Virus record (IMG/VR): IMGVR_UViG_2695420859_000010
Length of the DNA: 18,376 nt
Origin: a virus
Taxonomy: Duplodnaviria > Heunggongvirae > Uroviricota > Caudoviricetes
Direction: 5' to 3' (one strand)
Shown: in pieces, positions 1 through 18,376 of the stretch
Layout of the letters: each line of letters begins with the position of its first letter
Numbering within the stretch: the first letter of the stretch is position 1
Notes under the pieces: model-generated
Database searches by the model: none
What the model was told of the DNA's origin: nothing
What the model saw: the letters and a program-made list of their open reading frames with translations, nothing else
Translations under genes and position numbers: made by a program

Positions 1-13
1 ATTTAATATATCC

Positions 14-547
14 ATGAACACCAAAATCAAATACGGCCTGTCGGCTGCCGTTCTGGCGCTGATTGCCGCTGGTGCGTCTGCGCCTGACATTCTCGACCAG
101 TTTCTGGATGAAAAGGAAGGCAATCACACCACGGCATACCGTGATGGTGCAGGTATCTGGACCATCTGCCGTGGTGCCATCATGGTGGATGGCAAACCTG
201 TCGTTCCGGGCATGAAGTTGTCGAAGGAAAAATGCGACCAGGTTAACGCCATTGAGCGTGATAAAGCGCTGGCGTGGGTGGAGAAAAACATCAGAGTGCC
301 GCTGACCGAACCCCAGAAAGCGGGGATCGCGTCATTCTGTCCGTACAACATTGGTCCCGGTAAGTGTTTCCCGTCGACGTTTTACAGACGAATTAATGCA
401 GGTGATCGCAGGGGAGCATGCGAAGCGATTCGCTGGTGGATTAAGGACGGTGGCAGAGACTGCCGTATTCGCTCAAATAACTGTTACGGTCAGGTATTCC
501 GTCGTGACCAGGAGAGCGCGCTGGCGTGCTGGGGAATCGACAGATAA
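14..547 (+). CDS. R: Endolysin, GH24 (T4/lambda-type) lysozyme with hydrophobic N-terminal signal-anchor (SAR-like)
   Basis: 177-aa ORF. N-terminal hydrophobic stretch (YGLSAAVLALIAAGASAP) followed by the Glu-Asp-Thr catalytic region typical of phage lysozymes (EGNHTTAYRDGAGIWTICRG). Sits immediately upstream of Rz/Rz1. Confidence 0.9.
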   Translation: MNTKIKYGLSAAVLALIAAGASAPDILDQFLDEKEGNHTTAYRDGAGIWTICRGAIMVDGKPVVPGMKLSKEKCDQVNAIERDKALAWVEKNIRVPLTEPQKAGIASFCPYNIGPGKCFPSTFYRRINAGDRRGACEAIRWWIKDGGRDCRIRSNNCYGQVFRRDQESALACWGIDR

Positions 548-636
548 GCAGAATATTTTGCTGAAAAATGAGGTTGGCCAACGCGGGCGGATAACACGAA
601 GTCCTGTGAACTGGCAAAACCTAAGTGAATAAAAGT

Positions 637-678
637 AAAAACCCCGTTTGTTGGCACCAAGCGGGGTTTTGTGTTTCT
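637..678 (+). terminator. Rho-independent terminator-like hairpin downstream of the endolysin gene
   Basis: AAAACCCCGTTTG ... CAAGCGGGGTTTT inverted repeat (about 12 bp, one G-U) followed by a T-rich run; the A-tract upstream makes it potentially bidirectional. Confidence 0.5.
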
Positions 679-703
679 GACCTTGAGTAAGGCAAGGGAG
701 AAC

Positions 704-886
704 ATGGCGAAGTATAAACGAATTCTGTTGAGGTTGACTATGAAAAATGGCCTTGAACTGAAAGCGCCTGTAACTGATGACATCAGCAGAGCACTGGCTT
801 TTGCCATTAAGTGGGTGGCGGTCGGTGTTGCTGTGTCCCCGATGCTGTATGGGCTGGCAAAACTGGTCATTGCGTTGAAATCGTGA
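704..886 (+). CDS. Hypothetical small protein (60 aa) with C-terminal hydrophobic helix
   Basis: ATG at 704 preceded by AAGGGAG with a 5-nt spacer. The track ORF starting at 671 would begin inside the terminator stem, so the internal ATG is preferred. C-terminal segment [27 protein letters not shown] is hydrophobic. Confidence 0.45.
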
Positions 887-900
887 AGGGAGGATTAAGC

Positions 901-1032
901 ATGTCAGACAAACTCATAACGCTGGCGAAGATCCTCTGTGTAATTGTCGGCATTTCATTTTCACTAATGCTGGTTGCTCTTTTTCTTTCCATGGCCTGGA
1001 TGATGTTGTCTTCGTCGGGGTTGCTGGGGTGA
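901..1032 (+). CDS. Hypothetical small membrane protein (43 aa)
   Basis: ATG at 901 preceded by GAAGGGAGG. Protein [43 protein letters not shown] is essentially a single transmembrane helix. Its end overlaps the Rz start. Confidence 0.4.
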
Positions 1033-1502
1033 ACATAAACCGAATGCTTTCCGCGTTTATCGTTATTCTGCTGGTGGCCTGTGGTGCGCTGTGGATGGCA
1101 ACAGACCATTACCGTGATAACGCGATTACCTACAAAGCGCAGCGCGATAACAAAGCCAGTGAACTGAAGCTGGCGAACGCAACCATTACTGATATGCAGG
1201 TGCGCCAGCGCGATGTTGCTGCGCTCGATGCAAAATACTCGAGGGAATTAGCCGATGCGAGAGCTGAAAATGAAACTCTTCGCGCTGACGTTGCCGCTGG
1301 TCGTAAGCGCCTGCGGATCAACGCCACCTGTCCAGGCTCCGTGCGTGAAGCCCCCACCACCTCCGGCGTGGATAATGCAACCGGCCCCCGACTGGCAGAC
1401 ACCGCTGAACGGGATTATTTCACCCTCAGAGAGCGGCTGATGACGATGCACAAGCAACTGGAAGGGGCACAGGAATATATCCGTACTCAGTGCCTGAAAT
1501 AA
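1029..1502 (+). CDS. Rz: Rz i-spanin (inner-membrane spanin subunit)
   Basis: 157-aa ORF with N-terminal TM segment then a coiled-coil periplasmic domain; the [14 protein letters not shown] and [15 protein letters not shown] motifs match lambda Rz. GTG start at 1029; an ATG at 1044 is an alternative. Confidence 0.85.
1255..1440 (+). CDS. Rz1: Rz1 o-spanin, outer-membrane lipoprotein embedded in Rz in the +1 frame
   Basis: Signal peptide with lipobox (LPLVVSAC), then a proline-rich mature region ([26 protein letters not shown]) very close to lambda Rz1. Lies wholly inside Rz in another frame. Confidence 0.8.
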
Positions 1503-1852
1503 GTTTTGTTGATGCGCCGTATCGTCGCTGTATTCCCTCATTAACAGAGACCGCAGCCCGACAGGGAGACTCCTCTGCGCGAGTGTGCGGGGATAATCAA
1601 AAACGATACACACCGGGGTTTACCGTGTTAACGGAGCGCGGCGTTGTCCCCTCATAGTCGCCTGTCCGGTGCGATGGTGGAAGAAGCCGGATGTTTATCA
1701 CTATTAATTGATGACACAGAAATGGATTCATTGAATTTCAGCACGTTTTTGTATTCGTGTTATTGAACATCTGTTTATTTTACTTTTAACATATTGATAA
1801 TAAAAAGAGCTGTAAATCTTTAGATGAGTCGATTTTGTCCGGGGAAGTTCAA

Positions 1853-1993
1853 ATGGATTTTATGCTGACGGTTTCTGGTGTGGTTATCCTGTCCATTGCT
1901 TATACTGCAGATAAATATGGCTGCCATTTGTTATCACGTATTGGCGCTTATTGTTCGTTGATGCTGATTTTCTCGTCGCTTTTTTTTGAGTAA
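1853..1993 (+). CDS. Hypothetical 46-aa hydrophobic peptide in AT-rich moron
   Basis: ATG at 1853 with GGGGAAG a few nt upstream. Translation MDFMLTVSGVVILSIAYTADKYGCHLLSRIGAYCSLMLIFSSLFFE has two hydrophobic segments. Lies in a segment far more AT-rich than its flanks. No recognised homologue. Confidence 0.25.
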   Translation: MDFMLTVSGVVILSIAYTADKYGCHLLSRIGAYCSLMLIFSSLFFE

Positions 1994-2125
1994 GTTATAT
2001 TAATTATAACAAATAATTTTCTGTGTTATTTTTTCAGGCTATCCCGTCAGAGGGGAAGCCTGTACTGCCGGGGAGCGAATGGAAAACTGATGTGTCCGGT
2101 AACTGCGTGTTCTGTGAACACCATG

Positions 2126-2311
2126 TTACTTAATTATGTAATTCATACCCGAACTCTCTGTTGACAGCCTTCTTCTGCAGGCTTCAATAACCCACGCTGA
2201 AAAGTTACTGGACCCTTTATGCTCAAGGGCGATGTTGATCTGTTCAATCATGTGATTGGGGAAACGGATATTGCGGGTTGTGGTTCTGCGGGTCCGGTTT
2301 TTCGATGACAT
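2126..2311 (-). CDS. DUF3950-like small DNA-binding protein, probable ribbon-helix-helix fold (YlcI-like)
   Basis: Minus-strand ORF starting at the internal ATG (MSSKNRTRRTTTRNIRFPNHMIEQINIALEHKGSSNFSAWVIEACRRRL...). Basic N-terminus, short beta-strand and two helices typical of Arc/CopG-like proteins. I recall similar small proteins next to the terminase genes in DLP12-type prophages. Only minus-strand gene in the window. Confidence 0.65.
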   Translation of the reverse strand: MSSKNRTRRTTTRNIRFPNHMIEQINIALEHKGSSNFSAWVIEACRRRLSTESSGMNYIIK

Positions 2312-2352
2312 ATTTATTTCCTTTACTGATTGCCATATGACGGGGATTTTAC

Positions 2353-2718
2353 ATGGCTGAGCTTCGTACACTCCAGAGCAGAATCAAAACTCTGAACACC
2401 CGACGGGTGAATATTCTGAAGGGGGAACAGCGTCGTGTCAGTGGCAGTGCACGTGTTTCCCTCAAGCGTCATATCTGGCTCAGGGATGCCGGGCAGTGCT
2501 GTCTCTGTGGTCGTGTGGTTGACCTCTGTGACAGTGAACTCGATCACCGCATTGCACTTCAGTTCGGTGGTGGTAATGAGGAGACGAATCTCTGGACGCT
2601 CTGTACCGAATGCCATCGCCAGAAGTCAGTCAGTGAAACGGCGAGTGGTATGCCGGACCCGACGCTGCCGGAGGTGTCCGGAGGTCATGGCAGGGCAGAC
2701 GATATCATCGGACTGTGA
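2353..2718 (+). CDS. HNH endonuclease (terminase-associated)
   Basis: 121-aa ORF with Cys pairs and the HNH core (CCLCGRVVDLCDSELDHRIALQFGGGNEETNLWTLCTECHRQK). Directly upstream of the terminase genes, as in HK97-like cos phages. Confidence 0.85.
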   Translation: MAELRTLQSRIKTLNTRRVNILKGEQRRVSGSARVSLKRHIWLRDAGQCCLCGRVVDLCDSELDHRIALQFGGGNEETNLWTLCTECHRQKSVSETASGMPDPTLPEVSGGHGRADDIIGL

Positions 2719-2808
2719 TCCGCCCCGGGGGGGGGATCATCCGGCGAAAAAAACGATCGCCCCGGACACCGCCCCCCGTCTCATGCAGAGAAAAAATTCC
2801 TGTTTCAG

Positions 2809-2936
2809 GCCAGTTAACATGTTAACTGGCTGCCCGGGCATTTTTTCGGTTTTTATCTTTATTATTCAGTTTGTTGTGCGAAAAAAATGTTAACTGGCTT
2901 TTTCAGCAAATGTTAACCAGGCAGCAGTTAACATTT
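2809..2936. promoter_or_regulatory. Array of ATGTTAAC half-sites: a perfect 22-bp palindrome plus three further copies; candidate terminase small-subunit binding sites (cosB-like) or operator
   Basis: GCCAGTTAACATGTTAACTGGC at 2809-2830 is its own reverse complement. Further copies at 2887-2898 (ATGTTAACTGGC), 2910-2919 and 2925-2934, the last two forming AAATGTTAAC-N9-GTTAACATTT. AT-rich tract between them. Function is inferred from position between HNH and TerS. Confidence 0.4.
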
Positions 2937-3008
2937 GCGGCATGAGACGCCGGGAAAAATGGGCTGAACCATACCCGGCTGAGTGCGTTATGGACCCGGG
3001 AGGAGGCT

Positions 3009-3572
3009 GTGCTGACAACGCAAAAACGAAAATTTGCGCTGGCGCTCATGTCCGGGAAAAACAAAACAGCGTCAGCCATTGCCGCCGGTTATTCGGCGAA
3101 GACCGCCAGGGTTAAAGGCTCGCAGCTGGCAAAAGATCCGGAGGTGCTCGCGTTTATAGCCCGTAAACAGTGCGAAACGGTGGAGATGGATGAGGTTCCT
3201 GTTTACCGGCAGAAAAAATCAGAGCAGGAGGATAAACCCCGTCGCCGTGAGGTGGCTGCAATACCACAGCCGGACGAAAACAATCCGGAGATGCCTCCGC
3301 CCGCGGTGATATCTCATGGTATTGAATATATGGAGGATGGTCTTCCCGATCCGGTGAAAGCTATGGGGCAGATCCTGGTGGAAAACCTGATAATTGACCC
3401 GAAACTGGCACTGGATGCGGCCTGGCGACTGGCGCAGTTCACACACCATAAAAAAGGCGATGCCGGTAAAAAATCGGCAAAAGGTGATGCCGCGAAAAAA
3501 GCGGCTAACCGTTTTGCGGTGCCACCACCTCCCCGACTGGTGGTGAATAACCAGAATGAGGAAAGCGGATGA
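3009..3572 (+). CDS. Terminase small subunit (P27-family-like)
   Basis: 187-aa ORF, GTG start after GGGAGGAGG. N-terminal HTH-like region (KRKFALALMSGKNKTASAIAAGYSAKTARVKGSQLAKDPEV) typical of phage small terminases. Stop overlaps the TerL start (ATGA). Confidence 0.8.
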   Translation: MLTTQKRKFALALMSGKNKTASAIAAGYSAKTARVKGSQLAKDPEVLAFIARKQCETVEMDEVPVYRQKKSEQEDKPRRREVAAIPQPDENNPEMPPPAVISHGIEYMEDGLPDPVKAMGQILVENLIIDPKLALDAAWRLAQFTHHKKGDAGKKSAKGDAAKKAANRFAVPPPPRLVVNNQNEESG

Positions 3573-5230
3573 TACCTGTATGGAGCACGGCATGTCCGGA
3601 CTGGGCAGAGCGCCTGAAAAAGGGACTGTCGATTATTCCGGCTCCGATTTATCCGGACCAGGCTGCACATGCCCTGGCGATTTTTAAACAACTGCGAATT
3701 GTGGATGCACCGGGTAGCCCGACATTCGGGGAGTCCTGTGCACCGTGGGTGTTTGACCTGGTGGCGGCCCTGTTTGGCTCCTACGATGCGCAGACCGGTG
3801 TTCGCCATATCAAGGAAGTGTTTATCCTTATCCCCAAGAAAAACAGTAAGTCCACGCTGGCCGCGGGGATCATGATGACGGCGCTGTTACTGAACTGGCG
3901 GCAGGCGGCGGGCTACACCATTCTGGCCCCGACCGTGGAGGTGGCGGCTAACGCCTTCAACCCTGCCCGGGATATGGTACGACGGGACGATGATCTGGAT
4001 GACCTCTGTCAGGTGCAGACACATATCCGGACCATCACCCATCGGGTGACGGACACCACCCTGAAGGTGGTGGCAGCCGATCCGAATACGGTGTCCGGTA
4101 TCAAGTCCGTGGGGACACTGATTGATGAACTGTGGCTGTTTGGCAAGCAGTACAAAGCGGAAGACATGCTACGTGAAGCCATCGGCGGGCTTGCCTCCCG
4201 TCCGGAAGGATTTGTGGTGTACACAACCACCCAGTCGAATGAACCGCCTGCCGGGGTGTTCAGACAGAAACTGCAGTATGCCCGGGATGTCCGTGACGGC
4301 AAAATTCATGATCCGCACTTTCTGCCGGTGATTTTTGAGCATCCTCCTGAAATGGTGGAAAGCGGGGCTCACCTGCTGATGGAAAACCTCGCCATGGTCA
4401 ATCCGAATCTCGGTTATTCGGTGGATGAGGCTTTTCTGTACCGGGAGTACCGTAAAGCCCGGGAGGCTGGTGAGGAAGCATTTCGTGGCTTCATGTCAAA
4501 ACACGCCAATGTGGAAATCGGTCTTGCCCTGCGTTCTGACCGCTGGGCGGGCGCGGATTTCTGGGAGCAGCAGGGCAGGCGCGTCAGCCTGGACGATATC
4601 CTGCAGCGCGCTGATGTGGTGACGGTGGGGATTGACGGCGGGGGCCTGGATGATCTGCTGGGAATGTACGTGACTGGCCGTGACAGGGAAACCCGCGAAT
4701 GGCTGGGCTGGGGCCATGCCTGGGTGCATGAAACCGCGGTGGTCAGACGGAAGAGTGAGGCATCCCGGTTTCAGGATTTTGTGGCCTGTGGAGACATGAC
4801 GATTGTCCGTCGGGTCGGGGATGACACGGCGGAAGTGGCGGAGTATGTGCGTCGTATTCATGAGGCTGAGTTACTGGATCATATCGGTATTGACCCGTCA
4901 GGTGTGGGGCAGATTCTGGATTCACTGGCGGAAGCCGGGATCCCCGATGAGAGTGTGGTGGGGATAAGCCAGGGCTGGAAGCTGGGCGGGGCCATCAAAA
5001 CCACCGAGCGCAAACTGGCTGAGGGAGTGCTGGTGCATGGTGGTCAGCCACTGATGGCCTGGTGCGTTGGCAATGCCCGGGTGGAGCCTAAAGGTAACGC
5101 CATTCTTATCACCAAACAGGCCAGTGGACGGGGAAAAATTGACCCGCTGATGGCGCTGTTCAATGCGGTCTCCCTGATGTCCCTTAACCCGGAACCGAAA
5201 AAGAAAGAATATGTGGTTTTTTTCATATAA
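3569..5230 (+). CDS. Terminase large subunit
   Basis: 553-aa ORF with a Walker-A-like ATPase segment (ILIPKKNSKSTLAAG) and a C-terminal nuclease-like region; translationally coupled to TerS. Confidence 0.9.
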   Translation: MIPVWSTACPDWAERLKKGLSIIPAPIYPDQAAHALAIFKQLRIVDAPGSPTFGESCAPWVFDLVAALFGSYDAQTGVRHIKEVFILIPKKNSKSTLAAGIMMTALLLNWRQAAGYTILAPTVEVAANAFNPARDMVRRDDDLDDLCQVQTHIRTITHRVTDTTLKVVAADPNTVSGIKSVGTLIDELWLFGKQYKAEDMLREAIGGLASRPEGFVVYTTTQSNEPPAGVFRQKLQYARDVRDGKIHDPHFLPVIFEHPPEMVESGAHLLMENLAMVNPNLGYSVDEAFLYREYRKAREAGEEAFRGFMSKHANVEIGLALRSDRWAGADFWEQQGRRVSLDDILQRADVVTVGIDGGGLDDLLGMYVTGRDRETREWLGWGHAWVHETAVVRRKSEASRFQDFVACGDMTIVRRVGDDTAEVAEYVRRIHEAELLDHIGIDPSGVGQILDSLAEAGIPDESVVGISQGWKLGGAIKTTERKLAEGVLVHGGQPLMAWCVGNARVEPKGNAILITKQASGRGKIDPLMALFNAVSLMSLNPEPKKKEYVVFFI

Positions 5231-5254
5231 CCCTGTTCACACTGTAACCATCAC

Positions 5255-5280
5255 GAACCGCTCCGGCGGTTTTTTTATTT
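5255..5280 (+). terminator. Terminator-like hairpin plus T-tract immediately upstream of the capsid gene RBS
   Basis: GAACCGC-TCCG-GCGGTT stem-loop followed by TTTTTTTATTTT, then CAGGAGGC and the GTG start at 5294. Confidence 0.4.
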
Positions 5281-5293
5281 TCAGGAGGCTGAT

Positions 5294-18376: not shown

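Follow-up and report, generated by a model that had tools for sequence, protein, structure and literature searches.

In phage P2, the antiholin gene lysA lies between the endolysin gene K and the spanin genes lysB/lysC, is non-essential, and is described as delaying lysis (PMC3091744). In phage Mu, the releasin gp25, a small membrane-anchored protein encoded nearby, controls SAR-endolysin release; gp25 comprises 99 aa, has an N-out/C-in topology, and combines an N-terminal TM segment with a cytoplasmic domain described as anionic (PMC9239132). Stx-type phages already possess a pinholin (PMC8136144), and the 933W homologue of the endolysin R has been used in experiments as a SAR endolysin (PMC9239132). 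Morons, by the definition of Juhala/Hendrix, are extra DNA between genes that neighbour each other in related phages, with a base composition unlike that of the flanking genes and with their own promoter and terminator, which allow expression from a repressed prophage (PMC3594210). HK97 gp15 is a small exclusion protein of the inner membrane; its gene carries a promoter and a terminator of its own, and the prophage expresses it (PMC3594210).

Lysis timing in Stx phages governs phage yield and the moment at which Shiga toxin exits the cell. Here, we analyse the R-Rz junction of a lambdoid E. coli prophage, contained in an 18,376-nt stretch of DNA (hereafter, the window), in which a gap of ~480 bp separates R from Rz/Rz1. 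A sequence-only reading had described this lysis cassette as interrupted between endolysin and spanins by a terminator-like hairpin and two ORFs for small membrane peptides, and all of the elements that it described are present (Table 1).

Table 1. Features of the R-Rz junction and its flanks
Feature	Position	Strand	Details
R, lysozyme-family endolysin, predicted SAR type	14-547	+	177 aa; Pfam Phage_lysozyme 9.8e-24
R 3′ flank, conserved leader	548-636	+	common to many phages without ORF-A
GC-rich hairpin, A-run and T-run flanks	638-670	both	13-bp stem; terminator scan, folds, covariation
Small hairpin CCTTG-N7-CAAGG	681-697	+	abuts ORF-A SD; predicted in consensus fold
ORF-A, 60 aa	704-886	+	SD AAGGGAG; RefSeq WP_001151823.1; phrog_1115
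Putative minus-strand promoter TAGTCA-18-TATACT	740..711	-	within ORF-A codons 3-13; consensus scan only
ORF-B, 43 aa	901-1032	+	SD GGGAGGA; RefSeq WP_001280932.1; phrog_4906
Rz i-spanin	1029-1502 from GTG, or 1044-1502 from ATG (RefSeq start)	+	Pfam Phage_lysis 6e-50
Rz1 o-spanin lipoprotein	1255-1440	+	within Rz, +1 frame; Pfam Rz1 1.8e-21

Lysis genes flanking the insert

The N-terminus of R, MNTKIKYGLSAAVLALIAAGASAP, is Gly/Ala-rich and weakly hydrophobic, its hydropathy peaking over residues 9-27, and the catalytic triad pattern E-x8-D-x5-T can be read straight off the sequence. With a signal-anchor-like N-terminus joined to a lysozyme triad and domain, R is predicted to be a SAR endolysin. 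Rz has an N-terminal TM segment and contains the embedded Rz1, as expected for a two-component spanin; read from its GTG start, Rz retains N-x-N-R ahead of the TM segment, comparable to the MNR of other Rz proteins.

The R-Rz junction contains added DNA

Related loci were collected using Rz as the query. In E. ruysiae L168, an R gene of the same family directly overlaps Rz, the R stop codon and the Rz GTG start forming a GTGA junction; the ~480-bp stretch is therefore an insertion, and this comparison indicates that the two ORFs were added relative to an ancestor-like state in which R overlaps Rz. Among 39 unique Rz loci taken from genomes that represent species, 34 have an R-Rz gap of ≤35 nt, and the GC content of the insert is 47.0%, versus 54.3% for R and 54.9% for Rz.

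The earlier description of a ~480-bp insertion holds as regards the addition of DNA, but not as regards a single insert. Specifically, the insert is a mosaic of three separable modules: the hairpin-bearing R 3′ flank, ORF-A, and ORF-B. The stretch 548-702, taken alone, matches Stx2c, Stx1a, TL-2011c, and SPN3UB phages, and no other part of the insert varies as much as the R 3′ flank (28% variable columns). In 36 of 103 loci, the place of ORF-A is taken by the antirepressor gene ant, with the R 3′ flank to its left and ORF-B to its right. The two ORFs have separate histories, a point that the sequence-only reading had overlooked: ORF-B accompanies Rz almost constantly in Stx-type phages, and ORF-A is mobile.

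Of 5,426 complete E. coli genomes, 990 carry the insert in full. Both ORFs are intact at all 65 loci of the same type and are retained, with conserved SDs, across Escherichia and Salmonella, and every carrier seen is a temperate phage or a prophage. The disruption of both ORFs in functional relatives, named earlier as an observation that would count against them, was not found: both ORFs are intact in PhiR12_1-5 and PhiR5_2, which form plaques. SAR-like endolysin N-termini occur in 28 of 35 related cassettes, nearly all of which have R beside Rz and no such ORF. Since most related cassettes lack the ORFs, cassettes of the SAR-endolysin and spanin type can generally do without them.

ORF-A and ORF-B encode predicted single-pass membrane peptides

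ORF-A and ORF-B are genuine protein-coding genes, and their products are predicted single-pass membrane peptides. The two small ORFs proposed from the sequence alone are borne out as real genes by frame-specific selection, by their intactness across loci, and by the helices predicted by AlphaFold2. In particular, pN/pS for ORF-A is 0.13-0.20 in frame versus >1 off frame, while pN/pS for ORF-B is 0.48 in frame versus 0.86 and 1.11 off frame, indicating moderate selection.

ORF-A has a basic N-terminal head and one predicted C-terminal TM helix. AlphaFold2 predicts helices at residues 2-14 and 23-59, the hydrophobic maximum lies at residues 38-56, and the charge is predominantly positive (10 K+R versus 3 D+E), with a cationic head. 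An internal SD and an ATG at 740 could give rise to a 48-aa form. Codons 3-14 carry no substitutions between E. coli and Salmonella, despite a downstream synonymous divergence of ~0.5. A 126-aa minus-strand ORF (490-870) was rejected as a shadow of ORF-A that is closed in GER2.

Each ORF matches one PHROG family over its full length, both families being annotated as of unknown function: ORF-A matches phrog_1115 (2.6e-42, residues 1-60), and ORF-B matches phrog_4906 (2.1e-23, residues 1-43). A profile search with the ORF-A alignment against 1.84 billion representatives returned 22 proteins, all from one small family, and revealed no bridge to any known family. Diverged relatives of ORF-A (~50% identity) occupy the R-Rz slot in GER2, in Salmonella prophages, and in phiSTEC1575-Stx2k, whose endolysin is a different one. 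In Salmonella, the family also forms hairpin-ORF-terminator units 3′ of tail-fibre genes, sometimes as tandem paralogues, and one relative at a tail-fibre site (L129) has a downstream terminator. ORF-A is a mobile unit of a small 'hairpin plus small-TM-ORF' family.

ORF-B is essentially one TM helix (residues 2-38; AlphaFold2, mean pLDDT 88), and its residues D3, K4, G17, F20, and W33 are invariant in 16 diverged sequences. The ORF-B TGA overlaps the Rz GTG start at 1029, forming a GTGA junction. In 276 records of Stx-type phages, 933W among them, ORF-B lies directly 5′ of Rz; it is mostly unannotated there and is full length in all 276. Across these records and the 103 loci, it was seen solely just upstream of Rz, either overlapping Rz or at a spacing of 12-17 nt. 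In the 933W-type arrangement, Rz has its own SD, AAGAGAG, 17 nt past the ORF-B stop. The Sakai homologue of ORF-B (XECs191/ECs_1966) has a weak ribosome-profiling signal in uninduced cultures, a result that spontaneous induction and lysogenic expression could each explain. Two further ideas about ORF-B were discarded: an origin as a duplicated Rz TM segment, for which BLASTP gave no alignment, and an MS2 L-like 'LS' motif, which is not conserved, variants carrying FFSTAW.

Other small membrane peptides also abut Rz. In TL-2011c, Stx2c phages, and SPN3UB, the slot holds a third small-TM family, whose stop codon is located 1-2 nt 5′ of the Rz ATG. Three unrelated peptide families all end 0-17 nt from the Rz start. 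A C-terminal IRWW is common to two families; it is encoded by CGCTGGTGGTGA, which is located at the position expected for an Rz ribosome-binding site. The 'IRWW' family also occurs inside tail/baseplate modules of SEN34 and of a Pseudomonas phage, and members of the ORF-A and 'IRWW' families also adjoin tail-fibre, baseplate, and possibly packaging genes.

Searches of Pfam, NCBIfam, and PADLOC gave no matches for ORF-A or ORF-B. Neither ORF has similarity to holin, antiholin, releasin, or spanin families (Pfam, NCBIfam, PHROG), to the releasin family DUF2730 at E up to 1, or to gp15/YebO, Cor, or SieA, and a literature text search found mention of neither WP_001151823.1 nor WP_001280932.1.

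A conserved terminator-type hairpin precedes ORF-A

The terminator-like hairpin that had been placed at 637-678 proves to be a conserved terminator-type structure, its stem lying at 638-670 and its T-rich tail reaching ~678, and is the sole terminator-like site that a scan detected near the insert. Its predicted energy is -18.9 kcal/mol on the plus strand and -15.6 kcal/mol on the minus strand, where a 3′ T-tract is also present and is better than that of the plus strand. In Salmonella phages, the hairpin is retained and 3 of its stem pairs show compensatory changes; a G664A change in ~15 related loci weakens it to -12 kcal/mol. The hairpin is part of the R 3′ flank and is present in phages without ORF-A, a feature left out of the sequence-only reading.

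An equivalent hairpin is located 20-60 nt 5′ of the start codon in every ORF-A-family unit examined, and the hairpin-then-ORF arrangement is repeated in 11 units at 9 loci. The 5-bp stem/7-nt loop geometry of the small hairpin recurs with other stems: TGACT/AGTCA in TL-2011c and in one further locus (L141), and CCTAT/ATAGG in the most distant relative (L213).

The insert has no Rfam match at gathering thresholds; a weak, rimP-leader-like match on the minus strand (E = 0.21) was rejected as a reflection of the terminator. Searchable papers and supplements report no sRNA at the R-Rz site. In particular, the supplements of Tree et al. 2014 list nothing at the Sakai coordinates of the site, and the sequence strings of the site are absent from the EDL933 start-site supplement files. 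The Pas sRNAs were ruled out as the RNA of the site, because they map between the genes for the sialate esterase and the holin.

Late expression and a possible role in lysis timing

A consensus scan of positions 1-2400 detected no sigma-70-like promoter on the plus strand, a result that is compatible with a promoter that is weak or not of the sigma-70 type. The interval between the hairpin and the ORF-A ATG measures only 25 nt. Because no promoter-like site fits this interval, and because the ORF-B stop codon overlaps the Rz GTG, late Q read-through is favoured. Our leading interpretation, which we advance tentatively and regard as possible rather than established, is that the ORFs are expressed late via Q read-through and encode accessory membrane peptides, presumably tuning lysis.

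According to this interpretation, the R-Rz junction of the lambdoid prophage would be an accessory-gene slot, filled by recombination with the three modules. The ORFs, having no promoter of their own, would be transcribed only as Q-modified RNA polymerase from the late promoter passes the hairpin, and would therefore appear together with the holin, the endolysin, and the spanins. Each ORF would be translated from its own SD, and ribosomes that terminate ORF-B at UGA would restart on the overlapping Rz GUG, recreating the coupling between R and Rz that uninterrupted cassettes have. The peptides would insert in the inner membrane, where the step most likely to be fine-tuned would be pinholin triggering, SAR-endolysin release, or i-spanin function. 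The peptides would thus be lysis-timing modulators and positional analogues of P2 LysA, not core lysis proteins.

The confinement of ORF-B to the upstream side of Rz, and the sharing of the slot by ORF-A relatives and the third small-TM family, suggest a link to lysis. Against a role in lysis, the ORFs resemble no holin, antiholin, releasin, or spanin family in sequence, the family members near tail-fibre and baseplate genes fit generic morons better, nearly all of the cassettes with SAR-like endolysins work without such an ORF, ORF-A is interchangeable with an antirepressor gene, and selection on ORF-B is moderate. The proposal that the peptides control release of the SAR endolysin appears to gain nothing from the sequence comparisons, because neither ORF matches DUF2730 and the ORF-A head is cationic, versus the anionic domain of the releasin. 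A bolder and improbable extension is that the ORF-B, 'IRWW', and ORF-A families are an unrecognised Rz-coupled accessory part of Stx-type pinholin/SAR-endolysin cassettes that sets lysis timing. In a more unusual variant, the A-run/hairpin/T-run/small-hairpin leader would encode a cis-antisense RNA that gates ORF-A translation.

Alternative explanations

The main rival to lysis tuning, which we judge rather unlikely but take seriously, is that the ORFs are superinfection-exclusion morons of the HK97 gp15 type, whose peptides protect an infected cell or a lysogen, for example by blocking the entry of superinfecting DNA at the inner membrane, the lysis site being merely permissive. The location of the insert, between genes that lie side by side in relatives, and its GC content, below that of both flanks, are consistent with a moron, as are the Salmonella tail-fibre units of the ORF-A family, the HK97 gene 15-like location of the 'IRWW' family in tail or baseplate modules, the temperate nature of all carriers seen, the low ribosome-profiling signal in uninduced Sakai, and the properties of gp15 itself. 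However, the consensus scan detected no promoter-like site belonging to the insert, the terminator within the window is located upstream and not downstream, ORF-B was never found apart from Rz, and the searches yielded neither a PADLOC match nor similarity to known exclusion proteins (gp15/YebO, Cor, SieA). It is less likely still that ORF-B and the other Rz-abutting ORFs matter mainly by restoring ribosome delivery to a weak Rz start, which the inserted DNA had parted from the ORF that ended there, their peptides having little or no function apart from being tolerated in the membrane. Such coupling is suggested by the identity of the ORF-B/Rz GTGA junction with the R/Rz junction in L168, by the termination of three unrelated families so close to the Rz start, by the shared IRWW codons where the Rz ribosome-binding site is expected, and by the moderate selection on ORF-B. 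A pure spacer ORF needs no TM segment, however, and all three families are single-pass TM peptides; moreover, five ORF-B residues are invariant, ORF-A is strongly constrained though it does not adjoin Rz here, and the 933W-type Rz has an SD of its own beyond the ORF-B stop.

We consider it very unlikely that the locus is a type I toxin-antitoxin-like system, in which ORF-A would be the toxin and a cis-antisense RNA of ~75 nt, extending from ORF-A codons 1-4 to the bidirectional hairpin, would cover the RBS. The candidate minus-strand promoter, the better T-tract on that strand, and a predicted minus-strand product in the classic sRNA order (5′ stem-loop, A-rich linker, terminator) point towards such an RNA, as do an AAGTATA (reverse complement TATACTT) that is unchanged in six diverged loci and the unsubstituted ORF-A codons 3-14; the size and hydrophobicity of the peptides (60 aa and 43 aa, with one predicted TM helix each) resemble those of type I toxins. 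Yet the predicted minus-strand fold does not outperform shuffled sequences (z = -0.59), the -35 elements are of poor quality and unconserved, the -10 element is missing in the most distant relative, the hairpin and the SD hairpin also precede unrelated ORFs in SPN3UB and TL-2011c, neither Rfam nor the searchable papers and supplements yielded an RNA at the site, and a mid-late-operon location is atypical. Finally, the ORFs are very short, have no known domains, and are often unannotated in GenBank phage records, as might be expected of chance or decaying frames in a non-coding spacer; this explanation is effectively refuted, because purifying selection is frame-specific and both ORFs are intact at 65 of 65 loci. 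The full-length state of ORF-B in 276 of 276 records, the conserved SDs, and retention across Escherichia and Salmonella also speak against it.

Implications

A conserved gene in the middle of the lysis cassette, ORF-B, is missing from the 933W reference annotation. If the peptides tune lysis, they would provide a new handle on toxin release and would represent regulators added onto the pinholin/SAR-endolysin system; if the three families set lysis timing, they would thereby also set burst size and determine when Shiga toxin is released. If the peptides are instead exclusion morons, small inner-membrane peptides would be a further element of prophage defence. In both cases, the R-Rz junction stands out as a hot spot of recombination at which small membrane-peptide genes accumulate.

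Comparison with known systems

Measured against the definition of a moron, the insert is added DNA between genes that adjoin in related phages and has a base composition unlike that of its flanks, but the consensus scan identified no promoter of its own, it has no downstream terminator of its own, and ORF-B runs into Rz. The likeness to HK97 gp15 lies in a gene for a small protein of the inner membrane that is set between late genes adjoining in related phages, with a GC content unlike that of the flanks, and extends to the ORF-A and IRWW relatives in tail modules; the difference is that here no promoter-like site was found, the terminator is upstream, and there is no sequence relationship.

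Type I toxins such as Hok/Sok resemble the peptides in being hydrophobic and under about 60 aa long with a single TM helix, and in the putative cis-antisense RNA over the RBS; they differ in having no homology to them, and here the site lies within a late operon and the antisense RNA is hypothetical. In comparison with Mu gp25, the TM helix of ORF-A is C-terminal and its head is cationic, while ORF-B is nearly without a soluble part. The ant gene of 933W and other Stx phages occupies the same R-Rz insertion slot as ORF-A, but ant encodes a 189-aa soluble regulator, whereas ORF-A encodes a 60-aa membrane peptide. P2 is not lambdoid, unlike the prophage analysed here, and P2 LysA has four predicted TM domains, versus one each for ORF-A and ORF-B, which have no sequence similarity to any lysis family; the likeness to P2 lysA lies in the position of a membrane-protein gene between the endolysin and spanin genes, as for ORF-A and ORF-B.

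Layout of the lysis cassette

The initial 1.5 kb of the window holds the distal portion of a lysis cassette of lambdoid type. A sequence-only reading had placed a terminator-like hairpin, a 60-aa ORF (ORF-A), and a 43-aa ORF (ORF-B) between the endolysin gene R and the spanin gene Rz, and all three are present there. The N-terminus of R is Gly/Ala-rich and has weak hydrophobicity. ORF-A and ORF-B are hypothetical proteins in the RefSeq annotation of an identical E. coli chromosome.

Features of the distal lysis cassette
Feature	Coordinates	Strand	Description
R	14-547	+	lysozyme-family endolysin, Pfam Phage_lysozyme 9.8e-24
Hairpin	638-670		13-bp stem; T-rich tail to about 678
ORF-A	704-886	+	60 aa
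ORF-B	901-1032	+	43 aa
Rz	GTG 1029 or ATG 1044, to 1502	+	spanin family match
Rz1	1255-1440	+	embedded in Rz; spanin family match

Downstream of Rz, a 39% GC stretch contains a third small hydrophobic ORF (1853-1993, + strand; 46 aa, MDFMLTVSGVVILSIAY...; hypothetical protein WP_000347013.1 in RefSeq), at the site of bor in phage 933W, where bor is on the opposite strand. This ORF has no Pfam or PADLOC match and looks like another moron. Beyond it are a YlcI/YnfO-family gene (2126-2371, − strand) and an ORF (2353-2718, + strand) whose Cys/His motif is HNH-like (CxxC...H...CxxCH); this ORF lies 5′ of the terminase small-subunit gene, and RefSeq does not annotate it in the identical genome.

The R-Rz DNA is a modular addition

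The claim that the cassette is interrupted is borne out by an uninterrupted cassette, short gaps in relatives, and a GC contrast. In an Escherichia ruysiae prophage with an endolysin of the same family, the R stop codon overlaps the Rz GTG start (caGTGAgc), with zero intervening DNA. The endolysin-Rz gap is ≤35 nt in 34 of 39 unique Rz loci, drawn from genomes sampled at one per species, and 28 of 35 endolysins from these loci have SAR-like N-termini. GC content is 47% in the insert versus 54-55% in the flanks. Together, the empty site, short gaps, SAR-like endolysins, and low GC indicate that the extra DNA was added and that cassettes of this type generally work without it. Separately, about 20 assemblies of unrelated taxa (L142-L165; Pseudomonas, Kitasatospora, Brevibacillus, Bacteroidetes MAGs, and others) share one Rz, 71% identical to the query, which we take to be phage lambda DNA, most likely from laboratory or sequencing contamination; L142, the sole assembly of these whose upstream gene was read, has a non-SAR endolysin starting MVEINNQRKAF....

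The extra DNA is real, but it is not the single insert first supposed: DNA searches divide its 488 bp into three modules. The 548-702 module, in which the R 3′ flank and the hairpin are joined by a smaller hairpin next to the Shine-Dalgarno sequence (SD), recurs alone in Stx2c, Stx1a, TL-2011c, and Salmonella SPN3UB phages. The ORF-B module (901-1032) has a counterpart, at ~80% DNA identity, in 933W and the majority of Stx2a phages; there ORF-B is flanked by the antirepressor gene ant and Rz and mostly lacks annotation. ORF-A is present in 67 of the 103 loci having R, ORF-B, and Rz (65 in an A+B layout of roughly 496 bp); an ant+B layout of roughly 1,000 bp accounts for the remaining 36. Full-length ORF-B occurs in 276 phage records, and ORF-A in only 14. 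The whole insert is present in 990 of 5,426 complete E. coli genomes and in the plaque-forming phages PhiR12_1-5 and PhiR5_2. The ORF-B homologue of 933W (NC_000924.1; L003 2498-2632, record 27435-27569; 44 aa, MISDKLITLVKSL...), between ant and Rz, is unannotated in the reference record, as are ORF-B homologues in most Stx-phage GenBank records.

Hairpin and transcription

The hairpin, which has a T-tract on each strand, has folding energies of −18.9 kcal/mol (+ strand) and −15.6 kcal/mol (− strand). Salmonella relatives have both-sided changes at 3 stem pairs, and a weakening substitution, G664A, is present in about 15 loci. An A-run, a GC hairpin, and a T-run are located 20-60 nt 5′ of the start in 11 of 11 small-ORF units examined (9 loci), and the SD-abutting element, a 7-nt loop on a 5-bp stem, is found with stems of three different sequences. 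A scan of the + strand revealed no promoter-like site, and the 25 nt from hairpin to ORF-A are too short for one. Lambdoid late operons are transcribed by Q-antiterminated polymerase; by analogy with lambda, such polymerase would reach ORF-A and ORF-B by passing through the hairpin.

ORF-A and ORF-B are coding

In the C-terminal 40 codons of ORF-A, where synonymous change is near-saturated, pN/pS is 0.13-0.20 in frame versus >1 in other frames (E. coli compared with Salmonella and with tail-fibre-site relatives). Pooled pN/pS for ORF-B is 0.48 in frame versus 0.86 and 1.11 off frame, and both ORFs are intact in 65 of 65 A+B loci. ORF-A matches phrog_1115 and ORF-B phrog_4906, both families of unknown function; neither ORF has a match in Pfam, NCBIfam, or PADLOC. 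AlphaFold2 predicts helices at 2-14 and 23-59 in ORF-A and one helix (2-38, pLDDT 88) in ORF-B. In O157:H7 Sakai, the ORF-B homologue is the novel gene XECs191, whose translatome RPKM in LB was 12.6, at a ribosome coverage value of 0.43, and is predicted to be a one-helix inner-membrane protein (PMC5597208); its present name is ECs_1966, in prophage Sp10. That ORF-A and ORF-B are chance reading frames is effectively excluded. A 126-aa − strand ORF (490-870) that overlaps the end of R, the leader, and the greater part of ORF-A was rejected as a shadow frame of ORF-A, interrupted in GER2.

Small transmembrane ORFs in the Rz-abutting slot

The ORF-A family is tiny (22 representatives at E <1e-3 among 1.84 billion proteins), is found in Escherichia and Salmonella only, and has a conserved core, MKNGxExDAP...AxAFAI(K/R), with a transmembrane (TM) helix C-terminal to it. 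In one Salmonella prophage, a relative alone separates Rz from a different lysozyme gene; the GER2 member, 50% identical, has a C-terminal IRWW and a stop just 5′ of the Rz start; and the phiSTEC1575-Stx2k relative is preceded by an M15-peptidase endolysin and borders a small lipoprotein gene. Other Salmonella prophages and metagenome contigs have relatives 3′ of tail-fibre genes, some as tandem paralogues.

The phiSTEC1575-Stx2k predicted lipoprotein (L138 2155-2337; 60 aa, lipobox LLVGC) starts one base past the ORF-A homologue stop (TGAcATG); this cassette has no recognisable Rz, and the lipoprotein may be an unrecognised spanin component. GER2 (L139 1972-1998) and locus L125 (2978-3004) have, after a conserved SD, an 8-codon upstream ORF (MGREVLSL / MCREVYSL) whose stop codon (TGA) shares bases with the GTG start of the ORF-A homologue, beside a hairpin sequestering a second SD; the window is without this 26-nt segment, and ORF-A starts directly at ATG. 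An additional small TM ORF (...GWGW...) in the Salmonella relatives SPN3UB (L004 2386-2502; 38 aa) and L125 (about 2715-2812; 32 aa) overlaps or directly follows the lysozyme gene end, 5′ of the conserved hairpin.

TL-2011c, Stx2c, some Stx1a phages, and SPN3UB have a single TM peptide of roughly 45 aa (…SKLIRE…IGQIRWW) directly upstream of Rz. This IRWW family is also found within baseplate or tail modules (Salmonella SEN34 and a Pseudomonas phage). Between R and Rz, the plaque-former PhiR5_1 has a KilAC antirepressor and a run of four small TM ORFs (L137 1117-2255). The phage records of the ORF-B and IRWW (53) families indicate that a small TM ORF abutting Rz is common in Stx-type cassettes, with variable identity; most other Enterobacterales cassettes are without one. 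Among the four PhiR5_1 ORFs are ORF-B and, after it, a version of ORF-A truncated at the N-terminus; some database proteins (P0090, P0093) look like fusions of ORF-B to ORF-A, probably by way of a frameshift in this gene order.

The ORF-B TGA (1030-1032) overlaps the Rz GTG, forming a GTGA junction identical to that joining R to Rz in the uninterrupted E. ruysiae cassette. Started at the GTG, Rz retains N-x-N-R ahead of the TM segment, comparable to MNR in other Rz proteins. In other variants, 12-17 nt separate the ORF-B end from the Rz ATG; for IRWW peptides, the distance is 1-2 nt (TGAnATG or TAACATG). These junctions are consistent with translational coupling.

Discussion

ORF-A and ORF-B are already catalogued as hypothetical proteins and PHROG families, and an ORF-B homologue was flagged in 2017 by ribosome profiling (PMC5597208); the accessible portion of a survey of Stx-phage lysis cassettes (PMC8136144) does not mention them. 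New here are the modular anatomy of the insert, its empty-site comparator, the three small-TM families in one Rz-abutting slot, and the conserved hairpin-then-ORF layout. Judged by sequence, the two ORFs would be accessory or moron-type small membrane genes of the late operon.

The overlapping and close junctions also raise the alternative that the Rz-abutting ORF matters chiefly as a coupling frame, which we consider improbable. It is very improbable that ORF-A is a type I toxin with a cis-antisense RNA: a promoter-like site is present on the minus strand (740..711), its AAGTATA is identical in six diverged loci, and ORF-A codons 3-14 have zero substitutions between E. coli and Salmonella; however, the minus-strand fold is unremarkable, the −10 element is missing in locus L213, and no such RNA is reported in searchable papers and supplements. 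That the ORFs are exclusion morons like HK97 gp15, a small inner-membrane protein, is rather unlikely; copies of relatives in tail modules and a moron-like insertion and base composition point to it, but the scan found no dedicated promoter and a downstream terminator is absent.

We tentatively favour the reading that ORF-A and ORF-B are late accessory peptides that tune lysis, because the linkage of ORF-B with Rz is exclusive, three different cassette types have diverged ORF-A relatives in the endolysin-spanin slot, the + strand scan is without a promoter-like site, and the gene for the P2 antiholin, lysA, occupies a position in its lysis cassette equivalent to that of ORF-A and ORF-B.

What the first reader, a model, noticed from the sequence alone, without database searches (positions are those of the whole stretch)
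1680..2130. AT-rich moron island between the spanin genes and the packaging module
The stretch from about 1690 to 2130 is visibly far more AT-rich than the flanking phage genes, which are GC-rich. It occupies the slot where lambdoid phages carry accessory cargo (the bor position in lambda). It contains no ORF of 60 aa or more on either strand; only a 46-aa hydrophobic ORF is visible, so it may encode regulatory RNA, promoters or small proteins. Such slots are recurrent sites for host-interaction or defence cargo.
Basis: seen in the sequence. Interest (0 to 1): 0.5.

Follow-up and report, generated by a model that had tools for sequence, protein, structure and literature searches.

The report
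AT-rich prophage cargo, tiny membrane-peptide gene
The AT-rich stretch is a real, swappable accessory cassette in an E. coli lambda-like prophage that probably encodes one 46-residue membrane peptide of unknown function; this is an ordinary kind of phage cargo rather than a new kind of system.

Summary
Window 1699-2040 has GC 0.32 against a window mean of 0.56, and it is the only stretch of the 18.4 kb below 0.42. Comparison with related prophages shows a discrete 458-bp mosaic cassette (1699-2156). It lies between a widely conserved non-coding block (1512-1698) and the antisense ylcI/ynfO gene. In E. coli EC958 the same junction holds 42 bp. Other prophages carry a TonB-like lipoprotein or pchB there. 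The cassette is in 734 of 5,426 complete E. coli genomes and sits next to two different packaging modules. Its only credible content is a 46-codon ORF (1853-1993, +), annotated by RefSeq as hypothetical WP_000347013.1. It has a Shine-Dalgarno-like site and is predicted to form a two-helix hydrophobic hairpin. It matches no Pfam, NCBIfam, PHROG or PADLOC family and has no relatives outside E. coli among 1.84 billion representative proteins. Evidence that it codes is moderate: an ORF this long and hydrophobic arises in 1.5% of shuffles, and within-lineage SNPs are mostly synonymous. No known RNA family, significant RNA fold, above-chance promoter or convincing terminator was found. Verdict: a moron carrying an orphan small membrane-peptide gene, function untested, low to moderate interest.

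The parts
1512..1698 (.). Conserved, GC-normal (0.57) non-coding block that forms the left border of the cassette. In prophages without the cassette it abuts the 3' end of ylcI.
   Evidence: BLAST against EC958, JLK-2012, Stx1 phage and DLP12-like loci. Window 1640-1698 matches 2,321 of 5,426 E. coli genomes, with up to 11 places per genome. No annotated CDS lies over it in the RefSeq records examined. No covariation signal.
1699..2156 (.). The mosaic accessory cassette (moron), 458 bp. It is replaced by 42 bp in EC958, by 653 bp carrying a TonB-like lipoprotein gene in JLK-2012, and by 266 bp in Stx1 phages.
   Evidence: Present at 95% identity or more in 734 of 5,426 complete E. coli genomes. 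No match in plasmids. Only 2 of 50,697 phage records carry it.
1699..2034 (.). AT-rich core (GC about 0.32). It is the most conserved part of the cassette across both lineages and ends in a T6 run.
   Evidence: The second lineage (L102) stays nearly identical up to 2034 and then drops to about 75% identity.
1699..1852 (+). 154-nt AT-rich leader (GC 0.30) upstream of ORF46. It holds sigma-70-like candidates: TTGAAC(1763)-18-TAACAT(1787) on +, and TTTACA(1816)-17-TATGTT(1793) on -. These are predictions only.
   Evidence: (PWM; 56% of shuffles score as well). The leader is as conserved as the ORF and has no indels.
1841..1847 (+). Shine-Dalgarno-like GGGGAAG (GAGGAAG in one O157-type haplotype), 5 nt before the ATG.
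   Evidence: Sequence. The polymorphism at 1842 is seen.
1853..1993 (+). ORF46: MDFMLTVSGVVILSIAYTADKYGCHLLSRIGAYCSLMLIFSSLFFE. Predicted two-helix hydrophobic hairpin, an orphan small protein (RefSeq WP_000347013.1, 'hypothetical protein').
   Evidence: PGAP CDS. No family. Searches find only E. coli relatives. AF2 predicts helices 2-22 and 24-45, pLDDT 76. GRAVY is 1.11; length plus hydrophobicity is reached in 1.5% of shuffles. The exact protein is indexed in 14,746 blocks of assemblies.
1980..1987 (+). Polymorphic T8 homopolymer in the last codons of ORF46. T7, T8 and T9 alleles give the C-termini ...SLFLSKLY, ...SLFFE and ...SLFF.
1994..2011 (-). AT palindrome GTTATA-TTAAT-TATAAC. On the minus strand it contains an extended -10 motif TGTTATAAT (2011-2003), which would start an RNA antisense to ORF46 near 1996. 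This is a prediction only.
   Evidence: It is invariant in the main lineage but deleted in the second lineage.
2035..2062 (.). Stable hairpin CAGGCTATCCCGTCAGAGGGGAAGCCTG. The T-run lies 5' of it on the + strand and an A-run lies 3' of it on the - strand, so it is not a canonical terminator in either direction.
   Evidence: local folds z = -2.5 and -2.7. The G2052C variant strengthens the inner stem.
2126..2311 (-). ylcI/ynfO-family gene (DUF3950; by eye it looks like a ribbon-helix-helix fold). It is convergent with ORF46, and its last ~10 codons belong to the cassette.
   Evidence: Pfam PF13132 E = 8e-20. NCBIfam YlcI_YnfO_N. phrog_949. PGAP annotation.

Best explanation
Window 1699-2156 is a horizontally exchanged accessory cassette (a 'moron'). 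It sits in the Rz -> ylcI slot of the late region of a lambdoid E. coli prophage.

Its functional content is most likely one small gene, ORF46 (1853-1993, + strand). The product is a 46-residue peptide that folds as a hairpin of two hydrophobic helices and inserts into the inner membrane. The basic loop (K21, R29) would face the cytoplasm and the acidic termini (D2, E46) the periplasm.

Shown here: the composition anomaly, the cassette boundaries, its presence or absence across prophages, its association with two packaging-module types, the conservation of the ORF, its SD-like site and its orphan status.

Inferred: the gene points the same way as the late operon, so it should be transcribed by Q-antiterminated read-through from PR' during lytic growth. 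It may also be transcribed at a low level in lysogens from a sigma-70-like promoter in the 154-nt AT-rich leader, which is DNA of a kind H-NS typically silences.

My best guess, untested: the peptide acts within the membrane on the host envelope, for example in superinfection exclusion or in modulating lysis timing or a membrane protein. I do not think it acts as a soluble regulator.
For: - Composition: unique GC minimum of the window.
- Cassette nature: clean replacement against EC958, JLK-2012 and Stx1 phages. The same slot holds pchB in Sakai Sp11, in the same orientation.
- Spread: 734 of 5,426 complete E. coli genomes, flanked by either HK97-type or lambda-type terminases.
- Gene call: PGAP annotates the ORF in independent genomes.
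- Translation signal: GGGGAAG or GAGGAAG lies 5 nt upstream of the ATG.
- Chance test: an ORF of at least 46 codons with GRAVY of at least 1.11 appears in only 44 of 3,000 composition-preserving shuffles.
- Polymorphism: in the main lineage 4 of 5 internal SNPs are synonymous third-position changes, plus one ATG->GTG. In the second lineage the stop changes TAA->TGA and the frame stays open.
- Indels: in the 53 haplotypes the only ORF indels are in the terminal T-run, and they alter only the last few (1-3) residues, adding up to 5.
- Structure: AF2 gives two helices at pLDDT 76.
Against: - ORF length alone is unremarkable: 28-30% of shuffles give an ATG ORF of at least 46 codons.
- T-rich DNA tends to encode hydrophobic residues.
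- The second lineage carries 5 non-synonymous against 2 synonymous changes, and it lies in a deleted, defective prophage.
- The non-coding leader is as conserved as the ORF.
- Total diversity is very low, so selection tests have little power.
- There are no homologues outside E. coli and no family match.
- Promoter candidates are no better than in shuffled sequence, and no convincing terminator was found.
- I found no transcriptome, ribosome-profiling or proteome evidence.
Confidence: 0.55

Rival explanations
1. The cassette is non-coding AT-rich DNA and ORF46 is a chance ORF. On this reading it is a recombination-junction filler, or a regulatory or H-NS-bound spacer, for example the 3' untranslated and termination region of the convergent ylcI gene.
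For: - 28-30% of shuffles give an ORF this long.
- The non-coding leader is conserved as well as the ORF.
- There is no purifying signal in the second lineage.
- The ORF is an orphan.
- An alternative AT-rich filler without any ORF over 25 aa occupies the same slot in Stx1 phages and Sakai Sp12.
Against: - Length and hydrophobicity together are reached in only 1.5% of shuffles.
- The SD-like site has correct spacing.
- SNPs in the main lineage are biased towards synonymous changes.
- The frame is kept open across thousands of contigs, including through changes of the start and stop codons.
Confidence: 0.25
2. The cassette is a type I toxin-antitoxin-like module. ORF46 would be a membrane-damaging peptide whose translation is held in check by an antisense RNA. 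That RNA would start at the extended -10 motif TGTTATAAT (2011-2003, minus strand) or arise by read-through of the convergent ylcI transcript. The module could stabilise the prophage or abort infections.
For: - The peptide is small (under 60 aa) and hydrophobic.
- A perfect extended -10 motif lies on the opposite strand just past the stop codon.
- ylcI is convergent with no convincing terminator between it and ORF46.
- A 12-bp inverted repeat (1711-1722 / 2018-2029) brackets the unit. It resembles a 5'-3' fold-back, and the 1713 G/A polymorphism keeps the pairing.
Against: - There is no similarity to any known type I toxin or antitoxin RNA family.
- It has two helices and an acidic C-terminus, whereas the usual form is a single helix with a basic tail.
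- My estimate is that the -10 motif would occur by chance at about 7% in such AT-rich DNA, and it is deleted in the second lineage.
- RNA folds are not significantly stable.
- Inverted repeats of this size are common in this sequence.
Confidence: 0.1
3. The cassette encodes a trans-acting small RNA, as the prophage anti-sRNAs AgvB/AsxR or the Pas sRNAs are encoded elsewhere in such prophages, and the ORF is incidental.
For: Prophage moron sites of pathogenic E. coli are rich in sRNA genes (PMC4104026; bioRxiv 10.64898/2026.05.13.724894). The non-coding parts of the core are well conserved.
Against: - No Rfam match even at E <= 1.
- No intrinsic terminator.
- Fold z-scores are only -1.8 and -1.3.
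- The described anti-sRNAs and Pas sRNAs lie at the PR'/Q-holin site, not at the Rz-terminase slot.
Confidence: 0.07
4. The AT core is the remnant of a miniature inverted-repeat transposable element, bounded by the 12-bp inverted repeats at 1711-1722 and 2018-2029.
For: The inverted repeats lie near both ends of the AT core. Its size (about 320 bp) and AT-richness are typical of such elements.
Against: - No target-site duplication is visible.
- The repeats do not coincide with the comparative cassette boundaries 1699 and 2156.
- All 788 places found in the E. coli genome search (785 chromosomal, 3 on plasmids) match the cassette at high identity, and every context examined is the same prophage slot; the element is not dispersed.
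- No related sequence turned up elsewhere.
Confidence: 0.03

Closest known systems
Lambda bor / E. coli iss moron (between Rz and the packaging genes)
   Same: Accessory gene in the slot between the spanin genes and the packaging genes of lambdoid prophages. It is present in some phages and absent in collinear relatives. In a DLP12-like prophage iss lies between rzpD and ylcI.
   Different: Bor/Iss is a ~97-aa outer-membrane lipoprotein encoded on the strand opposite to the late genes, and it sits left of the conserved block 1512-1698. ORF46 is 46 aa, has no lipobox, lies on the late-gene strand and sits right of that block. There is no sequence similarity.
pchB (PerC-family regulator) in O157:H7 Sakai prophage Sp11
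   Same: It occupies the same Rz -> ylcI-remnant -> terminase slot, in the same orientation as the late genes. This shows that the slot carries host-interaction cargo.
   Different: Pch is a 104-aa soluble transcription activator with a known family. ORF46 is an unrelated hydrophobic peptide.
Small inner-membrane moron proteins that block phage entry (e.g. HK97 gp15, T4 Imm); from general knowledge, not tested here
   Same: They are prophage- or phage-encoded inner-membrane proteins carried as accessory cargo. This is the functional analogy I favour for ORF46.
   Different: Those proteins are larger (about 80-180 aa) and have demonstrated exclusion phenotypes. ORF46 has no similarity to any family, and no phenotype is known.
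Type I toxins of E. coli (Hok, Ldr, Ibs, TisB, ShoB, ZorO, DinQ)
   Same: Hydrophobic peptides under 60 aa, often on prophages. An opposite-strand promoter-like motif overlaps the ORF46 3' end.
   Different: There is no family match for the peptide or for an antitoxin RNA. ORF46 has two helices rather than one. No antisense RNA has been demonstrated.
Class II holins / pinholins (two transmembrane domains)
   Same: Two predicted transmembrane helices, encoded on the late transcript next to lysis genes.
   Different: At 46 aa ORF46 is much shorter (such holins are roughly 65-95 aa). It lies downstream of Rz rather than upstream of the endolysin gene, and it has no Pfam holin match. Related prophages already carry a Phage_holin_2_1 holin.

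Membership tests
Moron (accessory 'more DNA' cassette of lambdoid phages, sensu Juhala/Hendrix) | Extra DNA present between two genes that are adjacent, or nearly so, in related phages. | tested here: met
   458 bp here against 42 bp in EC958 between the same conserved block and ylcI. Different inserts occupy the slot in JLK-2012 and Stx1 phages.
Moron (accessory 'more DNA' cassette of lambdoid phages, sensu Juhala/Hendrix) | Base composition distinct from the surrounding phage genes. | tested here: met
   GC 0.32 against 0.56. It is the unique minimum of the window, about 5 sd below the mean.
Moron (accessory 'more DNA' cassette of lambdoid phages, sensu Juhala/Hendrix) | Own promoter and terminator flanking the gene. 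| tested here: inconclusive
   Sigma-70-like candidates exist but score no better than shuffled sequence. No canonical intrinsic terminator was found.
Moron (accessory 'more DNA' cassette of lambdoid phages, sensu Juhala/Hendrix) | Expression from the repressed prophage. | not testable with these tools
   This needs RNA-seq or a reporter in a lysogen. No data were found in the papers searched.
Bor/Iss lipoprotein family | Sequence membership and a lipoprotein signal peptide with a lipobox cysteine. | tested here: not met
   No Pfam, NCBIfam or PHROG hit. The ORF46 N-terminus MDFMLTVSG has no lipobox.
Type I toxin-antitoxin systems | Small hydrophobic membrane peptide (under about 60 aa). | tested here: met
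   46 aa, GRAVY 1.11, two predicted helices.
Type I toxin-antitoxin systems | Cis- or divergently encoded antisense RNA antitoxin. | tested here: inconclusive
   There is only a promoter-like extended -10 motif on the opposite strand. No Rfam antitoxin family matches. No structured RNA is evident.
Type I toxin-antitoxin systems | Homology to a described toxin family (Hok, Ldr, Ibs, TisB, ShoB, Zor, DinQ and others). | tested here: not met
   No hits in Pfam or NCBIfam. phmmer against 1.84 billion representatives returns only the protein itself.
Type I toxin-antitoxin systems | Toxicity on overexpression. | not testable with these tools
   Requires an experiment.
Holins (class II / pinholin) | Family membership, and position with the endolysin gene in the lysis cassette. 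| tested here: not met
   No holin Pfam or PHROG match. The ORF lies 350 nt downstream of Rz, and related prophages carry a separate Phage_holin_2_1 gene.
Known prophage sRNAs (AgvB, AsxR, Esr41, STnc100, DicF, Sok and others in Rfam 15) | Covariance-model match at or near the gathering score. | tested here: not met
   No match in 1-3200 at E <= 1 apart from a terminator-like rimP hit at 628-702. Nothing in the whole window at gathering scores.

The most novel reading that the evidence does not exclude
ORF46 is a new, E. coli-restricted family of two-helix membrane micro-protein with a defence-type role. It would act either as the toxin of a type I TA-like or abortive-infection module, controlled by antisense transcription from ylcI or from the TGTTATAAT promoter, or as a minimal superinfection-exclusion factor. 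The polymorphic T-run (T7/T8/T9) would tune its C-terminus.
Probability: 0.12. Interest if true: 0.5.

Novelty: new member of a known kind. Interest (0 to 1): 0.25.

Why it matters
The cassette is carried by about one in seven complete E. coli genomes, including O104:H4, O157:H7, ExPEC and APEC strains. It sits in a slot that elsewhere holds virulence or serum-resistance cargo (pchB, iss/bor). If the 46-residue peptide is made, it is an uncharacterised and very common prophage-encoded membrane micro-protein that could affect phage exclusion, lysis timing or envelope physiology. If it is not made, the segment is simply AT-rich junction DNA. Either way it illustrates a known phenomenon, not a new one.

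Tried and rejected
- **Known RNA families.** Rfam at E <= 1 over 1-3200 and at gathering scores over the whole window found nothing relevant.
- **Protein families.** Pfam, NCBIfam, PHROGs and PADLOC gave no family for ORF46.
- **Remote homologues.** The word-indexed search of 5.8 billion proteins and the exhaustive phmmer on 1.84 billion representatives returned only E. coli copies. The few other hits were long repetitive proteins, which I treat as spurious.
- **Other species.** A degenerate DNA pattern for the ORF had no match in 185,579 species-representative genomes. An exact 23-mer from the leader hit one Flavobacterium contig, but similarity extends only 53 bp at 83%. I treat this as a chance AT-rich match.
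- **Plasmids.** No match.
- **Other ORFs in the cassette.** The 36-aa + strand ORF (2023-2133) and the 25-aa - strand ORF (2124-2047, starting 1 nt after the ylcI stop) were rejected. Their polymorphisms are non-synonymous or are indels.
- **RNA structure.** Fold z-scores are -1.8 (+) and -1.3 (-) for the whole core. Only local hairpins at 2035-2062 and 2107-2121 stand out, and neither has a proper U-tail.
- **Promoters.** PWM candidates are no better than in shuffled sequence.
- **Covariation in the conserved block 1512-1698.** There is too little variation to judge.
- **Literature.** No paper holds the peptide string or the WP accession. The supplements of the Sakai small-gene paper, the Enterobacteriaceae microproteome paper and the EDL933 TSS paper contain neither the peptide nor the cassette sequences. 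The anti-sRNA and Pas sRNA papers place those RNAs at the PR' site, not here.
- **Sakai.** I tried to locate the cassette there in order to use published Ribo-seq and CRAC data. Sp15, Sp12 and Sp11 lack it, and I did not scan the other prophages.
- **Transposable-element idea.** Rejected because there is no target-site duplication and the sequence is not dispersed.
Full report
**Context.** The window is the late region of a lambdoid E. coli prophage. The genes, in order:
- endolysin, 14-547;
- two small transmembrane ORFs, 713-886 and 901-1032;
- Rz (1029-1502) with embedded Rz1 (1255-1440);
- a gap that holds the finding;
- an antisense YlcI/YnfO (DUF3950) gene, 2126-2311;
- an HNH endonuclease gene, 2353-2718;
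- terS (3009-3572) and terL (3569-5230), followed by head and tail genes.

This rests. Near-identical loci in public genomes carry the same annotation.

**What the segment is, from comparison.** Related prophages align with the window up to about 1691-1699 and again from 2157-2177. Between those points they differ:
- E. coli EC958 has 42 bp.
- Stx1-converting phages and Sakai Sp12 have a different 266-bp AT-rich filler with no ORF over 25 aa.
- Phage JLK-2012 has 653 bp encoding a TonB_C-domain lipoprotein.

The unit is therefore a 458-bp cassette, 1699-2156, whose right edge lies inside the last ~10 codons of ylcI. To its left is a GC-normal non-coding block, 1512-1698. That block is itself very widespread: window 1640-1698 matches 2,321 of 5,426 complete E. 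coli genomes, with up to 11 places per genome. In prophages without the cassette it abuts the ylcI stop codon.

In a DLP12-like prophage the bor homologue iss lies between rzpD and this block. In Sakai Sp11 pchB lies between Rz and a ylcI remnant, in the same orientation as the late genes. The Rz-to-terminase interval is thus a proven cargo site, and this cassette is one of its alternative fillings.

**Distribution.** The cassette occurs at 95% identity or more in 734 of 5,426 complete E. coli genomes, with 1-3 copies each. The strains include O104:H4, O157:H7, and ExPEC and APEC isolates. The phage collection holds only 2 records with it and the plasmid collection none. The two patterns scanned against 185,579 species-representative genomes gave no true copy. 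It appears next to either HK97-type packaging genes (HNH, Terminase_2, TerL) or lambda-type ones (Nu1, GpA, gpW), and always with ylcI. This is classic lambdoid mosaicism.

**What is inside.** The only credible feature is ORF46 (MDFMLTVSGVVILSIAYTADKYGCHLLSRIGAYCSLMLIFSSLFFE).

Evidence that it codes:
- PGAP calls it in independent genomes as WP_000347013.1.
- An SD-like GGGGAAG (GAGGAAG in one haplotype) lies 5 nt upstream of the ATG.
- An ATG ORF of at least 46 codons with GRAVY of at least 1.11 occurs in only 1.5% of composition-preserving shuffles. Length alone is reached in 28-30%.
- Among 53 haplotypes of the main lineage, the ORF's substitutions are 4 synonymous third-position changes, 1 non-synonymous change and one ATG->GTG. 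Its only indels are in the T8 run at 1980-1987.
- That T-run is polymorphic (T7/T8/T9). The alleles give the C-termini ...SLFLSKLY...SLFFE and ...SLFF, each seen on hundreds of contigs, so only the last few residues vary.
- AlphaFold2 without an alignment predicts two helices, 2-22 and 24-45, at pLDDT 76.

Evidence against:
- A second lineage carries S14F, C24Y, L36V and E46D, with or without L5Q. That is 5 non-synonymous against 2 synonymous changes, with TAA->TGA at the stop. This lineage always sits in a prophage in which ylcI, the HNH gene and the 5' part of terS are deleted.
- The non-coding leader is as conserved as the ORF.
- Total diversity is too low for a strong test of selection.

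The protein is a true orphan. It has no Pfam, NCBIfam, PHROG or PADLOC family. The 5.8-billion-protein search found only E. coli sequences. Exhaustive phmmer against 1.84 billion representatives found nothing credible. I put the probability that it is a real gene at roughly 0.6-0.7.

**RNA-level alternatives.**
- No Rfam family matches.
- Folding of either strand of the core is not significantly stable, with z = -1.8 and -1.3.
- A stable hairpin at 2035-2062 has its T-run on the wrong side to act as a terminator. A smaller hairpin at 2107-2121 overlaps the ylcI stop.
- Sigma-70-like candidates exist: + strand TTGAAC-18-TAACAT (TSS about 1799); - strand TTTACA-17-TATGTT (TSS about 1781); and a - strand extended -10 TGTTATAAT at 2011-2003 that would start an RNA antisense to ORF46. 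In this AT-rich DNA, 56% of shuffles give an equally good + strand candidate.
- A 12-bp inverted repeat (1711-1722 / 2018-2029) brackets the AT core. The 1713 G/A polymorphism keeps it paired. Repeats of this size are frequent here.

These features keep a type I toxin-antitoxin-like reading open, but they do not establish it. The described prophage anti-sRNAs (AgvB, AsxR) and the Pas sRNAs lie at the PR'/Q-holin moron site, not in this slot (PMC4104026; bioRxiv 10.64898/2026.05.13.724894).

**Mechanism proposed.** Shown: the cassette is mosaic cargo, and it carries a conserved, SD-preceded, hydrophobic 46-codon ORF co-oriented with the late operon. Inferred:
- The ORF is transcribed by Q-antiterminated PR' read-through in lytic growth.
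- It may also be transcribed from a weak promoter of its own, probably H-NS-silenced, in lysogens.
- The peptide inserts as an N-out/C-out hairpin, following the positive-inside rule (K21 and R29 in the loop).
- It acts within the membrane, in exclusion, lysis timing or envelope modulation.

Rivals, in order of weight: non-coding filler (0.25), type I TA-like module (0.10), sRNA gene (0.07), transposable-element remnant (0.03).

**Comparison and novelty.** Functionally and positionally this is a moron like lambda bor, iss or pchB, but with unrelated content. It fails the membership tests for Bor/Iss, holins, known type I toxins and known sRNAs. It meets the comparative and compositional criteria for a moron. 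The promoter/terminator criterion is inconclusive and prophage expression is untested. RefSeq already annotates the ORF as a hypothetical protein, and I found no paper that mentions it. I file it as a new member of a known kind. Interest is low to moderate and comes mainly from how common the cassette is in pathogenic and commensal E. coli and from the complete lack of functional data.

**Limits.** I found no transcriptomic or translational data for this locus. Sakai prophages Sp11, Sp12 and Sp15 lack the cassette, and I did not check the remaining Sakai or EDL933 prophages. Published EHEC Ribo-seq, CRAC and TSS datasets could therefore not be brought to bear.

Noticed in passing
window 713-886 and 901-1032 (+): Two small predicted membrane ORFs (57 and 43 aa; phrog_1115 and phrog_4906, function unknown) sit between the endolysin gene and Rz. 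O157-type relatives carry an antirepressor gene and a 48-aa ORF at the same place, so this looks like a second variable cargo slot inside the lysis cassette.
   Followed up: partly
window 1512-1698: A GC-normal non-coding block lies between Rz and ylcI. Its right end (1640-1698) matches 2,321 of 5,426 E. coli genomes, with up to 11 places per genome. No CDS is annotated over it in the records examined. RNAalifold on 14 copies shows almost no variation and so gives no covariation verdict. Its function is unknown; it could be the ylcI 3' region.
   Followed up: partly
window 2717-2738 and 2813-2934: The octamer ATGTTAAC occurs 5 times, all within 2813-2934 upstream of terS (expected 0.29 in the whole window). 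Two copies form the perfect palindrome CAGTTAACATGTTAACTG. A GATCCGCCCCGGGGGGGGGATC element lies just after the HNH gene. Together these probably mark the cos / small-terminase recognition region.
   Followed up: partly
window 1980-1987: The T8 homopolymer inside the last codons of ORF46 is polymorphic (T7, T8, T9) across hundreds of contigs. Every version reaches a stop within 0-5 codons, so only the C-terminal tail of the peptide changes. I could not tell whether this is slippage, sequencing error or tuning.
   Followed up: partly
L107 (E. coli O157:H7 Sakai, prophage Sp11) 4595-5690: The LEE-activating regulator gene pchB occupies the equivalent slot between Rz and a ylcI remnant, in the orientation of the late genes and next to a lambda-type Nu1-like packaging gene.
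   Followed up: yes
window 628-702: A GC-rich hairpin (about 640-672) flanked by A- and T-runs lies between the endolysin gene and the next ORF. It gives a weak, sub-threshold Rfam hit to the rimP leader (25.6 bits against a gathering score of 47). It is most simply a bidirectional intrinsic terminator inside the late operon.
   Followed up: no
window 2126-2352: ylcI (DUF3950; by eye the sequence looks like a ribbon-helix-helix DNA-binding fold, with a weak HicB-like PHROG hit) is divergent from the HNH gene with only 41 bp between the start codons. The ylcI promoter must therefore lie inside the HNH coding region. ylcI is also convergent with ORF46 with no clear terminator between them.
   Followed up: no
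L102-L104 and L119-L123: A second ORF46 lineage (S14F, C24Y, L36V, E46D) is always found in a prophage where a deletion fuses the cassette at about window 2105 to the 3' part of terS. The deletion removes ylcI, the HNH gene and the putative cos region, so this is a packaging-defective remnant that still keeps the ORF open.
   Followed up: partly

Follow-up and report, generated by a model that had tools for sequence, protein, structure and literature searches.

The window analysed here is a stretch of 18,376 nucleotides and corresponds, as judged by its open reading frames (ORFs) and their Pfam matches, to the late region of a lambdoid prophage. The lysis cassette comprises the endolysin gene (14–547), two tiny hydrophobic ORFs (671–886 and 901–1032), the Rz spanin gene (1029–1502, plus strand; Pfam Phage_lysis, 6e-50), which ends the cassette, and the Rz1 gene embedded in Rz (1255–1440), whose equivalent ORF in the prophage L088 gives the Rz1 Pfam hit. 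One of the two tiny ORFs encodes 71 aa with a hydrophobic C-terminal half and the other approximately 43 strongly hydrophobic residues; they match phrog_1115 and phrog_4906—PHROGs of unknown function—and may be membrane components of the lysis cassette. Rz is followed by a GC-rich non-coding block at about 1505–1700 (about 185 nt, 1513–1698) and then by an AT-rich variable insert at 1699–2147, which reaches from this conserved block into the body of a YlcI/YnfO gene (2126–2311, minus strand; Pfam DUF3950, 1.3e-19; NCBIfam YlcI_YnfO_N). The genes of an HNH endonuclease (2353–2718), the small terminase (3009–3572) and the large terminase (3569–5230) come next. The insert carries the ORF under study, which lies on the strand of the lysis and terminase genes, starts 351 nt past Rz and is convergent with the YlcI/YnfO gene, as the initial annotation had described for a minus-strand RHH-like gene.

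The insert stands out by composition and by its distribution among related phages. The GC content is 0.31 to 0.39 over approximately 1650–2100 and 0.52 to 0.57 on both flanks. Phage vB_EcoS-569R3 represents the empty site, with window position ~1698 joined straight to ~2148. The Stx1a phage Stx1_14040 carries a different, unrelated AT-rich insert at the same junction, and phage JLK-2012 a TonB-like gene as cargo. Because of this empty site, the other cargo in related phages and the distinct GC content, the segment fits a moron by position and composition, and the earlier placement of the ORF in a moron holds. The moron concept reportedly goes back to Juhala and Hendrix in 2000. The corresponding slot is occupied by bor in lambda, by borD–ybcV–ybcW beside ylcI in DLP12 and by cspI–ynfN–gnsB–ydfO beside ynfO in Qin. 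The GC-rich block at 1513–1698 is highly conserved across phages carrying different cargo and is probably the widespread part of an 861-nt query that matches 1939 records. No unusual RNA fold was found in it (z = −0.15), and on this value its candidacy as a structured RNA was rejected. An ORF called in this block by the old Sakai annotation, ECs1537, is gone from the current RefSeq record.

The ORF extends on the plus strand from the ATG at 1853 to the TAA at 1991–1993, and its 46 codons translate into the peptide previously quoted, MDFMLTVSGVVILSIAYTADKYGCHLLSRIGAYCSLMLIFSSLFFE. E. coli O157:H7 Sakai encodes the identical protein in its prophage Sp6 as ECs1538 (ECs_1538, NP_309565.1), with the ATG at Sakai position 1561112. 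An alternative in-frame TTG at 1835 would add six residues and yield 52 aa. The plausible Shine–Dalgarno (SD) sequence pointed out before, GGGGAAG, is located at 1841–1847, 5 nt upstream of the ATG. The peptide features hydrophobic stretches at approximately residues 3–18 and 26–45 with ADKYGCH in between; the two hydrophobic segments of the initial annotation are, hence, real, yet they are no more than the base composition predicts. AlphaFold2 (AF2), given a four-sequence family alignment, models a helix at residues 2–21, a turn and a helix at residues 25–44 with a mean pLDDT of 91.5, a value to be read in light of the program's tendency to draw hairpins for any hydrophobic 46-mer. In fold searches, a 46-residue helical hairpin gives uninformative matches. 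ECs1538 was also predicted as an inner-membrane protein with two transmembrane helices (S9 Table of Hücker et al. 2017, PMC5597208). The 3′ end of the ORF contains a T8 homopolymer (1980–1987), the length of which differs among genomes: a T9 tract leads to a 45-aa form ending in SSLFF, seen on 998 contigs; a contraction consistent with T7 leads to an end in SSLFLSKLY, found on 207 contigs; and a longer T tract gives a 51-aa form. Length changes of the ORF are restricted to this run and affect the last residues alone, and the variation of the C-terminus is homopolymer slippage. The same run was considered as the terminator of a small RNA starting from a conserved block upstream of the ORF and was rejected, as it has no adjacent hairpin (z = −0.7). 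An upstream ORF of 14 codons, MSRFCPGKFKWILC, at 1824–1868 on the plus strand overlaps the start of the main ORF in a different frame; its stop codon is lost in one allele (A′, see below), which opens a 45-codon overlapping frame, and it is without conservation in another (B).

Neither the length nor the hydrophobicity of the ORF exceeds what is expected by chance. The coding strand of the AT-rich segment is T-rich, with 164 of 426 bases being T. Among 5000 dinucleotide-preserving shuffles of this 426-nt segment, 43% hold an ATG-initiated ORF of at least 46 codons (P = 0.43). The GRAVY score of the peptide is 1.11, compared with 1.22 ± 0.33 for stop-free translations of the shuffled ORF DNA (P = 0.63). 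A T-rich coding strand on its own gives rise to peptides rich in Phe, Leu, Ile and Val, and a reading frame of this length with two hydrophobic helices is what such a composition yields. Evidence for a gene must, therefore, come from comparison and from expression data.

Of 5426 complete E. coli genomes, 734 carry the 436-nt segment, in ~788 copies altogether; all copies are at least 95% identical except for one with 77% identity. The wider 861-nt region is matched in 1929 genomes. The exact 46-aa protein is found on at least 1000 contigs, and further copies come from IMG/VR (80 loci), metagenomes (58 loci) and phage records searched by tblastn (2 records). One phage record leaves the ORF unannotated. 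All copies of the ORF are of E. coli, as judged by 5.8 billion clustered proteins, a profile search of 1.84 billion representatives, IMG/VR and metagenomes; species-representative genomes of other species gave 0 matches for the insert or the ORF. Three alleles are distinguished: A, the type of the window; A′, which differs by S14F, C24Y, L36V and E46D; and B from strain SHP24, with an amino-acid identity of 74% to A. No further alleles were found among species representatives, IMG/VR, metagenomes and phage records. The peptide and its allele B return nothing or noise in Pfam, NCBIfam, PHROGs, PADLOC and the sequences of the PDB, with Pfam and NCBIfam lacking a match even at E ≤ 1; Rfam gives no match at gathering score and noise alone at E ≤ 10. 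The profile search revealed no remote relative among the 1.84 billion representative proteins. Three long proteins from this search were rejected as homologues, for they are tandem-repeat translations with scores summed over the copies. Hence, the profile searches proposed for finding a family left the ORF without one in Pfam, NCBIfam, PHROGs, PADLOC and Rfam, and in this respect the initial annotation, which did not recognise the peptide, stands. The ORF itself, however, has been annotated as a hypothetical protein since the Sakai genome—as ECs1538, NP_309565.1 and, by PGAP, WP_000347013.1. A text search of the literature gave no match for the peptide or ECs1538, and the peptide sequence is absent from the supplements of a cryptic-microproteome preprint, an EDL933 TSS paper and an EDL933 translatomics paper.

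The reading frame is kept in all three alleles, so that related sequences do conserve it. Start codon and frame are retained in 11 of 11 ORF haplotypes obtained from 147 sequences, with ATG to GTG as the sole start-codon change; these haplotypes, sampled from DNA, carry no internal stop or frameshift. Broken forms are rare and confined to clusters of one to three member sequences. The other five frames are closed in allele A, in allele B or in both. Alleles A and B share 82% identity over the ORF, compared with 68% in the 5′ leader, 62 to 65% in the 3′ part of the insert and 77% in the upstream part. Within the leader of only 68% identity, GGGGAA is retained in three of four alleles and CAAATGG in four of four. 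The SD sequence of the Sakai allele appears to read GAGGAAG, going by its in-frame upstream translation MSEEVQ. The pairwise dN/dS of A versus B is approximately 0.3. This pair alone is not significant (P about 0.07 to 0.12), with differences of 8:6:10 by codon position; upon random placement of the same 24 substitutions, as many synonymous codons are obtained in 10% of trials, as mild a BLOSUM loss in 7% and an open ORF with its start codon in 34%. In the pooled events, 17 of 33 substitutions are synonymous and 16 non-synonymous, against an expected synonymous fraction of 0.31 (binomial P = 0.012). When these substitutions are translated in the two remaining forward frames, 8 of 30 and 9 of 31 are synonymous, and three and two more involve stop codons. 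The close haplotypes differ by four synonymous changes, one T18I and one ATG-to-GTG change at the start. The ADKYG loop, LLSRIGAYC and LIFSSLFF are invariant, and helix 1 takes conservative changes. These patterns point to a modest but real purifying selection on the protein, which seems strongest at the loop and the second helix.

A promoter-like element lies upstream of the ORF. The block 1769–1808 is 95% identical between A and B, compared with 68 to 77% in the neighbouring DNA, and contains a 35-nt run (1773–1807, plus strand) that is invariant between these two alleles. This run bears a −10-like GATAAT at 1796–1801, which is invariant in all four sequenced alleles, although a simple consensus scan did not call a plus-strand promoter at 1773–1807. 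For ECs1538, a BPROM promoter with an LDF of 8.00 was published at "248" (S4 Table, PMC5597208); this entry is ambiguous and denotes either 248 nt upstream or position 248 of a 300-nt search window, the latter of which would fall on the GATAAT. The same table lists an SD ΔG of −3.6 and the machine-learning call "real" (S4 Table, PMC5597208). The conserved block also shares DNA with a promoter-like site of the minus strand at 1788–1816 (TTTACA-17-TATGTT), which is directed away from the ORF; the block could, hence, serve divergent transcription.

Published data from uninduced Sakai cells include both transcript and ribosome coverage of the ORF. ECs1538 is among the 250 shortest annotated genes with an RCV of at least 0.25 in LB (Hücker et al. 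2017, PMC5597208). In LB at 37 °C, it has 57.6 RPKM of RNA and 26.1 RPKM of RIBOseq reads, with an RCV of 0.46 and a coverage of 0.98; in BHI, the values are 32.7, 7.3, 0.23 and 0.81, and in BHI with 4% NaCl at 14 °C, they are 2.1, 0.6, 0.29 and 0.13 (S2 Table, PMC5597208). Hence, ECs1538 passes the authors' translation thresholds (RPKM ≥ 1, coverage ≥ 0.5, RCV ≥ 0.25; PMC5597208) in LB. Its mean counts in BHI are low, with 7 RNA and 4 ribosome reads (S7, PMC5597208). The same-strand upstream genes feature less RNA in LB: 8.4 RPKM for the holin gene ECs1530, 10.1 for ECs1536 and 3.0 for ECs1537 (PMC5597208). ECs1537 is a plus-strand ORF equivalent to window positions ~1493–1711. The RNA level is, thus, 19-fold higher at ECs1538 than at ECs1537 and rises between ~1711 and 1853, which argues that the insert, at the conserved block with GATAAT, has a promoter that is active in lysogens without induction.

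The ribosome signal continues beyond the stop codon. Two ORFs on the plus strand just past it, XECs147 (~1997–2161) and XECs148 (2023–2133), were reported as novel translated genes in Sakai; they have 19.2 and 17.9 RIBOseq RPKM, compared with 26 for ECs1538, and both pass the thresholds (Hücker et al. 2017, PMC5597208). The two ORFs overlap in different frames, with XECs147 continuing the frame of ECs1538 two codons past its stop. Since the footprint density is similar past the stop, the RIBOseq signal is not frame-resolved and does not fall sharply there; the signal of XECs147 and XECs148 more likely stems from ribosomes on the 3′ portion of the ECs1538 transcript than from two extra genes. 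In published ribosome profiling, a check proposed by the initial annotation, the ORF is, hence, above the thresholds in LB, but with low counts and with a similar density past the stop. The 3′ region of the insert (1994–2125, plus strand), which is overlapped by the XECs148 frame, is structured (fold z −2.9) with a hairpin at 2035–2062 (CAGGCU…AGCCUG); its hairpins are not kept in allele B. It contains no canonical U-tailed terminator, and a scan of the insert gave a single weak terminator-like site at 2107–2121. FindTerm likewise gave no terminator for ECs1538 (Hücker et al. 2017, PMC5597208). The whole putative plus-strand transcript shows no unusual folding (z = −0.6).

On the opposite strand, a perfect extended −10 motif, TGTTATAAT, is located at 2011–2003, 10 nt past the stop codon, and is directed antisense into the ORF. 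The sequence TGNTATAAT occurs once in the 18-kb window, with 0.19 occurrences expected by chance. The motif is allele-specific: It is replaced in allele B and removed from A′ by a 10-nt deletion, and the ORF is kept in both. Of 200 shuffles, 197 fold better than the putative antisense RNA across the ORF (z = +1.8), for which no terminator was found. The search for an antisense RNA suggested by the initial annotation has, hence, brought up one promoter motif, though one that is lost in two alleles and would give rise to an unstructured RNA. A co-inherited antisense RNA gene—the defining feature of a type I module—was not found for this ORF, and Pfam, NCBIfam and Rfam contain no toxin or antitoxin family matching it. 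The ORF and the YlcI/YnfO gene occur independently of each other, which excludes a type II-like pair: 569R3, Stx1_14040 and JLK-2012 have YlcI/YnfO but lack this insert, the deletion remnant L088 has kept the ORF and lost YlcI, and 1929 genomes have the 861-nt region compared with 734 that have the insert. The convergence of the two genes, thus, does not extend to a functional link.

Because of the frame kept in three alleles, the synonymous excess and the RIBOseq reads on ECs1538, the ORF is probably a genuine gene of a small two-helix membrane protein. The reading preferred here, with a probability of about one half, is that of a moron gene with its own promoter, expressed at a low level in lysogens, whose product is a two-helix hairpin of the inner membrane acting for the benefit of the lysogen. 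It would be a young gene restricted to E. coli and carried by an AT-rich moron at the classical lambdoid cargo site between the Rz/Rz1 lysis genes and the YlcI–HNH–terminase block. Transcription in uninduced lysogens would start from a promoter inside the insert, for which the conserved block 1773–1807 with its GATAAT is the candidate; the ORF would, in addition, lie in the path of late transcription. Low-level translation would yield a protein of 45 to 46 residues, which probably forms a helical hairpin in the inner membrane, its short basic loop (K21, H25 and R29) facing the cytoplasm and both acidic ends lying outside. There, it would exert an activity beneficial to the lysogen, either superinfection exclusion or, by way of the conserved loop and second helix, modulation of a membrane protein of the host. 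The anatomy and distribution of the insert, the kept frame with its modest synonymous excess and the published RNA and ribosome coverage of the identical gene are observations; membrane insertion, topology and function are inferred, and for function, analogy is the sole guide because the ORF has neither homologues outside E. coli nor a domain. By such analogy, superinfection exclusion would be the single most likely activity, albeit with a chance well short of even, and modulation of a host membrane protein would come next.

The main competitor is a frame that is open by chance or has no function: Transcripts of the AT-rich insert would incidentally be sampled by ribosomes, and the peptide would have no selected role; in variants of this explanation, the transcript is a non-coding RNA or starts at spurious promoters of the kind common in AT-rich DNA gained by horizontal transfer. 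It was anticipated by the initial annotation as a chance ORF in AT-rich DNA and, although unlikely on balance, is still a live rival. The chance-level length (P = 0.43) and GRAVY score (P = 0.63) agree with it, as do the non-significant deep-branch test of A versus B, the very low read counts, the similar footprint density in two overlapping ORFs past the stop, the restriction to three alleles with no relatives elsewhere and a variable C-terminus, and the fact that conservation peaks in the 35-nt block upstream and not in the ORF. A frame without function, however, would not account for a pooled synonymous excess specific to the frame of the ORF (P = 0.012), for an SD sequence and ATG kept inside a leader otherwise 68% identical, for 11 haplotypes free of stops and frameshifts with broken forms rare next to intact ones on at least 1000 contigs, or for an ORF better conserved than the rest of the insert. 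A narrower account places the origin of the gene in the moron DNA itself, as a recently born (de novo or overprinted) microprotein already recruited in lysogens for a specific task, for instance to keep the DNA of competing phages out or to gate an inner-membrane protein of the host via the invariant loop and second helix; it is regarded as distinctly improbable. In a variant of the gene-birth account limited to the common allele, the antisense extended −10 motif would make the locus a nascent type I-like module.

Two further explanations assign the ORF to known functional classes, and both are very improbable. An accessory of the lysis cassette acting in the late phase, which would be expressed by read-through of the late operon and might, for instance, tune the timing of the holin or spanin, would be in keeping with the strand shared with the lysis and terminase genes, the position 351 nt after Rz and the other tiny membrane ORFs of the cassette at 671–886 and 901–1032. 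It is at odds with the foreign base composition of the insert and its absence from phages with the same lysis-to-terminase gene order, with an uninduced expression 6- to 19-fold above that of the upstream lysis-region genes, and with the lack of a holin, antiholin or spanin match in PHROGs and Pfam; relatives have a class II holin annotated at another place. A type I toxin, with its mRNA kept in check by an antisense RNA that the extended −10 promoter at 2011–2003 would supply, is the least probable of all. The small hydrophobic peptide, the prophage location and a perfect TGnTATAAT, unique in the window and located 10 nt beyond the stop codon on the other strand, speak for it, and it was one of the functions initially put forward. 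This promoter is, however, absent from allele B and deleted in A′ with the ORF kept, the antisense strand is unstructured and without a terminator, and no family in Rfam, Pfam or NCBIfam is matched. A single helix is usual for type I toxins, and hok, tisB and zorO have long folded leaders; the AF2 prediction for the ORF, by comparison, has two helices, and its leader would measure only ~45 nt if the conserved block is the promoter. In addition, the mRNA is covered by ribosomes in growing cells. The view of the product as a toxin under the control of an antisense RNA is, hence, not supported.

Among known systems, the morons of lambdoid phages in the region from Rz to cos and terminase—lambda bor and the cargo of DLP12 and Qin—are closest: They share with the present insert the discrete AT-rich DNA between genes adjacent in related phages, the expression of their own in a repressed prophage and the slot beside a YlcI/YnfO-type gene. 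The cargo differs in that it is a single 46-codon ORF without homology to Bor or to the K-12 cargo genes, and compared with lambda bor, the ORF is on the strand of the late operon and bor on the opposite one, and the insert is without a clear terminator. HK97 gp15, T4 Imm and P22 SieA are small inner-membrane superinfection-exclusion proteins, and HK97 gp15 is a moron product made in the lysogen. The ORF product resembles them as a small membrane protein encoded by a phage or prophage, but is far shorter, has no sequence or profile similarity to them and matches no known defence or exclusion family in PADLOC and PHROGs. The type I toxins Hok/Gef, TisB, Ldr, Ibs, ShoB and ZorO are similar in size, in hydrophobicity, in being partly prophage-borne and—for the window allele—in the antisense promoter motif. 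They differ in having a conserved antisense RNA gene and a family to match, and the ORF differs from them in its predicted two-helix hairpin and apparently short leader. MgrB, AcrZ, KdpF and MgtS are chromosomal small membrane proteins that tune larger ones and have defined partners. The ORF product shares with them a length of less than 50 residues, one or more membrane helices and conserved short motifs possibly suited for helix–helix contact, but is accessory, phage-borne, without homology to them and without a known partner. The ORF probably encodes an uncharacterised, lineage-restricted moron microprotein of a familiar kind, the small membrane proteins of prophage morons.

What had been known of it is the annotation of ECs1538 since the Sakai genome and an entry in a published translatome table, to which no function, family or phenotype is attached. 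If functional, it adds one more tiny membrane protein given by prophages to their hosts, with carriers making up approximately one-seventh of E. coli genomes, including O157:H7, O111 and other Shiga-toxin-producing lineages. Its narrow range of three alleles in one species would then make it a tractable case of gene origin in AT-rich cargo DNA, and, should the recent-birth account be true, a case in which the birth of a gene on a mobile element can be dated. With expression evidence that is weak, the practical gain at present is mainly that the toxin–antitoxin reading is closed off.

Two observations concern the neighbourhood of the insert. In L088 (3141–3500), an allele-A′ prophage, a deletion has removed the YlcI gene, the HNH endonuclease gene and the 5′ part of the small terminase gene and left the ORF intact. 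It was considered as an independent second context for the cassette and rejected as such, since the deletion fuses ~2100 to the 3′ part of terS; L088 is a decaying prophage that retains its cargo. Directly 5′ of the small terminase gene, the window features copies of ATGTTAAC(TGGC) in both orientations (2809–2938)—a palindrome at 2809–2830 and further copies at 2884–2899, 2906–2917 and 2925–2938—and G/C homopolymer palindromes at 2720–2778. These elements are plausibly terminase-binding or cos-region repeats.

Follow-up and report, generated by a model that had tools for sequence, protein, structure and literature searches.

A predicted 3′-cos site with an array of GTTAAC-type boxes upstream of the small-terminase gene of a Shiga-toxin-type prophage

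We found that the non-coding DNA between the HNH endonuclease gene and the small-terminase gene (terS) of a Shiga-toxin-type prophage carries five copies of an 8-mer, ATGTTAAC, next to the point that corresponds to the virion ends of a sibling phage. The region was analysed within a stretch of 18,376 nucleotides (the window), and its alignment to phages with mapped ends indicated that it is almost certainly a cos region with cosN at 2770–2779. It is quite likely that the gap as a whole acts as an HK97-style 3′-cos site in which the boxes form a cosB-like array read by the small terminase (TerS), and the five boxes are probably TerS sites.

The window phage is a long-tailed lambdoid E. coli prophage of the Shiga-toxin type, and its source is, as judged from sequence, a BP-4795/1717/2851-type Stx siphophage whose late region is represented here. 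The interval from HNH to TerS (2353–3572) showed 93–99% identity with Stx1a- and Stx2c-converting phages and with BP-4795, 1717, 2851 and YYZ-2008. The Pfam assignments gave the order HNH, TerS, TerL, protease-capsid fusion and portal, with the following features:

14–547, lysozyme gene (Pfam)
1029–1502, Rz gene (Pfam)
2126–2371, minus strand, DUF3950 gene (Pfam)
2353–2718, plus strand, HNH endonuclease gene (Pfam HNH PF01844, E=2e-6, above the curated cutoff)
2999–3006, Shine-Dalgarno sequence GGAGGAGG ahead of the terS GTG
3009–3572, plus strand, terS, Terminase_2 small terminase (Pfam PF03592, E=1.2e-8; GTG start)
3569–5230, plus strand, terL, HK97-type large terminase (Pfam TerL_ATPase and TerL_nuclease, above the curated cutoff)
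5294–7231, protease-capsid fusion gene (Pfam)
7443–8807, portal gene (Pfam Phage_portal)

The first-pass annotation had placed a gap of 290 bp between HNH and TerS, and this was borne out by the HNH stop at 2718 and the terS GTG at 3009. In the sibling phage Lys8385Vzw, the annotated terS begins at a CTG that precedes this GTG by 45 nt (MT225100 185–793, equal to window 2964–3572). The GTG at 3009 is the more plausible start because it stands behind GGAGGAGG and fits the conserved M-L-T N-terminus of the relatives. The RefSeq label “portal protein” is attached to the counterparts of both the 7443–8807 and the 8804–9865 open reading frames; the counterpart of the latter is longer in BP-4795, and its “portal” label may be wrong.

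The first lead to the cut site came from a blastn search with the gap, which returned a single distant match, Salmonella phage FSL SP-016, aligned only at 2723–2826. The flanking genes of this phage are too diverged to align as DNA, and the match therefore pointed to a constrained non-coding core. We then searched IMG/VR with the 14-mer GGACACCGCCCCCC (window 2764–2777), filtered the matches by blastn and found the same core in several unrelated-looking lineages. The records of the Acinetobacter phages fEg-Aba01, fLi-Aba02 and fLi-Aba03 begin and end within this core, and their last 10 nt are annotated “3′ cohesive end”. For fEg-Aba01, 10-nt 3′ cohesive ends 5′-CGCCCCCCAT-3′ were determined with PhageTerm, and their cohesiveness was backed by a restriction gel after heating and annealing (PMC7354433). 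In our alignment CGCCCCCCAT occupies the same columns as the window cosN.

More evidence came from the Stx1 phage Lys8385Vzw, a 3′-cos siphophage that clusters with phage 1717, with the cohesive end CGCCCCCCCT mapped by PhageTerm alone (PMC7946995). Its record (MT225100) finishes with ...GGACACCGCCCCCCCT and starts with CTCACGCAGAGAAAAAATTCC..., and these ends match window 2779 and 2780 base for base. The virion ends of this sibling thus fall inside the interval that had been proposed as a candidate cos region; the same intergenic DNA breaks at 2779|2780, 30 bp upstream of the palindrome described below, and on this basis cosN was assigned to 2770–2779. For the window prophage, both the position of cosN and the presence of fixed virion ends with 10-nt 3′ overhangs between HNH and terS rest on homology to these sibling and relative phages with mapped ends. 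The final 10 nt of the HK97 record are CGCCGCCAAA. The record of Burkholderia phage vB_PR2a is uncut at the predicted nick, so this phage contributes homology and no ends. Phage phi330 was set aside as a locator of cos, since its record mentions cohesive ends in a note but is cut at terL. No relative of the L063-type core was present in the phage collection searched, and a literature search with the overhang strings gave only unrelated primers among the matches listed.

The alignment of the core, which covered the window, the Salmonella-, L010-, Acinetobacter- and L063-type loci, the two phages with mapped ends, HK97 and vB_PR2a, revealed a shared architecture: a run of 5–10 G, an interval of 32–35 nt, a 10-nt overhang, CTCAYNC, an A-tract and TTYCC. 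In the window these elements are:

2727–2735, G-run of 9 G, conserved left flank on the last-packaged side
2755–2769, cosN left arm GATCGCCCCGGACAC, conserved in the E. coli, Salmonella and L010-type lineages
2770–2779, plus strand, cosN, predicted 10-nt 3′ cohesive end 5′-CGCCCCCCGT-3′, by homology to mapped relatives
2780–2808, right arm, the first packaged bases CTCATGCAGAGAAAAAATTCCTGTTTCAG, with A-tract, conserved

The overhang begins with CGC throughout the alignment, and with CGCC everywhere except vB_PR2a. CTCAYGC and the A-tract follow the CGCC... overhang in the core common to the window and fEg-Aba01 and are recognisable in HK97. GGACAC of the left arm is also kept in the Acinetobacter- and L063-type lineages, and the right arm (CTCAYNC...A-tract...TTYCC) is kept in all lineages, as far as the Burkholderia phages. 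Among 65 IMG/VR loci from five lineages, a run of 6–10 G ends 33–35 nt upstream of the overhang, compared with 32 nt in HK97 and 33 nt in vB_PR2a. The G-run is polymorphic in length (6 to 10 G) with a fixed 3′ edge, and it was seen in every lineage examined, HK97 included (L128 880–890). By its conservation it is a flanking part of HK97-type cos sites and not the cut site, and it is possible that it serves as a cosQ-like signal or positions TerL or HNH. The G-run segment that the first-pass annotation had picked out is thus real as 9 G in a conserved flank; the 26-nt string quoted for it starts at 2721, not 2720, and it is not cosN. No statement on the G-run turned up in the HK97 papers searched by keyword.

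Two loci with insertion sequences were also seen. In PPompW prophages (L132, LC567822.1 PPompW_132418, 1146–2604), the IS110-family element ISEc20 adjoins the G-run, with the junction at about window 2731. Prophages of this kind are without the lysis genes and the HNH gene and have a substituted overhang (CGCGCCCCCT); they keep cosB, terS and terL but probably cannot cut their own cos. A partial match in TB354 (L131, NZ_AP038814.1, E. coli) was rejected as a variant cos and recognised as an IS1-associated truncation, in which IS1A replaces everything upstream of window position ~2954, leaving terS and terL without cos or boxes in a decayed prophage.

We then considered the repeats. The statement that five copies of an 8-mer here exceed chance proved correct: ATGTTAAC occurs at 2813(−), 2819(+), 2887(+), 2910(+) and 2927(−) in the whole 18.4-kb window, all within 2813–2934, and shuffled sequences had a mean of 0.29 copies, with none of 200 reaching five. 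The core GTTAAC is found 8 times in the window (2.0 expected), and 5 of the 8 lie in the array. The palindrome, the spaced pair and the AT-rich tract described earlier were likewise confirmed, and the array consists of the following parts (with +1 at 2780):

2809–2830, box pair 1/2, a perfect 22-bp palindrome GCCAGTTAACATGTTAACTGGC with arms of 11+11 nt; GTTAAC at +34 and +42; candidate TerS-binding site
2838–2886, AT-rich spacer of 49 bp with T and A tracts between the first pair and the other three boxes; 27% GC against 56% in the window
2885–2898, plus strand, box 3 AAATGTTAACTGGC; GTTAAC at +110; 8-mer invariant in 23 variants
2906–2938, box pair 4/5, GCAAATGTTAAC-N9-GTTAACATTTGC; GTTAAC at +133 and +148; both 8-mers invariant in 23 variants

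All five boxes lie at +34 to +155, downstream of cosN and ahead of the terS start at +230, and the array occupies the position of a cosB. The boxes are spaced by 8, 68, 23 and 15 bp, and simple helical phasing is absent. The AT-rich spacer may act as a bendable linker. No match to the IHF consensus WATCAANNNNTTR was found at up to one mismatch in 2719–3008. The second cluster (2898–2938) resembles a diverged duplicate of the first (2800–2830): the first reads CTGTTTCAG-N3-box pair and the second CTTTTTCAG-N3-box pair, with 9 bp inserted between its boxes. Salmonella-type relatives have the first pair only, and their cosN-terS gap is 39 bp.

Conservation of the motifs was examined among related prophages and, like the virion ends, came out in favour of the first-pass reading. 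The five 8-mers were invariant in 23 distinct variants, a set that includes one only 87% identical; 0 of 38 columns in the 8-mers were variable, whereas the other 191 columns from +1 to terS included 31 variable ones (Fisher p=0.0035). The region was found in 1244 of 5426 complete E. coli genomes (~23%) at 2948 places, 6 of them on plasmids, with up to 7 copies of the cos region per genome. One exact match to the cos region was found in the E. coli O26 strain RM10386. Co-resident prophages with one common cos could be cross-packaged. The complete 50-kb genome of Lys8385Vzw has 6 copies of ATGTTAAC; five lie at +34 to +155, in an array identical to that of the window, and one stray copy lies inside a gene.

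The findings were extended to more distant TerS lineages. Relatives of TerS were fetched from IMG/VR by alignment and combined with the earlier loci, giving 57 entries in 17 clusters, with less than 80% identity between clusters over the first 55 residues. The box zone ran from the right arm to codon 5 of terS; in loci where the arm was not recognised, it began 130 nt upstream of terS. In 1574 nt of this zone we found 48 GTTAA/TTAAC matches, compared with 2.9 expected from the remaining sequence of these loci; omission of the cluster to which the window belongs left 38 against 2.8. At least two matches were present in 15 of the 17 clusters. The variants included GTTAACC(C) x3, TGTTAAGT x2, GTTAAAG x3 and GTTACAC x2, arranged by lineage as follows:

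Salmonella-type, GTAAAC-AT-GTTAAC across the terS ATG, a pair homologous to boxes 1/2 and at the same distance from cosN
L201-type, GTTAAC-GT-GTTAAC across the GTG start, with the 8-bp spacing of the window palindrome
L185 and L193, three direct GTTAACC(C) repeats about 11–13 bp apart
L207, TGTTAAGT x2
Acinetobacter, AAAGTTAAAG x3
L010-type, AAAAGTTACAC x2
Burkholderia-type, TGTTAA-N5-TTAACA across the start codon

In L199 (IMGVR_UViG_2846902752_000001, 1331–1383), CATGTTAACTG and GTTAAT boxes also occur to the left of the G-run, so that candidate TerS boxes flank the cut on both sides, recalling pacL/pacR. The N-terminal Leu-Thr of terS (within codons 2–4; window 3012–3017) is written TTA-ACN, giving a TTAAC box, in 12 of 17 clusters, including L002, L010, L105, L063 and L134/L135. 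This suggests that TerS has a box across its own start codon, possibly for autoregulation. In the five lineages whose terS start lacks TTAAC (E. coli, L185, L193, L199 and L207) the leucine is CTG or CTT, and four of these five have at least two boxes upstream. In the Burkholderia phage, at 63% GC, Leu-3 of terS is TTA, which creates TTAAC; this codon is used for 5 of 336 leucines (1.5%), and TTAAC occurs once in 12 kb. These figures argue for selection on the DNA motif, with a preference for AT-rich 5′ codons as the alternative explanation. Part of the cross-lineage TTAAC signal, that in the conserved terS Met-(Ala)-Leu-Thr codons, could reflect coding ancestry or such a preference.

The proteins were compared with known terminases. 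TerS matched PF03592 with 36.1 bits (cutoff 26.1) over residues 2–59, an N-terminal helix-turn-helix domain, and this match to Terminase_2 covers the N-terminal 58 profile positions only. Residues 10–53 aligned to the DNA-binding domain of SF6 G1P (PDB 4zc3 and 2cmp), with weak E values of 0.2–0.4. The first 55 residues are the best conserved part, including a putative recognition helix S-x-K-T/S-A-x-x-K-G-x-Q-L, and the N-terminus M(A)LTxxK(R)KFA...AGYSxKTA..KG.QL is kept across lineages. TerL was 23% identical to HK97 gp2 over 490 aa (BLASTP, E=6e-12). The HNH gene, directly upstream of cos and labelled HNH or DNase in phages BP-4795, 1717 and 2851, is the positional counterpart of HK97 gp74, an accessory nuclease for cos cleavage; by sequence comparison the similarity of the two proteins was non-significant, and they belong to the same Pfam family.

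From these features we infer that TerS binds the boxes and wraps the DNA and that the HNH protein takes part in cutting. The G-run, the left GATCGCCCCGGACAC and the right CTCATGCAGAGAAAAAATTCC would form the part of the site common to distant relatives, and the five AAATGTTAAC boxes, in two clusters with the 27%-GC spacer, would form the cosB-like recognition array. An oligomeric Terminase_2 TerS with peripheral helix-turn-helix domains would bind several boxes and bend or wrap the DNA, placing TerL and HNH on the adjacent cosN; by analogy, a ring of TerS subunits whose peripheral domains sit on several short boxes would be the simplest reading. The terminase would make the nicks, probably aided by the HNH nuclease encoded just upstream. 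The top strand would be nicked between 2779 and 2780 and the bottom strand between 2769 and 2770, and these staggered nicks would leave 10-nt 3′ cohesive ends 5′-CGCCCCCCGT-3′, with packaging proceeding rightward from 2780 across terS and the head genes.

Several observations, the lack of simple helical phasing and the partly coding TTAAC signal among them, stand as counterpoints to TerS reading the boxes. Conservation reaches deeper in the right arm (+1 to +29) than in the boxes, and the arm lies at a position similar to that of the HK97 TerS site at +15 to +29, so that it could be the true target of TerS or a second target of equal rank. In addition, the recognition-helix region of TerS is very similar across lineages, whereas the box variants differ (GTTAAC, GTTACAC, GTTAAAG, GTAAAT), and no code relating helix to box could be derived from the lineage alignment, where the variation is too small and confounded. 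We therefore weighed the reading in which TerS recognises the right arm at +9 to +30, GAGAAAAAATTCCTGTTTCAGG, and the boxes bind something else, such as an accessory factor of the phage or a nucleoid protein of the host, or only tune terS expression. The A-tract arm is conserved out to the Burkholderia phages, the HK97 TerS site has an A-tract at the same offset (PMC11331095), and many lineages have boxes that lie across the Shine-Dalgarno sequence and start codon of terS, an arrangement that would suit translational autoregulation. However, HK97 TerS (gp1) had no Pfam match at E≤0.01, against Terminase_2 for the window TerS, and detectable similarity between the two was absent; repeated boxes suit a ring with multiple helix-turn-helix domains; box number and position vary yet stay between cosN and terS; and the IHF consensus was missing from 2719–3008. 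We regard recognition of the right arm instead of the boxes as unlikely, and continue to favour the boxes as a TerS-read array.

The palindromic arrangement of boxes 1/2 and 4/5 would also suit operators of a dimeric regulator acting on head-gene or terS transcription, as the first-pass annotation had offered as an alternative, and a weak sigma-70-like match lies on the minus strand at 2916–2887. This reading is disfavoured, and we consider it improbable: the 50-kb sibling genome has no second motif cluster, other lineages have direct repeats with an 11–13 bp period instead of palindromes, and promoter-like matches numbered 2 in 900 bp against 0.5 expected, neither of them good. It also counts against operators that in lambdoid phages the late genes are transcribed by read-through from the Q-antiterminated late promoter. 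An RNA-level element, in which the inverted repeats form hairpins in the late transcript for attenuation or for control of terS translation, appears still less credible. The folding energy of 2780–3020 was somewhat below that of shuffles (z=−2.2), the predicted stems are the two inverted repeats, and one weak terminator-like site lies at 2834–2849; yet inverted repeats in any DNA would produce such a z value, terminators are no more frequent than by chance, the only Rfam result was a chance HgcF match (E=0.9), and where relatives have direct repeats no equivalent hairpin can form. That the array is a neutral local duplication without its own function, as the likeness of CTGTTTCAG plus box pair to CTTTTTCAG plus box pair and the lack of the extra ~190 bp in Salmonella-type relatives might suggest, is hardly tenable: around the unchanged 8-mers the intergenic DNA is variable, 1244 genomes have retained the array, and other lineages carry independent box arrays.

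No new kind of system is revealed here: the kind of element is already known and the 10-nt end is published for the sibling. The box array is undescribed within the literature searched, where no account of it or of the conserved flanking architecture was found and searches with the palindrome and box strings returned nothing relevant. Tentatively, GTTAAC-type boxes might be the recognition element of a Terminase_2 TerS clade joined to an HK97-like TerL/HNH cutting module. If this is true, the site would be modular, with a slowly evolving cut module (G-run, ~34 nt, CGCC overhang, CTCAYGC, A-tract) reaching from HK97 to Acinetobacter and Burkholderia phages and a fast-evolving TerS-box module beside it. 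The ancestral form would be two boxes across the start codon of terS, where TerS could regulate its own expression, and in E. coli Stx-type phages the array would have been displaced upstream and expanded to five boxes. It would then set cross-packaging among co-resident prophages (up to seven per genome), defective and Stx phages included.

Roughly 23% of complete E. coli genomes contain the cos region, and a cell frequently has several prophages with it, among them Stx1- and Stx2c-converting phages. The exact cut site allows correct linearisation and annotation of these prophages, and the site could be used to predict which co-resident or defective prophages a helper's terminase can package and to design a cos plasmid or packaging-specific assay for the family. 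The system would also be an example of a 3′-cos HK97-type cutting module working with an SF6/SPP1-type small terminase, and the comparative definition of the cos core could guide mechanistic work on HK97-type phages, for example on the unexplained G-run.

Compared with known systems, the lambda cosB consists of R3-I1-R2-R1, sites for gpNu1 and IHF, with short repeats of mixed orientation between cosN and the small-terminase gene. The window likewise has conserved repeats, candidate TerS sites, between cosN and terS, and as in lambda the first site is set apart by an AT-rich segment, in the window possibly a bendable one. The overhangs of lambda are 5′ and 12 nt long, its TerS is of the gpNu1 family, and it has an integral IHF site and no HNH. 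The window ends, which by homology are 10-nt 3′ overhangs, are unlike a lambda-type cosN, and since the IHF consensus is absent the analogy stops short of the IHF feature. Like the window, SPP1 and SF6 have a Terminase_2 TerS whose N-terminus carries a helix-turn-helix DNA-binding domain, and G1P binds repeated boxes that flank the cut site in intrinsically bent DNA (SPP1 pacL/pacR). These phages package by headful (pac) with imprecise cuts, whereas the siblings and relatives of the window have defined cohesive ends.

The cos of HK97 is like that of the window in having the HNH gene immediately upstream and terS and terL immediately downstream, a homologous TerL, a 10-nt 3′ overhang beginning CGCC and a G-run 32–35 nt upstream. 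It differs in that gp1 is not a Terminase_2 protein while the window TerS is, and in that its TerS site is single and short and terS follows after a gap of 49 bp, compared with five boxes over 120 bp and a gap of 229 bp. The TerS site of HK97 was shown to be just downstream of the cut, at +15 to +29, with the A-tract included (PMC11331095). This site, CTAACCCGATTTTTT, is preceded by TTTAAC and resembles the GTTAACCC boxes of L185 and L193, a likeness that serves as no more than a lead, since homology between gp1 and the window TerS was not detectable. There are also Lys8385Vzw and the Acinetobacter phages fEg-Aba01, fLi-Aba02 and fLi-Aba03, for which the published accounts report the 10-nt end only (PMC7946995, PMC7354433) and which have the same core and the same cut position as the window.

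Follow-up and report, generated by a model that had tools for sequence, protein, structure and literature searches.

The window, by which the whole stretch of 18,376 nt is meant, represents the late region of a Stx-converting lambdoid phage with a long tail. With a 601-base query across the terL-capsid junction (positions 5000-5600), 98-99.8% identity was found to JLK-2012, 2851, 1717, and YYZ-2008 and equally to many Stx1a/Stx2c phages, and the annotated region of phage 2851 showed a gene order identical to that of the window. On the plus strand, TerS (3009-3572) and TerL (3569-5230) are followed by a prohead-protease/major-capsid fusion of 645 aa with a GTG start (5294-7231; Pfam Peptidase_S78 and Phage_capsid), a small ORF (7276-7497), the 454-aa portal protein (7443-8807), a 353-aa ORF (8804-9865), four head-tail joining genes (9862-11333), the major tail (tube) protein with a C-terminal Ig domain (11400-12116; 68% identity to the HK97 major tail subunit), the G/GT chaperones (up to 12810), and the tape-measure protein (12858-16100; Pfam Phage_HK97_TLTM match). 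The Pfam and Ig domains agree with the first-pass annotation, in which the genes starting at 5294 and 11400 had been taken as the capsid and major tail genes.

In the portal region (7443-9865), the 454-aa and 353-aa ORFs overlap by ATGA at 8804-8807. The same DNA in phage 2851 and in the Sakai prophage Sp12 is a single 859-aa 'portal' ORF, residues 455-859 of which are matched by the 353-aa ORF with 77% identity. The stretch of the second ORF is approximately 160 nt shorter in the window, and an internal repeat lies there in the alignment; possible explanations are a natural split, a frameshift variant, and a sequencing difference. Upstream of the head genes, the strongest hairpin of the window (638-670, plus strand; 13-pair stem AAAACCCCGTTTG...CAAGCGGGGTTTT) lies within a gap of approximately 480 nt 3' of the endolysin gene, and a broken T-run (GTGTTTCT) comes after it; the hairpin is possibly a terminator or the end of a small RNA of the lysis region. 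The non-coding DNA 5' of TerS (2810-2940) contains several copies of a ATGTTAAC(T/C)(G/A)G-like motif in both orientations, which are candidate terminase-binding or cos-region repeats, and a homopolymer of G9 (2727-2735) is located just 5' of these copies.

Most gene junctions in the window are overlaps of 4 nt, and the others are overlaps or gaps of no more than approximately 14 nt, apart from the gap after the capsid gene and three gaps of 63, 66, and 47 nt (5231-5293, 11334-11399, and 12811-12857, respectively). Each of these three is occupied by a unit consisting of a hairpin and a T-run, and they are the sole gaps of at least 45 nt 5' of genes that require an initiation site of their own. 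Translational coupling is absent at the unit sites, which follow TerL, the tail-completion gene, and the rarely translated GT frameshift product.

Unit 1, 5' of the protease-capsid gene, begins 24 nt past the TerL stop codon with the hairpin GAACCGC-TCCG-GCGGTTT (5255-5272, plus strand; 7 pairs, -10.9 kcal/mol, z = -4.1), which is adjoined by a run of T7 A T4 (5270-5281); the Shine-Dalgarno (SD) site AGGAGG (5283-5288; -10.3 kcal/mol against the anti-SD) is 5 nt 5' of the GTG start. Unit 2, 5' of the tail-tube gene, is composed of the hairpin CCCGC-CGCGT-GCGGG (11363-11377, plus strand; 5 pairs, -8.5 kcal/mol, z = -1.4), a run of T6 A TT A T (11378-11388), and the SD site AGGAGG (11390-11395; -10.3 kcal/mol), 4 nt 5' of the ATG. 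Unit 3, 5' of the tape-measure gene, was found by a scan for a hairpin, T-run, SD site, and start codon in succession, and consists of the hairpin AACCGC-TGAG-GCGGTT (12819-12834, plus strand; 6 pairs, -10.8 kcal/mol, z = -2.9), a T7 run (12833-12839), a linker, and a GGAG SD site (12846-12849) before the ATG at 12858. In all three, the loop is 4-5 nt long, a run of 6-7 T abuts the stem and ends 1-6 nt short of the SD site, and the structure is on the strand of the operon.

Intrinsic terminators are defined by a GC-rich hairpin with a U-tract of 7-8 nt behind it (PMC6606751). All three units showed the features of this class, namely a GC-rich stem-loop within the usual range (approximately 5-14 pairs, loop of 3-8 nt), a U-tract directly 3' of the stem (T7, T6, and T7 for a usual length of approximately 7-8 nt), co-orientation with the operon, and a non-coding location. 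A terminator scan flagged the hairpins of units 1 and 2, and a generic terminator scan of the whole window revealed no enrichment (16 found versus 15.5 expected); the signal of the units is one of placement and conservation, not of count.

Two further hairpins were found near gene ends. A strong GC hairpin without a T-run lies 3' of the capsid gene (7246-7267, plus strand; CGGGAGGCG/CGCCTCCCG, approximately -19 kcal/mol). A weak extra hairpin (11320-11336, plus strand; -6.3 kcal/mol) covers the tail-completion stop codon, with a pyrimidine/T-rich tract 3' of the stem; the hairpin was present in close E. coli relatives but not in loci L122-L124. Around the capsid start, an ATG-TGA start-stop pair (5292-5297, ctgATGTGAct) overlaps the GTG, and the MTLKR N-terminus of the fusion protein is encoded from GTG in the E. 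coli lineage and from ATG in all other genera sampled. At the tail-tube start (11391-11411), the 3' part of the SD site and the spacer are predicted to pair with codons 2-4 (GGCAGA/UCUGCU), which would place the AUG in a 3-nt loop; such pairing could damp rather than enhance initiation.

The first-pass annotation had described a near-identical element before the capsid and major tail genes, each copy preceded by a GC stem-loop. In the capsid copy, GGCGGTTTTTTTATTTTCAGGAGGCTGA occupies 5265-5292 and the GTG comes next, at 5294, and in the tail copy, GCGGGTTTTTTATTATCAGGAGGCAGA occupies 11373-11399 and is followed by the ATG at 11400. An ungapped comparison of 5266-5292 with 11373-11399 revealed 24 identical bases out of 27, and the positions agreed with the earlier ones except for a single base (11373 instead of 11374). 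The similarity extends beyond the SD site, so that the ground on which the element was to be dismissed, a likeness of the SD site alone, does not apply. The GC stem-loops at 5255-5272 and 11363-11377 were likewise found in place, each directly abutting its T-run, and the element does join a terminator-like hairpin and U-tract with an SD site within a late operon that is antiterminated in this phage group. A degenerate 27-mer with three mismatches allowed matched the window at these two positions only, and 200 dinucleotide-preserving shuffles gave no match.

To what extent the two copies resemble each other more than any capsid and tail unit do was measured by comparing every capsid unit with every tail unit from the related loci described below, using the best ungapped 27-mer (272 pairs). 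Pairs from different genomes shared 18.4 of 27 bases on average (sd 1.8) and 23 of 27 at best. The pair of the window, with 24 of 27, was the highest of the 272 and one base above the best cross-genome pair. In 11 further genomes, the capsid unit and the tail unit of one genome had only 16-21 of 27 bases in common, which is not above the between-genome values and does not sustain the idea of a duplicated cassette. The bases common to both copies are the GCGG(G) 3' arm, the T-run, a T-rich linker, and a consensus SD site. Because capsid and tail units that come from unrelated genomes have a mean of 18.4 bases in common, with a maximum of 23, most of the similarity between the pre-capsid and pre-tail copies can be ascribed to shared architecture; judged from these comparisons, the resemblance appears to be mostly a matter of common design, not of module duplication. 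A dispersed repeat or mobile cassette was considered and rejected, in that the element occurred in the same two gene contexts only and its within-genome identity exceeded the best cross-genome pair by one base. In viral contigs, an exact-pattern scan for TTTTTTATTWTCAGGAGGCWGA returned only the capsid and tail contexts of this phage family and yielded no independent contexts, because all the matches came from these same two.

The proposal that the cassette is reserved for the two virion proteins of highest abundance did not hold, as unit 3 precedes the low-copy tape-measure gene. Annotated equivalents in HK97 precede the protease, tape-measure, I, and J genes, and the occurrence of units before the tape-measure gene and before HK97 I and J weakens the tie to the abundant proteins. 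Neither does a strong SD site mark these proteins: sites of AGGAGG strength are also found at TerS, the head-completion gene, and others, and SD sites equal to or stronger than -10.3 kcal/mol occur at TerS, the 353-aa ORF, the head-completion gene, and the gp10-like gene, with no hairpin at TerS, the head-completion gene, and others.

Conservation of the units was analyzed in related loci that were chosen solely by protein homology. A tblastn search of a phage collection with the capsid fusion protein gave no match between 95% and 39% identity, and therefore distant capsid loci were taken from genome contigs (28 loci fetched, 48-80% amino-acid identity). Phage records were fetched for the tail-tube protein. 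A Burkholderia relative of the capsid fusion in the phage collection has overlapping genes and no gap. The 21 capsid loci scanned comprised 17 Enterobacterales species, Arsenophonus, Phlomobacter, the betaproteobacterium Diaphorobacter, and the window itself. In a strict scan, a hairpin with a T-run was detected 5' of the capsid fusion in 19 of these 21, from Enterobacter to Proteus and Phlomobacter (57-78% amino-acid identity), with the same layout of a CCCGC/GCGGG-type stem, a free loop, T6-T8, an SD site, and a start codon. The loci of Arsenophonus and Diaphorobacter (L151 and L152) were missed by the strict scan, and a weaker hairpin was seen there by eye. In the alphaproteobacterial relatives of the capsid gene, the hairpin was absent, and it is therefore dispensable for the function of the head module.

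The tail-tube unit was present with its hairpin and T-run in all 17 loci. In eight of these (L130, L132, L133, L137, L139, L141, L143, and similar), the unit precedes a tube gene of 160-166 aa that gave no tblastn match to the protein of the window; the tube gene of L130, as one representative, belongs to Phage_TTP_11 (E = 1e-63). The pre-tape-measure unit was found in all five loci, including HK97 and L122, L123, and L124, and in the Klebsiella phage locus L123 it has a compensated CCTGC/GCAGG stem. Altogether, the full layout (GC stem, variable loop, 6-8 T, SD site, and start codon) was observed in 40 of the 43 related loci scanned, and 2.9% of control 65-nt windows from the related loci were terminator-like. 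The distance from the last G:C pair to the start codon was 18-25 nt in nearly all 40 units scored and 20-25 nt in most, with 16 nt in the Proteus locus L142; given this spacing, the U-run is positioned at about -10 to -22.

The stems were tabulated anchored at the loop, as a MAFFT alignment of the units had put them out of register. The 29 distinct hairpins, whose pairing itself is true by construction because they were selected by a hairpin finder, have 22 loop sequences between them. Counted from the loop, pairs two and three show flips from G-C to C-G, with stems such as CCGCC/GGCGG, CCGGC/GCCGG, and CCTGC/GCAGG. Among the E. coli copies, the stem is kept, the loop is TCCG, TGCG, or TGTG, and one A-U pair has changed to G-U. 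The maintenance of the structure in evolution, with the stem kept or compensated and the loop variable, is a further feature of intrinsic terminators, and the pattern is that of a selected hairpin and U-run. The earlier suggestion that the element is under selection is supported by this conservation across genera.

In the Enterobacterales prophages of loci L127-L143, tail-tube genes of at least three types accompany one and the same protease-capsid head module; they encode Ig-bearing proteins of 234-238 aa, HK97-like proteins of 147-157 aa, and proteins of 160-166 aa (L130, the Phage_TTP_11 representative). The change of module falls near the gap 5' of the tail-tube gene, and in L128 the tail-completion gene is separated from the tube gene by approximately 840 nt of additional DNA.

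Features of this kind have already been annotated in HK97. Its GenBank record (NC_002167) marks late-operon sites as 'terminator, putative', which are predictions as far as the record shows: 3309-3335 before the gp4 protease gene, 5192-5213 after the capsid gene, 6692-6719 before the major tail subunit gene, 7443-7462 after that gene, 8398-8422 before the tape-measure gene, 13799-13824 before I, and 15107-15129 before J. As in the window, a GC stem with a loop of 4-6 nt is followed by a T-run, and the start codon comes 10-15 nt later. Units 2 and 3 lie 5' of the orthologous major tail and tape-measure genes, and they are considered positional equivalents of the HK97 features because the tail-tube proteins are 68% identical over their full length. 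Unit 1 is the counterpart of the pre-gp4 feature for the protease-capsid block, and the hairpin at 7246-7267 corresponds in position to HK97 5192-5213 and to the hairpin after lambda E. The two phages differ in several respects: HK97 has the order portal, protease, and capsid, whereas the window has TerL, the protease-capsid fusion, and portal, so that unit 1 follows TerL and its HK97 equivalent follows the portal gene; the stem sequences are unlike those of the window; the HK97 pre-tape-measure terminator follows the moron gene gp15, which the window does not have; and the HK97 units before I and J are combined with poor SD sites (atgggtgaaaatATG).

In lambda, a similar hairpin with a T-run (GGCCGC-CTGT-GCGGC and T7, 6100-6122) is located between D and E, just 5' of the capsid gene E, a second hairpin is found 3' of E, and the late operon is antiterminated by Q. 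However, the capsid gene and its neighbors are unrelated to those of the window, the tail-tube gene V, preceded by a gap of just 7 nt, has no unit, and E lacks a strong SD site. The D-E hairpin is unannotated in the lambda record, and our literature search returned nothing specific on the function of this hairpin or of internal late-operon terminators.

The units resemble the Rho-independent terminators of E. coli, including the lambdoid tR' downstream of pR', in having a hairpin and a U-tract and in the bypass by Q (PMC6606751, PMC7547250), but they differ from canonical ones in being located inside an operon, fused to the ribosome-binding site of the next gene, and at the short end of stem length (5-7 pairs). 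Tn916 and conjugative elements of Gram-positive bacteria are reported to use terminators to silence genes and a dedicated processive antiterminator to read through them (PMC11658703, PMC8191782); the antitermination machinery and the hosts differ, and the likeness is one of working logic only, not of membership.

The units are probably intrinsic terminators in a Q-antiterminated late operon, packed against the ribosome-binding sites of uncoupled genes. Late transcription from pR' in lambdoid and Stx phages requires the loading of Q and antitermination (PMC7547250), and the Q ring in the RNA exit channel blocks hairpin formation (PMC6606751). The Q gene is outside the window and is present 5' of the same gene set in the Sakai prophage Sp12 and in phage 716R1, and the phages near-identical to the window are Stx-converting lambdoids. 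We infer from the anatomy of the units and their setting that they terminate transcription, are read through with Q, and insulate the genes behind them. Unmodified RNA polymerase would enter from upstream in the lysogen, by read-through or from moron or spurious promoters; the GC hairpin would form, and the polymerase would pause on the U-run and be released, leaving the capsid, tail-tube, and tape-measure genes silent as a consequence. On Q-loaded polymerase coming from pR', the hairpin would be barred from the RNA exit channel and all units would for that reason be read through, after which the next gene would be translated from its own SD site. As the units are short-stemmed (5-7 pairs, -8.5 to -10.9 kcal/mol), termination is possibly partial, and a terminator ahead of the most needed genes is counter-intuitive unless read-through with Q is near complete.

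The tight and constant spacing between the unit and the SD site fits a translational role of the U-run just as well as it fits termination. Both functions might be combined across HK97-like late operons in a dual-purpose gate, a tentative possibility that we regard as unlikely. Such a gate would stop polymerase devoid of Q, and on the Q transcript the hairpin would form past the exit channel, fixed at approximately -22 from the start codon, and together with the U-run would set initiation or stability. It would serve genes for which translational coupling is not possible, by independent high-level initiation or by stability of the segment. If this were true, the fixed spacing would be a selected feature, not mere compaction.

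That the units serve as translation-initiation modules is doubtful. By this explanation, which may coexist with termination, the U-run is an enhancer or standby site for ribosomal protein S1 and the hairpin shields the ribosome-binding site from upstream coding RNA, giving strong uncoupled initiation where the output of a gene must differ from that of the gene upstream. AU- and U-rich leaders are established targets of S1, and the units have a U/AU-rich single-stranded tract just 5' of the SD site. They also sit exactly where translational coupling is absent, their distance from stem to start is tightly held (18-25 nt in nearly all of 40 units), and the weak GTG start of the capsid gene might need help. 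However, S1 binding by a U-run requires no adjacent GC hairpin, and some hairpin-less genes have SD sites as strong as, or stronger than, those of the capsid and tail-tube genes (-10.3 kcal/mol). A unit is also found before the low-copy tape-measure gene, and those of HK97 I and J accompany poor SD sites (atgggtgaaaatATG). Furthermore, the SD site and start of unit 2 are predicted to pair with the first codons, which is not what enhancement would call for.

A role in RNA processing or stability is improbable. Cleavage in the AU-rich linker, with the hairpin guarding the upstream 3' end or the downstream 5' end, would divide the 20-kb late transcript into segments of unequal half-lives. The AU-rich single-stranded linkers resemble RNase E sites, the capsid gene is bracketed by the hairpins at 5255-5272 and 7246-7267, the latter without a T-run, and lambda E is bracketed likewise. 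Nevertheless, the U-run abutting the stem, a hallmark of termination that stability does not need, is kept in nearly all units, and a 3' hairpin would stabilize the low-abundance TerL and tail-completion messages, not those of the abundant genes.

It is very unlikely that the units are recombination joints, in which microhomology at module boundaries would permit the exchange of heads and tails and the identity of the copies would be maintained by gene conversion. Relatives do combine the same head module with three types of tail tube, L128 and L129 cease to be similar just 5' of the tail-tube gene, and nucleotide similarity to HK97 resumes exactly at 11373 (the 3' arm of unit 2) and a second time at 12858; blocks of similarity at gene boundaries are also expected, however, from unequal divergence of neighboring genes. 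The top rank of the window's pair among the 272 capsid-tail pairs, which gene conversion would explain, amounts to an excess of one base (24 versus 23), and the within-genome pairs of the 11 other genomes (16-21 of 27) are no higher than those between genomes. The conserved hairpin geometry is left unexplained by recombination.

Similarity to a small RNA was detected at unit 3. The segment 12772-12839 (plus strand), which spans the end of the GT gene and the terminator of unit 3, matched isrK, an Hfq-binding small RNA in Rfam (RF01394), with 27.1 bits (E = 0.022 for the whole window). As in IsrK, two small hairpins come first and a CCGC/GCGG terminator with a U-run comes after them, but membership was rejected, the score being well below the gathering score of 50. 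IsrK originates from prophage Gifsy-1, and its gene sits near the late-regulator region, not in the tail genes. That the units are the 3' ends of Hfq-binding small RNAs released from upstream gene ends, the hairpin and poly-U being the Hfq module, is hardly plausible at all: the isrK match and the many Hfq-bound small RNAs of EHEC prophages (PMC4104026) speak for it, but that match is mostly a generic terminator stem far under the gathering score, and the surveyed part of the Hfq-peak data, from uninduced cells, has no orphan peak near the pre-capsid unit of Sp12 (approximately 2,231,087).

The sole entry for Sp12, which carries this head module, in that part of the peak data is EcOnc10 at 2,234,239, on the opposite strand. 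This multicopy small RNA, also named HnrS, lies at approximately 2,234,239-2,234,287 in the Sakai Sp12 locus (L156), about 3 kb 5' of the pre-capsid unit and near the terminase region. The stretch at the published HnrS/EcOnc10 coordinates had no match in the window, possibly because coordinates differ from one version of the genome record to another. EcOnc22 in Sp15 was discarded as a candidate, being antisense and located between the J and I homologues in a prophage with a different head module.

In summary, the units are real and under selection but ordinary, being internal terminator-type spacers known from HK97-like and lambda-like late operons, and there are three of them in the window, not two. 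Accordingly, late-operon gaps in Stx phages and related prophages can be annotated as internal terminator-type elements, and no new regulatory cassette needs to be assumed. What remains of particular interest is the fixed spacing from stem to start, which possibly derives from a second role in translation or RNA stability. Comprising approximately 40 units, which were drawn from over 20 genera or species and have this fixed spacing, the series constitutes a clean natural comparison that is suited to two questions, namely how Q-loaded polymerase behaves at serial terminators and whether the U-run doubles as a translational enhancer. In the case of Shiga-toxin phages, insulating units of this type could curb the leaky expression of virion genes in strains that contain many lambdoid prophages.
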